The notes beneath the pieces were generated by a model. It ran no database searches, was not told the DNA's origin, and was given only the letters and a program-made list of their open reading frames with translations. Source: Flavobacteriales bacterium (GTDB lineage: Bacteria > Bacteroidota > Bacteroidia > Palsa-965). From it: a stretch of 64,000 nucleotides of DNA. Both the position numbers and the translations under genes were made by a program. The DNA is taken from the NCBI GenBank assembly GCA_040377305.1, contig JBEIPA010000002.1, forward strand, positions 194,272-258,271. Reading direction: 5' to 3'. This document shows positions 1 through 64,000 of the stretch, one piece after another. Within the stretch, counting starts at the first letter, position 1; each line of letters opens with the position of its first letter.

Positions 1-778
1 TCGCCAACTCGTATTGCCTGGTGTGCATCAATGTGCTTCCAAGGTTATTATAACAAGTAATCAAACGACTGGTGTCTTTCATCGCTTCGAAAATTCCCAA
101 AGCCTTCAGTTGGTACTGGTAGGCAGAATCCCACAACTCCATATTGCTATAATACAATCCGATATTATCTGTAGTAAGTGCAATGCCGCCTGTGTCATTC
201 AACTTTGTGTAGAACATCAAGGCCTCCTGTGTTCGCTCAATGGCTTTATCAAAGTCAGTAGTGTAGAAATAGACCAATGCCCACTGCGAATGTAGTATTG
301 CCAACGTCGATGTATCACCAATGGATTTCGCGAGTTCAATTCCTGCGAGAAAAACAGCCGTTGCCTCGTCGTACAATCCAACACGCGTAAGCAGGACGCC
401 TTTTGCACTGAGAACTTCACCTTCCCATTCCTTCAGGCCCACATTGTGCGCAACAACAAGTGCCGAATCGATCTGCATCATTGCCGAATCGTTTTCGCCA
501 TCGAACCGATACTGCCGGTTCAGATTCATGCGCTCCTGAATTTCGGCAGTGTCAATTTCGTGCTCAATGCTCAGGCGAATTGCCGCTTTTAGAAGTTGTA
601 CACATAATGCCGGATCAGTTTTGCGCAGACTGTACGCGACTGAATCCACAGCATCAATCTGCTGTTTTGGAGAAAGACCCTGAATGATGGCAGCGTACTC
701 CTTTGGAAGCGATTGCGCAAAACACTCCACCGAAAAAATCAGGGAAACAAAGAGTAAAAGGCAAAGAGAACGTTGCAT
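1..778 (-). CDS. Secreted/periplasmic TPR-repeat sensor protein, N-terminal part (runs off the left edge)
   Basis: Not in the ORF track because it has no stop in the window. Manual translation from ATG 778 gives MQRSLCLLLFVSLIFSVECFAQ (signal peptide) followed by TPR-like helices (TDNIGLYY, CYNNLGSTL). A TAACTTTG -7 box lies at 794-801. Confidence 0.8.
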   Translation of the reverse strand, partial: MQRSLCLLLFVSLIFSVECFAQSLPKEYAAIIQGLSPKQQIDAVDSVAYSLRKTDPALCVQLLKAAIRLSIEHEIDTAEIQERMNLNRQYRFDGENDSAMMQIDSALVVAHNVGLKEWEGEVLSAKGVLLTRVGLYDEATAVFLAGIELAKSIGDTSTLAILHSQWALVYFYTTDFDKAIERTQEALMFYTKLNDTGGIALTTDNIGLYYSNMELWDSAYQYQLKALGIFEAMKDTSRLITCYNNLGSTLMHTRQYELA

Positions 779-876
779 AATGGGTTTGATAAGCAAAGTT
801 ACAATTTACTCAGGTGCTGAAAACAGGATCTCAATTGCTGGTAAATTGTAGTTTTGCACGATACAATTTCAAATCA

Positions 877-1938
877 ATGAGCAAACCAATTATTTCAGGC
901 ATTCAACAGGTGGGAATCGGAATTCCGGATGTACACGCTGCATTCAAGTGGTACCGACAGAATTTTGGAATGGACGTTCCTGTTTTTGAAGAAGCTGCAG
1001 AAGCAAATCTGATGCTTCCTTATACAGGAGGCAAACCACATAAGCGTCACGCAATTCTTGCGGTGAACATGAAAGGTGGGGGAGGATTCGAGATCTGGCA
1101 GTATACGAGCCGCGTTCCGGTTCCGGTTGCATTTGAAATTCAATTGGGCGACATCGGACACTTTGTTACGCGAATGAAGTCTGATAATGTTGAGGCTTCC
1201 TACAATTTTCTGAAAAGCAAAAAAGCGGATATACTTGGCGGGTTGACAAAATCTCCGGATGGACACTCGAATTTCTTTGTGCGCGATCCGTGGGGAAATA
1301 TTTTCGAAGTTGTTCCGGGTGAAGAATGGTTTGGAAAAGGAAAACAACACACCGGTGGACCTGCAGGTGCATTGCTCGGTGTAACTGATATTGAGAAATC
1401 GAAAAAATTCTATTCCGACATTCTTGGCTACGATACAGTTATCTACGACAAGACCGGAAAGTTTGACGACCTGAAAAATCTTCCGGGAGGAGATGTTGAA
1501 TGTCGCCGCGTGTTGTTGAAACATTCAAAGCCACGTGCGGGCGCATTCTCCCGTTTGTTAGGTGCGAGTCAAATTGAGTTGGTGCAGGTCCTGAACAAAC
1601 CACTTCGCAAAATTTTCGAAGGACGCTGGTGGGGCGATCGCGGATTCATTCACCTGTGTTTCGATATCATCGGCATGAAAGAGATGAAAGAACTTTGTGC
1701 CGTGAAAGGACATCCATTCACCGTTGATAGTGGAAATCAATTCGACATGGGTGAAGCTGCAGGACATTTCAGTTACATTGAAGATCCGGATGGAACGCTC
1801 ATTGAATTTGTTGAGACGCACAAAGTTCCCATCCTGAAAAAAATCGGATGGTATCTTGATCTGAGAAAACGTGATGCTTCGAAACCTTTGCCGAATTGGA
1901 TGGTGAAGAGTATGGGGATGAATAGAGTTAGTGATTAA
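877..1938 (+). CDS. VOC/glyoxalase family protein (two VOC domains)
   Basis: Motifs IQQVGIGIPD, FFVRDPWGNIFE, HLCFD and YIEDPDGTLIEF. ATG 877 is preferred over 814 because a TAGTTTTG -7 box lies at 849-856. Confidence 0.85.
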   Translation: MSKPIISGIQQVGIGIPDVHAAFKWYRQNFGMDVPVFEEAAEANLMLPYTGGKPHKRHAILAVNMKGGGGFEIWQYTSRVPVPVAFEIQLGDIGHFVTRMKSDNVEASYNFLKSKKADILGGLTKSPDGHSNFFVRDPWGNIFEVVPGEEWFGKGKQHTGGPAGALLGVTDIEKSKKFYSDILGYDTVIYDKTGKFDDLKNLPGGDVECRRVLLKHSKPRAGAFSRLLGASQIELVQVLNKPLRKIFEGRWWGDRGFIHLCFDIIGMKEMKELCAVKGHPFTVDSGNQFDMGEAAGHFSYIEDPDGTLIEFVETHKVPILKKIGWYLDLRKRDASKPLPNWMVKSMGMNRVSD

Positions 1939-2028
1939 GCAGTCGGCAGTTGGGCAGTAGTGCAGTTGGCAGTCAGCCGCGTGAAATAATGTGCCGATAT
2001 GCCGATTGTGTTAGGTGCTGGCTGCGGA

Positions 2029-3396
2029 TCAATTCTTCGAGCGTAGCATCTGCATATCCTGAGTGATTCCCGCACGTAGAACAACTGCACGTTCAATGTC
2101 AGCCCGATTCTTTTTGAATGCGCGAATGAGGCTTGTTCTTCCCTTCGATTTTTTCATGCGCACCCAATACTCCTGTGCAATGACGCCACTGATCGGCATG
2201 AGAATCATGAATCCGGCGAGTATCCACCAATCGCGGAAGATGAGTGCTACCGCAAGGCTTTCGAGTCCAAAGAAAATCTGCCACAGAAATACACTTATGG
2301 TTCCGTTCACTGATGCGTGCCATTCAATGTGCTTCACAATTTTTTGCGCAATGAGGTACGGAATTTTGTAGGGAAGGTAATTCGTGATTACACCAAAAAT
2401 CCACAGCGGAAACAGGAAGAAGAAATAGGCAAAATCTTTCAGCAGAGAACCAGCACCCATTCCTTCAATGTTCTTTGGACGAAGTAACCAATCGCGAAGT
2501 TTATATTTTTCCAAAAGCGTTTTATACTCCACGACATCTTCTTTCAGCGAATGCACAACCTCCGGATTATTATTGGTGGTAACATTGATGATTTCAGCAA
2601 TTTCTTTCGAGACAACGTGCGTGTCCTTGTGATTCTTCACATCCAACTTCTTCTCTTCGCACCACTCTTCCAGAAACATCTCCTCCAGAATATTTACAAG
2701 CTCATCGTTCTCCTTGTGCTCAATGATGACCAACGTTTTTCTCATCCGCTCTTCGAGTTCGCGGGTAAAAACATTCATTGCACGTGGTTTGTCCTGCTGA
2801 TAAAGTTCTTTGTATTTCGAAAGGGAAAAAGGTTCTCCGTATTCTATGTACAATCCGCTGCGGAATTTCCAGGGCGTTTTGGAATAGTTAATGCCAACCG
2901 GAATTATGGTAAGATCAAGATCAAAGTTGTTTCTCTCTTCAGAACCAAATGCAATCCGAGCTGTGCCCTTTTTTAGTTTTCTCAAGCGACGTTCCTGAAT
3001 GCAGAGTCCTTCTGAGAAAATGATGATTGCTTTTTTCTCTTCGAGCATTTTACTGCACTTGTCGAATGTCTCGTCGTTCTTCTGAAGGTTTTCTGCACCC
3101 TCGAGCAAACGGTAAATCGGGATGATGCCGATGAACGTCAGAAAATTGGCCAGCCATTTTTTGCGGAACACATCTGAACGCGCGAGAAACCAGGTTCTAC
3201 GTGTTACAGCAGAGCCCACCATGATTGCATCCATGAATGCATTCGGGTGATTCGAACAGAATATTACCGGTTTGTCAGTCGGAATTCGTTCAATTCCACT
3301 CGTGTGCTTTTTACGATTAAAGTTGTAGAAATATCCCAGCCAGACATTGAATGAATGCCACAAGTATGTGTAGAAAAGAGAACCCAGAAATCGCAC
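2029..3396 (-). CDS. PlsC-family acyltransferase with C-terminal membrane region
   Basis: NHPNAFMD (HX4D), FSEG and KKGTARIA acyltransferase motifs; hydrophobic C-terminal helices. Confidence 0.85.
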   Translation of the reverse strand: MRFLGSLFYTYLWHSFNVWLGYFYNFNRKKHTSGIERIPTDKPVIFCSNHPNAFMDAIMVGSAVTRRTWFLARSDVFRKKWLANFLTFIGIIPIYRLLEGAENLQKNDETFDKCSKMLEEKKAIIIFSEGLCIQERRLRKLKKGTARIAFGSEERNNFDLDLTIIPVGINYSKTPWKFRSGLYIEYGEPFSLSKYKELYQQDKPRAMNVFTRELEERMRKTLVIIEHKENDELVNILEEMFLEEWCEEKKLDVKNHKDTHVVSKEIAEIINVTTNNNPEVVHSLKEDVVEYKTLLEKYKLRDWLLRPKNIEGMGAGSLLKDFAYFFFLFPLWIFGVITNYLPYKIPYLIAQKIVKHIEWHASVNGTISVFLWQIFFGLESLAVALIFRDWWILAGFMILMPISGVIAQEYWVRMKKSKGRTSLIRAFKKNRADIERAVVLRAGITQDMQMLRSKN

Positions 3397-3484
3397 GCGG
3401 CAAAAGTACGGAAATAGAGATTAGTGGATTAGGGATTAGAAGGCAGGAGTTGTAAATTTGAGTTTAGACAATTACCCTGCCCAC

Positions 3485-6160
3485 ATGAGATTACTACTAC
3501 TTTTTCTGGCATTGAATTTCGCGACTCAGCTGAACGCGCAACGATTTATCCAAAATCATGAAACACGCGATGTGACATTCACTGAACTTCAGCGACAGTT
3601 CGCTGCGTGGAAAGACACAACTGATCTTACACAAACAAAAGGCTGGAAATTTTACAAGCGTTGGGAAATGGAAGTGCTCATGCACACCGATGGCAGTGGT
3701 GAACCGGGCGATCCCACAGAATATTTCCGGGCCGCGACAGCTGAAGCAACACATCGTCAGCCTGCAGGAAATGAAGTTCAGTTTAACGCATGGTATCCTG
3801 TTGGTCCGGATTATGTGCCGAACAATCTCACCGGTTATATGGAGAACGGAATCGGAAGGATCAACTGCATTGCATTTCATCCGACCGACGTGAACACCTA
3901 TTACGTTGGAGTTGCGCAAGGTGGCATGTGGAAAACAACCAACAACGGTACTAGCTGGACTCCCCTCACCGATCAGCTTCCGATTACGCGCATAAGCGAC
4001 ATTGCACTTGATCCCAATGATCCGGATAGCACGATGTACATTTCGGTGTGCGATTTCGCGTACATAGGCGTTGGATTGGATCTCAACGGACGTAAACGCC
4101 ACACGCATTATGGAGTTGGTGTGTTCAAGACAACTGATGCGGGTGCGACCTGGCAATCAACAGGACTATCGTTCTTGCTCACTGATGGTGATGGTTCACT
4201 CATCCGAAAAATTTATGTGAATCCGGCCAACAGCAATGAAGTTGTTGCGTGCGGCGTTACCGGAATGTATCGATCAACCGATGCCGGGCAATCGTGGACG
4301 ATGGTGCAAGCTGGATTATTCTGGGACATGATTCAGGATCCAACAACACCGTCGACGTTATACGGTGCTACAGGTTGGGTAATGAATGCAAACGCCGGAG
4401 CAACCGGAATTTATAAGTCAACAAATTTCGGTCAGACGTGGACCGCATTGAACACAGGAATGCCGGGAACAGGAACAGTGCAACGCGTTAAGCTGGCGAT
4501 TGCCCCTTCCGATCCGAACTACATTTATGCAATCACGACTGATGTCTTCAGCGGACTGCATGGTATTTACAAAACCACGAATGCAGGTGCTAATTGGAAT
4601 TTCATTTCTCCTGCATTGAATATTCTTGAATACGATGATGGCTTCAACCAGGGTGGTCAGGGAAATTACGACCTCGCGGCAGTAGTGAGTGCAACTAATC
4701 GCGATGTGATTTACGTGGGTGGAGTAAACCTTTGGGGTTCTGCCGACGGTGGAGTGACGTTCGAACCAGCAAGTCACTGGACGTTGAATTTCGGACCGAC
4801 GATACACGCCGACATTCATTACCTCGCGCAACAACCGGTGAGCGGAAATTATTTCGTGTGTAATGATGGTGGAGTTTACAGAACCAGCACGATTCAGACA
4901 CAAAGCTGGAATGCTGCAAACGGAGGAAATCCCTGGCCGACAAACTGGTTGAACATCAGCAATGGCATGCAGGTGACTTCATTCTACCGTTTATCAAGTT
5001 CAAGAAATGCGGCAGATCGTCTCATCGCAGGTGCGCAGGACAATGCATCCTTCTATTTCGATAATGGTGTGTGGAGCACGGTTTACGGCGGAGATGGAAT
5101 GGATAATTATCTTGATCCTTTGGATGATGATATGATATTCGCATCAAGCCAGTATGGAAATTTTGCGAATTCAAATGACGATGGAGCGAGTTTTGGGTGG
5201 ATGAATGCCAACGTTAATAACGAAGCCGGTGAGTGGGTTTCTCCTATCGTTGCAGATTACAATAATCCCGGCACCATTTACATTGGATTCGAAAACGTAG
5301 TACGTTCAACCAATAACGGAAACACATGGAATGCAATTTCCAATTTTTCGTTCCAGAATCAGTCTGTTGAAATATGTGCGCTCGCTGTTTCGAATTCGAA
5401 TTCACAAGCACTGTTGGCAGCTAAACGTGTTCGCTACGAAGCCAATGAACCTGCGCGCTTGTACAAGACCGTGAACGGTGGTGGATTGTGGACCGACATC
5501 ACACCCGGATTGCCAGATTCACTTTATTACACAGGAGTTGAATTCGATGAGACCACACACAACACAATTTATGTTTGTATGGCTGGGTTCTCTTCCGGCA
5601 ATAAAGTTTTTCGAAGCACTAACGGCGGAACAACGTGGCAGAATATTTCATTCAACCTTCCGAACATTCCTGTGAATTGTATCAAGTACATTCCGGGAGG
5701 AAGTGGTGATGTGATGATCGCAACCGACCTTGGAATATATCTATTGCAATCATCCAGCTCAACCTGGGTGAATCAAAGTCTCGGATTGCCGAACGTTATC
5801 TGTAGTGATATTGATTTCAATGTTCCGCTCAACAAAATTTACGTGAGCACATTCGGGCGCGGCATTTGGGCGACCGATCTTGATGTGTTTACCGGGACGC
5901 TCACCACAACAACTTCGGCTGTGACGATGAATTTGTTTCCATCGCCGAACAATGGAAGTTTCACTTTAGAAATGAATGGTGAAGCCGCAACTGATTTGTA
6001 CTCACTTGAAATCCGAGATGTGATGGGCAAGATTGTTCACACGCAATCGTTGCAAGGAAGCAACCGGTATAATGTGCAATTCACTGCTGCGCCGGGAATG
6101 TATTATGCGCACATACGCGGGAAGAGTTATTCAGGGGTGAAGAGTTTTGTGGTGAATTGA
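3485..6160 (+). CDS. BNR/Asp-box (VPS10/YCF48-like) beta-propeller protein with T9SS C-terminal sorting domain
   Basis: Repeated S/T-T-D/N-x-G-x-T/S-W Asp boxes; C-terminal LFPSPNNGSF...GMYYAHI...KSFVVN; signal peptide from ATG 3485; -7 box TAAATTTG at 3453-3460. Confidence 0.85.
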   Translation: MRLLLLFLALNFATQLNAQRFIQNHETRDVTFTELQRQFAAWKDTTDLTQTKGWKFYKRWEMEVLMHTDGSGEPGDPTEYFRAATAEATHRQPAGNEVQFNAWYPVGPDYVPNNLTGYMENGIGRINCIAFHPTDVNTYYVGVAQGGMWKTTNNGTSWTPLTDQLPITRISDIALDPNDPDSTMYISVCDFAYIGVGLDLNGRKRHTHYGVGVFKTTDAGATWQSTGLSFLLTDGDGSLIRKIYVNPANSNEVVACGVTGMYRSTDAGQSWTMVQAGLFWDMIQDPTTPSTLYGATGWVMNANAGATGIYKSTNFGQTWTALNTGMPGTGTVQRVKLAIAPSDPNYIYAITTDVFSGLHGIYKTTNAGANWNFISPALNILEYDDGFNQGGQGNYDLAAVVSATNRDVIYVGGVNLWGSADGGVTFEPASHWTLNFGPTIHADIHYLAQQPVSGNYFVCNDGGVYRTSTIQTQSWNAANGGNPWPTNWLNISNGMQVTSFYRLSSSRNAADRLIAGAQDNASFYFDNGVWSTVYGGDGMDNYLDPLDDDMIFASSQYGNFANSNDDGASFGWMNANVNNEAGEWVSPIVADYNNPGTIYIGFENVVRSTNNGNTWNAISNFSFQNQSVEICALAVSNSNSQALLAAKRVRYEANEPARLYKTVNGGGLWTDITPGLPDSLYYTGVEFDETTHNTIYVCMAGFSSGNKVFRSTNGGTTWQNISFNLPNIPVNCIKYIPGGSGDVMIATDLGIYLLQSSSSTWVNQSLGLPNVICSDIDFNVPLNKIYVSTFGRGIWATDLDVFTGTLTTTTSAVTMNLFPSPNNGSFTLEMNGEAATDLYSLEIRDVMGKIVHTQSLQGSNRYNVQFTAAPGMYYAHIRGKSYSGVKSFVVN

Positions 6161-6241
6161 TGATGTTGGTAAAGCGCCGGTTCGGAGAGGTTGGTGAATT
6201 TTTGTGGAGTAAATAAACTAGTTACCGGTAATTCGACCCTC

Positions 6242-6601
6242 GTGAGAACACTACTCTTTTTTGTGCTGATATACTCGATGAATTCTTGTGCTGAAAAGCA
6301 GAATTCCAATTTTCTAATTGGGAGTTGGAAGCTGCGAGATGTAGTGAATAATACTGGACAGAACGTTTCCGATAAGATGACTTTTTTCGAAAATGATTCG
6401 ATCTCAATCGAGATATTGCAGGATGGAAAAGTCATCGAACAGTATTCAGGTAAATTCCAATTAGACACTGTTCGAAACGAGCTTACAGCGATTTATCGGG
6501 ACAGTATTGCAACAACATTTCAAATTGAGCTTCTGTCGGAATCTGAACTCGAGCTTTATAATCCCAATACAAAAAGAGTAGACCGCTACCTGAAATATTG
6601 A
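6242..6601 (+). CDS. Lipocalin-like lipoprotein (gene cassette 1)
   Basis: GTG 6242 gives MRTLLFFVLIYSMNSC (lipobox-like Cys) and a LIGSWKL lipocalin-like GxW motif. The start lies just inside the proposed cassette boundary at 6221. Confidence 0.7.
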   Translation: MRTLLFFVLIYSMNSCAEKQNSNFLIGSWKLRDVVNNTGQNVSDKMTFFENDSISIEILQDGKVIEQYSGKFQLDTVRNELTAIYRDSIATTFQIELLSESELELYNPNTKRVDRYLKY

Positions 6602-6603
6602 AC

Positions 6604-6693
6604 TACCGGTAACAGCGCATTGGCTCCACGCGCTTTTCAAGTATATTTATCAGAAGGAAAAGCGCGCGGAGCCAATCCGCAAAACGTTAGTAG
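6604..6693 (+). repeat. attC-like palindromic site 1
   Basis: TACCGGTAAC (6604-6613), then a 20-bp stem 6619-6638/6657-6676 with one mismatch, then GTTAGTAG (6686-6693). Confidence 0.7.
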
Positions 6694-6701
6694 CAATAAC
6701 C

Positions 6702-7508
6702 ATGAGTAGGGTTCTTCTATTCTTATTATTCATATGTTCAAGTCGAATGGCTTGTGGTTCCAATCCATTCTGGGTACGATTGGATAAGAAGTTGATTTCT
6801 CAAGTAGTGAAACTTGACAAGAACAATCCAGTTGAAGTAGAATCTTTTTACAGGCATCGTACCCGAGATACTACCAAACAAAATCTTGGTTTCGGATGGC
6901 ATATGTGGGAGACAAGGATTGGAGGCGGTTACATCAGTATTGCTGCGTGCTTCTACTACTTTAATGACACTATTGCGAGTTATTCTCTCTCGCCACAAAT
7001 GCCTGACGAAGGCAATCTTGTCGTCAAGTATTCAGAATGGTACGCACCATCCTTCAAAGTTGATTCCAATAGAGTAACACCGTTCGAATACAATATGAAA
7101 CGCATTATCTCACCACTTGACAAATATGCTGGCGACTTAGCACCCGATTCAGTTCCAATGAATATTCGGGAATATATGTCGCCAAGCTCAGGAATCATGT
7201 ATGGATACCGTGGCGGTTATGGCATGTCATTACTGCAAAATCGAGCCGAATTCATGTCGCTGAATGAAAAACTAACTACAGATCAAGTTGTGATTATGAT
7301 GTATTCGATTAATCCAGCCAGTAGATTTACTGCCATAGAATATTACATAACAAATAAGTCTCAGTTCACGGATACACTCAAGATCGATCAATGGATTAAT
7401 ATTTGTTTTGCTGAACTCCCAGAGGTCACCACTTTAATGGGCTGCTTTGTTACAAAAATGGATTCACGCTCGCTGGTTTACTTACTCGTTGGAATAAAAC
7501 CCTACTAA
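6702..7508 (+). CDS. Hypothetical secreted protein (gene cassette 2)
   Basis: 268-aa ORF with a hydrophobic N-terminus, AT-richer than the flanks, bounded by attC-like sites. Confidence 0.7.
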   Translation: MSRVLLFLLFICSSRMACGSNPFWVRLDKKLISQVVKLDKNNPVEVESFYRHRTRDTTKQNLGFGWHMWETRIGGGYISIAACFYYFNDTIASYSLSPQMPDEGNLVVKYSEWYAPSFKVDSNRVTPFEYNMKRIISPLDKYAGDLAPDSVPMNIREYMSPSSGIMYGYRGGYGMSLLQNRAEFMSLNEKLTTDQVVIMMYSINPASRFTAIEYYITNKSQFTDTLKIDQWINICFAELPEVTTLMGCFVTKMDSRSLVYLLVGIKPY

Positions 7509-7585
7509 CTACCAACGCTAACAGCAAATTGGCACAACTCGCTTTCCTCGCATATTTATTAGAGAAAAAGCGCGGATTGCAACCC
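7502..7585 (+). repeat. attC-like site 2 (right arm degenerate/truncated)
   Basis: 7519-7574 matches 6610-6666 at 45 of 57 aligned positions; the closing GTT is absent. Confidence 0.6.
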
Positions 7586-7586
7586 A

Positions 7587-8054
7587 TTACCACGTCGTAA
7601 ACGGCCTCAACACCAAATTAGCGTTCGTGTATTGCTTTTCTGTCGTGACGTTGCGATCAATCCAATCGGGCAACAGATACTTCTCATCGATACTGCTCAA
7701 TTCAATTTCAGCGACAATTAATCCGGAATTTAATCCGTGAAACTCATCCACTTCCCAGGTGTGTTCACCGTGTTGCACGTAGTGGCGTGTCTTTACAATG
7801 TCCTCGGAACAGAATTCTGCCAACATTTCTTCGGCATCTGAAAGCGGAATCTCGTATTCGAACTCAAGACGTGATGCGTTGGTCGATTTTCCTTTGATGG
7901 TTACGTATCCTTGATCCCCCATGACGCGAACGCGTACGGAACTCACAGGTGTTGCAGCTATGTATCCTTGCTTAACGGGCTTACTGTAATCCGGAACAAT
8001 CTGTTTCCATAGATCAGTTTTGACAAGATACTTGTGTTCGATTTCGGTGGGCAT
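7587..8054 (-). CDS. CYTH domain protein
   Basis: EIEHKYLV, RVRV, EFEYEIP, WEVDEF and AEIEL motifs. Confidence 0.9.
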   Translation of the reverse strand: MPTEIEHKYLVKTDLWKQIVPDYSKPVKQGYIAATPVSSVRVRVMGDQGYVTIKGKSTNASRLEFEYEIPLSDAEEMLAEFCSEDIVKTRHYVQHGEHTWEVDEFHGLNSGLIVAEIELSSIDEKYLLPDWIDRNVTTEKQYTNANLVLRPFTTW

Positions 8055-8122
8055 AGATGTTGCTTGTTTTTCAAGACGATTTATAACTGCTTGCGTTGGA
8101 TGTTAATCTATACGCGGGTTAA

Positions 8123-8200
8123 TCCCGATAGCTATCGGGACCACGTAGCTCATGTCCTTTTGGGGCTACCTCGCATTTATCCGCGCGATAAATCGCACGG
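8123..8200. repeat. Cluster of intergenic REP-like palindromes
   Basis: Perfect 18-bp palindrome TCCCGATAGCTATCGGGA (8123-8140) followed by GTAGCTC..GGGCTAC and ATTTATC..GATAAAT hairpins. A degenerate copy lies at 61378-61394. Confidence 0.6.
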
Positions 8201-8215
8201 CTGTCAAATGCTCGG

Positions 8216-9547
8216 CTAGACACTAAACGTCATTCGCATTCCCGGCGTGAAATCTGAAATACGTCCGTGGTCGTAAGCGACATTTCCATTGACAAATGTT
8301 TTCATGACTTTCGCGTGAAACGTAGTTCCTTCGAACGGCGACCAACCACACTTGCTGAGCACGTTGTCTTTAGTAACTGTCCACGGAGAATCCAGATCAA
8401 CCAACACGAGATCGGCGTAATATCCTAAGCGAATGTAACCCCGTTTTTCGATACGGAATAAATCTGCCGGAGCGTGCGCCATCTTCTCCACTACTCTTTC
8501 GATGGTAATTTTTCCTTCACGCGCTTTTTCCAGCATGGCTACAAGTGCGTGCTGCACAAGCGGACCGCCAGAAGGAGCATCGAGGTAAGGTTTCTCTTTC
8601 TCTTCGATAGTATGCGGAGCGTGATCGGTTGCGATTACATCAATGCGGTTATCAAGAACCGCTTCCCAGATTGCTTCACGATCGCGTGGTTCTTTCACGG
8701 CAGGATTCCATTTGATGTAGTTGCCTTTGGTTATGTAATCCTCACTGGAAAACCAAAGATGATGTACACAAGCTTCTGCGGTGATCTTTTTATCCCTCAA
8801 CGGAATTGAGTTGTCGAACAAGTCAAGTTCCTCCGCAGTCGAGACATGGAAAATGTGTAAGCGCGTTCCGAATTTCTTCGCGCGTGCAATGGCTTTCGAG
8901 GATGAAGCGTAACATGCTTCACGGCTTCGGATGAGCGGATGTGTTTCAACCGGAACATTGTCGCCGTACTTTTCTTTGTACGCAGCCAGATTCTGTTTGA
9001 TCATCACGTCATCTTCTGCGTGAACAGCGATGAGCATTTTTACATTCGCGAAAATTTTATCGAGCTGTTCTTCACGGTCGACGAGCATGTCGCCTGTTGA
9101 CGAGCCAAGAAAAATCTTCACGCCGCATACTTTCCGCGGATCAAGTTTCAGTATTTCTTCGAGGTTATTATTCGTAGTTCCCATGAAGAACGAATAATTT
9201 GCCGGAGAAACTTCTGATGCGCGTTTGTATTTCCACTCCAGCAATTCGATTGTAGTTGCCGGTGGAGAAGTATTCGGCTGCTCCATGAATGAAGTAATTC
9301 CTCCGGCCACCGCAGCACGGGATTCAGAAGCAATGTCTGCTTTGTGTGTTAATCCCGGTTCGCGAAAATGAACCTGATCGTCGATGCACCCAGGCAGAAG
9401 ATACTTTCCGCTTGCGTCGATCTCGAGCAAACCTTCTGCAGGGAGATTTTGTCCGATTGCTGTAATTTTTCCGTCACGTATGGCAACATCACCTTCGAAC
9501 GTTTTTCCTTCGTTGACAATATTTGCGTTGCGGATCAAGTAGTTCAT
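8216..9547 (-). CDS. pyrC: Dihydroorotase
   Basis: DDQVHFREPG, VHAED, KWNPAVK, IATDHAPH and SKCGWSPFEG motifs. Confidence 0.92.
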   Translation of the reverse strand: MNYLIRNANIVNEGKTFEGDVAIRDGKITAIGQNLPAEGLLEIDASGKYLLPGCIDDQVHFREPGLTHKADIASESRAAVAGGITSFMEQPNTSPPATTIELLEWKYKRASEVSPANYSFFMGTTNNNLEEILKLDPRKVCGVKIFLGSSTGDMLVDREEQLDKIFANVKMLIAVHAEDDVMIKQNLAAYKEKYGDNVPVETHPLIRSREACYASSSKAIARAKKFGTRLHIFHVSTAEELDLFDNSIPLRDKKITAEACVHHLWFSSEDYITKGNYIKWNPAVKEPRDREAIWEAVLDNRIDVIATDHAPHTIEEKEKPYLDAPSGGPLVQHALVAMLEKAREGKITIERVVEKMAHAPADLFRIEKRGYIRLGYYADLVLVDLDSPWTVTKDNVLSKCGWSPFEGTTFHAKVMKTFVNGNVAYDHGRISDFTPGMRMTFSV

Positions 9548-10782
9548 CAGAATGTAACGTCGAGCGTAAGAATTTCTGTACCGCGCTGAACCTTCACGGT
9601 CGTTTTATCGCCTTTGGTAAATTTCGTGAGTTGTCCCATGTAGTCTGTCATGGAATTAATTGCAACTCCGCCAAGTTCAATGATGATGTCTCCTTGCTTG
9701 ATTCCCGCACCGAATGCAGGTTTACCTTCAGTGACACCATCCACACGCAATCCTTTTCCTTCGAATGCGTAGTCAGGCATAATCCCCAGTGTAACCTTGA
9801 ACTTGGTTTTACCCATGTCCGGATTTTTCGTGGTGAGAAATTGCAACTTCGGTAGTTCTTCTGTTTTACCGATGATGTTAATCATGTATTCTAAGACCAT
9901 CTTTTCGCCCTCGTAGTTCACTTTATCCGCATCATCAGTTGGTTTGTGATAATCCGCATGCTGACCAGTGAAAAAATGGAGAACCGGAATGTTCTTAAGA
10001 TAAAACGAAGTCTGATCAGAAGGTCCAACTCCTGAACTATCCTGTTTGATGCGGAACACCGTACGGAAGCTGCTGATCATCGGAACCCAATCGGGTGCAG
10101 TTCCAACACCGTAAATGATGAGCTGCTTTGTTGAATCATTCAGGCGACCGATCATATCCATGTTGAGCATGTAATTCACTTTCGTGAGATCGATCGTTGG
10201 ATTTTCACAGAAACGTTTTGAACCGATCAATCCGAGTTCTTCTCCCGAAAAACAGATGAAGAGGAAATTGAATTTCTCCTTTGTTCCGTTCGAAGCATAA
10301 TAGCGCGCTAGTTCCAGTACACCTGACGTGCCAGAAGCATTGTCATCGGCACCGTTGTGAACTTTTCCATCCGGATTTGCATCCAGGGAATTGTGATCGT
10401 GTCCTTGTCCGAGGTGATCGTAGTGCGCTCCGATAATTACGGTGTATTCCGAACCATTGTCGAGGTATCCGATCACGTTTTTCCCTTTGCGTGATTTCAT
10501 ATTCGCGGAAGAAGTGTCGTGGGGATTCGGATTAAACTTAAAGTCGAATGATTGGTAATAACCATCCGTTCCCTTCGGAGCGAGTCCGGCTTTCTCGAAC
10601 TCCTTCGCGATATACGATGCCGCTTTCTTCTCGCCTTTTGTTGACGTGCCGCGACCTTTCAACTTATCTGAAGCGAGGTACGTAACGTCCTTCTTGATTC
10701 GGTCGACCGAAATTTCTGCCGTTTGAGCGAAAGTGGAAAGGGAGAAAAAGGAAAATGCGAGAACGGAAAGTGTGCGAAGCAT
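9547..10782 (-). CDS. M28 family aminopeptidase with C-terminal PDZ domain
   Basis: GAHYDHLG, NGADDNASG, GEELGLIGS, SDQTSF and YHKPTD motifs; PDZ LGIMPDY. ATG 10782 is preferred (signal peptide; -7 box at 10802-10809). Confidence 0.9.
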   Translation of the reverse strand: MLRTLSVLAFSFFSLSTFAQTAEISVDRIKKDVTYLASDKLKGRGTSTKGEKKAASYIAKEFEKAGLAPKGTDGYYQSFDFKFNPNPHDTSSANMKSRKGKNVIGYLDNGSEYTVIIGAHYDHLGQGHDHNSLDANPDGKVHNGADDNASGTSGVLELARYYASNGTKEKFNFLFICFSGEELGLIGSKRFCENPTIDLTKVNYMLNMDMIGRLNDSTKQLIIYGVGTAPDWVPMISSFRTVFRIKQDSSGVGPSDQTSFYLKNIPVLHFFTGQHADYHKPTDDADKVNYEGEKMVLEYMINIIGKTEELPKLQFLTTKNPDMGKTKFKVTLGIMPDYAFEGKGLRVDGVTEGKPAFGAGIKQGDIIIELGGVAINSMTDYMGQLTKFTKGDKTTVKVQRGTEILTLDVTF

Positions 10783-10930
10783 GAGCGTGTTTTTGCGTTG
10801 ACAAAGATAGGAAATCAATGCGCAGTGCTCAATAGACAATGCGCAATAGAACTATGTTTACTGCCGTTGTCAGCTCTCGGTACGTCTGGATTTAGGCAAA
10901 CTAGATTTTGGCGACTACTCGACCTGACAA

Positions 10931-12007
10931 CTATTCTACCCAATCAGCGACAAATACGTTTGTATCGTGTGTGCCGCCGTTCAGACGATTTGATGAGAAC
11001 GCGATTTTCTTTCCGTCGGGAGAAAACATCGGGAAAGAATTGAATACGCTTTCGTATGTGATCTGCTCAATGCCTGTACCGTCAAGGTTGACAGTAAAGA
11101 GTTGAAAGTTGAATCCTTTTTCTGCTTTGTGATTAGACGCGAAAATGATTTTCTTGCCTGATGGTGTGAAATACGGAGCCCAGTTTGCTTTACCGAGCGT
11201 TGTAATTTGCTTCATTTCTGTTCCGTCGGCATTGATGGTAAAAATTTCCATCGCTGAAGGAGCAACAAGATTCAGTGCGAGATAGTCTTTATACTCTTTG
11301 ATTTCGGCTTCTGTTTTCGGGCGTGATGCGCGGAAAACAATTTTAGTTCCATCGGAATTGAAGAATGCACCTCCGTCGTAACCAAGTTCATTTGTCAATT
11401 GCTTCGGTTCAGATCCGTCAATGTTCATGATCCACAAGTCGAGATCACCACCGCGCGTTGATGTGAACAGAATTTTGTCGCCTTTCGGAGAAACAACTGC
11501 CTCTGCATCGTATCCCGGAGAATTTGTGAGCTGCTTTGTGACGTTGCCTTTCAAATCGTACACGAAGATGTCGTACGTGTCGTAAATCGGCCAAAGGTAT
11601 TTTCCATTCTGACGGAGATCTCCGGTTGGAGGACAAGATTTACCACCCACGTGTGTCGATGCAAACAAGATGTGTTTGTTGTCGGGCATAAAGTAGGAAC
11701 ACGTTGTTCTTCCTTCTCCGTTGCTCATGCGAATCGCCTTGTAAGTTGAGTCTTTCACCTTCGCAATTTCCATCATATAGATTTGATCGCATGAGTTACC
11801 CCACTTTGCGTAGTCTGATTGAAACGTAAGCATCTTTCCGTTTGGCGACCAGTAAGCTTCTGCATTGTTGCCCCCGAACGTAAGTTGGCGTAAGTTCTTC
11901 AGGTGTTTTTCCTGTGGGCTATCGATTGACGGTTTTGGCGCTTTGCCAGCAGTGATGAATAAGGCACAAATAAGAGCAAAAGGGAGAATCACAGCGGATT
12001 TTTTCAT
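10931..12007 (-). CDS. TolB-like PD40-repeat beta-propeller protein
   Basis: Repeated (W/F/V)SPxG.kI.F.S motifs (AEAYWSPNG, AVVSPKGD, PMFSPDGKKIAFSS). Confidence 0.85.
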   Translation of the reverse strand: MKKSAVILPFALICALFITAGKAPKPSIDSPQEKHLKNLRQLTFGGNNAEAYWSPNGKMLTFQSDYAKWGNSCDQIYMMEIAKVKDSTYKAIRMSNGEGRTTCSYFMPDNKHILFASTHVGGKSCPPTGDLRQNGKYLWPIYDTYDIFVYDLKGNVTKQLTNSPGYDAEAVVSPKGDKILFTSTRGGDLDLWIMNIDGSEPKQLTNELGYDGGAFFNSDGTKIVFRASRPKTEAEIKEYKDYLALNLVAPSAMEIFTINADGTEMKQITTLGKANWAPYFTPSGKKIIFASNHKAEKGFNFQLFTVNLDGTGIEQITYESVFNSFPMFSPDGKKIAFSSNRLNGGTHDTNVFVADWVE

Positions 12008-12159
12008 TTCGCAAAATTAGAAATACACGAATCTTGCTGTGTCTGAGCAATGTCAACTCGTTAAGTGAAAGCCGCTAAGAGCCAGAACTTTAACAATTTG
12101 GAGAGTTGTTCCGCACTGGTAATGAGTACCTTTGCACCCTAACAAATTTTGACTTATAA

Positions 12160-15100
12160 ATGAGAACAAATCTACTAGTAACCCTTGCCTTAGTGTTGTC
12201 AGCATGTTCGCTAACTGCACAAAGCAAACAAGCAGCGCAGGCCATGGAGCAGCGCTCCACAAATTTTGTACAGGCGCCGCTTTCAGGTCCTACAATCCAA
12301 TCGCTTCAGCCACCAGTTAGCACTCAGGCTGTATCCGGCTATATTCAGGAAGGTTTTGAAAACGTAATCTTTCCTCCGGCTGGCTGGCAGGTGAGAAATG
12401 TTAATGGTCCTACTTATACCTGGGCTCGTTCAACAGCACAAGCTCACTTAAGTACTGCATCGGCGTTCATTCGTTATGATGCAGTTGCAGGTGGTGGACT
12501 TGATTGGTTAATTGCACCGCATTACACTGTAACAGCAGCAACAGATTCCGTTGTATTCTGGATGCGCCTTGCATTCGCAGGCTACCAACCGGATTCTTTG
12601 GCAATCAAAGTTTCTACGACAGATTCTTTGCTTACTTCTTTCACTACAACCTTGTTGTTACTGCGTGAAGGAACGAACTACCCGCCAAATAATACAACGT
12701 GGTATCGTTATGCAGTAAGCCTTCAGAACTATGTTGGTCAAAACATCTATGTGGCCTTCAAACATTACAATGTTGACGGCGACGGCTTGTACATTGACGA
12801 TGTATCAATGGGCACACGTCCTGCGAATGAAGTCTCAACAACTGCGATGATTTCTCCGACGACTACGGTTGCTCCCGGAGCAGTTACTCCACAGGGAACT
12901 TTCTTTAATGCGGGAACAGCAGCGCAAACATTCAACGTAACCACCACGATTAATCCAGGGGGTTACACTTCAACAACTTCCGTTTCACTAGCATCAGGCG
13001 CGAGCAGCAATGCAAGCTTCACTGTATGGAATGCGACTGCTGGCACGTACACAGTAAAGATGTTTACAGAATTGCCTGGTGATGCGAACGTACTCAATGA
13101 TACCATTACGCGAACAGTATTTGTTCCTGTAGGTTTCGAGCAGTACGGATGGAGCAACTCAACTGCAATTCCTGCAGGTCGTTGGGCAACTGCACCGGTA
13201 TTTGTTAATCCTTGTAACTCTTTAACAGACACAGGATTCATTTATCTGATTTCGGGTGCAGATGCTGCGTTTGCAAACACAACTTTGAACACACGCTACA
13301 ATGTTACTACAGGCGTGTACACTGCAAGGGCTCCGATTCCACAGTCTCGCACACAAGTGACGCCGCTACATGTTAATGGTAAAATATATGTGATTGGTGG
13401 TTATGGCGGAAGTTTTAGTCCGGTAACCACAAACAGCATCTATGATATTGCAACAGACTCATGGACAACTGGAGCTACAATTCCAACTGCAGTAGGTGAC
13501 TATGCAGCAAGCGTATACAACGATTCTTTGATCTACATTGTTGGTGGCTATACCGGAAGCGGTGACGTGAACACTGTTCAGATTTACGATACATATCTGA
13601 ATACATGGACAACAGGAACCCCTAAAACAGGAACTGCAGTTGCAGGTTGCCGTATGGGAATTGTTGGAAACCAGATTGTATTTGTTGGTGGATACTCACA
13701 AACTCTTGCAGCTACACAATCACAGGCACAGCTTGGTGTAATCAATGTTGCTACTCCTACAACAATTACGTGGTCTACACTCCCGAACTATCCTGCAGGA
13801 ACAACGGGCCGTCACGGTGCCGGAGTTTCATTAGAGAATAACGGACTTGTTTACTTCGCGGGCGGAGATCCAAACGGCCAAGGGACAACAACTATCAACG
13901 CTGTTTACGCTTACAACACTATTTTGTCTCAGTGGGAAATTGGTCCACAGATGCTGCAGGGTGTGAGTAATATTTCTGGTCTTGCTGGTGCAGTTCGTAA
14001 CGATTCACTCTTCATTGTTACAATGGGTGGTTATAACGGAACAGCTGTTACATCAAACAATGCATGGCTGAACATCGGCGCAGCAATGGCTCCTTATGCA
14101 CAAGTGAGTGCTGCTGTTTGCGCGGGTAACTCGGTTATGATTCACGGTTACGATGCATTGTCGTATTCATGGACTCCAGCAGCTACATTGAGCAATCCGA
14201 ACGTAGACATGCCAATGGCATCTCCACTGGCTACTACAACGTACACCGTTTCAATGGGTGTGGGTTACGGATGTCCGATTGTAGACTCTACAGTAGTAAC
14301 GGTAAATGCTCTTCCGACAGTTACAGCGAATACAACTTCACCTGCGATATGTGCAGGCGATAACGTAACGCTTAGTGGCGGTGGTGCTGCAACGTACGTG
14401 TGGACGGGCGTTGTAACAGACAACGTTCCATTTACTCCGGCTTCAACTGACTCATATACAGTTACAGGAACAGATGTAAACGGTTGTACTAACACAGCAT
14501 CAGTAACAGTAACAGTAAACGCGCTTCCTACAGTTACAGCAAGCAGCACTGCGAGCACAGTTTGTTCAGGTGATGCAGTTACTGTAAACGGTGGCGGTGC
14601 TTCGTCTTATGTATGGACTGGTGGCGTTATGGATAACGTTGCATTCAATCCAACTGCAACAGACACGTACACAGTAACAGGAACTGATGCGAACGGTTGT
14701 TCAAATACAGCGAACGTTACAGTTACTGTAAACAACCTGCCTACAGTTACAGCGAACACATCTGCTGCTGCGGTATGCGATGGATCGCCCGTAACACTTA
14801 GTGGTGGCGGTGCAACATCGTACACATGGACTGGACTTGTAACAGATAACGTTGCGTTCACTCCGGTAGCGACAGACACTTATACTGTAACAGGAACAGA
14901 CGCTAACGGATGTTCTAACACTGCTTCGGTAAGTGTTACAGTTAACGCATTGCCGACAGTTACAGTTACTTTACCGATGGACACAGCATGTCAGACAGCA
15001 GGAATCATCACACTTGGCGGAGAATCTCCTGCAGGTGGAACATGGAGCGGACCTGGTGTAACCGGATCTAACTTCGACCCAACGACATCTGGCCTCGGCA

Positions 15101-15444
15101 CAATCGGCATTGACTACACTTATGTTGATGCGAATGGTTGCAGCGCAATGGCAACAGATTCAATCTGGGTTGGTTTGTGCACAGACATTGTGAATGCAGC
15201 AAACAACAATGGTGTTGCTGTTTATCCTAACCCGAACAACGGACAATTCAACCTTGTTCTTGGAGGTATGCCATCTGCACCAGTTCAGGTAGAAATCATG
15301 AATGAGCTTGGTCAGGTAGTGAATACATTCACAATGACTGGAACTCAACTTGAAGTGAACATGAATGCATTCGAAAGCGGAGTTTACTTCGTTCGTATCA
15401 CTAATGTTGATGTAGTTAACGTAACACGTTTCGTGAAGCAGTAA
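12160..15444 (+). CDS. T9SS-secreted adhesin-like protein: cleaved-adhesin/choice-of-anchor-J domain, Kelch propeller, Ig-like repeats, CTD
   Basis: EGFE..FPPAGW, DWLIAP and IYVAFKH..YIDDV (cleaved adhesin); IYVIGG/IYIVGG Kelch motifs; VYPNPNNGQF...GVYFVRI...RFVKQ CTD; -7 box TACCTTTG at 12127-12134. Confidence 0.88.
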   Translation: MRTNLLVTLALVLSACSLTAQSKQAAQAMEQRSTNFVQAPLSGPTIQSLQPPVSTQAVSGYIQEGFENVIFPPAGWQVRNVNGPTYTWARSTAQAHLSTASAFIRYDAVAGGGLDWLIAPHYTVTAATDSVVFWMRLAFAGYQPDSLAIKVSTTDSLLTSFTTTLLLLREGTNYPPNNTTWYRYAVSLQNYVGQNIYVAFKHYNVDGDGLYIDDVSMGTRPANEVSTTAMISPTTTVAPGAVTPQGTFFNAGTAAQTFNVTTTINPGGYTSTTSVSLASGASSNASFTVWNATAGTYTVKMFTELPGDANVLNDTITRTVFVPVGFEQYGWSNSTAIPAGRWATAPVFVNPCNSLTDTGFIYLISGADAAFANTTLNTRYNVTTGVYTARAPIPQSRTQVTPLHVNGKIYVIGGYGGSFSPVTTNSIYDIATDSWTTGATIPTAVGDYAASVYNDSLIYIVGGYTGSGDVNTVQIYDTYLNTWTTGTPKTGTAVAGCRMGIVGNQIVFVGGYSQTLAATQSQAQLGVINVATPTTITWSTLPNYPAGTTGRHGAGVSLENNGLVYFAGGDPNGQGTTTINAVYAYNTILSQWEIGPQMLQGVSNISGLAGAVRNDSLFIVTMGGYNGTAVTSNNAWLNIGAAMAPYAQVSAAVCAGNSVMIHGYDALSYSWTPAATLSNPNVDMPMASPLATTTYTVSMGVGYGCPIVDSTVVTVNALPTVTANTTSPAICAGDNVTLSGGGAATYVWTGVVTDNVPFTPASTDSYTVTGTDVNGCTNTASVTVTVNALPTVTASSTASTVCSGDAVTVNGGGASSYVWTGGVMDNVAFNPTATDTYTVTGTDANGCSNTANVTVTVNNLPTVTANTSAAAVCDGSPVTLSGGGATSYTWTGLVTDNVAFTPVATDTYTVTGTDANGCSNTASVSVTVNALPTVTVTLPMDTACQTAGIITLGGESPAGGTWSGPGVTGSNFDPTTSGLGTIGIDYTYVDANGCSAMATDSIWVGLCTDIVNAANNNGVAVYPNPNNGQFNLVLGGMPSAPVQVEIMNELGQVVNTFTMTGTQLEVNMNAFESGVYFVRITNVDVVNVTRFVKQ
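14305..14943 (+). repeat. Three tandem 213-bp (71-aa) Ig-like repeats within the adhesin
   Basis: N(A/N)LPTVT recurs at 14305, 14518, 14731 and 14944; each unit has C..G..VT.SGGGA..Y.W and YTVTGTD.NGC. Confidence 0.9.
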
Positions 15445-15455
15445 GTTTCCCGGAA

Positions 15456-15497
15456 TAAAAAAAGCCGTACCGATGAAAATCAGTACGGCTTTTTTAT
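15456..15497. terminator. Bidirectional intrinsic terminator
   Basis: AAAAAAAGCCGTAC..GTACGGCTTTTTT between convergent genes. Confidence 0.85.
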
Positions 15498-15506
15498 TTG
15501 TGCCCG

Positions 15507-15842
15507 TTATTGTTCCCGGTATCCTCCGGCATGAATGCTGAACTTGAAGGAATACCGGGTGAGGAAATGATTTTCCATGCGGCAGAACACGGCGCTTTCT
15601 TTGAAAGGGATTCCCGAATAACCTGATACCTTCCTGTATGGAGCTACGGGAGTATGAAGTCCCGGCAATGCGAATTCAAAAATGCCTTTCCTAAAGCCCG
15701 GATAGAATGAAGGAATCCGGTACTGATTGTAGGTGCTGAAAAAATCCAACTGCTGCACACGCAATTTTGCTACAGTGGGTTCGCACGCAAAACAATACTG
15801 CGTACAACATATCATAAGAACGGCTACCACAATTTTGCGCAT
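15507..15842 (-). CDS. Hypothetical secreted protein
   Basis: Signal-peptide-like N-terminus; co-oriented just downstream of the GT2 gene. Confidence 0.6.
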   Translation of the reverse strand: MRKIVVAVLMICCTQYCFACEPTVAKLRVQQLDFFSTYNQYRIPSFYPGFRKGIFEFALPGLHTPVAPYRKVSGYSGIPFKESAVFCRMENHFLTRYSFKFSIHAGGYREQ

Positions 15843-15874
15843 AGTTCAATTACGAGATTGCCGAAAGAAAAGTT

Positions 15875-16600
15875 CTACTTCTTCGGCTCGATTTTCTTGA
15901 AGCGCATTTGCAAAACGCCTAAGAATGCTTCCTTGAAAATTTTCGAGCTCATTTTTGAAACACCTTCCACGCGATCGATGAAAGTAATGGGAACTTCTTT
16001 GATCTTAAATCCAAGTCGATGTGCCGTGTACTTCATCTCAATCTGAAATGCATAACCCACAAAGCGGATTGCATCGAGATTAATTGTGTCCAGCACATTT
16101 CGCTTGTAACACTTGAATCCCGCTGTAGTGTCTTTCACATTCATCCACAACACGATTCGCACGTACACAGAAGCGAAGTAAGACATCATGAGTCGCCCCA
16201 TTGGCCAATTCATCACTTTCCCACCTTTCACGTAGCGTGAGCCAACAGCGACATCAGCACCTTCACTTGCGCATGCATTGTGCAAGCGGATCAGATCATC
16301 CGGGTTATGCGAGAAGTCGCAATCCATTTCGAAAATGTAATTGTAATTTCTGGCGAGTGCCCATTTGAACCCGTGAATGTAAGCCGTGCCCAGTCCGAGC
16401 TTGCCTTTGCGCTCTTCCATGAACAAGCGATCGGGGAATTCTGTCATCAAACGACGCACAATTTCCGCAGTTCCATCTGGAGATCCGTCGTCCACAATGA
16501 GCAAATGGAAGTCTCCCTGGAGAGACATCACTTTTCTCACCATCTTCTCGATGTTCTCTTTTTCGTTGAACGTTGGAACGATGACTACTTTTTCAGGCAA
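15875..16600 (-). CDS. Polyprenol monophosphomannose synthase (GT2, Dpm1-like)
   Basis: VPTFNEKENI, VDDGSPDGT, KLGLGTAY, EMDCDFSH and GYAFQIEMK motifs. Confidence 0.9.
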   Translation of the reverse strand: MPEKVVIVPTFNEKENIEKMVRKVMSLQGDFHLLIVDDGSPDGTAEIVRRLMTEFPDRLFMEERKGKLGLGTAYIHGFKWALARNYNYIFEMDCDFSHNPDDLIRLHNACASEGADVAVGSRYVKGGKVMNWPMGRLMMSYFASVYVRIVLWMNVKDTTAGFKCYKRNVLDTINLDAIRFVGYAFQIEMKYTAHRLGFKIKEVPITFIDRVEGVSKMSSKIFKEAFLGVLQMRFKKIEPKK

Positions 16601-16728
16601 TTTGGGCGCTTATTGAGCCAACGAAGATAGCAGTGTGGTGTATATCCTCCAATTGGACTTTGGTTATTTTGGCATAATATCTGACTGTATAATGATCGAA
16701 CAGTGAAAAAGATTCATTAAATTACAGT

Positions 16729-17241
16729 ATGCGAAAAACGATAGTCATTATCACCATTTTCGCTGCCAGCACAACCCTCTGGTCGCAGATTACCGATTCT
16801 ACCAAATCGCCTGCGATCGTGACACCAGTTGATTCTGTGTTTGTAGTTGCCGATACCGCAAGCAATCTTCCTGTGGTTCCGGATTACACACTGTATTGCG
16901 ATAGCGGTGTTGCAAGCTGGTACGGTCCTGCCTGGAAAGGAAGACTTACAGCGAGTGGTGAGTACTTTGACCCGGACAGCATGACGGCTGCACACAAGTG
17001 GCTGCCCTTTGGAACCATTGTGCGTGTTACGAATCTGACCAATGATTCTGTAGTGTACGTTCGTATTACCGATCGCCTTCCAAAATCTTCAACACGTTCT
17101 ATTGATCTCACGCCAACAGCTGCAAAACGACTTGGGTTTTATTCAAAGGGATTGCAGAAAGTGAAAATGGAAACGTGCGGAATGATACGTGTGAAAAGAA
17201 AAACGACAAGCGTCGGACCGGGTCACTTTTCCTCCAGGTGA
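16729..17241 (+). CDS. rlpA: Septal ring lytic transglycosylase RlpA family protein
   Basis: GVASWYG, TASGE, TAAHKWLPFGT and VRITDR..IDL DPBB motifs. Confidence 0.85.
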   Translation: MRKTIVIITIFAASTTLWSQITDSTKSPAIVTPVDSVFVVADTASNLPVVPDYTLYCDSGVASWYGPAWKGRLTASGEYFDPDSMTAAHKWLPFGTIVRVTNLTNDSVVYVRITDRLPKSSTRSIDLTPTAAKRLGFYSKGLQKVKMETCGMIRVKRKTTSVGPGHFSSR

Positions 17242-17255
17242 CGGAATAGATCATC

Positions 17256-19229
17256 TTACTGAATTCTGAACCCAATGATGCAGATATCATCTACCTGCTC
17301 TAACGTTCCGCGCCATGCTTCATGCGTTTCAGAGAGCACGTTGTGCATCTTTGATAAAGGCAAGTTTACGTTTGATTCAAGCAATGTATACAGTTGTTTA
17401 TACTTAAACTTCTTCCCCTTCGGACCACCAAACTGATCAGCGTAACCATCGGTGAAAATGAAAATGGTGTCTCCTTTTGTAAATTCGAGATCGTGTGTTG
17501 TGAATGGTTCTGATCGGCCCGCTCCTGCTCCCACCGGCATTTTGTCTGCCTTCAGCTCGTGTAGAATTCCGTCTCTAACGATTACCGGATTATTATTGGC
17601 AGCAGCATAGGTGATTTTTCCTTGTGTAAACCGCAACAAGATTCCATCCATTCCATCCTGCGCACCTTCTTTCGAAACCGAATTTATCAAACGGTCCCGA
17701 ACGTAATCCAGAATTTCGCCGGGCTTTCGGATACCTTTCTCGGTAATTGCTTCATTGAGAAAAGATGTATTCAGCAGGCTCATGAACGCACCCGGTACGC
17801 CGTGTCCCGTTGAATCGCAAGATGCCAGATAAAAGTCCTGTTCAATGGACGTGGCCCAATAGAAATCGCCGCTCACTATATCCTTCGGCTTGAAATAGAC
17901 AAAATGCTCCGGTAGTTCCTTATTCAACAATTCATCATTCGCAAGCAGCGTGTATTGAATCCGTTTTGCATAAGTGATGGAATCGAAAACCTCTTTGTTC
18001 CTTACTTCGAGCTGAGCCTTTTGTCTGGAGATCTCCTGATTTGCTCTTTGCTTCTGCCGATACGCATACAGGAAGTACACGCCTCCCGCAAGTGCGAGAA
18101 CGAGGCAGCCAACTACTGAATAATTCAGGAGGTCTTTGCGACGAATGCTCTCGGCCTGAATGTCGTTTGCATTCTTCAGCAGTTCATTTTCGCGCTGCTT
18201 CTGAGAAGATTCAAATTTTTCCTGCAACTCCAGTATTTCACTCGACTTTTCATCATTGAAAATAGAGTCGCGATAAACAGTGTACATCTGAAACATGTCG
18301 TATGCGTTCTTATAATCTCCTTTCATCTTGTATACATCAGAAAGCGTATAATACACTTCACGAAGCAAGAATTTGTTTCGCATGGCGTTCGCAAGTGCAA
18401 GCGCAATGTTGAGGTTATCAATTCCCTTTTCGAAATCACCGAGCATAGCATACGACTCACCAATGTTTGCATACGAAGAAATCAATCCCTTGCGATCGTT
18501 GAGCGAATCTTTAATTGCTTTGCTTCTTTCGAACCATTGAATGGCATTGGTATAATCTTTTTCATCAAAGTAGATTGTCCCCATGTTGTTATACCCATAA
18601 GACAAAATACGCGGGTCGGTAGTATCCGTTACTGCCTCGATGGACTTGAGTGCATAATATCGCGCACTATCATACTGTGCTTCATTAGAAAATATCGTGC
18701 TTAAGTTGAGATATGTGCTGGGCAACTGCTTGTCGTGATTCTTCTGACGAATAACCAGTGCTTTCCGGTAGTACTCCTTTGCGCGCTCACCTTGATTGTC
18801 TTGTTGGGTATAGATGCGTCCGATATTGGTATAACACGAAGCTTGTTGAAACTCATCACCAATAATCAATGCCAGATCAAGTGCACGCGTTTGACATTCC
18901 AGTGCGGATGCGTATTCTGCAAGATGAAACAAGGCTATTCCCTTTGCAACGTTGCTCTCAATAGTCAGGGCGGTGTCGTTTAATCGGGTTGCAATCTTCG
19001 TTGCTGAATCAGCATAGGCAATTGCATCGAACGGTTTACTCTCGTTCAGGCGCGAGGCCAGTTGACGGTAGATTCGGCCCTTTGTACTATCATCCTTAGT
19101 GGTGATCAGTAAATTCTTTAGCGAATCAACTTTCGATTTCTTCGCTTGTGAATTACTTTCAAAAGGGAACGCACACAGAAGCGAAACCGAAAATAACAGC
19201 TTTGTTATGCTCAACGACAAATTCCTCAT
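17256..19229 (-). CDS. TPR-repeat membrane sensor with SpoIIE/PP2C phosphatase domain
   Basis: TPR helices, one TM, then PKDIVSGDFYW, DSTGHGVPGA, DGMD, FTDGYADQFGG and QVDDIC. Confidence 0.9.
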   Translation of the reverse strand: MRNLSLSITKLLFSVSLLCAFPFESNSQAKKSKVDSLKNLLITTKDDSTKGRIYRQLASRLNESKPFDAIAYADSATKIATRLNDTALTIESNVAKGIALFHLAEYASALECQTRALDLALIIGDEFQQASCYTNIGRIYTQQDNQGERAKEYYRKALVIRQKNHDKQLPSTYLNLSTIFSNEAQYDSARYYALKSIEAVTDTTDPRILSYGYNNMGTIYFDEKDYTNAIQWFERSKAIKDSLNDRKGLISSYANIGESYAMLGDFEKGIDNLNIALALANAMRNKFLLREVYYTLSDVYKMKGDYKNAYDMFQMYTVYRDSIFNDEKSSEILELQEKFESSQKQRENELLKNANDIQAESIRRKDLLNYSVVGCLVLALAGGVYFLYAYRQKQRANQEISRQKAQLEVRNKEVFDSITYAKRIQYTLLANDELLNKELPEHFVYFKPKDIVSGDFYWATSIEQDFYLASCDSTGHGVPGAFMSLLNTSFLNEAITEKGIRKPGEILDYVRDRLINSVSKEGAQDGMDGILLRFTQGKITYAAANNNPVIVRDGILHELKADKMPVGAGAGRSEPFTTHDLEFTKGDTIFIFTDGYADQFGGPKGKKFKYKQLYTLLESNVNLPLSKMHNVLSETHEAWRGTLEQVDDICIIGFRIQ

Positions 19230-19231
19230 AC

Positions 19232-21121
19232 CTACAACCGATTCTTCACAATTTCCTCCACCACAGTTGGATCCAATAGGGTTGAAGTATCGCCCAAATT
19301 ACTGATTTCTCCTTCAGCAACCTTACGTAAAATTCTACGCATAATTTTTCCGGAGCGGGTTTTCGGAAGTCCGCTCACAATCTGAATCTTATCAGGCTTG
19401 GCAATTGCACCAATAATTGCAGTCACTTTCGCGAGAATTCCTTCACGCAGTGTCTTTTCATCTTCCACTTTTCCTGTCGCAATTACATACGCGTAAATTC
19501 CCTGCCCTTTAATATCGTGTGGATAAGCCACGACCGCACTTTCTACAATATCCAGATGCTCGTTGATGGCACTCTCCACTTCAGCTGTACCAATGCGGTG
19601 GCCGGAAACGTTCATGACATCATCTACACGACCTGTGATTCTGTAATTCCCTTGCAAATCGCGACGACAACCATCGCCCGTGAAATACAAATTGTGGTAG
19701 GTAGCGAAATAGGTTGTGCGGCACCGTTCGTGATCGCCATACGTTGTGCGGATGATAGAAGGCCATGGAAATTTAATGCAGAGATTGCCTTCCACTCCAT
19801 TGCCTGTGATTTCATTTCCCTTCTCATCCACAAGAATTGGTTGTATTCCCGGAAGAGGAAGCGTTGCAAATCCGGGAAGCGTTTTTGTAATTCCCGCTAA
19901 CGGAGAAATCAAAATTCCACCTGTTTCAGTCTGCCACCACGTATCAACAATCGGACATTTTTCTTTGCCGATGTTTTTGTGATACCACTCCCATGCTTCC
20001 ACGTTAATGGGCTCACCAACCGATCCGAGTACACGCAAAGAATCGAGCTTGTAGGGTTTTACAAAATCCAATCCGGCAGCTTCAAGTGCGCGAATGGCAG
20101 TAGGTGCAGTATAGAAAATATTCACCTGGTGCTTGTCGATGACCTGCCAGAATCTTCCCGCGTCAGGAAATGTTGGTATGCCTTCAAATATCAATGAAGT
20201 TGCGCCAGACAACAACGGACCATAAACGATATACGAATGACCGGTTACCCAACCAATGTCGGCAGTACACCAGAACAAGTCACCCTCGTTGTACTGAAAT
20301 ACATTCTGAAAAGTGTACGCAGTATAGACCATGTATCCGCCGCACGTATGCACAACTCCTTTCGGTTTTCCGGTCGAACCAGAAGTGTAGAGTATGAACA
20401 ACATATCTTCTGCGTCCATTTCTTCAGCCGGGCAATCGGCAGAAACAGATTTCATTTCTTCGTGCCACCAGGTGTCGAGCCCGGGTTTCATCACTACATT
20501 ATCTCCGGTTCTTCTGAGTGTGATCACGTGTTGCACTGTCGGACATTGTTCAATGGCTTCATCAACGATTCGTTTGATCGGGATTGATTTCGCACCGCGA
20601 TAAGCACCGTCGCTGGTCACAACTACCGAACATTTGCAATCCCTGATTCGGTCTACAAGCGATGATGCAGAGAACCCTGCAAATACAACAGTGTGAATTG
20701 CACCAATGCGCGCGCAAGCTAAAGCGGCAACTGCAAGTTCCGGCACCATTGGCATATAGAGACAAATCCGATCGCCTTTCTTTACGCCTTTTGACTTGAG
20801 CACGTTTCCAAACCGGCAAACATCCGCATGTAGTTCGCGATATGTAATCTTCCGCGATGCCTCATTCGGATCATTCGCTTCCCAATGAAACGCAACCTGC
20901 TCACCTCGTGTTGCAAGATGTCGGTCCAGGCAATTTTCTGTGATGTTCATCTTTCCGTTCACGAACCATTCGATTTTCGGTTCAGTGAAATTCCATTCGA
21001 GAACTTTATCCCATTTCTTCCTCCATTGAAAACTGGTTGCAACATCCGCCCAGAATCCTTCGGGATCACTCACGCTTTTTGCATAAGCCTTGCTATACTC
21101 TTCCAAATTTTTTATCCGCAT
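19232..21121 (-). CDS. acs: Acetyl-CoA synthetase
   Basis: YTSGSTGKPKG, CTADIGWVTGHSY, DTWWQTETGG and PKTRSGKIMRR motifs. Confidence 0.96.
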   Translation of the reverse strand: MRIKNLEEYSKAYAKSVSDPEGFWADVATSFQWRKKWDKVLEWNFTEPKIEWFVNGKMNITENCLDRHLATRGEQVAFHWEANDPNEASRKITYRELHADVCRFGNVLKSKGVKKGDRICLYMPMVPELAVAALACARIGAIHTVVFAGFSASSLVDRIRDCKCSVVVTSDGAYRGAKSIPIKRIVDEAIEQCPTVQHVITLRRTGDNVVMKPGLDTWWHEEMKSVSADCPAEEMDAEDMLFILYTSGSTGKPKGVVHTCGGYMVYTAYTFQNVFQYNEGDLFWCTADIGWVTGHSYIVYGPLLSGATSLIFEGIPTFPDAGRFWQVIDKHQVNIFYTAPTAIRALEAAGLDFVKPYKLDSLRVLGSVGEPINVEAWEWYHKNIGKEKCPIVDTWWQTETGGILISPLAGITKTLPGFATLPLPGIQPILVDEKGNEITGNGVEGNLCIKFPWPSIIRTTYGDHERCRTTYFATYHNLYFTGDGCRRDLQGNYRITGRVDDVMNVSGHRIGTAEVESAINEHLDIVESAVVAYPHDIKGQGIYAYVIATGKVEDEKTLREGILAKVTAIIGAIAKPDKIQIVSGLPKTRSGKIMRRILRKVAEGEISNLGDTSTLLDPTVVEEIVKNRL

Positions 21122-21199
21122 AATTCCGATTACTTACCTCTAAAATTAGTTGGTTTCGTGGTGAAAACAAATGGTTAAATTGGCAACATAAATCTCTAT

Positions 21200-21730
21200 A
21201 TGAAAAATACAATTCTTGCCACAGCATTTGCAGCTATAGTGTTGTCATCCTGCGGATCACCGAACAACGAACCCAGGATTGTTATCGACTCAGTTGTTGA
21301 GAAGAGAGAAACCATTGATCTTCTTTCAAATGAAAAACCGGAGTTTGACTCTGCATTAGCTGCGGCGACCGGGGCGGATGAATATGGAATGAAGCAATAT
21401 GTAATCGCCTATCTTAAGCGTGGTCCAAATCGGGATCAGGATTCTGCGACAGCCGCTGAGTTACAGAAAAAGCACCTCGAGAATATTGTGCGTATGGCAG
21501 ATGAAGGAACTTTAGTGGTTGCGGGTCCGTTCATGGACGATACCGAGGTACGGGGGATTTACATTTTCAACGTTGCTACAATTGAAGAAGCAAAGAAACT
21601 TACTGAATCTGATCCCGCAATTCAGGCAGGACGACTTGAAATGGAATTACATCCGTGGTATGGCAGTGCAGCACTCCTATTTGTGAACAACCTACATCAT
21701 CGTCTTGAAAAAACCAGTGTTGCAGAATAA
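21200..21730 (+). CDS. YciI family lipoprotein
   Basis: LSSC lipobox; HL..I..M...G.LVVAGPF and DPAIQAGRL motifs. Confidence 0.8.
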   Translation: MKNTILATAFAAIVLSSCGSPNNEPRIVIDSVVEKRETIDLLSNEKPEFDSALAAATGADEYGMKQYVIAYLKRGPNRDQDSATAAELQKKHLENIVRMADEGTLVVAGPFMDDTEVRGIYIFNVATIEEAKKLTESDPAIQAGRLEMELHPWYGSAALLFVNNLHHRLEKTSVAE

Positions 21731-21817
21731 ACTGAACACGTAAGAAGTTCACTATCCGCAGTCGCGGGCCTATTGGCTTTGAGGTAATTTTACACACAAA
21801 CCTAAAACCAATCCTGC

Positions 21818-22744
21818 ATGATGAAACTCTACTCAACAATTGTTTGTTTTCTGATTCTTTCTTTCTCTGCAAAAGCTCAAGGCTATTGGCAGCAATACTT
21901 CGATGGCGATGATACTGTAGGATCACCCCTTGCTTTGATTGTTGAAATAGATACGGCTGGCGGAAACGTGTGGCAGGTCGGACCGCCTCAGAAAACCATT
22001 TTCAACGCACCAGCAACTGTGCCCAATGTCATTGTAACAGATACAATCAATGCGTATCCGGCGAATGACACTTCATCGTTTTACTTCGAAGTTCCTGTTT
22101 GGATAAACTGGGGAATCTTCGCTGTTCAATGGAAACAGAAGCTTGATCTCGATTCCGCAATGGATGTGGGAACACTTTCCTATTCCGGAGATGGTGGAGC
22201 TACCTGGACTGAAGTATTTGGCGATCCTGCGCTCTACAACTTCTACGGTTTTCAGCCAACGAATGTAGATACAGTTCAGAACGGTATGACTGGATTTACC
22301 GGCACCGATACAACCTGGAGAGACATCTGGTTGTGTTATCAGATGTCGTGGTTACAGCAGTTTTCGGTGAATGACACCATCACATTCCGCTTTACAATCA
22401 CTTCAGATTCATTGAACAATCAAAGTGAAGGCTGGATGATTGACAACCTGATGTGCCACCTTACCATGACACACACTGCGAAAGGTGAACAAAGAGATGC
22501 TTATCAGAAAGTGTTTCCTTCCGTAACAACCGGTGTTGTAAACATTGAGACCATGGCATTGACGGAATATCATATCATCGAAAACATGCAGCTCATTGAT
22601 GGAGCCGGACGCGTGGTGAGAGAATGGAAAAATGTTCCAACGCGTTATTGGATAGACATTGCTGATCAGCCTAATGGCAATTACACATTGAGAATTCAAA
22701 CGAACAAACAGGTGAATACTTTTCCTGTTATTCTTCAGCACTAA
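21818..22744 (+). CDS. Trp-rich T9SS-secreted protein
   Basis: Signal peptide; beta-sandwich with EGWMIDN; C-terminal VFPSVTTG...GNYTLRIQT...VILQH CTD-like segment. Confidence 0.75.
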   Translation: MMKLYSTIVCFLILSFSAKAQGYWQQYFDGDDTVGSPLALIVEIDTAGGNVWQVGPPQKTIFNAPATVPNVIVTDTINAYPANDTSSFYFEVPVWINWGIFAVQWKQKLDLDSAMDVGTLSYSGDGGATWTEVFGDPALYNFYGFQPTNVDTVQNGMTGFTGTDTTWRDIWLCYQMSWLQQFSVNDTITFRFTITSDSLNNQSEGWMIDNLMCHLTMTHTAKGEQRDAYQKVFPSVTTGVVNIETMALTEYHIIENMQLIDGAGRVVREWKNVPTRYWIDIADQPNGNYTLRIQTNKQVNTFPVILQH

Positions 22745-23815
22745 ATGCGTCGCACTTTTGCAGCCATAGCGTGTATCATTCTGATTACAGGAGTGCTTTC
22801 CGGATTCAAAGAAGAACCAGGAAGCACTCCTTATGTTTTTCCGAAGCTGATCTTCTTCCCCCAGATGCCGGTGAGTGTAGAAAATCCGGTAACGGTTGAA
22901 GGTGCAGAATTGGGTCGCTATCTTTTTTACGATCCCATCCTGAGCGACGATAGTACCATGTCGTGCGGAAGCTGTCACAAGCAGGAGTTTGCTTTCAGTG
23001 ATGCGCCCAATGCGTTTAGTAAAGGTCACGATGGAAAGTTAACCGCGCGCAACACGATGCCCCTGTTCAATCTCGCATGGTGTAAAGAATATTTCTGGGA
23101 TGGGCGCGCATCGTCCATAGAAAATCAAATCTTCGAACCGGTTCGTTCACACGATGAAATGAATCTATCGTGGGATCAGGCTGCGGCTCGCATTAACCGG
23201 AATGATTTTTACAAAAGTAAATTCCGGCTTGCATTTGGTGAACAGTCAATCGACAGTGTGCTGATTTCAAAAGCCATTGCACAATTTCTACGCACGATGA
23301 TTTCTGCCACGTCGCGTTACGACAGCCTCGGAATGAGCCTCATCACATTCACAAAAGATGAAGCTGATGGTTATGTGCTCATGAACGACATGACGAAAGG
23401 AGATTGTTTGCATTGCCACACAACAGATGCCGATGCTCTCGGAACCACGAACAATTTTTCTAACAATGGTCTCGATGCATTTACCGATGCGCATCAATGC
23501 AAAGACATTGGTCGCGGAAAAGTGAGTGGTGCGTTGAGAGATTACGGACGGTTTCGCATTCCATCATTGAGAAACATTGCGCTAACTGCACCTTATATGC
23601 ACGACGGGCGATTCAAAACGCTGGAAGAAGTTCTCGATTTTTACAGTGAAGGCGTGAAGATGAACGCAACAATTGATTCGAAGATCGGTTCAGCGCCACA
23701 TGGTGGTGTTCATCTGACTCCGGAAGAAAAAAGAAAAGTAATTGTGTTTCTGAACACGTTAACCGATCATGCATTTGTGAGTGATCCGAAATTTGCAAAT
23801 CCAACGCGCAAGTAA
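22745..23815 (+). CDS. Diheme cytochrome c peroxidase superfamily protein (MauG/MbnH-like)
   Basis: Two CxxCH motifs (CGSCH, CLHCH), plus LGRYLFYDPILS, FWDGRA, PSLRNIALTAPYMHDG and LEEVLDFY. Confidence 0.88.
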   Translation: MRRTFAAIACIILITGVLSGFKEEPGSTPYVFPKLIFFPQMPVSVENPVTVEGAELGRYLFYDPILSDDSTMSCGSCHKQEFAFSDAPNAFSKGHDGKLTARNTMPLFNLAWCKEYFWDGRASSIENQIFEPVRSHDEMNLSWDQAAARINRNDFYKSKFRLAFGEQSIDSVLISKAIAQFLRTMISATSRYDSLGMSLITFTKDEADGYVLMNDMTKGDCLHCHTTDADALGTTNNFSNNGLDAFTDAHQCKDIGRGKVSGALRDYGRFRIPSLRNIALTAPYMHDGRFKTLEEVLDFYSEGVKMNATIDSKIGSAPHGGVHLTPEEKRKVIVFLNTLTDHAFVSDPKFANPTRK

Positions 23816-25057
23816 TTACTGTGGATCGTAGCCGTGGATAATAATTCCGCCGGCAATAATTTCCTTCATCTGTGCAATACCCTGTACTTCGCGATGACGG
23901 CCATATTCCCAGAATGTAAAACGATCGTTGGCGGTATCGAATTCTTCGACTGTAATCCAGTGCGTTCCCCAATACAAATGCTCCAAACCGCGTGGTGCAA
24001 CATATTCTGAATCAGCACCTGAAATTGTATCCAGTACGCTGCTGTTTACCAAAAGAAACACGCGCTTACCGGTTGAAGTATCGGCAGCGGCTTTAAATTT
24101 CTCGAACTGGTGATCAGTGATGCCGCGAATATTATTTCCAACTTTCTCGGCATCGAATCCCATGTTACGGAACAGACGCAGTTGTGGATTAATCGCAGTT
24201 GCAGACCACAATCCATTCTCGTGATGCAAGTCGGGATCGTATGGCGTTAATGTGAACGGAAACGTTCGATATGCCGAAGTAAGTGTGAGATAGAAAACCA
24301 TGTCCATCCCTGTTGGCATTTCTTCGTTCTTGAATCTTACTTTCTGGTTCGGATCCCACTGAATTTTATTCTCGTTCACTGCGACAATCACTTCCGGAGG
24401 CGTTACGAATTCTGCACCATTCCAGATAGCGCGACCTGTGTAGTACAGATCTGTCATGAATCGTTTGTACTCGGAAGAATCCTGTTGAATCCACAAGCGA
24501 GCCAAAGCCGTCTTCCCGCAAAAACTAGTCGAGTGCGATTGAAATAAACTGTCGCCACGATTCTTAAGATTCATGCGCAACTGTGATCGAAACGCTGAAC
24601 TTGAAATGGATGTAAAAACCGTCGAGTTAGAATCAACAACGCCCATGGCTGAATTCAGATGCCGGGTGACTTTGTGCATCTCTCGCTCAGGAAGAAAAGA
24701 ATAGTTCTGTGTAAACCCACGCACCGTCATGCGCATAGAATCGAGCAACACAGGAATATCTCTCGCGGGTGTTTTCACAACCACATTTACAATCATTTTA
24801 TTGCGCTCGTCGGCATCAGCAACATACGGCCAAACGGTATCCGCAACAGCTTCGGAACGGGCAGAATCAAGAATGGACCTTCTTTCATCGATGGACAGCT
24901 TTCGAAGTTTTTTTACCCGCTTTGCCTTCCAGTAAATAGCGTATGGGTCACGAATAGCTTCCGAATCTGTACCATTCAGCGCTTGTGCAGGCAATTGAAT
25001 TCCACTTACTGCAAATAACAGTAAAAACAGGGTAAAGGAAATTCGCCATGAGATCAT
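23816..25057 (-). CDS. Hypothetical secreted protein, possible papain-like fold
   Basis: Signal peptide; FCGKTALA helix and THWITV strand. Confidence 0.7.
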   Translation of the reverse strand: MISWRISFTLFLLLFAVSGIQLPAQALNGTDSEAIRDPYAIYWKAKRVKKLRKLSIDERRSILDSARSEAVADTVWPYVADADERNKMIVNVVVKTPARDIPVLLDSMRMTVRGFTQNYSFLPEREMHKVTRHLNSAMGVVDSNSTVFTSISSSAFRSQLRMNLKNRGDSLFQSHSTSFCGKTALARLWIQQDSSEYKRFMTDLYYTGRAIWNGAEFVTPPEVIVAVNENKIQWDPNQKVRFKNEEMPTGMDMVFYLTLTSAYRTFPFTLTPYDPDLHHENGLWSATAINPQLRLFRNMGFDAEKVGNNIRGITDHQFEKFKAAADTSTGKRVFLLVNSSVLDTISGADSEYVAPRGLEHLYWGTHWITVEEFDTANDRFTFWEYGRHREVQGIAQMKEIIAGGIIIHGYDPQ

Positions 25058-25143
25058 CGTACAGAACTATAGACGGTAGTTGTACGAAAAGCGTGCCGGA
25101 TGTATTCTTAAAAAGTCTTAAGAAAATAGGACCATATCAACAA

Positions 25144-25314
25144 CTACTCCACCTTCGGCTCATCCTTCTTCGCTACCTGAATTATCCCAACAATCAGGAG
25201 AATCACACCAGTAGCCGTATTTAACGTAGGACCAATCATCAGGGAAATTACAAGAATGATCACCGAACAAACGATCAGTACTATGCCGAGGATTTTTCGG
25301 GTCTGCGGTTTCAT
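25144..25314 (-). CDS. Small two-TM membrane protein
   Basis: ATG 25314 begins 1 nt after the regulator stop; two hydrophobic helices. Confidence 0.65.
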   Translation of the reverse strand: MKPQTRKILGIVLIVCSVIILVISLMIGPTLNTATGVILLIVGIIQVAKKDEPKVE

Positions 25315-25315
25315 C

Positions 25316-26476
25316 CTAGTCCTTGCGTGTCGCGTATGCAATCACATCCTTATCCGTGATCACCTTCTCTCCAAGAATAATCAAACGCTCGATCACGTTA
25401 CGGAACTCACGAATGTTTCCGGTCCAGTTGATCTTCTGTAATTCCTTGATCGCTTCTTTGGAAATCGTTTTCAGGTTGCCGCTTTCTTCACCAATCATCT
25501 TCAGGAAGTGCTCCGCAAGCACAGGAATATCTTCCTTACGATCGTTCAGTGAAGGAACGTGGATCAGAATTACACTCAAGCGGTGATATAAATCTTCGCG
25601 GAATTCTCCTTTGTGTATTTCACGCTTGAGATCTTTGTTAGTCGCCGCAAGTACGCGTACGTTCACTTTGATCTCTTTGTCGCCACCAACGCGGGTAATT
25701 TTATTTTCCTGCAACGCACGCAATACTTTAGCCTGTGCAGAAAGGGACATATCGCCAATCTCATCCAGGAAAATTGTTCCGCCTTCTGCAAGTTCGAATT
25801 TGCCCTTACGCTGTGCGACTGCAGATGTGAACGCACCTTTTTCGTGCCCGAACAATTCCGATTCGATAAGCTCAGATGGAATTGCAGCGCAGTTCACTTC
25901 TATAAGCGGCGCTCCTGCTCTACCCGACTTCTCGTGCAACCAGCGTGCAACTAATTCTTTGCCGGTTCCGTTTTCACCTGTGATAAGAACACGTGCATCT
26001 GTCGGAGCAACTTTCTCAATCATTTCTTTGATCTGAGAAATCGCCGGAGAATCGCCGATCATATCAAATGTCTTGCTGATTTTCTTTTTCAGCGAGCGCG
26101 TTTCACCAATAAGTTTTGATTTATCGAGGGCATTGCGGATCGTCACCAGCAAACGGTTAAGATCAAGCGGCTTCTGAATAAAATCATAAGCGCCCTTCTT
26201 CACGGCTTCAACTGCGGTTTCGATGTTTCCGTGACCGGAGATCATAACAACAGGAGCATCGATCGCAGCTTCCATGAGCTTATCGAGCGCTTCCATGCCA
26301 TCCATCTTTGGCATTTTGATGTCGCAAAGAATGATGTCGAACTTTTCCTTCTGGGCCATAGTAAGGCCTTCAAGTCCGTCCTGGGCTTCCTCCACTTTGA
26401 AGTTTTCGTATTCGAGAATTTCACGAAGTGTGCGACGAATACTTTTTTCGTCGTCGATGATTAGAATTCGAGGCAT
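25316..26476 (-). CDS. Sigma-54-dependent response regulator (NtrC/NtrX-like; receiver + AAA+, no HTH)
   Basis: ILIIDDE/DIKMP receiver; GENGTGKE, ESELFGHEKGAFTSA, FLDEIGD, FREDLYHRL and WTGNIRE motifs. Confidence 0.92.
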   Translation of the reverse strand: MPRILIIDDEKSIRRTLREILEYENFKVEEAQDGLEGLTMAQKEKFDIILCDIKMPKMDGMEALDKLMEAAIDAPVVMISGHGNIETAVEAVKKGAYDFIQKPLDLNRLLVTIRNALDKSKLIGETRSLKKKISKTFDMIGDSPAISQIKEMIEKVAPTDARVLITGENGTGKELVARWLHEKSGRAGAPLIEVNCAAIPSELIESELFGHEKGAFTSAVAQRKGKFELAEGGTIFLDEIGDMSLSAQAKVLRALQENKITRVGGDKEIKVNVRVLAATNKDLKREIHKGEFREDLYHRLSVILIHVPSLNDRKEDIPVLAEHFLKMIGEESGNLKTISKEAIKELQKINWTGNIREFRNVIERLIILGEKVITDKDVIAYATRKD

Positions 26477-26975
26477 ATTCGATTAGCTGATTTCCGATTT
26501 CCCTGCCCGACTGCGTCATTCAGGCGGGCGATTAGCTGATGCTGATCAGGGTAAAAATACGAATTCCCCTCAGTTTCCGGTTCCCTGTTCCTGTTTGCAG
26601 TTGGTAAAAACTCGCTTATACTTGAAATTACATCGCGATTTCGAACATTCGAAGCATTAACCGGGACGGGAACTGGGAACTGGGAACCGATTCCACTTAT
26701 CAGCCAACCTTTCCTTCTGTCCCGCGTTCACATTTCGTTAAGAATTTCTTTAACAAAGTCATCCGGTTGAAAGCCGAATTCAAATTACAAATGGCACCGC
26801 TCGTGTAAAACATCACGGCATGCTGAATTGCACTTCTCACCTTTGTCTCGCTACGTGTGATGAGAAGCACGAAGAATAATAATTGGGGGGATTACTTCCG
26901 GGACGGGAAACTGAGGGATAGATACGGATTGGTCAAGGTGTTGAGGTGTTAAACCGTATTTATTGTTTCCCGTCC

Positions 26976-27025
26976 TTACTTTTACCGCGGCAGCGCAGCG
27001 TAAGCTGCGACGCGGAGAAAAGTAA
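26976..27025. terminator. GC-rich hairpin immediately 3' of ppx
   Basis: TTACTTTT-ACCGCG..CGCAGC-GTAA-GCTGCG..CGCGG-AAAAGTAA. Confidence 0.55.
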
Positions 27026-27028
27026 AGT

Positions 27029-27961
27029 TCAACCTGATTTCTTACTGAGAAACTCTTGCAAAACACCTTCTTTCAGTGCGTACGATGACATGCGCATGTG
27101 TTCGATTCCGAGATCACGGATGATGAAGTCCACCAGAATTGCTGAGATGACTATCATGTCGACACGCATAGCAACGAGACCTTTGATGTGTAATCGTTGT
27201 TCCCGTGTAGAAGACAGAAGTTGTTTGTGAATGACAGCGGCTTGTCCGAGATCAAAGACGAATTCAGTTCCTTCGAAAACTTCATCGGCGTAATAACGGG
27301 CGAGAATCATTTCTGCAAGTGAATCGAACGAACCGGAAGCTCCGATTAATTCGTGTACAGGAAATTCTGCCACGGCATCGCGTAATGTGCCCAATGCAAA
27401 TTCAAGAAACTTCGTGATCTCTGCGATCTCATCTTGTGTTATCGGATCAGAAGGTTTGAATCGCTGCAGCAAACGTGAAGCACCAATTTCAAAACTCTGT
27501 TTCCAGACACAGCCTGTGTTGTTGGCGATGATGAACTCTGTGCTTCCGCCACCGATGTCAATGATGAGTGAATTCTGCTCTTTGAATTCAAGCGCTTGCC
27601 TCACTCCTTCATAAATGTACTGTGCTTCCTGATCTCCTGAGATGATGTTGATCTTAATTCCACAACGCTGAAACACATCGTCCGCAAATTGTTGACCGTT
27701 CCCCGCATTACGCATAGCGGATGTTGCAAATGCCAACTTCTTATCTACCCGCCACTGCTTGATTGCTTCTGCATACGTGTCCATCGCTTCAATTCCGCGC
27801 ATGTATGCCTCCGGTGCGATAGTGCCACTGTTGATTCCGCCTTCTCCCAACCGAACAGGTAGCTTCTCGTTGTAGATCGTCACAAAACCCTCTTCCGATT
27901 TTGCTTCCGCAATCAGAAGATTGAAAGTGTTTGTTCCGAGATCTATAACTGCGACGCGCAT
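27029..27961 (-). CDS. ppx: Ppx/GppA exopolyphosphatase
   Basis: AVIDLGTNTF, ATSAMRNA, ISGDQEA, DIGGGSTE and ALKEG motifs. Confidence 0.92.
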   Translation of the reverse strand: MRVAVIDLGTNTFNLLIAEAKSEEGFVTIYNEKLPVRLGEGGINSGTIAPEAYMRGIEAMDTYAEAIKQWRVDKKLAFATSAMRNAGNGQQFADDVFQRCGIKINIISGDQEAQYIYEGVRQALEFKEQNSLIIDIGGGSTEFIIANNTGCVWKQSFEIGASRLLQRFKPSDPITQDEIAEITKFLEFALGTLRDAVAEFPVHELIGASGSFDSLAEMILARYYADEVFEGTEFVFDLGQAAVIHKQLLSSTREQRLHIKGLVAMRVDMIVISAILVDFIIRDLGIEHMRMSSYALKEGVLQEFLSKKSG

Positions 27962-27962
27962 C

Positions 27963-28523
27963 TTATTGTCGTTTCATTTCCTGGTTGCATGGATTGCAGA
28001 TGAAATGTATTGTAACATCCGGAGTCCTGAAGTCAGGTTTAATTTTCACCTGACACAAAACCTGATTCAGCCACAAGCTGCATTTCGGATCGAATCCTGT
28101 GGAAAGTCCGGAACTAATATCTTTTGTCAGAAAGACATCGTACTTGCCTTCTTCCATCTTAGTGGAAACAATTCCGTTGGCGTCTGTCGTGAGAAAATAC
28201 TCCGTTCCGCTAAAGTGATTTTTGAATTTCAGCGTTGACGAAGTAAGCAATTTTGGGGTCGCCTTTTCCGCTATCATTTCTTCGGAAGGCCTCGCACCAC
28301 CACAGTAATTAGAAGTATACAACACTTTCAGCTGAACCGGAAACTCCACTAAAGGCGTAGTCTCAGCAGGCATCTCTACAACCGGAGTAATTGAATCGGG
28401 AACAATGGCAACAGTGTCAGCAATCGGAGAATCGACCGCCACCGAATCAGTTTTTGCTTCTGTGGATTCACTGCAGGAAATCATCCACACAGAAATCACA
28501 GCGAGAATGAATACCTTTTGCAT
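27963..28523 (-). CDS. Hypothetical lipoprotein
   Basis: MISC lipobox, a low-complexity linker and a YCGGARP domain. Confidence 0.75.
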   Translation of the reverse strand: MQKVFILAVISVWMISCSESTEAKTDSVAVDSPIADTVAIVPDSITPVVEMPAETTPLVEFPVQLKVLYTSNYCGGARPSEEMIAEKATPKLLTSSTLKFKNHFSGTEYFLTTDANGIVSTKMEEGKYDVFLTKDISSGLSTGFDPKCSLWLNQVLCQVKIKPDFRTPDVTIHFICNPCNQEMKRQ

Positions 28524-28533
28524 GTGAATAGAT

Positions 28534-29910
28534 TTATCCTTTATAGAACAACCACTTCCCGAGTTCTCTCCAACTCACTTTCTTTCCGTACATGAGAATA
28601 CCTACACGGTAAATTCGTCCGGCAAGCCATGTCATGAGGAAGAATGATGCAACGAGAATTCCCATTGAAATCGCAAGTTCAGTTGTGCTTATACCTCCAT
28701 ACGGAATACGCATAATCATTACAACCGGAGAAGTAAACGGAATCATAGAAAGCCATTTTGCAACAGCGCCGTGTGGATCGTTTGCAACCACTACGAACGA
28801 AGCCATTGAGATCATAAGAGGGACTGTAACCGGAACGGAGAACTGCGCAGTATCAGTATCAGAATCTGCGGCTGATCCCATTGCTGCGAAAATTGCTGCA
28901 TACATGAGGTAACCGAAAATAAAATAGAACAGGAAAATTGGAATCACATTTCCCCAGGGAATTGACCCGATAGTGTCCATGGCCTCAATCGTCTTTTCGT
29001 TGATCTCCATGTTCATCACAGTGCCACTTCCTGATGTTTCATTCACCATCGCCATAGTCACCGAGTTGTTATCCTTGAGCTTTGTGAAATCCAGCTTCTT
29101 GTCATTAATTGCACCAACAACCGGTAACAATATCAGGAGCGACAATACAATCCACGCGGTAAACTGTGTGAGCGCAACCAGTGCAACCGCAACAATTTTC
29201 CCCATCATCAATTGGAAAGGACGTACGCTGGAGATAATCACTTCAACGATTCGGGTGGATTTTTCCTCCTGCACACTCTTCATGACGCGTACACCGAAAA
29301 TGAGGATGTACATATATATGGCGAGTCCAAGAACCAATCCCGCCATAAACTTCACGTCCGCGTCACTTACCTTGTTGTCTACCTGACTTTCAATTGCGAC
29401 TTTACGTTTCGACAATTCGAGAATTTCCCGTGTAAGCCCGTTTCTTCCGAGGATATCAAGTTGTACCTGATTCGTCATCACGGCCTCAAGCAAGTTTGTG
29501 GTGTTCATTCCCGGCTCTGTCTTCGAATACAGAATACACGACAGTCCAACACTGTGCTCATAGTTCGTGTCGCAACCACCCATGAAATTCTCAGGAATGT
29601 ACAAGACTGAAACGTTATCGGAATCACGGTAGAACTTTTCGACTTCATCAATTGGCTTATACACCATTCCGTAATCGAACTTCAGGTTAAGTGTGTCTTT
29701 GAATATGAAAGCATATCCAATTGAATCAGGACACATACTGTTGTCGCAAACCACAATGGTTCTGTCTTCGCCCGGCTGACTTGCAATCACAGTCGGAACA
29801 ATAATCAATCCAGCAAAGAACAACGGAGCTACAAAGCACAACACAATGAACGCCTTGTTACGGACCCCCATGATATACTCACGTTGTATGATGATCCAGA
29901 TCTTGCCCAT
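28534..29910 (-). CDS. ABC-2 transporter permease (NatB-like)
   Basis: IIQREY, SVQEEKSTRIVEVIISSV, MMGKI, IPFTSP and RIYRVGILMYG motifs. Confidence 0.9.
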   Translation of the reverse strand: MGKIWIIIQREYIMGVRNKAFIVLCFVAPLFFAGLIIVPTVIASQPGEDRTIVVCDNSMCPDSIGYAFIFKDTLNLKFDYGMVYKPIDEVEKFYRDSDNVSVLYIPENFMGGCDTNYEHSVGLSCILYSKTEPGMNTTNLLEAVMTNQVQLDILGRNGLTREILELSKRKVAIESQVDNKVSDADVKFMAGLVLGLAIYMYILIFGVRVMKSVQEEKSTRIVEVIISSVRPFQLMMGKIVAVALVALTQFTAWIVLSLLILLPVVGAINDKKLDFTKLKDNNSVTMAMVNETSGSGTVMNMEINEKTIEAMDTIGSIPWGNVIPIFLFYFIFGYLMYAAIFAAMGSAADSDTDTAQFSVPVTVPLMISMASFVVVANDPHGAVAKWLSMIPFTSPVVMIMRIPYGGISTTELAISMGILVASFFLMTWLAGRIYRVGILMYGKKVSWRELGKWLFYKG

Positions 29911-30866
29911 TACTCCGTGAAATTGCTTTTAGTTCCTAACGATTCATTCCCGGCTTGAACTTTCATGATGAAAATATCATTCATTGTCGGAAGAACTTCG
30001 GTGAGTCCATGTATTTCTGCATTGCGCATCACGGAGTCCAGCAAACCGTTTGGTGTTGCATTGCCGAGCAGTTTCACACGAACGTGATTCAAACCTTCAC
30101 CATCAACAGACTGAGAAATTAATTCTCCGCCTGTCCACATGGCATTGGTAAACGCAATCATGTTTCCGCGGAAAGCGAGATCGTATGTACGTGCAGCATA
30201 CGCGCGACGAATTTCTTTCACGTTGCCGTCAAGAATTTTCTTCGAGCGATTGATGAGCGCAATATTGTCGCAGAGTTCTTCAACAGAACCCATGTTGTGT
30301 GTAGAGAGAATAATGGTTGAACCTTTTTTCTTCAGTTCTAGCAATTCGTCTTTGATCAGTGCGGCATTGATTGGATCGAATCCGCTGAATGGTTCATCGA
30401 GAATGAGCAGTCGTGGTTCGTGAAGAACAGTTACAATAAATTGTACTTTCTGCTGCATTCCTTTCGAGAGCTCTTCTATTTTCTTCTTCCACCAATGGCT
30501 CATGTCGAATTTCTCGAACCATTCCTTCACGCGACGTTTTGCTTCTTTCTTGTCGAGACCTTTCAATCGCGCGAGGTAAACGGCTTGTTCACCCACTTCC
30601 ATTTTCTTGTACAAGCCACGTTCTTCAGGAAGGTAACCGATGTCTTCAATATGATGCGCTTCCATCAACCGTTCATCAAACAGCAAGCGTCCGGAATCGG
30701 GTCCGGTGATCTGATTGATGATGCGAATGAGTGTTGTTTTTCCAGCTCCATTGGGTCCGAGCAATCCAAACACAGTTCCTTCCGGAACCGAAATGCTCAC
30801 GTCATCTAACGCAAGGTGATTGGAATATTTCTTAGAAACGTTTTCTGCCTGAAGGAGAATTCCCAT
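29910..30866 (-). CDS. ABC transporter ATP-binding protein (NatA-like)
   Basis: GPNGAGKT, LSKGMQQK, ILDEPFSG and STH motifs. Confidence 0.93.
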   Translation of the reverse strand: MGILLQAENVSKKYSNHLALDDVSISVPEGTVFGLLGPNGAGKTTLIRIINQITGPDSGRLLFDERLMEAHHIEDIGYLPEERGLYKKMEVGEQAVYLARLKGLDKKEAKRRVKEWFEKFDMSHWWKKKIEELSKGMQQKVQFIVTVLHEPRLLILDEPFSGFDPINAALIKDELLELKKKGSTIILSTHNMGSVEELCDNIALINRSKKILDGNVKEIRRAYAARTYDLAFRGNMIAFTNAMWTGGELISQSVDGEGLNHVRVKLLGNATPNGLLDSVMRNAEIHGLTEVLPTMNDIFIMKVQAGNESLGTKSNFTE

Positions 30867-30969
30867 ACGTAGCGAAGGTAGGTATTAGACGGGAGACGAA
30901 AGACGGGAGACGGGAGTTTTACTACCTGCTAACGGGAAATTCAAGGCTTAAGTATCCGGATTGCACTTT

Positions 30970-31137
30970 TTATGATTTCCCTAAGCGAGCTCTGTTACCT
31001 GCAGATGTAATTGCGCGGGAAATTCTAATCAACCGTATCAACAAATTCATACGCTCCTCGTGAGAACGCTCGATATCAAGCCTGATTGAATCCTCAGGTG
31101 TTACTGGTTCCAGATTATTTGGACGCCTCTTTTGCAT
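30970..31137 (-). CDS. Small hypothetical protein (55 aa)
   Basis: ORF fills the dnaJ-ABC gap and has a -7-like box TAACTTTA at 31143-31150. Confidence 0.4.
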   Translation of the reverse strand: MQKRRPNNLEPVTPEDSIRLDIERSHEERMNLLIRLIRISRAITSAGNRARLGKS

Positions 31138-31222
31138 ATGCATAAAGTTACAAAAACGAAAAAGCCTTGTCAAGTGAACAAGGCCTAATCATTATACGTT
31201 TACAAGCGTTTAACACACCGGA

Positions 31223-32368
31223 TTACTCAAAATATTCCTTCATCCTATCGAAGAAACCTTTGTCTTTCGAACCTGGTTTTGGCTTGAAGTTTTCTGATTC
31301 GCGAAGTTTTTCAAGCAGCTTTTTTTCTTCTGATGAAAGATGTTTCGGTGTCCAAACTTGTACGCTCACGAGCAAGTCGCCGCGACCGTATCCGTTGACA
31401 TCAGGAATGCCTTTGCCTTTGAGACGAAGCACTCTTCCTGATTGTGTTCCCGGATCAATCTTGACGCGCGCTTTTCCATCGAGGGTTGGAATTTCAACCT
31501 GCGTTCCGATCGCTGCATCAACAATGCTGATGTGCTGCTCAAAGAACAAGTTGTTTCCTTCACGTTGAAAATGTTCGTGCTCTGCTTCTTCGATAACTAC
31601 AATCAGATCTCCCGGAATTCCTCCGCGTGGAGCTGCGTTACCTTTTCCGTTTACGCTAAGCTGAATGCCTTCGTGTACTCCAGGAGGAATGCGAACTGAC
31701 ACTACATCCTCGCCGCGCATCACGCCATCGCCATGACACTGTTTGCATTTGTCGGTGATAATTTGTCCTTCACCACTGCATGTTGGACAGGTTGCAGCAG
31801 TCTGCATTTGTCCCAACATCGTGTTCATCACACGTGTTACTTGTCCGCTTCCGCGACATGTGGAGCACGTAGACATTGCTCCTGCGCTTTGTGCACCTGA
31901 GCCGCTACATTTATTGCACGAAACATATTTTGCGACCTTCAGCTTCTTCTCTACACCAGTTGAAATTTCTTCCAGCGTAAGTTTTACTTTGATGCGAAGA
32001 TTTGATCCGCGTGCAACACGACGACCGCCGCCTCTTCCACCGCCTCCGCCAAATGCTCCACCGAAAATATCTCCGAACTGAGAGAAGATATCGTCCATAG
32101 AGAAACCACCGCCCGGGTGTCCGCCACCGCCGGCATGACTTCCCGCCATACCTGCATGACCGTACTGATCGTAACGTGCTTTCTTATTTGGATCGCTGAG
32201 TACTTCGTAAGCTTCTGCAGCTTCTTTAAATTTTTCCTCTGAAGCCTTATCTCCGGGATTTTTATCTGGATGATATTTAATAGCCATCTTCCGATAAGCC
32301 TTTTTCAACTCATCAGCAGAAGCGCTTTTGTTCACTTCCAGTATTTCGTAGTAATCTCTTTTTGCCAT
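31223..32368 (-). CDS. dnaJ: Chaperone DnaJ
   Basis: J-domain HPD, G/F region and four CxxCxGxG motifs. Confidence 0.97.
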
Positions 32369-32389
32369 AATGTTATGCTTGCCCTACCG

Positions 32390-32439
32390 CGACTCCGCTC
32401 GGTCTGACAAGCGATTGTCATACTGAGCGTAGCCGAAGG
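32390..32439. repeat. REP-like inverted repeat, family TTGTCAGACYGAGCGGAGTCGA
   Basis: CGACTCCGCTCGGTCTGACAA..TTGTCATACTGAGCGTAGCCGAAGG between grpE and dnaJ; the same family occurs at 49281-49351 and 50042-50088. Confidence 0.8.
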
Positions 32440-32446
32440 ATGACGG

Positions 32447-33046
32447 TTATGCTCCTACAACCACTTTCGCAAAGCGTATCACCTTGCCATTGAGTGTATA
32501 TCCTTTTTCAACTTCATCTACCACTTTGCCTTTCAGCTCGGGAGTTGGTGCAGGAATTTCTGTAATTGCTTCGTGCAAATCTGTGTTGAATGCTTCTCCG
32601 ATAGAAACCATCGCTTGCAATCCGCGTTGCTGTAAGTTGCTGCGCAGCATGTGCGAAATGAGCGTGATCCCTTCATTCACAGCCTTTACATCCGTCGCTG
32701 TTTCATTCGTCTTCATCGCACGTTCAAAATTGTCGAGCACCGGAAGAAGATTTTTGATGATATCTTCTCCTGCTGTGTTCAGCAATTCCACTTTCTCGCG
32801 AGCTGTACGTTTGCGGAAATTGTCGAACTCCGAATACAAGCGAAGGAATTTATCGTTTTGCATTGCAACCTGCTCTTCAAGTTCCGCAATGCGCTTCTCT
32901 GATTCATTCACCGGCTCTTGCGGTAATTCGTTCGTGTTTTCTGTAGCTGTGGTTTCTTCACCATCAACACCACCATTTTTCTCTTCACTCATATTTGACA
33001 CCTTGTCAGGTTTATCTTGGCTTTTTCTGTTGAAAAATGACTTCAT
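32447..33046 (-). CDS. grpE: Nucleotide exchange factor GrpE (alternative start ATG 32992)
   Basis: LRLYSEFDNFRKR, LLPVLDNFERA, LHEAI and KGYTLNGKVIRFAKVVV motifs. Confidence 0.95.
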   Translation of the reverse strand: MKSFFNRKSQDKPDKVSNMSEEKNGGVDGEETTATENTNELPQEPVNESEKRIAELEEQVAMQNDKFLRLYSEFDNFRKRTAREKVELLNTAGEDIIKNLLPVLDNFERAMKTNETATDVKAVNEGITLISHMLRSNLQQRGLQAMVSIGEAFNTDLHEAITEIPAPTPELKGKVVDEVEKGYTLNGKVIRFAKVVVGA

Positions 33047-33101
33047 TTTGTGGTATCAGGAACTTATCCTGACACTGCAAAAGGCTCAATTTTCACGCCA
33101 G

Positions 33102-33109
33102 CAAAGATA
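33102..33109 (-). promoter_or_regulatory. Bacteroidota sigma-A -7 box for grpE-dnaJ
   Basis: TATCTTTG on the minus strand matches TAnnTTTG. Confidence 0.6.
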
Positions 33110-33167
33110 GAAAGGTCAAAGTGTCAGCAACACGATTTTCAGTGTCAGAATCGCTTTTCTTACTGCA

Positions 33168-33204
33168 TAAAAAAGTCCGACGGTTTGAACCATCGGACTT
33201 ATTT
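33168..33204 (-). terminator. Intrinsic terminator after the TlpA gene
   Basis: AAGTCCGA..TCGGACTT stem with a flanking A6 (U-tract on the minus strand). Confidence 0.7.
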
Positions 33205-33248
33205 GTATCGTCAGGTCAGAAACCCGAAAACACCAATGAAAATGAGGC

Positions 33249-33893
33249 TTATTCCTCGATCTTAGCAGGGTCAGGACGCTGCATTGGAGCGAACTTGTTG
33301 CCAGATTCGTCTTTGCCTTTATCCTTTTCTTTCTCTTTTTCCTTGCTCTTCTTGCGCTTCTCCTTAATCACTTTCGGGTCCTTTTCAACCTGAGTTTCAA
33401 GGGCTTTTGTCAACTGTTCGCCTCGAAGGTTCTTCGCTACGATCACGCCGTTCCCGTCAATGAGGAAGTTGGTTGGGATGCTATAAACCTGGTAGCGCTG
33501 AGCCGCAGCGTTGTTCCAGAACATAAGATCACTCACGTGATAAGGCCAAACCAAAGAATCGGCTTTGATGGCTGCTTTCCACGCGTTTTTATCGCGGTCT
33601 AAGGACACTGAAAACACAGTGAAGCCGTCGCCTTCTACAAACATCTCGTCCTTGTACTTATTCCATGCTTTAACCACGGCCGGATTTTCATGTCGGCATG
33701 GTCCACACCACGATGCCCAGAAGTCGATAAGCACCATTTTCCCTCTCAAAGAGGAAAGTGTCATCGTACAATCTTCAGGCGTTTTCATTGTGATTTCAGG
33801 AGCAACGTTGCCCACATTTAAACCAACAACATTACCAGACTGGGCGATGCCCAAAACCGGAAGCAATAGCAGGGAAAAAAGAATTTTCTTCAT
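33249..33893 (-). CDS. TlpA family thiol:disulfide oxidoreductase
   Basis: DFWASWCGPCR, SVSLD and IPTNFLIDGNG motifs. Confidence 0.9.
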   Translation of the reverse strand: MKKILFSLLLLPVLGIAQSGNVVGLNVGNVAPEITMKTPEDCTMTLSSLRGKMVLIDFWASWCGPCRHENPAVVKAWNKYKDEMFVEGDGFTVFSVSLDRDKNAWKAAIKADSLVWPYHVSDLMFWNNAAAQRYQVYSIPTNFLIDGNGVIVAKNLRGEQLTKALETQVEKDPKVIKEKRKKSKEKEKEKDKGKDESGNKFAPMQRPDPAKIEE

Positions 33894-34009
33894 TGAATCA
33901 AATTTACGTTTTTCATCCCAAATGTTACACCTTCATTACGTTCATAGTTCACCAAATCGCAATGATTACTGCAATTTTTAACAGGGAACCGGGAACGGGA
34001 AACCGGGAA

Positions 34010-35317
34010 CTACCCCTTCCTAACAATATCCGCACCAAGATTTTTTAATCGGGTGTCGATGTTCTGATAACCACGGTCGATTTGCTCAATGTTGTGGATT
34101 GTGCTCTTGCCTTTTGCAGAAAGTGCAGCAATAAGTAGAGATACTCCGGCGCGAATATCCGGCGATGTCATCGTTACGCCACGCAAATTGTGTTGACGAC
34201 CTAAGCCGATTACAGTTGCACGGTGTGGGTCACATAAAATGATTTGCGCGCCCATGTCGATCAGTTTATCAACGAAGAACAAGCGGCTCTCAAACATCTT
34301 CTGGTGAATAAGAACGCTACCTTTTGCCTGCGTTGCTACCACAAGAATGATGCTCAGCAAATCCGGAGTGAATCCTGGCCACGGCGCATCGGAAATTGTA
34401 AGAATGGAACCGTCGATGAAAGTATCGATTTCATAAAACTCCTGAGAAGGAATGTAAATATCATCGCCGCGCTGTTCCATTTTAATTCCAAGGCGACCAA
34501 AAACTCCGGGAATAACACCGAGGTGTTGTAAGCCCGCACCCTTGATCGTGATTTCACTCTGCGTCATTGCTGCGAGACCGATGAAGCTTCCCACTTCAAT
34601 CATATCGGGAAGCATTCTGTGTTCTGTTCCGCCGAGATAATCAACGCCCTCAATCGTGAGCAAGTTGGAACCGATGCCGGTGATTTTCGCGCCCATTCTG
34701 TTGAGCATGCTGCAAAGTTGCTGGAGATAAGGTTCGCATGCCGCGTTGTAAATCGTGGTTGTTCCTTTCGCCATCGTTGCCGCCATCACGATGTTTGCAG
34801 TTCCTGTTACGGATGCTTCATCGAGCAACATGTATGCGCCCTGCAATTTCTTCGACTCTACTTTGTAGAATTCGTTCGCTGCATCGTATTCGAATTTTGC
34901 ACCGAGATTCTCGAAGCCAATGAAGTGCGTATCCAAACGACGACGACCGATTTTATCTCCACCCGGCTTTGGAATATATCCTTTGCCGAAACGTGTAAGC
35001 AAGGGACCAACAATCATGATTGAACCGCGAAGAGCGCCACCTTTGTTCTTGAATTTATCGGAGTTGATATAATCCATATCAACGTTGTCGGCCTGAAACG
35101 TGTACTCTTCAGCACCGATCCGCTCCACTTTCACACCGAGATCGCGTAGCAGGTCAATCAACTTGTTCACATCGACGATGTCGGGAACATTTTTGATTGT
35201 CATTTTCTCCGGAGTCAGCAAAACTGCAGAGAGAATCTGCAATGCTTCGTTTTTTGCTCCTTGCGGAATGAGCTCGCCTTTGAGTTTTTTACCGCCGATG
35301 ATTTCGAATGATGCCAT
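34010..35317 (-). CDS. murA: UDP-N-acetylglucosamine 1-carboxyvinyltransferase
   Basis: GAKNEAL, PGGDKIGRR, SVTGTAN, PWPGFTPD, DIRAG and IDRGY motifs. Confidence 0.96.
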   Translation of the reverse strand: MASFEIIGGKKLKGELIPQGAKNEALQILSAVLLTPEKMTIKNVPDIVDVNKLIDLLRDLGVKVERIGAEEYTFQADNVDMDYINSDKFKNKGGALRGSIMIVGPLLTRFGKGYIPKPGGDKIGRRRLDTHFIGFENLGAKFEYDAANEFYKVESKKLQGAYMLLDEASVTGTANIVMAATMAKGTTTIYNAACEPYLQQLCSMLNRMGAKITGIGSNLLTIEGVDYLGGTEHRMLPDMIEVGSFIGLAAMTQSEITIKGAGLQHLGVIPGVFGRLGIKMEQRGDDIYIPSQEFYEIDTFIDGSILTISDAPWPGFTPDLLSIILVVATQAKGSVLIHQKMFESRLFFVDKLIDMGAQIILCDPHRATVIGLGRQHNLRGVTMTSPDIRAGVSLLIAALSAKGKSTIHNIEQIDRGYQNIDTRLKNLGADIVRKG

Positions 35318-35439
35318 AGCCTACTTATTGCTGTGACTAAGGTAAAATCAACGCTGCGGTCGAATGCGTTGAAAATGGGAACTTATCAACAGCAATAAGT
35401 TGGCGTCGACAGACTGGAGACTACAGACGGGAGTAAATG

Positions 35440-35463
35440 AAAAAAGCGTGGAATTACCCACGC
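35440..35463 (-). terminator. Intrinsic terminator after the DUF4290 gene
   Basis: GCGTGG-AATTAC-CCACGC with an adjacent A6. Confidence 0.6.
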
Positions 35464-35532
35464 CTGAAATGCTGATGAAGTCTTAAAAACTGCCGACCCA
35501 CTCCCGTCTTTCGTCCGGAGTCTATCGTCTCA

Positions 35533-36198
35533 TTATCGTTTCTTCTTCTTCTTGTTATTATTACTCTTCTTCTGATTCTCGCGATGATGCATCTGATTCT
35601 GAGGAATCGCATTGCGTGGCAGAATGTCGCTCGTGTGCAGGAAACGGAATCCTTCGCTCACTTTGAGTTTGCCCTTCGACAAGGACTCAAGCTGTTCAAC
35701 GATCAAGGCATCATTCACCGAATCGCGGTTCCAGTTGAGGTAGTGCCGCTTCATCAACTGCGCAAGTTGCTCAGTAAACACCTCGCGATTCTTATCGTCC
35801 GGTTCTGCCATTGCCTTCTGGATTAAATCTTCAAGGATTTTACCATAGTGGCGGAAGCGAATATCACTCTGCGGATATTTTACCGGCTCTGGTTTTTTTG
35901 CGAGTTCCTCAGCAGCAGGTTTAGGATACGGAGAATCAACCTCGAGTTTGTGACCTGCGATGATGTGCAAGTGATCCCAAAGTTTATGCTCATAATCCGC
36001 ATACTCCTTCTGAGCAGGATTCAGAATTGCCATTACGCGTACAATAGACTTCGCGCATTTTGTTCGCTCTTCACGATCAGTAAGCGTGAGGCAAAACTCG
36101 ATCATGCGATGTACGTTGCGTCCGTACTCTGCGATATCCATCACAGGCTGACCGGTGTTATATTCCATTCCAGTGGAATTGGTAAGGTCTTCCGACAT
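35533..36198 (-). CDS. DUF4290 family protein
   Basis: MEYNT..EYGRNV, HKLWDHL and YLNWNRDSV motifs; usual position upstream of murA in Bacteroidota. Confidence 0.85.
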   Translation of the reverse strand: MSEDLTNSTGMEYNTGQPVMDIAEYGRNVHRMIEFCLTLTDREERTKCAKSIVRVMAILNPAQKEYADYEHKLWDHLHIIAGHKLEVDSPYPKPAAEELAKKPEPVKYPQSDIRFRHYGKILEDLIQKAMAEPDDKNREVFTEQLAQLMKRHYLNWNRDSVNDALIVEQLESLSKGKLKVSEGFRFLHTSDILPRNAIPQNQMHHRENQKKSNNNKKKKKR

Positions 36199-36300
36199 AG
36201 TTTTATTGTTTGGATTAGTAAAGTTCCCAGTCGAAAGTGTCTTGAGCGACGCTTATGATGACTCCCCGGTGGGGTAAGGAACCGTAAATCTACAAAAAAG

Positions 36301-36431
36301 AATGTGCTAATATGCTAATTCGGCAATATGCTAATGAAAAAAGGTCACAAACGGCCTCTCAATTCTCCGAAATTATATCGCTGGTGAAGACCACTTTTTA
36401 GCACATTAGCAAATTATCCCATTAGCACATT
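36301..36431. repeat. Inverted-repeat element built from TGCTAAT units
   Basis: AATGTGCTAAT (36301-36311) is the perfect reverse complement of ATTAGCACATT (36421-36431); each arm has further TGCTAA/TTAGCA units. Confidence 0.7.
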
Positions 36432-36442
36432 ACCTTCGGGCT

Positions 36443-37330
36443 ATGCAGTTCATCGCTTACTGCCTCATCCTTCCGTGGATCCTGCTCCTCTCCATCCTCC
36501 CTTTCAGGATTGGCAACTTCGTCTCCTGGAAAATTTACGTGTTGCTGTTTTACATTCTACGCTATCGCCGGAAAGTCGTTGATGCAAATCTGAAGAATTC
36601 GTTCCCGGAAAAATCCGCTGAAGAGCGTTACCGAATTGCCAAAGCTTTTTACAAGCACCTTGCAGATGTGTTCATGGATGGATTCCGTGCATTCACGATT
36701 TCAAAAGATCGTTTGAGAACACACATGTACTGCAAGAATCCGGAATTGCTTCGCAAGTATTATGACGCCGGGAAAGATGTGATCATCGCAGTCGGGCACT
36801 ACAACAGCTGGGAACTTTTTCTCACGGGACTGAATTTGTTCATTCGTCACCAGGCAGTTGTGATTTATCAGCCGGTGACCAATAAATATCTGGATCGTTT
36901 CCTGAGAAAAAAGCGCGGTGAATTCAATACGCTGATGCTCGCGAGAAATGAAGTCAAAGAATTCTACGATTCGTCGCGCAAGAATTTATCTGCGATTGTT
37001 TACGCAATTGATCAGTCGCCACCGAAAGCGAACAAGTGCTACTGGCTGACTTTCCTCAACCAGGAAACCGGTGTAAACTTCGGAACGGAAAAAATGGCGA
37101 AGGATCACGATCAGCCGGTTGTGTACGCGCGAATCACGAAAGAAAGACGCGGTTACTATGCGTTGGAATTCGTTGATGTATCAAGTAATCCGAAAGAAAC
37201 GGCGTACGGAGAAATCACAACGAAAGTCACGCGCTTACTTGAAGAAGACATTCGCAGCAAACCGGAATTTTGGTTGTGGTCACACAAACGTTGGAAGAAA
37301 CAGCGCCCTGCTGAAATGGAATTACATTAA
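36443..37330 (+). CDS. Lipid A biosynthesis acyltransferase (LpxL/HtrB family)
   Basis: YRRKVVDANL, GHYNSWE, DQSP and PEFWLWSHKRWK motifs. Confidence 0.9.
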   Translation: MQFIAYCLILPWILLLSILPFRIGNFVSWKIYVLLFYILRYRRKVVDANLKNSFPEKSAEERYRIAKAFYKHLADVFMDGFRAFTISKDRLRTHMYCKNPELLRKYYDAGKDVIIAVGHYNSWELFLTGLNLFIRHQAVVIYQPVTNKYLDRFLRKKRGEFNTLMLARNEVKEFYDSSRKNLSAIVYAIDQSPPKANKCYWLTFLNQETGVNFGTEKMAKDHDQPVVYARITKERRGYYALEFVDVSSNPKETAYGEITTKVTRLLEEDIRSKPEFWLWSHKRWKKQRPAEMELH

Positions 37331-39420
37331 ACGCGAATTCCTACAATACATACATCATCTATTTGTTCGAGACTTCCTCTCCACCCCGTAAGTGTTGAAT
37401 GAAGAATCTGATGTTGGGCGCTCATCGGCTTCTCAGCAATAGCCAACAGTAACTCCTGAAGTGGCTTGTACTTGAACTTCTTCCCGCGCGGTCCGCCAAA
37501 CTGATCCGCGTATCCATCGGTGAACAGATAAATCAAATCACCGGCCTTCAAATTCACTTGATGCGTTGTGAATGGCACAGGTGAATCCGAAATACCGATA
37601 GGCTGTTTGTTCCCTTTGATTTCATTTACGATTCCATTCGAAACGTACCACAGCGGATTGTTCGCACCTGCCCAGGCAACCTCGCGTGTGTTCAGATCAA
37701 TTCGCGCGAGGGAAATATCCATTCCATCTTTCACCTGATCGGAACTTTTCGAGAATGTATCAAGTACCAGTTCACGAACTTTGTCGAGCAACTTACCCGG
37801 ATCGTCAATGCCAAATTCCTTATACGCACGATTCATGGCATTCGAACACACCACGCTGACCATTGCGCCCGGAACGCCGTGACCCGTACAATCTGCTGCA
37901 GCCACAAACACAACATTGTCGCGTTTCTCCAGCCAATAGAAATCTCCCGCGACAATGTCTTTGGGCAAATAGAAAATGAAGCTGTCCTTAAGTGCCGTTT
38001 TCCAGATTTCCTCCGATGGAAGAATCGCCTTCTGCAAACGCTTCGCATACGTAATACTGTCGGTGATGTCTTTGTTCTTCTCTTCAACAATCTTCTTCTG
38101 TTCGCTGAGTTCTGCCGTACGTTCAGAAACTTTCTGTTCGAGTTCGCGATTTACTTTGGTCTTCAGTTCTTCATTCACCTTAAGTTGCTCGATCGATTCC
38201 TCCTGTGCTTTTTCACGATCGTCACGGATAACAGAAATTCTCTTCGCGAGACCAAGTGAAAACATCGAAACCTGAACCAAAGACCCCACTTGCACGAGCG
38301 TGATGTATCCAAACACAACATCCGATGGCAAAAGGTGTGTCATCTGCAGGAACAGCATCACAAACATAACGCCGTTGCCAATAATGAAATACCACGCCGG
38401 TGTGTACTTTTTTTGCAACGCGTTAAATGCCGTCGCGATAGAAATAAAGATGAACAAAAGTGTCGTCATTGTAATCGACAAGAAGCCGATTTGTGTTCCC
38501 CACACCAGGTAAACGACAACTCCCAACACAAACAACAATATGGCTATAACCAGCATGACTTTCAATGCACGATGCCAGCGCGGAAGAATCTCCTTCGTTC
38601 GCAAATAGTGCATGGTAAACAGCAAATAGAACACGCTGATCACGCACATGGCGAAATAGTTAATGTTGATCGTAATTAACCGGGCATTTAATGATTCCGG
38701 AAATAGGTAGCGAAACGTATAGTTGTTTGCGTTAACCCAGACGAGAGAGATGAAGGCCATGAAGAAAACATACATCAGGTACGACTTATCCCGTAACGTG
38801 AAATAAAAGATCAGATTGTAAAGAACAATGAAGAACAACACACCGAAGAATATTCCGTATTGCCAGTTACGATCCGATGAATCGCGCATCCATGCACTAC
38901 TTTCGATCAGGTAGGAATCAAGATCTGCGAACCAATCAAAACTGTCTGCTGTCTGATCAATACGCAAGTAAACTGTTCGGCTTTCATTGGCAGGAACCAC
39001 GATGTGCATAATTGGATCCGTCGTCTGTACATCCCGGGCTGTGAATGGAAGAAATTGTCCCGTCTTGACTTCAATTACTGTGAACGAATCTTCTTCGATA
39101 AACGCATACCCATTCGGCTCCCAATAGAGATACGAGCCGAGCGAACCGGATGAAACGTTGCTGATTACGATTTTCACCCATACTGATTTCGCTTCGAGGG
39201 AAGCATTCCACTCAACATCTGAAATTGCAGTTTGGAAATCGCTTCCTATTACATCCTCGATTGTGAATTCTCCGTAGTGATCAATGAGATAAGAATAGTT
39301 CTCACCTGCAATTAAGTCAATTTTTGCCTCGCGATCGAGGTAGAGTGTATCTGCAACATCCTGCGCGAATGCAGGAGAACAAAAAAGAATGAAGAGTAAA
39401 ATGATTCGGGTTCTAATCAT
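37327..39420 (-). CDS. 7TM-DISM sensor with SpoIIE/PP2C phosphatase domain
   Basis: Periplasmic DISMED2-like region, 7 TM helices (YNL..Y..LRDKSYLMY), then PKDIVAGDFYW, DCTGHGVPG and FTDGYADQFGG. Confidence 0.9.
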   Translation of the reverse strand: MIRTRIILLFILFCSPAFAQDVADTLYLDREAKIDLIAGENYSYLIDHYGEFTIEDVIGSDFQTAISDVEWNASLEAKSVWVKIVISNVSSGSLGSYLYWEPNGYAFIEEDSFTVIEVKTGQFLPFTARDVQTTDPIMHIVVPANESRTVYLRIDQTADSFDWFADLDSYLIESSAWMRDSSDRNWQYGIFFGVLFFIVLYNLIFYFTLRDKSYLMYVFFMAFISLVWVNANNYTFRYLFPESLNARLITININYFAMCVISVFYLLFTMHYLRTKEILPRWHRALKVMLVIAILLFVLGVVVYLVWGTQIGFLSITMTTLLFIFISIATAFNALQKKYTPAWYFIIGNGVMFVMLFLQMTHLLPSDVVFGYITLVQVGSLVQVSMFSLGLAKRISVIRDDREKAQEESIEQLKVNEELKTKVNRELEQKVSERTAELSEQKKIVEEKNKDITDSITYAKRLQKAILPSEEIWKTALKDSFIFYLPKDIVAGDFYWLEKRDNVVFVAAADCTGHGVPGAMVSVVCSNAMNRAYKEFGIDDPGKLLDKVRELVLDTFSKSSDQVKDGMDISLARIDLNTREVAWAGANNPLWYVSNGIVNEIKGNKQPIGISDSPVPFTTHQVNLKAGDLIYLFTDGYADQFGGPRGKKFKYKPLQELLLAIAEKPMSAQHQILHSTLTGWRGSLEQIDDVCIVGIRV

Positions 39421-39439
39421 TATACGGGAAGTTAGTTTC

Positions 39440-40186
39440 CTAAAGAGTACTGTTCAGTAGCTTTCCGCTATCAATCAATTTCCGAAAGCCCGGAGCACCG
39501 CGCGCCTTCTTCAGCAATTCCTGATGGCCGGTGTGGTGACAATCGCTTCCCGCAAATTCGTACCAACCTCTGTCGATCATAGTAGTGGCCATCTTCGCTG
39601 TCTCGGGAGAATAATGTCCGGTCAGGGAATTAATGTTGAGTTGAAACAGAACTCCTTTGTCTTTGAGCTTCCCGAAATTATTCATGTCGCGAAACCAATA
39701 GGGATAACGCTCCGGATGCGCGAGCACTGGTTTGTATCCGCTGGTTTGCATTCTGAAAATCAATCCATCGAGACCATCAGGTGCATTCATATAGGAAACT
39801 TCGAAGAGCAAATAATTATCGCCGAAAGTGAGCAAGCGTTCCTTATCCAGCTTCTTCTCCAATTCGAAATCGAAATAATATTCAGCTGCAGCTTCGATCT
39901 CAATGTTCACTCCAGCTTCTTTCACCGCTCTTCTTACCTGTTCCAATCCTGCACCAATATTCTCCGGAGTGTTCTTGTAAAAGTCGCCCATGATGTGAGG
40001 CGTAGTAATCACTTTGCGATAACCAAGTTCAGCCATCGTCGTGATCATCTCAACCGATTCCTTCATTGATTTTGAACCGTCATCAATTCCCGGAATGAAA
40101 TGCGAATGCATGTCGACACCGAGAACCGAAAGATCGATTGGTTCGCCGGGTTTTTCAGAACGGAAAAGACGAGAGAGGAGGCCCAT
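39440..40186 (-). CDS. CpsB/CapC PHP-family tyrosine phosphatase
   Basis: DMHSHFIPGIDDG, TTPH, AHPERY and GSDCH motifs. Confidence 0.9.
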   Translation of the reverse strand: MGLLSRLFRSEKPGEPIDLSVLGVDMHSHFIPGIDDGSKSMKESVEMITTMAELGYRKVITTPHIMGDFYKNTPENIGAGLEQVRRAVKEAGVNIEIEAAAEYYFDFELEKKLDKERLLTFGDNYLLFEVSYMNAPDGLDGLIFRMQTSGYKPVLAHPERYPYWFRDMNNFGKLKDKGVLFQLNINSLTGHYSPETAKMATTMIDRGWYEFAGSDCHHTGHQELLKKARGAPGFRKLIDSGKLLNSTL

Positions 40187-40235
40187 TTCTTACATCGAAG
40201 ATACGGATTTCAGTGGGCTCGAAATCCTTGGCCTA

Positions 40236-40346
40236 AAGCCCAACGGTTATCACTTGGTGCTGCTAAAATAAAGTGGTGCAAGAATTGGCTTTAGCCAATT
40301 TTTGCACCACGCAATAAACTGCAGTCAAGTGATAACCGTGCGGCTT
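40236..40346. repeat. 111-bp nested palindrome
   Basis: Outer arms 40236-40256/40326-40346 (19 of 21 complementary); inner arms 40273-40289/40294-40310 (16 of 17). Confidence 0.8.
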
Positions 40347-40364
40347 CCGCCCGCGGAACGAAAA

Positions 40365-42644
40365 TCAGCTAAACTTCCCCTTCAATGCGGCGAGTTGATC
40401 TTCCCAATCACTTCCCTTCGTCTTCTTCGTACCAGTTGTGGGTGCTGAGTTACCGGATTTCGGAATAGCAACCTTCGGAGTATTCTTCGCTGCGGGTTTT
40501 TCGCCTTTCATGGAAAGAGCAATTCGCTTGCGTGCCGCGTCAACTTCAGTAACGGTTACCATGACCTTCTGCGCAACTTTCACAATCTTATTTGGATCAT
40601 CAACAAAAGTATCTGCAAGCTGAGAAATATGCACGAGGCCGTCCTGGTGAACGCCGATATCGACAAACGCACCGAAGTTGGTCACATTAGTTACAATTCC
40701 CGGCAAACGCATTCCTTCACGGAGATCTTTGATTTCATTTACACCATCCTGGAATTTGAACATCTCAAATTCTTTGCGTGGATCGCGACCTGGCTTTTCC
40801 AATTCCTTGAGAATATCGTTGAGCGTCGGAAGTCCAACCGTGTCGCTCACGTACTTCTTCGCATCAATGAGTTTACGCTTCTCCTTACTTTCAATAAGCT
40901 CTTCAATTGTTGCGCCTACATCCTTCGCCATTTTCTCAACGATAGGATAAGACTCGGGGTGAACCGCACTCTTGTCGAGCGGATTCGTGCTATTTCTGAC
41001 ACGCAAAAATCCTGCAGCCTGCTCAAACGCCTTGGCGCCAAGACGAGGAACCTGAGAAAGATCTTTGCGCGATTTGAACGGACCGTTCTCGTTTCTGTAA
41101 TCCACAATTGCTTTTGCCAACGCAGGTCCGATTCCTGAAACATACGCAAGCAGTTGTTTGCTCGCCGTGTTCAATTCTACACCAACCGCATTCACACACG
41201 ATTCCACAACTTCATCCAGTTTCTTCTGAAGTAAAGTCTGATCTACATCGTGCTGATATTGCCCCACACCAATCGACTTCGCATCAATCTTCACCAGCTC
41301 AGAAAGCGGATCAGTCAAGCGTCTTCCAATTGAAACTGCTCCACGAACAGTTACATCGTGATCAGGAAATTCTTCACGCGCAACAGCAGAAGCTGAATAC
41401 ACTGAAGCTCCACTCTCATTCACCATGGTAATGATGATGTCTTTCGGAATATCCTGCATCGCACGCACAAACTCTTCGGTTTCGCGACTAGCTGTACCGT
41501 TACCAATGGAAACTGCTTCAACCCGATATTTCGCAAGTAAACGATACAATGTATCTTCTGATGCACGCACTTCACGCTGCGGAACGTGCGGATAAATCAC
41601 GGTATGCTCGAGCAACTTTCCTTGTTTATCAAGCACAACTACCTTACATCCCGATTTAAATCCAGGATCAAGTGCCAAAACAATTTTTTGTCCAAGCGGA
41701 GAAGCAAGCAGCAACTCACGCAGGTTTTGTGCAAACACATCAATTGCTTTTTCGTCAGCGAGCTCTTTTGTCATCTGACGGAACTCCGTTTCGAGTGAAG
41801 GCTGCAACAACCGCTTGTACGAACCAAGAACTGCAGCTTCAACGTGCTCTGCGCAGGAATTTTTCGCTTTGATCCACTTTTTCGTCAGCACCTCGAGCGC
41901 ATCATCCGCAAGCGGTGCAATATCGAGCATAAGAATTCCTTCGTTCTCCCCGCGACGCATGGCGAGCATACGGTGCGAAGGACAATTCATAAGCTTCTCG
42001 TCCCAATCAAAATAATCGCGGAACTTTTCTCCATCCATTTCCTTGCCTGCAACAACGCGGGAGCGCACCAATGCAGATTCTTTGAACAAGCGACGAAGTT
42101 CTTCACGTGTCCCTGCATCTTCACTCACCATTTCCGCAATGATATCACGGGCTCCGTCAAGAGCAGCATGAGCATCTTCAACTTCTTTTTCCTTGCTTAC
42201 GAATTCTTCTGCTTTCGCTTCTGCATCGCCCGACTTCTGTTCTAGCAGGAAAAGTGCAAGCGGCTCCAATCCTTTTTCACGGGCAATGGTTGCACGCGTT
42301 TTACGCTTCGGTTTATAGGGAAGGTATAAGTCTTCGAGTTGGTTGATGTTCTCCGCACCTTCAATTTTGCCGCGAAGTTCTTCCGTGAGCTTTCCTTGCT
42401 CTTCAATAGTTGTCAAAATGAATTCGCGACGTTGCTCCAGTGCACGGTACTGTTGCATGAGATCGCGCACGTTGGCAATCTGCACTTCGTCTAGAGATCC
42501 TGTCATCTCTTTTCTATATCGGGAGATGAACGGAATAGTTGCGCCCTCGTCGAGCAATTCTATTGTTGATGTTACCTGCTTCGCGTCGATGCTAAGCTCA
42601 ATGGCAACTTTTCGGATATTAAAACGGTCTGTTGTAGCTGACAT
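40365..42644 (-). CDS. tex: Tex family RNA-binding transcriptional accessory protein
   Basis: GATIPFISRYRKE, DPGFKSGCK, VNESGASVYSAS, IGVGQYQHD motifs and a C-terminal S1 domain. Confidence 0.95.
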   Translation of the reverse strand: MSATTDRFNIRKVAIELSIDAKQVTSTIELLDEGATIPFISRYRKEMTGSLDEVQIANVRDLMQQYRALEQRREFILTTIEEQGKLTEELRGKIEGAENINQLEDLYLPYKPKRKTRATIAREKGLEPLALFLLEQKSGDAEAKAEEFVSKEKEVEDAHAALDGARDIIAEMVSEDAGTREELRRLFKESALVRSRVVAGKEMDGEKFRDYFDWDEKLMNCPSHRMLAMRRGENEGILMLDIAPLADDALEVLTKKWIKAKNSCAEHVEAAVLGSYKRLLQPSLETEFRQMTKELADEKAIDVFAQNLRELLLASPLGQKIVLALDPGFKSGCKVVVLDKQGKLLEHTVIYPHVPQREVRASEDTLYRLLAKYRVEAVSIGNGTASRETEEFVRAMQDIPKDIIITMVNESGASVYSASAVAREEFPDHDVTVRGAVSIGRRLTDPLSELVKIDAKSIGVGQYQHDVDQTLLQKKLDEVVESCVNAVGVELNTASKQLLAYVSGIGPALAKAIVDYRNENGPFKSRKDLSQVPRLGAKAFEQAAGFLRVRNSTNPLDKSAVHPESYPIVEKMAKDVGATIEELIESKEKRKLIDAKKYVSDTVGLPTLNDILKELEKPGRDPRKEFEMFKFQDGVNEIKDLREGMRLPGIVTNVTNFGAFVDIGVHQDGLVHISQLADTFVDDPNKIVKVAQKVMVTVTEVDAARKRIALSMKGEKPAAKNTPKVAIPKSGNSAPTTGTKKTKGSDWEDQLAALKGKFS

Positions 42645-42844
42645 AATTTACTCTGGATTGAGGTTTGAAATTACCTACAAACTCCCAATAGAACGGGGGT
42701 AAATTATGAACGGGTGTGGATAAATAAACACACTGAAATCCACCATATAACTGATGAACCGAATAAAAGTTACAGGAATATTTTTTTATGTCGCACACAA
42801 TAATTTGATCCTGTATCTTCTTTATCCGCTTCAGTTATTGACGC

Positions 42845-44254
42845 ATGAGAACGAAACTGATTGCCACAATCGCCGTCCTCACTCTGTGTAGTGGGATGAA
42901 AGCGCAAAATTTCTGCAAGCAAACTTCTGTGTTCTTTGAACACGACGCTTCTGAAATTACTGTACAAACGCAACGCAAGCTCGACAGTCTTGCCCGTATA
43001 ATGAAGGACCCGGAATACATCGTGGAGCTGTATGGTCATACCGATAGCACTGGATCGTACAATTACAACACCACACTTGCGCATGAACGTATGCGTGCAA
43101 TTGAAGCGTTTCTGCGTCCTAAGACGAAGGCAAAACTCATATTCACCGAGAACAATTTGTCCGAGACGAACTACAAAGTGTCTGGTGACATCGAAAAGAA
43201 TCTTGCGTACAATAGACGTGTAGATATTTTTCTCGTGCCGATGTCGAATGGTCTGGTGCAAATGACCGGAACGAATCATGGAGTAGCAGAATTGCCACCT
43301 GCCTTGTTCGGTCCTTGCGGAATCTGCAACAGTCAGCCGAAAGTGAAAACTTTTCTCACGCATGAAGAAACTGAAGAAGCAGGTATTCTCCTCGAAACAT
43401 CAGGAGGAGATTCTCTCATCACCGCGGGTATGATCATGCTCGATTATAGTCCATGTACCGGTGTTTCCACGAAACCTACCATCCGATTCAAAATGTGTCC
43501 GGGAAAACCTGATCCGAATATGAAGCTCTGGGAAGCGGATACTGTCAATGGAAAAATTCGTTGGGTGGCCTCGAAAGACACTTTGCAGTTCGATTACACA
43601 ACCGGTTGTTATGTATTCATGGGCAGACCAGGAATGGCATACAATGTTGATATGAAATTCAGTCCGGATACAATCTTCCGAATTGTTCCATCTAAATCGT
43701 TTGCCTACGAACAGTTCGTGACTACCGACAAGAAAAATGCAATCAAGCACCAGCCCCGACAGAAAGATTCCGTTGAACTTGGTCGCGACAGTACCAAACT
43801 TCTAGCCCACGCCGTTGGAAAAAGAGGAGAAGACTATTACCTGCTTACATGGCCTGTAGATTCAATGCCCTACACGATTTACGGTACTGCCCGTACTACC
43901 AATGCGAAGTCGTATGAATTGCCCGAGGAGAAATATGAGAAACTATTGTATTCAGATACGCTGTTGAAAGTTCGCTGCGGAAGAAAAGCGAAACCGGGTC
44001 AAGTCGGAGTTTATTTGCCGGATTATCACCACTACATTCCTTTCGACAGTACAGATGGAAAGTACTACTATAGCAAGAAGCCGACGGTGACTTACCAGTA
44101 TGCGTACAAGAAAGGAAAACGATTGCGAGCGTTGAAGACTGCTCCTGCGAATTCGAAGTACATCGAAGAGCAAAAAACAGAACGGATAAAATTCAAGCGG
44201 AAAGAAAGAAGCAAGTTTCGCTCGGTGAGATTGTTCTTCGAAGCGCAGGTTTAG
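42845..44254 (+). CDS. Secreted protein with N-terminal OmpA-like peptidoglycan-binding domain
   Basis: Signal peptide; VFFEHDAS, GHTDSTGS..YN..LA..R and NRRVDI motifs. Confidence 0.8.
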   Translation: MRTKLIATIAVLTLCSGMKAQNFCKQTSVFFEHDASEITVQTQRKLDSLARIMKDPEYIVELYGHTDSTGSYNYNTTLAHERMRAIEAFLRPKTKAKLIFTENNLSETNYKVSGDIEKNLAYNRRVDIFLVPMSNGLVQMTGTNHGVAELPPALFGPCGICNSQPKVKTFLTHEETEEAGILLETSGGDSLITAGMIMLDYSPCTGVSTKPTIRFKMCPGKPDPNMKLWEADTVNGKIRWVASKDTLQFDYTTGCYVFMGRPGMAYNVDMKFSPDTIFRIVPSKSFAYEQFVTTDKKNAIKHQPRQKDSVELGRDSTKLLAHAVGKRGEDYYLLTWPVDSMPYTIYGTARTTNAKSYELPEEKYEKLLYSDTLLKVRCGRKAKPGQVGVYLPDYHHYIPFDSTDGKYYYSKKPTVTYQYAYKKGKRLRALKTAPANSKYIEEQKTERIKFKRKERSKFRSVRLFFEAQV

Positions 44255-44539
44255 TTAACCGGAAGTATTGGTATTAATCTGGAACAAATTTCTATTCCGA
44301 ATGCGGGTACGATTGCGTGCCTTGAATGGAAATTTCAATTCCTTTGGATTAGTTCCTCGTCGACTTAATATTTCCAAAATTGCGACTTGACCAGTAGCCA
44401 GTATATATTGCTTTGCTCGCAGGAGAAGATCATACTTAGTCTTTTCAAACATCAAAGACTGTTGCGATGGCAATAATACCAGAATCCACCCGCTTTGAAA
44501 ATCTTCTATACCACGCTGAAGTCTATATCTTGTCTCCAA
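44255..44539 (-). CDS. Small hypothetical protein, last gene of the island operon
   Basis: TTG start 11 nt after the upstream stop; 94 aa, basic C-terminus. Confidence 0.45.
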   Translation of the reverse strand: METRYRLQRGIEDFQSGWILVLLPSQQSLMFEKTKYDLLLRAKQYILATGQVAILEILSRRGTNPKELKFPFKARNRTRIRNRNLFQINTNTSG

Positions 44540-44550
44540 CTTGATAGAAG

Positions 44551-45063
44551 TTACAGTGATTGCTCAGTCCAACTAAAAAGCAATTGATCGGAATTCCTCA
44601 CTTTACTAGGGGCAGTCCTCATTGCATCGGATATTTTCTTGCCAAAATCCAACTTCGCCACTTTATAGTCAAGAGAACCGTCTGAGCCTTTAATTGCGTA
44701 CTCCTCACGGGGTCGTCGAGCCGCACTGATCCATTCCACATTACCATGAGCTTCATTTAGTATCGTTTTGAGTTCATCAAAACTTAACGTAACCAACCCA
44801 TCTTCGCCGCAAACAAGTATCACAAAAACTTCACCAAGTTCGTTTTTCATTTTGAGTATTTCGTCTTGATGAACTCTTTGCAAACTGAATCGCCAAGGGG
44901 TTAACCTCTTTGTAGTGTGCTTAATGTATATCCCAATGGAGTCATTGAGCACATAAGAGGCGTTACTGGCGGTTGGGTAGACCGTTAGCTTCAAAGGAAT
45001 GTCAACTTCGTGAATCAATCTTGAAAAAACCACGCCATGGTAAAATTCATATTCCTTAATCAT
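44551..45063 (-). CDS. Hypothetical protein, possible restriction-endonuclease-like (PD-(D/E)XK-type) fold
   Basis: ATGA overlap with the Z1 gene; the pattern IGIYIKHTT..WRFSL..helix..VFVILVC resembles the REase core. Confidence 0.7.
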   Translation of the reverse strand: MIKEYEFYHGVVFSRLIHEVDIPLKLTVYPTASNASYVLNDSIGIYIKHTTKRLTPWRFSLQRVHQDEILKMKNELGEVFVILVCGEDGLVTLSFDELKTILNEAHGNVEWISAARRPREEYAIKGSDGSLDYKVAKLDFGKKISDAMRTAPSKVRNSDQLLFSWTEQSL

Positions 45064-46916
45064 ACCAATTTAGTTTTCAGAAATCTAATATCTCCTTTGT
45101 ATTTGTAAAAAACTCTCGCTTTCCCTAGATGATTATAAATGACACGAACATGATGCACGGCCTTCGGAAACTTGTCCAACTTAAGCTGGTCATTACCCAT
45201 GAACCCTCGTACACGCGCAATTGTAGCTCGATCCATTTCGTTTTTCTTGTCTGTATAGCCAGCAATTGAAAGTGGGCGGTGAACTACAATCGATTCATCC
45301 TCATCTGGACAGAAACTTTTGATGAAATTAATTAAGTATGCAGGCAATTTATCAATACCAAGGAGTTCAGACAACGCCTCCAATTTTTGAATAGGGCCTA
45401 TTTTAGAAGATAATATATCCTCCACATCATTCTCATCGTAATCAAATAGATTAAAACTCATTTCACCACTATCAATCACGACAGTAGTCTTGTCGATGCT
45501 CGAACTGGATACGGCCGTTATCCTGTCGCCATCCAACCACACTGGTGACCTCTTATTTAGCTTTCTTGATTCCAGAGACAGTCGATGAAAAATAAAACAC
45601 TTCTGCCAGTCCAAATAAAGTTCGCGAGGGATAATCAATTCGAAATACTTGAGGTAAGAATTTCTCGAACCAAACATTCGAGCTCGTTGTATATACGTGT
45701 CCTGCTGAAGCTTATGTTTTACGTCCCGCGTAAAAAACATGCTCAGTAGATTATTGAAAGTTACACCACGAGAAACAATGTTACCACCAATAACAACCGT
45801 GAACGGTGCCGTTGGGTCCGTTGCTGTTCTATTGCCAGCGGCGTTAACTTCCTTGTCACTGTTCATCACCACTAAATTATTTCTGTCGCAATTTGTAATG
45901 ATATACTCGGTTATTGCTTTTTCGTAGCCAGGATATCGAGCTTTTGCCAACTTCCAAATTGACTCCAGATAGGGACGGTGATATTTGTTACTATCGTCCT
46001 TCAATGCTTCAAATATTTTCAGCATCTGCTTATATTCTACAGCGTGGTCTGCCTTCTTTCCACTAGTATGAATTAACAAAGAATAATTTTCATCAGGCTC
46101 ATTGATTTGACTGTTGAGAAAACCCACATTTACAGCGAAACTAAAAAAGGCTTCGCGCAAGTACTTCGGGTCATCACCATGATCCGGTAACAAAGTCAAC
46201 CTGAAGGGCAATTGTCCAACATCAACAGGAAAGAAGATCGCTTGACCCGTGTACTCCTCATGCGGAGGAAAGTCAATCCAGTGCTCATTTTGATTTTGGT
46301 GAGTTCTATTGAGGTCTAGTCGAGCCGGTGTCGCAGTAACCCCAATATATATACCTTCCTTTCCTAATAGTTTTTCAGTTAATTCATTAATCCTGCTTTT
46401 TTCCTTTTTATTAATTTTTGAATTTGGTGTTGCATAATCGGCCTCATCATCCAACACAACAGTTTTAACCTTCGGGCCCAATTTATCAATGAGTTTCTGT
46501 AAATCCGATGAATTTTTCTTACAAAATATCACCCATTGCTGGCCTACAATTTTTACCTCGCTCGAGAGTATTTCATTAAATTTTTTGGGCGAAGGTGAAA
46601 TGCCGGACAACTGAAATCGTTCTAAGTTTTGGCCCAATAATTGGACGCTGTCATTCATCAATGCGATAATTACTTGATGTCCCTCATCTAGAAGCCTCGC
46701 CGTAAGAGCGATCATCATCTCCGTTTTCCCGCTTTGCGGTTCACCGTAAATAACAAACGATCTTTGATTTGCAGCAATATTCTTAACAGCGCCTTCTACT
46801 ACAACCTTAATCCTTGCCACATCCTTACCACTTGAAACCAATTTTGCCATCCTTCGTTCATACCGATTATTTCGAGGGGCACTTCCTTTTAGTGAATCCA
46901 GGTCAAATTTTGACAT
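45060..46916 (-). CDS. SF2 helicase/ATPase-like + Z1 domain protein
   Basis: Walker A GEPQSGKT, Walker B LDDEAD, motif III GVTATP; Z1-type SLLIHTS, IGGNIVSRGVTF and DTYIQRARMFG. Confidence 0.85.
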   Translation of the reverse strand: MSKFDLDSLKGSAPRNNRYERRMAKLVSSGKDVARIKVVVEGAVKNIAANQRSFVIYGEPQSGKTEMMIALTARLLDEGHQVIIALMNDSVQLLGQNLERFQLSGISPSPKKFNEILSSEVKIVGQQWVIFCKKNSSDLQKLIDKLGPKVKTVVLDDEADYATPNSKINKKEKSRINELTEKLLGKEGIYIGVTATPARLDLNRTHQNQNEHWIDFPPHEEYTGQAIFFPVDVGQLPFRLTLLPDHGDDPKYLREAFFSFAVNVGFLNSQINEPDENYSLLIHTSGKKADHAVEYKQMLKIFEALKDDSNKYHRPYLESIWKLAKARYPGYEKAITEYIITNCDRNNLVVMNSDKEVNAAGNRTATDPTAPFTVVIGGNIVSRGVTFNNLLSMFFTRDVKHKLQQDTYIQRARMFGSRNSYLKYFELIIPRELYLDWQKCFIFHRLSLESRKLNKRSPVWLDGDRITAVSSSSIDKTTVVIDSGEMSFNLFDYDENDVEDILSSKIGPIQKLEALSELLGIDKLPAYLINFIKSFCPDEDESIVVHRPLSIAGYTDKKNEMDRATIARVRGFMGNDQLKLDKFPKAVHHVRVIYNHLGKARVFYKYKGDIRFLKTKLV

Positions 46917-46928
46917 GACGTTATAGAA

Positions 46929-48206
46929 TTAGTTGTTTAAGTTTCGGCCCATTACGACATACTCGTAACTGTAGATCTTTCTATGCCTTTTGTTACCAGA
47001 AAATTTACCTTCCCTATCTCTATAAGGTGTCAAGAACTTAGAGGATATTTTTCTCTGAAATATTTCAATTTCTGCATAACCAGAATCGATCATACATTTA
47101 GTCAAGAACTTCGCATTGTTAATGTATACACCCTTATGCGTTGTATTTCCAATTACAAAAACTGATAGACCTCCCGGATTTACCATTTCTAGGGACTTAT
47201 CTACCGCCATGCGCATGTCCATAAAGTATTTTGCCACGGTATTTGGATTCCTACCATCCGTTTCCTGGAGCGCATCATAAACCTCTCTCCCATACGTATT
47301 CAATCCGCCGATGTCAGCTTGTGTTATTGGACTATGATAAATACTTCCGATTGTGCCTTTTCTCAGTTCTCGGAAATCTTTGGCATAACCCAACCAAAGG
47401 ATAGATAATTGATGCAAATCAGCATATTCGTAAGATGTAACGTATGGAGGACTTGTGACGAGGAGATCCACTCTACGGTGTGACAAATCAGCCGTCAATA
47501 CATTCTTTCTTAAAATAATCGAGCTCGGACTCGCTAGTAGTTTTTCATTAACCTCTCTCACGGCCTGTATCATTTGCTTAATCTGAAAACGGTATGAAGC
47601 CACTACACTATAGACATTCTTTCGCTTGTCAATGGTTGGCTTGATCGATTTAGTAAGCCACTTCGAAGATCTTTTCAATATATTCGAAAAGCCCACCAGA
47701 AAGAAGTCCCTGTATTTACCTTTTGGAACACATCTTTCAATTGCTCTAAGCAAAAGATACAATTCCTCGATTTGAATTAACTCAAACCAAAACAAAAGGC
47801 GAGTGTTTTTCAGTAAGTGTTTCGGTATGATTTGCTTATGCGAAAAGTGTGAAAAAATAATTTCGTCGTAGTACTTGAACAATTTATTTTCATCAAAGTT
47901 TTCACGTTTAACTTTTGCAATTAATGTGGCAACTGGATTAATGTCACAACCGACAAAATTCTTCGCGAATCTCTTCGCTTCTAATGCCGTCGTACCACAA
48001 CCACAGAACATATCTCCAATGGTTTCAACCTCAACGCCTCGGCGCTCAGCGTGTTTCAGAGCCTTAGCAATCAAAAAGGCAGGAAACTTCGCCGGATACA
48101 TGTGAATTTTGTGCATCCGCAAATCCTTCACTTCCTGACTGTTCCATGAAGCGACTTCGTGTGGATGCGTGAACGCCCGTTCCAATGTCTTTAATGTTAT
48201 TCGCAT
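46929..48206 (-). CDS. Alpha-class amino-DNA methyltransferase (probably N4-cytosine)
   Basis: HMYPAKF and motif I DMFCGCGTT precede motif IV TSPPY; ATG 48206 is the likely start. Confidence 0.88.
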   Translation of the reverse strand: MRITLKTLERAFTHPHEVASWNSQEVKDLRMHKIHMYPAKFPAFLIAKALKHAERRGVEVETIGDMFCGCGTTALEAKRFAKNFVGCDINPVATLIAKVKRENFDENKLFKYYDEIIFSHFSHKQIIPKHLLKNTRLLFWFELIQIEELYLLLRAIERCVPKGKYRDFFLVGFSNILKRSSKWLTKSIKPTIDKRKNVYSVVASYRFQIKQMIQAVREVNEKLLASPSSIILRKNVLTADLSHRRVDLLVTSPPYVTSYEYADLHQLSILWLGYAKDFRELRKGTIGSIYHSPITQADIGGLNTYGREVYDALQETDGRNPNTVAKYFMDMRMAVDKSLEMVNPGGLSVFVIGNTTHKGVYINNAKFLTKCMIDSGYAEIEIFQRKISSKFLTPYRDREGKFSGNKRHRKIYSYEYVVMGRNLNN

Positions 48207-48277
48207 AAAAAAGGAGAAATTATAACACAATTAATAAAAATTGCATTGATTAACCAAATAATATTCTAATTAACCGG

Positions 48278-49261
48278 TTAAATTGATAGAAATGAACGCA
48301 AGGTCAGACGAATTCCTTGATCTACCTGTAATTCAGGTGTATAAGATAGGGCGTTTTTCGCTTTACTGATATCCGCACAAGAATCACGAATCTCTCCCTT
48401 TCTGTCTTCGCGATGCGTTGCGTTAACACTAGAACCGGAATGTTTCTTCAGCGCATTGAATATGTCAAGCACAGAAGTTGATCCGCCAGCTGCAATATTG
48501 AAAACCTGACCGCGGACTTTCTCTGATGGAGCAGTAAGCGCCAGCATGTTTGCTTTCACGACATTGCTAACGAAAGTAAAATCACGCGATTGAAGTCCGT
48601 CACCGTTGATGTACACGGGTGTGTTGTTCAACAGTCCGTCAATGAAAAGAGGAATTGCAGCTGCGTATGCCCCGGTCGGATTTTGTCGCGGTCCGAAAAT
48701 ATTAAAGTAGCGGAAACCGACAACTTCCATTCCATAGAGATCGGCGAATACTGCTGCATATTGCTCATTGAGCTTCTTCGTCACCGCGTAAGGTGAAAGT
48801 GCACGACCAACGTTCTCTTCCTTCTTAGGAGAATCGGTATTGTCGCCATATACAGACGAAGAACTTGCGTAGATGAATCTCGAAACTTTTGCATCGCGTG
48901 CTGCGACGAGCATATTCAGAAATCCGTTTGCATTGACAATGTGCGTTGCAATCGGATTATCAATTGATCGCGGTACAGACCCTAACGCTGCGTGATGAAG
49001 AACATAATCAATCCCCTCACAGGCCTTCAGACACGCGAACATGTCGACGATCGTGCCGTTGATGAATGTGAAGTTCGGTTGCTCCATGAAATCATTCATG
49101 TTCGAAATGAATCCCGTAGAAAGATCATCCATCACACGAACTTCTTTTGCGCCGTGCTTCAGCAAATATTCAACGAGATGCGAACCGATAAAGCCCGCGC
49201 CGCCAGTAACGAGGAATCGTTTTTGGGAAATGTCTTCGGTATGCCAGGCGGTGTTGTACAT
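48278..49261 (-). CDS. UDP-GlcNAc(A) 4-epimerase (WbpP/TviC-like SDR)
   Basis: GGAGFIG, AALGSVPRS, ASSSSVYGD, SPYAVTK and YFNIFGPRQ motifs. Confidence 0.88.
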   Translation of the reverse strand: MYNTAWHTEDISQKRFLVTGGAGFIGSHLVEYLLKHGAKEVRVMDDLSTGFISNMNDFMEQPNFTFINGTIVDMFACLKACEGIDYVLHHAALGSVPRSIDNPIATHIVNANGFLNMLVAARDAKVSRFIYASSSSVYGDNTDSPKKEENVGRALSPYAVTKKLNEQYAAVFADLYGMEVVGFRYFNIFGPRQNPTGAYAAAIPLFIDGLLNNTPVYINGDGLQSRDFTFVSNVVKANMLALTAPSEKVRGQVFNIAAGGSTSVLDIFNALKKHSGSSVNATHREDRKGEIRDSCADISKAKNALSYTPELQVDQGIRLTLRSFLSI

Positions 49262-49280
49262 CTCTTATCTTCTCCGTCAC

Positions 49281-49351
49281 CCCTCGACTCCGCTCGGTTT
49301 GACAAGATTGTTTCTCACGAGAAACCTTGTCAGACTGAGCGGAGTCGAAGG
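49281..49351. repeat. REP-like inverted repeat (intergenic copy)
   Basis: CCCTCGACTCCGCTCGGTTTGACAA (49281-49305) and TTGTCAGACTGAGCGGAGTCGAAGG (49327-49351). Confidence 0.85.
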
Positions 49352-49359
49352 CGACAAGG

Positions 49360-50439
49360 CTAGCGTTTCACATACTGATCATCATAATACTTCTTGTAAT
49401 CACCAGAAGTAACATGATTCAACCAATCTTCATTCGTGAGATACCACTCTACCGTCTTCTCCAATCCTTCTTCGAACTGCAACGAAGGCATCCAACCCAA
49501 ATCGTTCTTCAGTTTCGTTGCATCAATTGCATAACGCATATCGTGACCGGCGCGATCTTTTACGAACGTGATGAGTTTCGCAGATTCACCTTCTGCACGT
49601 CCAAGTTTCTTATCCATGATCTTGCAGAGGAGATGAATCAGGTCGATGTTCTTCCACTCGTTGTGTCCGCCGATGTTGTATGTTTCTCCGTTCTTGCCTT
49701 TGTGAAGAATTACATCAATCGCACGTGCGTGATCTTCTACCCACAACCAGTCACGAACATTCTCTCCTTTTCCGTAAACGGGAATCGGTTTGCTGTTCTT
49801 GATGTTGTGTATGGCAAGCGGAATCAATTTCTCCGGAAAATGATGCGACCCGTAATTGTTCGAACAGTTCGAAATCACAATCGGCAATCCGTAAGTGTCG
49901 TGATAAGCGCGTACGAAATGATCGGAACTTGCTTTCGAAGCTGAATACGGTGAATGCGGATCGTATTTTGTGTCTTCGGTGAACATTCCTGTTTCTCCGA
50001 GCGCACCGTACACTTCGTCAGTTGAAACGTGGTAGAATCTTTTGTCAGACCGAGCGGAGTCGAGGGCGGACGAATTCGAAGCTGACAACCACGCGTGCTT
50101 TGCAGCATTCAGCAGATTCACCGTTCCAATCACATTCGTCATCACAAACTCAATCGGATTCGAAATAGAACGATCCACATGCGATTCCGCTGCAAGATGA
50201 ACAACGTAGGTGAAATCGTGCGACGAGAAAAGCTCAGTAATGAACTTAGCGTCGGTGATATCACCCTTCACAAATGTGTAATTCGGTTTTGAATCAACAT
50301 CGTGAAGATTTTCAAGGTTGCCCGCGTACGTGAGCGCATCGAGATTGAAAATGTGATAATTCGGATAGGCATTCACCAGGCGACGCACCACATGCGAACC
50401 GATGAAGCCTGCTCCTCCTGTAACTAAAACCTTGATCAT
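49360..50439 (-). CDS. rfbB: dTDP-glucose 4,6-dehydratase
   Basis: DALTYAGN, AAESHVDRSI, HVSTDEVYG, PYSASKA, CSNNYG and DRAGHDMRY motifs. Confidence 0.95.
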   Translation of the reverse strand: MIKVLVTGGAGFIGSHVVRRLVNAYPNYHIFNLDALTYAGNLENLHDVDSKPNYTFVKGDITDAKFITELFSSHDFTYVVHLAAESHVDRSISNPIEFVMTNVIGTVNLLNAAKHAWLSASNSSALDSARSDKRFYHVSTDEVYGALGETGMFTEDTKYDPHSPYSASKASSDHFVRAYHDTYGLPIVISNCSNNYGSHHFPEKLIPLAIHNIKNSKPIPVYGKGENVRDWLWVEDHARAIDVILHKGKNGETYNIGGHNEWKNIDLIHLLCKIMDKKLGRAEGESAKLITFVKDRAGHDMRYAIDATKLKNDLGWMPSLQFEEGLEKTVEWYLTNEDWLNHVTSGDYKKYYDDQYVKR

Positions 50440-50798
50440 TGTTCTGGCTTTACAATTGTTTTATTCAGCTCCCCGATTATCACATCCATCTTCATCGTAT
50501 CAAACATTTTCGGTCGCTCAAATTTTATTTCAATTTTCAATCGCGCTTTCTTCATTCCTTCCACCTTCGTTACTGCAGTAATCTCTGAACGTTTGATTTC
50601 AAAAATGATATCAGCACCAAGGCTCTTGATCAGAAATTTGAAAGCACTGAAGTAAGCATGTTCCGGCTTTTCGAAAACAAATCGTCTTTCGGTCACACGT
50701 ATTCTACCTTCAACCGCTTTCATCTCACTCATCATCCAACTTGCATGTGGATCGTTGATGAGCAACTTCTCTCCAGGTTCGAGTTGAAACGCCGCCAT
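50436..50798 (-). CDS. Small hypothetical protein, possible PH/GRAM-like fold
   Basis: LEPGEKLL...GRIRVTERRFVFE pattern; translationally coupled on both sides. Confidence 0.65.
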   Translation of the reverse strand: MAAFQLEPGEKLLINDPHASWMMSEMKAVEGRIRVTERRFVFEKPEHAYFSAFKFLIKSLGADIIFEIKRSEITAVTKVEGMKKARLKIEIKFERPKMFDTMKMDVIIGELNKTIVKPEQ

Positions 50799-50799
50799 G

Positions 50800-52092
50800 T
50801 TACAAACTCCAGTATGGAAGTTTCTTCACCTTCCCTTTGTAAATGCCTTTCACATCAACGAGAACACCTTTGTCAACAAGAATCGATGCAAAGTACTTCT
50901 CATCCAATGAAAGATATTCTTTGTGATTGACTGCAACGATAACTCCGTTGTAACCTTTCCCTATCGTGTTCAGACCAAATCCGTACTCGTGCTTCAGATC
51001 TTCACTATCGGCATGCGGATCTGCAACGTGTACATCAACCCCAAATGACTTCAACTCCTTCACTATGTCCGCCACTTTTGAATTGCGGATATCGCTCACA
51101 TTTTCCTTGAACGTTGCACCCATGATCAGGACTCGCGATTTAGAAATATTCCTTCCGGCTGCGATTATCTTCTTTACTGTCGTTTTCGCTACATAGAAGC
51201 CCATCGAGTCGTTCACGTAACGACCTGAGTTAATTACGCGGGAATGATAACCCAACGATTCTGCTTTGTGTGTGAGGTAGTACGGATCAACACCAATACA
51301 GTGTCCACCAACAAGACCAGGTGAAAACTTCAGGAAGTTCCATTTCGTTCCGGCAGCCTCGAGTACGTCGTAAGTATTAATTCCCATCTTATTGAAGATG
51401 ATGGAAAGCTCGTTCATCAATGCAATGTTCACATCACGTTGCGTATTCTCAATGATCTTCGCAGCCTCAGCTACTTTAATCGAAGCGGCACGATGCGTTC
51501 CTGGCTCAACAATAATTTCATAAGTCTTCGCAATTTCTTCGAGACTCTCTGCATCACATCCAGAAACCACTTTCAGAATTTTCGTAATTGTGTGTTCCTT
51601 GTCTCCTGGATTGATACGCTCAGGAGAGTAGCCGACTTTAAAATCCTTCTTGAATTTCAATCCCGACTCGCGCTCAAGCACAGGAATGCAATCCTCTTCT
51701 GTACAACCCGGATACACCGTCGATTCGAAAACAACGTAGTCGCCCTTCTTCAGGCATTTTCCTACAGTAGCGGATGCACCGAGAAGCGGCTTCAGATCAG
51801 GCAGATTGTGTTCGTCAATGGGTGTTGGAACAGCCACAATGAAAAACTTCGCCTTCTTTAAATCCTTCAGTGAAGCCGTGAACGTGATATCACAATCCTT
51901 GAAATCCTTCTTCGACAGTTCCTGGCTTGGATCAATGCCTTTCTGCATCATCTTCACGCGCGCTTCGTTGATGTCGAATCCAATCACTTTCGCTTTGCGT
52001 GCAAACGCCAAAGCAATTGGAAGTCCAACGTACCCAAGCCCGATAACAGCGATCGGCGCTTTCTTCTTCAATATTTCTTTGTAAATCGACAT
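50800..52092 (-). CDS. UDP-N-acetylhexosamine 6-dehydrogenase (WbpA/WbpO/TviB family)
   Basis: GLGYVGLP, ESTVYPG, SPERINPGD, ENTQRDVNIA and GGHCIGVDPYYL motifs. Confidence 0.92.
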   Translation of the reverse strand: MSIYKEILKKKAPIAVIGLGYVGLPIALAFARKAKVIGFDINEARVKMMQKGIDPSQELSKKDFKDCDITFTASLKDLKKAKFFIVAVPTPIDEHNLPDLKPLLGASATVGKCLKKGDYVVFESTVYPGCTEEDCIPVLERESGLKFKKDFKVGYSPERINPGDKEHTITKILKVVSGCDAESLEEIAKTYEIIVEPGTHRAASIKVAEAAKIIENTQRDVNIALMNELSIIFNKMGINTYDVLEAAGTKWNFLKFSPGLVGGHCIGVDPYYLTHKAESLGYHSRVINSGRYVNDSMGFYVAKTTVKKIIAAGRNISKSRVLIMGATFKENVSDIRNSKVADIVKELKSFGVDVHVADPHADSEDLKHEYGFGLNTIGKGYNGVIVAVNHKEYLSLDEKYFASILVDKGVLVDVKGIYKGKVKKLPYWSL

Positions 52093-52095
52093 AGC

Positions 52096-53124
52096 TTAAC
52101 CTTTGCGATCTGGTTTTCTGAATGAGTAAATGCGCTCGATGATGTCAACCACTTTCATTCCTTCCAGCGCGTTTGTTGTAATGGATGTTTTCCCGGTGAG
52201 CGTGTCAATCACGTTCTGAATCATGTGATCGTGGTTGTTTGCCGAACCTTTATATCCGCCGTAATCATTTGCGGGTGCAGTTTCCTGCAACTCCGGCATC
52301 GTGTAATCCTTGATGTGACAATATTCAACTTTGTCCATGTACTGTCCGCCTACTTTCACACTTCCCTTGCTGCCAATAACAGAAATACTGCTCTCGAGAT
52401 TTTTGTCCCACACTGCAGTTGAATAGTTGATGCTGCCCATGCCTCCGTTGACGAAACGGAAATTGACATAACCAGAATCTTCGAACTCTGTAGTCATTGC
52501 GTGATTGAAGTCAGCAAACTTCGCTTGTATTTCGCTCAGATCTCCGAAGAGCCAGTATAGCAAATCAATCCAGTGGGAGAACTGTGTGAACAGCGTTCCT
52601 CCATCAAGATCCTGAGTTCCTTTCCAGCCGCCCTTCTTGTAATAACGATCATCGCGATTCCAGTAACAGTTGAGCTGAACCATGTAAACATCGCCGATAA
52701 TCTTCTCATCAACAAGTTTCTTCAGCCAAACTGATGGAGGCGAATAACGATTCTGCATGACACAAAAAACCTGCTTCTGATTCTGCAACGCCTTGTAAAC
52801 AACCTGCTCACAATCCTGCCGATGCAACGCCATTGGTTTTTCAATCACCACATGCTTTCCATGCTCGAGTGAAAGGATAGAATGAGCTGCGTGCAAACCA
52901 TTCGGCGTACAAACATTCACAACTTCAATCTCCGGATGTGACTTCAGCATTTCCTCTGCTGAACTGTAATACTTCTCAGCGATGCCTTCATTACCGGTTT
53001 TCTCCTTCGGCAATACATCGCAAACCGCAATAAGTTCGCTGCCAGGATTGCGTCTCACCATTTCAGCGTGACGTTTTCCAATATGGCCCTGGCCGATTAC
53101 GGCAAATTTAATTTTCGAACTCAC
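52096..53124 (-). CDS. Gfo/Idh/MocA oxidoreductase (WbpB-like)
   Basis: IGQGHIG, CTPNGLH, EKPMA, QNRY and DGGTLFTQFSH motifs; GTG 53124 follows the upstream stop. Confidence 0.88.
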   Translation of the reverse strand: MSSKIKFAVIGQGHIGKRHAEMVRRNPGSELIAVCDVLPKEKTGNEGIAEKYYSSAEEMLKSHPEIEVVNVCTPNGLHAAHSILSLEHGKHVVIEKPMALHRQDCEQVVYKALQNQKQVFCVMQNRYSPPSVWLKKLVDEKIIGDVYMVQLNCYWNRDDRYYKKGGWKGTQDLDGGTLFTQFSHWIDLLYWLFGDLSEIQAKFADFNHAMTTEFEDSGYVNFRFVNGGMGSINYSTAVWDKNLESSISVIGSKGSVKVGGQYMDKVEYCHIKDYTMPELQETAPANDYGGYKGSANNHDHMIQNVIDTLTGKTSITTNALEGMKVVDIIERIYSFRKPDRKG

Positions 53125-53128
53125 GCTA

Positions 53129-53704
53129 TTATATTTTTGAAACCGCTCCGTTTTCGAAACGATACTTTTGATTTGACTCCGGACAAAATGCAATTCCTTC
53201 GCTATCGAATTTCAATCGGTGGCCATATTCACTCATCCATCCAATTTGTTTCGCAGGATTACCAACAACCAATGCAAAGGGCAAAACCGTTTTCGTAACC
53301 ACGCTTCCCGCTCCGATAAAAGCAAACTCGCCAATGTCGTGTCCGCAAACAATTGTTGCATTCGCGCCGATGCTCGCTCCTTTTCCAACGTGCGTCTTCG
53401 AGTATTGTCCGCGACGATTCACCGCACTGCGCGGATTCGTTACGTTCGTAAACACACAAGAGGGTCCGAGGAAAACATCATCGTCACAAGTAACCCCGGT
53501 ATAAAGCGAAACGTTGTTCTGAATTTTCACATTCTTACCAAGGACAACTTCAGGCGAAATCACAACGTTCTGTCCGATGTTGCAGTTCTCCCCGATTTTG
53601 CATCCGGGCATGATATGTGAAAAGTGCCAGATCTTAACACCTTGCGCAATGTCACAACCGTCGTCGACGATAGCGGATGGATGAACAAAATAGTCGGCGC
53701 TCAT
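53129..53704 (-). CDS. Hexapeptide-repeat N-acetyltransferase (WbpD-like)
   Basis: KIWHFSHI, KIQNNVS, FTNVTNPRS and VVGNPAKQIGW motifs. Confidence 0.9.
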   Translation of the reverse strand: MSADYFVHPSAIVDDGCDIAQGVKIWHFSHIMPGCKIGENCNIGQNVVISPEVVLGKNVKIQNNVSLYTGVTCDDDVFLGPSCVFTNVTNPRSAVNRRGQYSKTHVGKGASIGANATIVCGHDIGEFAFIGAGSVVTKTVLPFALVVGNPAKQIGWMSEYGHRLKFDSEGIAFCPESNQKYRFENGAVSKI

Positions 53705-53710
53705 ACTGAT

Positions 53711-54694
53711 TTATTTCTTTTCGAATTCGCGGTGTTCCTTTTTGTAGAGCTCATCGTTCGGAAGACTCTTGAAGTACGCATACGTGCGCTTCAATCCTTC
53801 TTCGCGATCGATCTTTGGTTCCCAGTTGAGAATTATGCGCGCAAGTGTAATATCCGGCTGACGTTGTTTCGGATCATCCACAGGTAGATCGTGATACACG
53901 ACTTTCTGTTTCGTTCCCGTGAGTTTGATAATTTCCTCGGCGAAATCCTTGATCGTAATCTCTTGTGGATTTCCAATATTCACCGGCTGCACGTGATCGC
54001 TCATCAGCAAACGATAAATTCCTTCCACAAGATCATCCACGTAACAGAACGAACGCGTTTGTGATCCATCACCGAAAATGGTGAGATCTTCTCCGCGCAA
54101 AGCTTGCCCGATGAATGCAGGAAGTACACGCCCGTCATTCAGTCGCATGCGAGGTCCGTATGTATTGAATATGCGAACAATGCGTGTTTCAACTCCGTGG
54201 TAAGTATGATAAGCCATCGTGATCGCTTCCATGAAACGCTTTGCTTCATCGTACACGCCACGCGGACCGATTGGATTTACATTTCCCCAATACGATTCCT
54301 GTTGCGGGTGCACGGTAGGATCGCCATACACTTCCGAAGTTGATGCAACAAGTATGCGTGCTTTTTTCACTCGTGCCAATCCCAAAAGATTATGCGTTCC
54401 AAGTGAAGAAACTTTCAAAGTCTGAATCGGGATTTTTAGATAATCAATCGGCGATGCAGGTGATGCGAAGTGCATGATGTAATCCAATTCACCTGGAACA
54501 AAAACAAATTTTGAAACGTCGTGATGATAGAACTCAAAATTTTCGAGCTTCATCAGATGCTCGATGTTTTTCAAATCGCCTGTGATGAGATTATCCATCC
54601 CAATCACGTGACAACCTTCCTTGATAAACCGGTCGCACAAATGCGAACCAAGAAAGCCCGCTGCACCCGTAATCAGAACCCGTTTTTTGCCCAT
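53711..54694 (-). CDS. UDP-glucuronic acid decarboxylase (UDP-xylose synthase) family
   Basis: [36 protein letters not shown] and [10 protein letters not shown] motifs. Confidence 0.92.
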
Positions 54695-55043
54695 ATAAAC
54701 CGCTGTAAATGCGAGGTGCGAAGATAGGGATTATGAGCCTAAAATGAGGGAATTAGGGCTTTTTAGCAGGTCGCAGGTCAGTGCTCGGACTTGAAAAAAA
54801 GCTAATTCGGGCACTCCACTGAGGAATTAGGAAATATTAAGCGAACACACGAACGAAAGCCCTCCCGTATGCATACTCGTTTTGCAGGTTAATCTGAACC
54901 TCGCTAATGGCAATCATCACCAAAACAGAATTCATCGTGATGTTTATCTTTGAGTCAAAGTCAGTGTTGCATCTCCCCACATTGTGCTAGAGTGAATTCT
55001 TTCATAAATCGGTCGCGACTTTTCACGTCCTGACGATTCATGA

Positions 55044-56621
55044 ATGCCAGACGGAAACTATATTCTTATGTGTAAAGTACTTTTGAATTTTGTTCTTGCA
55101 TGGGCGATGCAGTTTACGTCACCCACAAAGACGCTTCCGGCGTACGAATGCTTCGAACACATTGATGCTGAAAAATACACAACGCAATACGGTCGCGCTT
55201 TCGATAAAGACGGAATTCTCATTCAGGGAAAAGAATATCATCCGCTTACCATTTGTAGTTACGGAATTGTGTGTTACGATAACTTTCGCGCTACTGGCGA
55301 TTCTATGTACTACTACCGTGTGCTGAATCAGTACAAGTATTTCGAAGAACCTAATAACGTTGTGTATACTGATAGCAACCGCTGTGCCGGTTTACCTTAT
55401 CGGTTCAATGCGCAGGGCATGAAAGCCCCATGGTATTCGGGAATGACTCAAGGCGTTGCGGCTTCTTACTTGTTGCGCTATTATGAATTGACCGGAGATA
55501 AAAAAGCTTTGGAGCTCAGCCAGAAACTGATCAATCTCATGATCAAACCGGAGAAAGATGGTGGCACGCTCGGCAGATCGCTGGAAGGCGGCCCGTGGCT
55601 GGAAGAATATCCGAACAACGCCAAATCGAAATCGGTTCTCAACGGATTTATCAATGCGTATCTCGGCCTTTACGAGTACTGCATGTACTTCCCCAAAGAC
55701 AAACACGCTGCGCTGATGCGTGACAGCTGTTACACTGAATTCATCAACAACGTACACAAGTACGATACACCTAACTGGACGGCGTACTCGCGTCACGGCA
55801 CACCGATTTCAAATTCGTACTTGCGTTATCAGCTCGAACAGTTCGATCACCTGTATTCTCTGCATCACGATGAGCGCTTAAGGAATCAAATGAAGCTGTG
55901 GTCCAAGTTTGCATTCAATCGTCCCGATCAGGAAATCAAATTCCTCAAGCTCACTTACTATCAATTTGGAATTGCATTGAGCGGTAATCCTACCACCGAT
56001 AGTTGTGTATATAACAACTACCTCGCGTTTGCCAAAGGACTTGCACCTGCTTCTCCTGCAACGGTTTCAAAGAACGCTGCGATTTACAAATTTGCTGAGC
56101 CGCGCTATTACGGGGAGATTAAAGTGCTCGCCTCCGAGTTAACTTCGAATGACATCAATGTTCATGCAACTCAGGATGGAGTCAACGTCATTGTCAAGTG
56201 TACGTTCACGGGAAAACGTGTGACCATCGAAGCAAACGCGCCATTTGATGAATTGGAAGTCTCATATCCCAAACAAAAAAGCCGTAAAGCTTGTCCTGTT
56301 ACAGTAAGCACGTATGATCATCGCAAGTGTGCAGAAGCTATGTTTGGATTTTACGAACTCAAAAAACAAGAGCCGCTGAAGAAAGGCAACACGTACAAAT
56401 TCACCTACCAGGGATTCAATCTAACGAACGCGAAAGTTTTTTATCGCCATGCGCCTGCAGGTGTTAAACCCGAAACGCAGAAATACAGCGTTGCACATTC
56501 ATTCGATCTCGAGGGAGAATATTTCACAGCACCAGCCGATGGAACTTATCAGTTCTTTATCAGTTACGATCTGATGATGCCGCAATCGAGTTTGAGTAAG
56601 CTAACATTGACGTCAATGTAA
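55044..56621 (+). CDS. D-glucuronyl C5-epimerase family protein with C-terminal extension
   Basis: PWYSGMTQG, GPWLEEYP, VLNGFI..LGLYEY and YDTPNWTAY match the C5-epimerase C-terminal motifs. Start uncertain (55044 or 55068). Confidence 0.8.
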   Translation: MPDGNYILMCKVLLNFVLAWAMQFTSPTKTLPAYECFEHIDAEKYTTQYGRAFDKDGILIQGKEYHPLTICSYGIVCYDNFRATGDSMYYYRVLNQYKYFEEPNNVVYTDSNRCAGLPYRFNAQGMKAPWYSGMTQGVAASYLLRYYELTGDKKALELSQKLINLMIKPEKDGGTLGRSLEGGPWLEEYPNNAKSKSVLNGFINAYLGLYEYCMYFPKDKHAALMRDSCYTEFINNVHKYDTPNWTAYSRHGTPISNSYLRYQLEQFDHLYSLHHDERLRNQMKLWSKFAFNRPDQEIKFLKLTYYQFGIALSGNPTTDSCVYNNYLAFAKGLAPASPATVSKNAAIYKFAEPRYYGEIKVLASELTSNDINVHATQDGVNVIVKCTFTGKRVTIEANAPFDELEVSYPKQKSRKACPVTVSTYDHRKCAEAMFGFYELKKQEPLKKGNTYKFTYQGFNLTNAKVFYRHAPAGVKPETQKYSVAHSFDLEGEYFTAPADGTYQFFISYDLMMPQSSLSKLTLTSM

Positions 56622-56633
56622 GAAGCCCTGTAT

Positions 56634-57950
56634 TTACTTCGGCTTCACCACCGCTCTTCCAATACTCGCGTAATAGAAGTTCTGCTCTTCCATCTGGTCG
56701 AGACCGTACAGATTTCTACCGTCGAAAATGACATTGCTCTTCAGCAACTTTTTCATGCGATCAAAATCCGGTGTACGGAACAAACTCCATTCGGTGCAAA
56801 TGATAAGAGCATCTGCTCCTTCGAGAACACTATACTCGTCAAGTCCGTAAGCAATCTTGTCGCCAAATAGTTTTCCGACGTTGTGCATTCCTTCCGGATC
56901 GTATGCAGAAACCGTAGCACCTGCTTTGAGCAATTCTTCAATAATATACAAAGCCGGAGCTTCGCGAATATCGTCCGTGTCAGGTTTAAAAGCCAATCCC
57001 CACAGTGCAATCTTTTTGCCTTTCACGTCGTTTCCGAAATAGTTCATCAGCTTAGGAACAATGATTGTCTTCTGTGTTTCGTTGATTTCCATCACCGCAT
57101 CCAGAATTTTCATAGGCTGATTCACCTCATTTGCAGAACGCGCGAGTGCCTGAACGTCTTTCGGGAAACATGATCCACCATAACCGATTCCAGGAAACAG
57201 AAAACGCTTTCCGATACGATCATCTGAACCAATTCCGATACGCACTTTGTCAACGTCGGCTCCAACTTTTTCGCAAAGATTCGCAATCTCATTCATGAAC
57301 GTAATTTTCGTCGCCAGGAATGCATTCGCTGCGTATTTCGTAAGCTCCGCAGATTTCTCATCCATGAAGATGATTGGATTTCCCTGACGAACATACGGCT
57401 TGTACAATTCCTCCATCAGCTTCTTCGCACGTTCACTGCTCGTTCCGATTACAACGCGATCTGGCTTCAGGAAATCATCCACCGCATAACCTTCACGTAA
57501 AAATTCAGGATTCGAAACAATGTCGAATTCCACTTTCGCATGTGCCGCAACAGCAGCATGAACTTTATCAGCAGTCCCAACCGGAACCGTCGACTTGTCG
57601 ATAATCACTTTGTAATCCTTGATCAGTTTTCCGAGTTGATCAGCAACACCAAGTACATATGAAAGATCAGCAGAACCATCTTCTCCCGGAGGAGTTGGCA
57701 ACGCCAGGAAAATGAGTTTTACATTCTCGATGGCCTCTTCAAGGTTCGTTGTAAACTTCAAACGCCCTTGCTTGATGTTGCGTTCAAACAACACATCCAG
57801 ATGTGGTTCGTAGATTGGAATAATTCCACTGCGCATCTTATCTACTTTCGCAGCATCGATATCAACACAGATAACATGATTTCCTGTTTCAGCTAAACAG
57901 GTTCCGGTAACGAGGCCAACATAGCCTGTGCCAACAACGGCAATATTCAT
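56634..57950 (-). CDS. ugd: UDP-glucose 6-dehydrogenase
   Basis: GTGYVGL, KSTVPVGT, NPEFLREG, GYGGSCFPKD and AFKPDTDDIRE motifs. Confidence 0.94.
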   Translation of the reverse strand: MNIAVVGTGYVGLVTGTCLAETGNHVICVDIDAAKVDKMRSGIIPIYEPHLDVLFERNIKQGRLKFTTNLEEAIENVKLIFLALPTPPGEDGSADLSYVLGVADQLGKLIKDYKVIIDKSTVPVGTADKVHAAVAAHAKVEFDIVSNPEFLREGYAVDDFLKPDRVVIGTSSERAKKLMEELYKPYVRQGNPIIFMDEKSAELTKYAANAFLATKITFMNEIANLCEKVGADVDKVRIGIGSDDRIGKRFLFPGIGYGGSCFPKDVQALARSANEVNQPMKILDAVMEINETQKTIIVPKLMNYFGNDVKGKKIALWGLAFKPDTDDIREAPALYIIEELLKAGATVSAYDPEGMHNVGKLFGDKIAYGLDEYSVLEGADALIICTEWSLFRTPDFDRMKKLLKSNVIFDGRNLYGLDQMEEQNFYYASIGRAVVKPK

Positions 57951-57962
57951 AGCGGTAGTATC

Positions 57963-59102
57963 TTAATTGAGAAATTCTTTAACTGAATCGGTGATGAACT
58001 TCAGTGTCTCTTCGTCGAGCTCCGTGTGCATCGGAAGTGAAAATACACTTGCACACAACTGTTCGGTTACAGGAAAATCACCTGCCTTGTAACGCGGATC
58101 GAGATAGGCTTTCTGCAAATGCAACGGCACCGGATAATAGATCATCGAAGGGATTCCTTTTGTTGCAAGGAAATCTTTCAAAGCCATACGGTCTGCACCA
58201 CTCAATTGCAACGTGTATTGGTGAAAAACATGATTGGAATTCTTCGCACGTTTTGGAATCGTGAGTTTCGGATGATTCGCAAATGCTTTGTCGTAGTAAT
58301 CGGCAACGCGATTGCGCGCAGCGGCATACGTATCCAGGTGACGAAGTTTAATACGAAGGATCGCAGCCTGAATAGAATCAAGACGCGAATTCACTCCGAT
58401 TGAATCGTGGTAGTATAAAGTGCTTTGACCGTGGTTTGCAATCACACGCATTTTTTCAGCGAGATCGTCACTGTTCGTGTACATTGCACCGCCGTCGCCG
58501 TAGCAACCTAAATTTTTCGAAGGAAAGAATGAAGTGCAACCGATATCGCCAATTGTACCTGCTTTTACTTTGCGTCCATCGCTGAACGTGTAGTCTGCTC
58601 CAATTGCTTGCGCAGTATCTTCAATCACAAACAGGTTGTGCTTCTTCGCAACAGCCATAATGCGTTCCATGTCGGCACACTGACCGAACAAGTGAACAGG
58701 CACTATTGCTTTTGTCTTGGGGGTAATTGCCTTTTCAATGGCCTCGATGTTGATGTCCATCGTTCCTGCATAAACATCCACAAGAACTGGTGTCAATCCG
58801 AGCAATGCAATTACTTCCGCCGTTGCAACGTATGTAAAATCTGCAGTGATCACTTCATCGCCCGGTTTCAAACCAAGTGCCATCATTGCAATCTGCAAAG
58901 CGTCTGTGCCGTTTGCGCACGGAATTACATGCTTCGCACCAAGATATTGTTCGAGTTCCGCTTTAAAAGCTTTCACTTCCGGACCGTTGATGTAAGCCGA
59001 TGAACGAATTACATCGATCACCGCTTTGTCAATTTCCTCCTGGATTTTCTCGTACTGGCCGATCAAATCGACCATCTGAATTTTCTTAATTGCAGTTGTC
59101 AT
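57963..59102 (-). CDS. DegT/DnrJ/EryC1/StrS aminotransferase (WbpE-like)
   Basis: ANGTDAL, VHLFGQ, EDTAQA, SFFPSKNLGCYGDGG and NSRLD motifs; ATG 59102 is preferred. Confidence 0.92.
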   Translation of the reverse strand: MTTAIKKIQMVDLIGQYEKIQEEIDKAVIDVIRSSAYINGPEVKAFKAELEQYLGAKHVIPCANGTDALQIAMMALGLKPGDEVITADFTYVATAEVIALLGLTPVLVDVYAGTMDINIEAIEKAITPKTKAIVPVHLFGQCADMERIMAVAKKHNLFVIEDTAQAIGADYTFSDGRKVKAGTIGDIGCTSFFPSKNLGCYGDGGAMYTNSDDLAEKMRVIANHGQSTLYYHDSIGVNSRLDSIQAAILRIKLRHLDTYAAARNRVADYYDKAFANHPKLTIPKRAKNSNHVFHQYTLQLSGADRMALKDFLATKGIPSMIYYPVPLHLQKAYLDPRYKAGDFPVTEQLCASVFSLPMHTELDEETLKFITDSVKEFLN

Positions 59103-59321
59103 CTCGCTGATAAATTTTGCCTTTGGTACTCCTTCGGAACGGGGGACGAAGATAGTTAAAAACCAGTGTTTTGACCGCGATTTTGCAGGTAAAGAGCCCG
59201 GAATTTGCATTCTATAACGCGTTTTTACCAGCTATTCACACAGTGCAACCACATATCAACTGCCGACTGCACTCCGACGTGGTGGATGCACAACTGCTTA
59301 CTGTTTAGCTATCTTTGACCC

Positions 59322-60104
59322 GTGCTGATACCAGGAAAATTCAGAGTAGGAATCGTGTTTATGACCATGCTGTTTGCATCGGTTAACGCTTTTGCGCAGA
59401 AGAAGCATCACAACATGCGCGACTCCATCGTGTCAACGGGATTCATTTCCGCGAATTATGGTTACAATTTACCGGGCGGCAATCTCTATGAGCGCTTCGG
59501 AAACAATTCTACCATTGGAGCGCTTGCCGGATATAAAACCCGCAAGAATAACTTTTACATCATCGAGTGGAATTACATTTTTGGTGAGCATGTGAAGGAA
59601 AACGGAATCCTCGACAGTATATCAACGACCGAAGGTTATCTCATCGACGTGGAAGGCAAACTTTCCGACATCCGCATTTTCGAAAGAGGATTTACACTGC
59701 ACGCGCAATACGGCCACGTGTTCCCTATTCGTGAAATTTCTCCGAACAGAAATACGGGATTATTTGTCTCCGCCGGAATCGGAATGATGCAACATAAAAT
59801 CCGTATCTACGACAACGGCGCTCGTTCTCCACAACTATCCGGTGAATACCTCAAAGGCTACGACCGCATGACGTCCGGCATTTCCTTCTCACAATTCGTA
59901 GGTTACTGGTACATGAGCAACAGCCGCTTCGTCAATTTCTATTTCGGATTCGAAGCGTACGAAGCCATTACCAAAAGTCGCCGTTCGTGGGATTACGATC
60001 TCATGCGCGCCGACACCAAACAGCGCTTCGATGTAATGTACGGTGTACGCGCAGGGTGGATTATTCCGCTGTATCGCCGTCACGGAAAAGACGAGTATAT
60101 TTGA
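59322..60104 (+). CDS. Outer-membrane beta-barrel-like hypothetical protein
   Basis: Signal peptide, amphipathic aromatic strands and a terminal GWIIPLY; -7 box TATCTTTG at 59310-59317. Confidence 0.7.
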   Translation: MLIPGKFRVGIVFMTMLFASVNAFAQKKHHNMRDSIVSTGFISANYGYNLPGGNLYERFGNNSTIGALAGYKTRKNNFYIIEWNYIFGEHVKENGILDSISTTEGYLIDVEGKLSDIRIFERGFTLHAQYGHVFPIREISPNRNTGLFVSAGIGMMQHKIRIYDNGARSPQLSGEYLKGYDRMTSGISFSQFVGYWYMSNSRFVNFYFGFEAYEAITKSRRSWDYDLMRADTKQRFDVMYGVRAGWIIPLYRRHGKDEYI

Positions 60105-60107
60105 GGA

Positions 60108-61361
60108 ATGCGTCTTCTGTATTCCATCGGCATTTTCTTTTACAACGTTGGAATTCGTATTGCTGCAATCACCAATAACAAAGCAAAACTTTGGGTTAGT
60201 GGCAGAAAAAATCTCTTCGGACATCTGCAGAAAAATCTCAGCAAAGACTCACGCGAAGTTATCTGGTTTCACTGTGCTTCACTCGGAGAATTTGAACAAG
60301 GCCGCCCATTGATCGAGCGTATCAGATCACAACATCCTGAATTCAAAATTCTCCTCACGTTTTTTTCTCCTTCTGGTTTTGAAGTACGGAAGAACTACGC
60401 AGGAGCTGATGTCGTGACTTATATGCCAGTCGACACCGCTTCAAATGCACAACGTTTTCTCGATATCGTGAAGCCAAAACTCGCTGTGTTTGTGAAATAT
60501 GAATTCTGGCTCAACCATCTTGGAGAAATTCGGAAGAGAAATATCCCGCACTATCTAGTCTCCGCAATTTTTCGCGATGATCAGATCTTCTTCAAAGGTC
60601 ATGGCGGAATATTCCGCGAAGCACTGAAAGGCTACACGCACATTTTTACGCAGGATAAAAATTCGGTTTCTCTCTTGGAGAAAATTGGAGTGAAGAATGT
60701 TTCTGTAGCTGGCGATACACGTTTCGATAGGGTTGCGGAAATTGCTGCAGGAGCAAAAGACATTCCTGCTGCCGCTACGTTCACAGTTGGAAACAAGATG
60801 TTCGTTGCAGGAAGCACCTGGAAAGCCGACGAGGATCTGCTCATTCCCATTCTGAAAAAGCACTTGAAAGAAGGTTGGAGAATGATCATTGCTCCACACG
60901 AAATCAGTGAGTCCCGAATTCAGTCCATCGAAGATGCACTCAAAGAAATCGGTGTTGCAGATAATCACGTTGTTCGCTTTTCAAAGGGCGCTATCCATTT
61001 GCCTTCTGATATTCGTGTGCTGATTATTGATAATATCGGTATGCTTTCGTCACTCTATCGTTACGGAAGTGTTGCATACATCGGCGGCGGATTCGGAAAG
61101 AGTATTCACAATACACTCGAAGCAGCGGTGTATGGAATTCCGGTTGTATTCGGTCCTATGTACGATAAGTTCAACGAAGCCCTCGGACTCATTGCCTGCA
61201 AAGGCGGAATCGGAGTTCACTCACAAGAAGAGTTGGAGATTGAAATTGACTCATTGCTTAGCGATGACAATCATCGCATTGTTGCAGGAAGAAATGCTGG
61301 AGCGTTTGTGAAAGAAAATACCGGAGCGACGGAGAAGATATTGTCAATGATAAAAATCTAA
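60108..61361 (+). CDS. waaA: 3-deoxy-D-manno-octulosonic acid transferase
   Basis: WFHCASLGEFEQ, TFFSPSG, GDTRFD, AGSTW and YIGGGFG..HNTLEAA motifs. Confidence 0.93.
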   Translation: MRLLYSIGIFFYNVGIRIAAITNNKAKLWVSGRKNLFGHLQKNLSKDSREVIWFHCASLGEFEQGRPLIERIRSQHPEFKILLTFFSPSGFEVRKNYAGADVVTYMPVDTASNAQRFLDIVKPKLAVFVKYEFWLNHLGEIRKRNIPHYLVSAIFRDDQIFFKGHGGIFREALKGYTHIFTQDKNSVSLLEKIGVKNVSVAGDTRFDRVAEIAAGAKDIPAAATFTVGNKMFVAGSTWKADEDLLIPILKKHLKEGWRMIIAPHEISESRIQSIEDALKEIGVADNHVVRFSKGAIHLPSDIRVLIIDNIGMLSSLYRYGSVAYIGGGFGKSIHNTLEAAVYGIPVVFGPMYDKFNEALGLIACKGGIGVHSQEELEIEIDSLLSDDNHRIVAGRNAGAFVKENTGATEKILSMIKI

Positions 61362-61421
61362 TCTGCGCAATCAGCGATCCCGATAGCAATGGGGCTGCGG
61401 CAGTTTTTTTTGAGCGTCGAT

Positions 61422-63338
61422 CTAGTCGTTAAACAACCACGACAATCCAATCTTCAACGCCAGATCATTCGCGGGATAGTGATCTAACAGAAAATATTTT
61501 CTGCCCATCAATCCTGCATTCGCGTGATCAACCTTCACAAATACACGCACAGGCTTCACACGAAAACTCAGCCATGGGCTGATGTACATGTAATCACCCG
61601 CGTGACGTGAATTCTGAATGTAAAATTGTGTCACTGCAGGCATATAAGCTTCAGCTGTGAATTCAGAGAACCAGGTTACGTCAGCGCCAACCTGCAATTG
61701 CATTGCATTCTTGAACAGATTAAGATTTGCAAACATGGTGTGCTCCAACAGCATGCCCGGCATGCGAATGATTGTATTTGAAGTGTGCGCATACGTAAAC
61801 CGGGTTGCTGAATTGAACCATCCTGCTTTCCAGGAGACAAGCAAACTCACCGACGACGTATTGATCGTTCCTTCATACTGCGATGGGACAAAATCCGTAT
61901 TGAAATACAATGCGTTCTCCTCCGACAGAAACTTCGCGCGTACTTCGAGCAGGAAATTTCTTCCGCAATTCGTGACCACAATCTCAGAAACAGAGCGGTT
62001 CACTTTTTTGAATGCATTCTCCCAGCGCAAATGATTGCCTGAATAGTTTGTAAAAAGCACATCGGGTGTGAGTGCTGACGTTGTTCCATGCACGGCCACT
62101 TGAGTGAGAAGTCCCAGCGATATTGAACCATTCAGATTCAGTTCATAATTTCCACTGTTGTAACCCGAAACGACATACCATCCACCGGCATCCACCTGGT
62201 TCCGATACACTCTCCGCGTCATACCACAGAACGGCTGAAAAGTTTGGTTGAAAATGTAAACCATTCGGCCTTCTGCATATATGTTCTGAAAACGCTTGTA
62301 GATTGTATCGTTGAAATATTCCCCCGCTTCGTGACGCACACCGACAAATGAGTTAATCGATTTCGCGCCCTTCTGATTAAATTTCTCGAGACGCACGCTG
62401 TTGTTGACTCTCCAACAATACGTAGAATCTGCAGTCGTGTTCGAATCCCGATAAATGGTGTTGTAAAATCCCGACTGCGGATCCGTGTCGTTATAATTGT
62501 ATTTCTCGTCGAAGAATTCGCTCACGAGAGAAATTCCCCAAGCAGGCGTAATCACATTGTAGCTCCGGGCTGTATCGAGTACGAGTGTGTCGGTTACTTT
62601 CCCCAAGGCAAAAGTGTGTTTCATCCAAACTCCGCGTTTGCGCTGAACAGTTCCGGCATCGTTCAGATTGATTTCATTCACCTGGCGATCGAGCTGATTC
62701 CCATGCGTGAATGTAGAATCATTCGCAAGTCCGCCGTTCTCTGCCACATTTTGTCCGGTCCAGAAAATGTCCGTCATCAACGAGTAGCGCTTTGTCGGCG
62801 ACATATACCAAAGGTTGGCGCGCACAGAACTGTTGCTTGTATTTTGCCTGCGATAAAATCCTTCGGATCGCGCCCGAATAAAGTGGAATGAAAAATTCAG
62901 ATTGTCGCCGAAGTTGCGAGCGTGAATGACGTTGACATATTGCTCTTGCTTTTGTCCAACGAAATATTGCAGTAACGTGTACGGTTGATTCGAGTTGTAG
63001 AATTTTCGATTGTACCTGTTAAAACCGAAATACGAAAACGCATCAGGGCGAACAGAGAACGCATCGCGGGTAGTAAACCGTGGCAGCAGCGTGTGTCCGG
63101 ATGATCCGAGATTCCCGGTATTGATCAGAAAAGGATGTACAATCTGGAAGCTGTCGAGCTTATAGTGAATAGAGTCTTGTGCCGTATTGTTTCCGTAGTG
63201 CAGATTGTGTTCATCGAATGAAACAATCTTCAACGGCACTTTTGGTTTTGTGGTGTCCGTTTTCTCTTGCGCGACTGCTACCGTTGTTCCGAAGAGGAAG
63301 GTGCAGGTGAATAAAAGTGTTGCGCGTAGAAAATTCAC
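61422..63338 (-). CDS. Putative outer-membrane porin (Bacteroidota porin family)
   Basis: Signal peptide from GTG 63338 (-7 box at 63359-63366); NGG and QFYIQ motifs; C-terminal GLSWLFND. Confidence 0.8.
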   Translation of the reverse strand: MNFLRATLLFTCTFLFGTTVAVAQEKTDTTKPKVPLKIVSFDEHNLHYGNNTAQDSIHYKLDSFQIVHPFLINTGNLGSSGHTLLPRFTTRDAFSVRPDAFSYFGFNRYNRKFYNSNQPYTLLQYFVGQKQEQYVNVIHARNFGDNLNFSFHFIRARSEGFYRRQNTSNSSVRANLWYMSPTKRYSLMTDIFWTGQNVAENGGLANDSTFTHGNQLDRQVNEINLNDAGTVQRKRGVWMKHTFALGKVTDTLVLDTARSYNVITPAWGISLVSEFFDEKYNYNDTDPQSGFYNTIYRDSNTTADSTYCWRVNNSVRLEKFNQKGAKSINSFVGVRHEAGEYFNDTIYKRFQNIYAEGRMVYIFNQTFQPFCGMTRRVYRNQVDAGGWYVVSGYNSGNYELNLNGSISLGLLTQVAVHGTTSALTPDVLFTNYSGNHLRWENAFKKVNRSVSEIVVTNCGRNFLLEVRAKFLSEENALYFNTDFVPSQYEGTINTSSVSLLVSWKAGWFNSATRFTYAHTSNTIIRMPGMLLEHTMFANLNLFKNAMQLQVGADVTWFSEFTAEAYMPAVTQFYIQNSRHAGDYMYISPWLSFRVKPVRVFVKVDHANAGLMGRKYFLLDHYPANDLALKIGLSWLFND

Positions 63339-63463
63339 AGATTGGAATGTCGTTGGAGCAAATTTACGTTTCGCTATTGACACGCACGACAAATGAATGG
63401 TGCGTTGAGAAATATTAGCAAGCGTTTTTTGGGGTCCCGGCGTTCTCTGAACGGGATTGATAT

Positions 63464-63498
63464 AAAAAGCGAAACCCCGTCATTTCTGACGGGGTTTC
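63464..63498 (-). terminator. rRNA operon terminator
   Basis: 12-bp stem GAAACCCCGTCA-TTTC-TGACGGGGTTTC with a U-tract on the minus strand, just 3' of 5S. Confidence 0.85.
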
Positions 63499-63503
63499 TG
63501 AAA

Positions 63504-63613
63504 ACTGGCAGCGACATACTCTCCCACCTTGTAGGGCAGTACCATCTGCGCAATCGGGCTTAACTTCTCTGTTCGAAATGGGAAGAGGTGATCCCCGATG
63601 CTATAGCCACCAA
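63504..63613 (-). rRNA. rrf: 5S rRNA
   Basis: The reverse complement has the 5S hallmarks CACCTCTTCCCATTTCGAACAGAGAAGTTAAG, GATGGTACTG and GGGAGAGTA. Ends are approximate. Confidence 0.95.
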
Positions 63614-63675
63614 AAGCTATTAAATAAGAAAAGACATATTGGGAGAGAATACAAACGAAGGAAATCTTTGTTCAA

Positions 63676-64000
<325 letters not shown>

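Follow-up and report, generated by a model that had tools for sequence, protein, structure and literature searches.

Integrons and CALIN arrays are the described systems with which the locus reported here can best be compared. Canonical attC sites carry two or three extrahelical bases near L'' (PMC5027507), and the I2 helix of IntI docks these bases and blocks the second strand exchange (PMC5027507, PMC7790495). This helix is held to permit hairpin sites and to avert a lethal second strand exchange, and the missing evolutionary intermediates are described as an obstacle (PMC7790495). Hardly any integrons are reported from Bacteroidetes in surveys (IntegronFinder 2.0, 10.1101/2022.02.28.482270); about half of the class genomes sampled nonetheless encode the enzyme family described in this work, whose closest members stand at the head of cassette arrays.

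Here we describe a two-cassette array in a Flavobacteriales genome. With a probability of about 0.65 in our estimate, it is a satellite of an integron-like Bacteroidota system, with a worn docking copy at its head, and was filled in trans by a recombinase encoded on another contig (C19), which is related to IntI and is devoid of the IntI insertion. Like integrons, including the sedentary chromosomal ones, the system has tandem promoterless single-gene cassettes, R'' and R' boxes (AAC ... GTT) that are complementary cassette by cassette, a bottom-strand folding bias and a docking site beside a tyrosine recombinase of the IntI clade. With CALIN the locus shares two or more sites with cassettes, no integrase nearby and, probably, formation by an enzyme encoded elsewhere (route i in PMC8618304); unlike CALIN, it has sites that are not canonical attC, an attI-like head of its own and a remote enzyme that is not IntI. 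An initial annotation of this DNA had left the choice between a CALIN-like array and a lineage-specific cassette system served by a tyrosine recombinase elsewhere. Since the genome holds no canonical IntI and the sites are not canonical attC, the locus is not a classical CALIN, and the second option is the one that agrees with our results, as the C19 enzyme, the candidate, heads an array with the same sites and docking core. No description of such a system was found in the literature searched, most subscription journals lying outside that search. An integrase insertion that is "not fully conserved" has been mentioned for an integron-like subgroup (PMC8138268), so the family may be listed in the supplements of that paper.

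Layout of the locus, cassette ends and sites

The window, that is, the whole stretch of 64,000 nucleotides that was analysed, lies on contig C17 of a genome of 5.2 Mb (60 contigs, GC 0.451). The assignment of the host to Bacteroidota is based on the type IX secretion tail of the upstream gene and on those relatives of the C19 recombinase that have a name. The features of the locus are collected in Table 1.

Table 1. Coordinates of the cassette locus and its flanks in the window.
Feature	Position	Strand	Remarks
Upstream gene	3458-6160	co-oriented with array	stop at 6160; type IX secretion tail
Docking (attI-like) copy, read as worn, left half only	6163-6221	+	core AAATAAACTAG at 6211-6221; GTT 6221-6223
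Cassette 1, 465 bp, intact	6222-6686	+	start and R'' complementary, 10/10 bases
ORF1, about 119 aa from in-frame GTG	6242-6601	+	open frame 6191-6601
attC-like site 1, intact	6607-6692	+	R'' 6607-6613; long stem; 18-nt loop; right-arm lopsided bulge; R' 6686-6692
Cassette 2, 900 bp	6687-7586	+	end complementarity; decayed site
ORF2, 268 aa	6702-7508	+	no Pfam or NCBIfam family matched
attC-like site 2, decayed	7516-7589	+	site HMM and alignment to site 1
CYTH gene (PF01928), convergent	7587-8054	-	stop codon overlapped by last bases of site 2

The window array is a real cassette array, and its cassette boundaries can be read directly. Cassette 1 starts with ten bases (6221-6230) that are the exact reverse complement of 6604-6613, and the start of cassette 2 (6686-6693) is the exact reverse complement of 7502-7509; both matches had been pointed out in the initial annotation, together with a partial one between the start of cassette 2 and the R'' box at 7516-7522 directly before site 2. 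The latter is weak (5 of 10 bases), and the eight-base match sits 13 nt upstream of that box, on the stop codon of ORF2. Both ORFs are AT-richer than their surroundings, as had been observed before, with a GC of 0.380 (ORF1) and 0.399 (ORF2) against 0.451 in the genome and 0.469 and 0.455 in the flanking genes.

Each ORF had also been said to be followed by a homologous palindrome. The homology holds (47 of 60 columns, or 45 of 57 without the first three), whereas the palindromy holds for site 1 and not for site 2. The bottom strand of site 1 folds with -28.8 kcal/mol (z -8.6) into a 20-pair stem without bulges, so the uninterrupted 20-bp stem with extra unpaired bases on the right arm is true of this site and strand; on the top strand (-24.2, z -5.9) the stem is broken by one A-C mismatch. 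Site 2 folds no better than shuffled sequences (z +0.6 for the bottom strand, 0.0 for the top one); its right arm has degenerated, and the expected GTTA is replaced by ATTA (7586-7589), which overlaps the CYTH stop codon. The array thus consists of one intact and one decayed site.

An HMM was built from eight sites on contigs C19 and C12, and our genome was scanned with it at E < 1e-4. Site 1, which contributed nothing to the model, matches at E 2e-27, and site 2 at E 4e-9, the latter match being limited to model positions 9-70. In all, members of the site family lie at 14 places, namely eight on C19, four on C12 and the two in the window, all of them on the strand of the ORF row; the remaining matches below the threshold are the same palindromes read backwards. 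The further arrays and the linked tyrosine recombinase that the initial annotation proposed to look for were found, as the C19 and C12 rows and the enzyme that heads the C19 row. A palindrome spread genome-wide irrespective of ORF ends, which that annotation had set against its own reading, is not what the scan gave: the 14 places form three rows in one orientation. This confinement to three co-oriented gene rows argues against a REP element or terminator. That the sites are ordinary REP-type repeats or terminators between unrelated genes, as the stable intergenic hairpin of site 1 taken by itself would allow, has in our view hardly any probability left, because sites of the family follow stop codons closely (31 of 49, compared with 11% of random positions), neither ORF is a core gene, and the end-to-start complementarity, specific to each cassette, effectively refutes it.

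Several observations on the other rows accompany these results. The main array (C19:55804-44900, minus strand) mixes sites of an 80-nt and a 126-nt type and has intact sites near the recombinase, grading to decayed or absent ones further off. The 80-nt type of the window recurs nearly unchanged behind a recombinase of the family in a relative (L070). A 1425-aa ORF with a lysine-rich tail (C12:3074-7351) is convergent on the end of the C12 array. Using an HMM of the left arm, we found a lone cassette-like unit at C4:18503-18895 (+), with a site of the 126-nt type whose R' is decayed and with no docking core, which is possibly an off-target insertion.

ORF1 has its GTG start inside the cassette and a lipobox-like cysteine, both read from the sequence, and its product is predicted to be a lipoprotein, weakly lipocalin-like; the match to the lipocalin-like family PF13648 (E 8e-4) lies under the family cut-off. 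A single other homologue was found, 89% identical, by a search that gave no genomic context. Among 300 other genomes of the class, homologues of ORF1 occur in none and those of ORF2 in one, so neither ORF belongs to the class core, and the case in which both were syntenic core genes, considered in the initial annotation, does not apply.

ORF2 homologues are patchy: there are 83 matches including ORF2 itself, the named ones mostly from Bacteroidota. A metagenome scan with the single ORF2 protein gave no match and one with an ORF2 alignment gave 27 loci. Read by eye, the homologues at L118, L119, L122 and L123 are clear cassettes with 10-base complementary ends, lying after different sites and among other neighbours, and that at L137 is probably a cassette too. 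At most of the 27 loci, also read by eye, cassette marks are decayed or none, or the locus is cut off; the homologue in genome G192 shows no cassette marks. Where the start of cassette 2 in the window departs from the starts of the four clear cassettes, 7502-7509 has the corresponding changes; this box may therefore be the true R'' of cassette 2, and site 2 a composite remnant. Cassette 2 has probably been immobilised through the decay of its own site.

At the right flank, CYTH relatives are present in 5 of 26 genomes of the genus. Four CYTH regions in relatives, one of them from the unpublished genome G012, shared none of the eight other window proteins tested, and no empty site was obtained. 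Additionally, a short palindromic repeat of another kind lies between the CYTH gene and the next one (8122-8141); similar copies, likewise intergenic, occur upstream of the C19 recombinase, on C4 and in L148, and it is probably an ordinary REP-like element.

Docking copies and the C19 recombinase

Directly before cassette 1 lies a 13-mer core (6211-6223), a feature absent from the initial annotation. It occurs four times in the 5.2 Mb, on C19, on C12, in the window and at the start of C57; each copy is followed by a cassette-type start, and the core heads all three rows as well as the C57 unit. The expectation by chance is 0.35 per genome. When the 48 nt upstream of the core in the window were compared with those of the other copies, none of 5000 random 48-mers scored as well against the C57 copy and 17 of 5000 did so against the C12 copy; no resemblance to the C19 copy was seen, as 23% of random 48-mers reach that score. 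The family hairpin is gone from the window copy (z 0.0), which matches an HMM of the other copies at E 0.61 and is still the best match outside the training set. We read this segment as a worn, displaced docking site.

Because the bare core is expected 0.35 times per genome, the window copy could be a chance look-alike. An attG-type event is the insertion of a cassette at an off-target site, and the array could have arisen by such an insertion at a look-alike of the core beside the CYTH stop, with no displaced docking copy. In this sense, the R' of the last site is the CYTH stop codon itself, the lone C4 unit lacks a core, and off-target insertion is among the routes listed for CALIN (PMC8618304). 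We nevertheless judge this origin improbable, since the likeness to the C57 and C12 copies reaches 48 nt past the core.

Slightly less improbable, though still unlikely in our view, is a relic: the locus would once have had a recombinase gene of its own, or would have been split from a main array by rearrangement, and it would be dead now after insertion of its cassettes in cis. The decay of both the docking copy and site 2 would fit such a history, as would the loss of intI and the rearrangement listed among CALIN routes (PMC8618304) and the fact that the C12 and C57 copies begin with TAG about where the stop of a recombinase would be. Against it, tblastn over about 3 kb upstream of the window, C12 and C57 copies found no recombinase remnant (no E better than 0.3), the stop of the upstream gene and the core are only 60 bp apart, and cassette 1 is pristine, with its 10/10 end match.

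The copies at C57:174-290 and C12:10965-11080 (both minus) are recombinase-free docking modules of about 115 bp with a common left boundary at the TAG. Behind the C57 module come a cassette-type start and an ORF resembling response regulators, which is cut by the contig end; no continuation of this unit was found. A pattern search for the docking core matched 3 of 26 other genomes of the genus. By alignment, one match (L148, on contig C117 of genome G015) looks like a true docking module of the C12 and C57 kind, and it has a cassette-type start; the alignment does not bear out the core-pattern matches L145 and L147 as docking modules. No recombinase of the family was found in G015 (96% complete, 540 contigs).

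The C19 recombinase (293 aa) lies directly upstream of the C19 row and is co-oriented with it, the core lying about 90 nt past its stop; members of the enzyme family likewise sit co-oriented about 100 bp upstream of the core. Seven proteins of our genome match PF00589 and none of them is encoded on C17, in agreement with the earlier statement that no intI is in the window; no IntI was found in the genome above the TIGR02249 cut-off. The C19 enzyme matches TIGR02249 in two stretches (212 bits, cut-off 265) and NCBIfam NF040815 marginally above its cut-off (220.9 against 220). R150, K175, H240, R243, H266 and Y275 are invariant in 41 rows, and the catalytic motifs are intact in the C19 enzyme. 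Unlike integron integrases, the enzyme is co-oriented upstream of its array and has no IntI insertion: counting only rows that carry both motifs, the spacing from KG.K.R to H.LRH is 58-59 residues in the family, with 59 in the C19 enzyme, against 100 in nine IntIs and 60-67 in XerC/XerD. The IntI-specific insertion, that is, the I2 helix, is a gap in all 26 family rows, and the alignment to VchIntIA (2A3V) skips it. About 65 N-terminal positions of the family profile, present in most relatives, are missing from the C19 copy, whose activity may thus be incomplete; several of its close relatives are just as short.

In a tree of 54 rows, from which L005 was dropped as no frame was found and in which two long-branch rows were kept, the family, TnpF and 14 IntIs lie on one side of a branch (97/87) that separates them from XerC/XerD, which supports the grouping and not the order inside it; the IntI clade has 99/100. 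The XerC and XerD of our own genome branch apart from the family. The enzyme has the size and fold of XerC/XerD and of archaeal XerA, and XerA 5HXY is its best solved match by sequence and by structure (Z 23.6, rmsd 9.4, 252 aligned), compared with Z 21.2, rmsd 11.1 and 257 aligned for IntI 2A3V. The tree rows comprise the family, TnpF, IntI and XerC/XerD and none from XerA, so the grouping with IntI is relative to XerC/XerD. The structure model (pLDDT 82.6, pTM 0.60) gives little beyond the alignment.

With a profile of the family, matches at E <= 1e-60 were obtained in 101 of the 201 class genomes, a count of recombinase matches only that includes our own genome and the unpublished G118; another search (15 of 41) undercounts the family, having missed G020 and G041. 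The IntI model gave no match above its cut-off in 121 genomes apparently of the same class; among 81 genomes of the class to which an Ignavibacteria genome belongs, 18 passed it. In one genome labelled Ignavibacteria (G322), a canonical IntI (439 bits) coexists with a recombinase of the family that has docking motif and site (L077 and L156).

Arrays behind the recombinase in relatives

We compared 96 recombinase loci, 16 from one search, including our C19 locus and one from the unpublished G012, and the best 80 of at least 585 from another. The unpublished genomes contribute one of the 96 loci and one of the four CYTH regions (G012) and one of the 101 matches (G118), and no conclusion rests on them. 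Many contigs of the relatives end within a few kb downstream of the recombinase. A docking motif lies within 200 nt of the recombinase stop at 73 of the 86 loci with enough sequence (median 98 nt), as compared with 2 on the reverse strand and a mean of 3.5 (maximum 11) in shuffles, and the sequence is variable directly after its GTT. We infer that this motif acts as attI. The fourth base goes with the cassette and the base before the G stays with the left partner, which places the crossover within GTT; by analogy with integrons, the exact point would be G|TT.

A model-free hairpin detector found 64 sites in the 276 kb downstream of the recombinases, but on the same strand no more than 6 in the 635 kb upstream of them; antisense matches downstream numbered 18. 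In our own genome it gave 26 matches on both strands, mostly chance (61 and 23 with other spacers); since it lacks specificity genome-wide, we rely solely on its enrichment behind recombinases. When the left spacer was set to 5 nt and the right one left free between 4 and 12, the right spacer measured 8-9 nt in 53 of 57 distinct sites, so the lopsided geometry seen in the window is a family trait. Gap-free pairing over 20 columns was seen in 53 family sites, the detector having required gap-free stems, which bulged sites would escape. In arm columns that the detector does not use, pairing is 0.84 against 0.44 with shuffled partners, with several pair types per column (49 sites). These sites differ from those of integrons in having no extrahelical bases in the L region, a 5-nt left and an 8-9-nt right spacer, and pairing that begins 1 nt after R''. 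This geometry suggests that they would escape the attC model of IntegronFinder/HattCI.

G-T wobble mismatches number 96 for the bottom strand against 7 for the top one, or 47 against 7 when one conserved column, which gives 49, is set aside, and these counts overstate independence as the sites are related by descent. Taken together, the wobbles and the fold of site 1 favour the bottom strand. Over 38 cassettes, the cassette end matches its own start at 5.8 of 7 bases and the start of the next cassette at 3.3, with a p-value of 6e-6 that is overstated because related sites are not independent. Unlike in integrons, the docking site usually folds: 53 of 69 recombinase-linked docking segments do so at z <= -2, with little strand bias, as against 0 of 69 coding controls.

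A TAnnTTT[G/C] element, which we take to be the Bacteroidota -7 promoter motif, occurs within 45 nt of the recombinase stop at 46 of 91 loci (9 in reverse; mean 4.2 in shuffles). Such a promoter-like element was not seen in the docking copy of the window. At six loci (L031, L038, L063, L074, L078 and L086) a similar ORF start, noticed by eye, directly follows the recombinase at the usual place of the docking motif.

The fixed spacing and orientation of recombinase, docking motif and array at those 73 of 86 loci also bears on who moved the cassettes. Real cassettes might have been mobilised by another enzyme, the host XerC/XerD or an IntI missing from the assembly, the C19 recombinase being a passenger. 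XerC and XerD are indeed present in our genome, which is assembled in 60 contigs, and hairpin-forming elements are described as exploiting Xer (PMC7790495). Yet besides the fixed arrangement, IntI exceeds its cut-off neither in our genome nor in the 121 apparent members of the class, whereas it does so in 18 of 81 genomes of another class, and we consider such a passenger role very improbable. We infer instead that the C19 enzyme acted at the window locus.

Proposed mechanism and relation to known systems

Cassettes of this system would pass into circular form and be integrated at the docking site through a crossover within GTT. Each new arrival would take the head position, which would make cassette 1 a later arrival than cassette 2. 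The folded bottom strand of a site would be the hairpin substrate of a C19-type enzyme. With neither extrahelical bases nor an I2 helix, a 1 x 4-5 nt bulge beside the R box may set register and direction. Since recombinase-linked docking sites fold too, both partners may be hairpins. The window cassettes would be promoterless and read through from the upstream gene (stop at 6160), because the docking copy is without the promoter-like part.

As the I2 insertion and the extrahelical bases are both absent, we do not file the system as an integron despite its integron-like working. We think it fairly probable that it constitutes a second, phylum-wide kind of integron in Bacteroidota, with an I2-less enzyme that is a sister or forerunner of IntI, bulged hairpin sites devoid of extrahelical bases and a docking site that is possibly folded, which has seeded several recombinase-free docking copies and supplied tet(X3) to Acinetobacter as a first-position cassette. 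It would then be a gene-capture system common in Bacteroidota and the window locus an outpost of it, small and half decayed; what is new here are the recombinase-free docking copies, with one enzyme seemingly serving several in one genome. A natural enzyme without I2 and with matching sites makes the question of I2 and of the missing intermediates testable.

The relation to tet(X3) comes from TnpF ("xerD"), encoded upstream of this gene on Acinetobacter plasmids, which is 43.5% identical to the C19 enzyme and falls in the same clade. TnpF departs from the family in that its docking motif is off consensus and the site after tet(X3) is cut short, and it has been described as one component of a unit moved by ISCR2 rather than as a cassette platform (PMC8635130). 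In L115:5211-7400 (FJ012881.1) and L116 (NZ_CP041297.1), tet(X3) lies directly behind TnpF and starts after a GTT preceded by a foldable segment. Its start is about 170 nt downstream of TnpF, and after the gene come an R''-like box and the left part of a site of Bacteroidota type, which is cut off there. From these features tet(X3) looks like a cassette of the same system, which may be an unrecognised source of resistance genes. A Chryseobacterium plasmid (L117, NZ_CP041688.1) also carries a family recombinase with a docking motif and a row of small genes, broken by IS110 and a group II intron.
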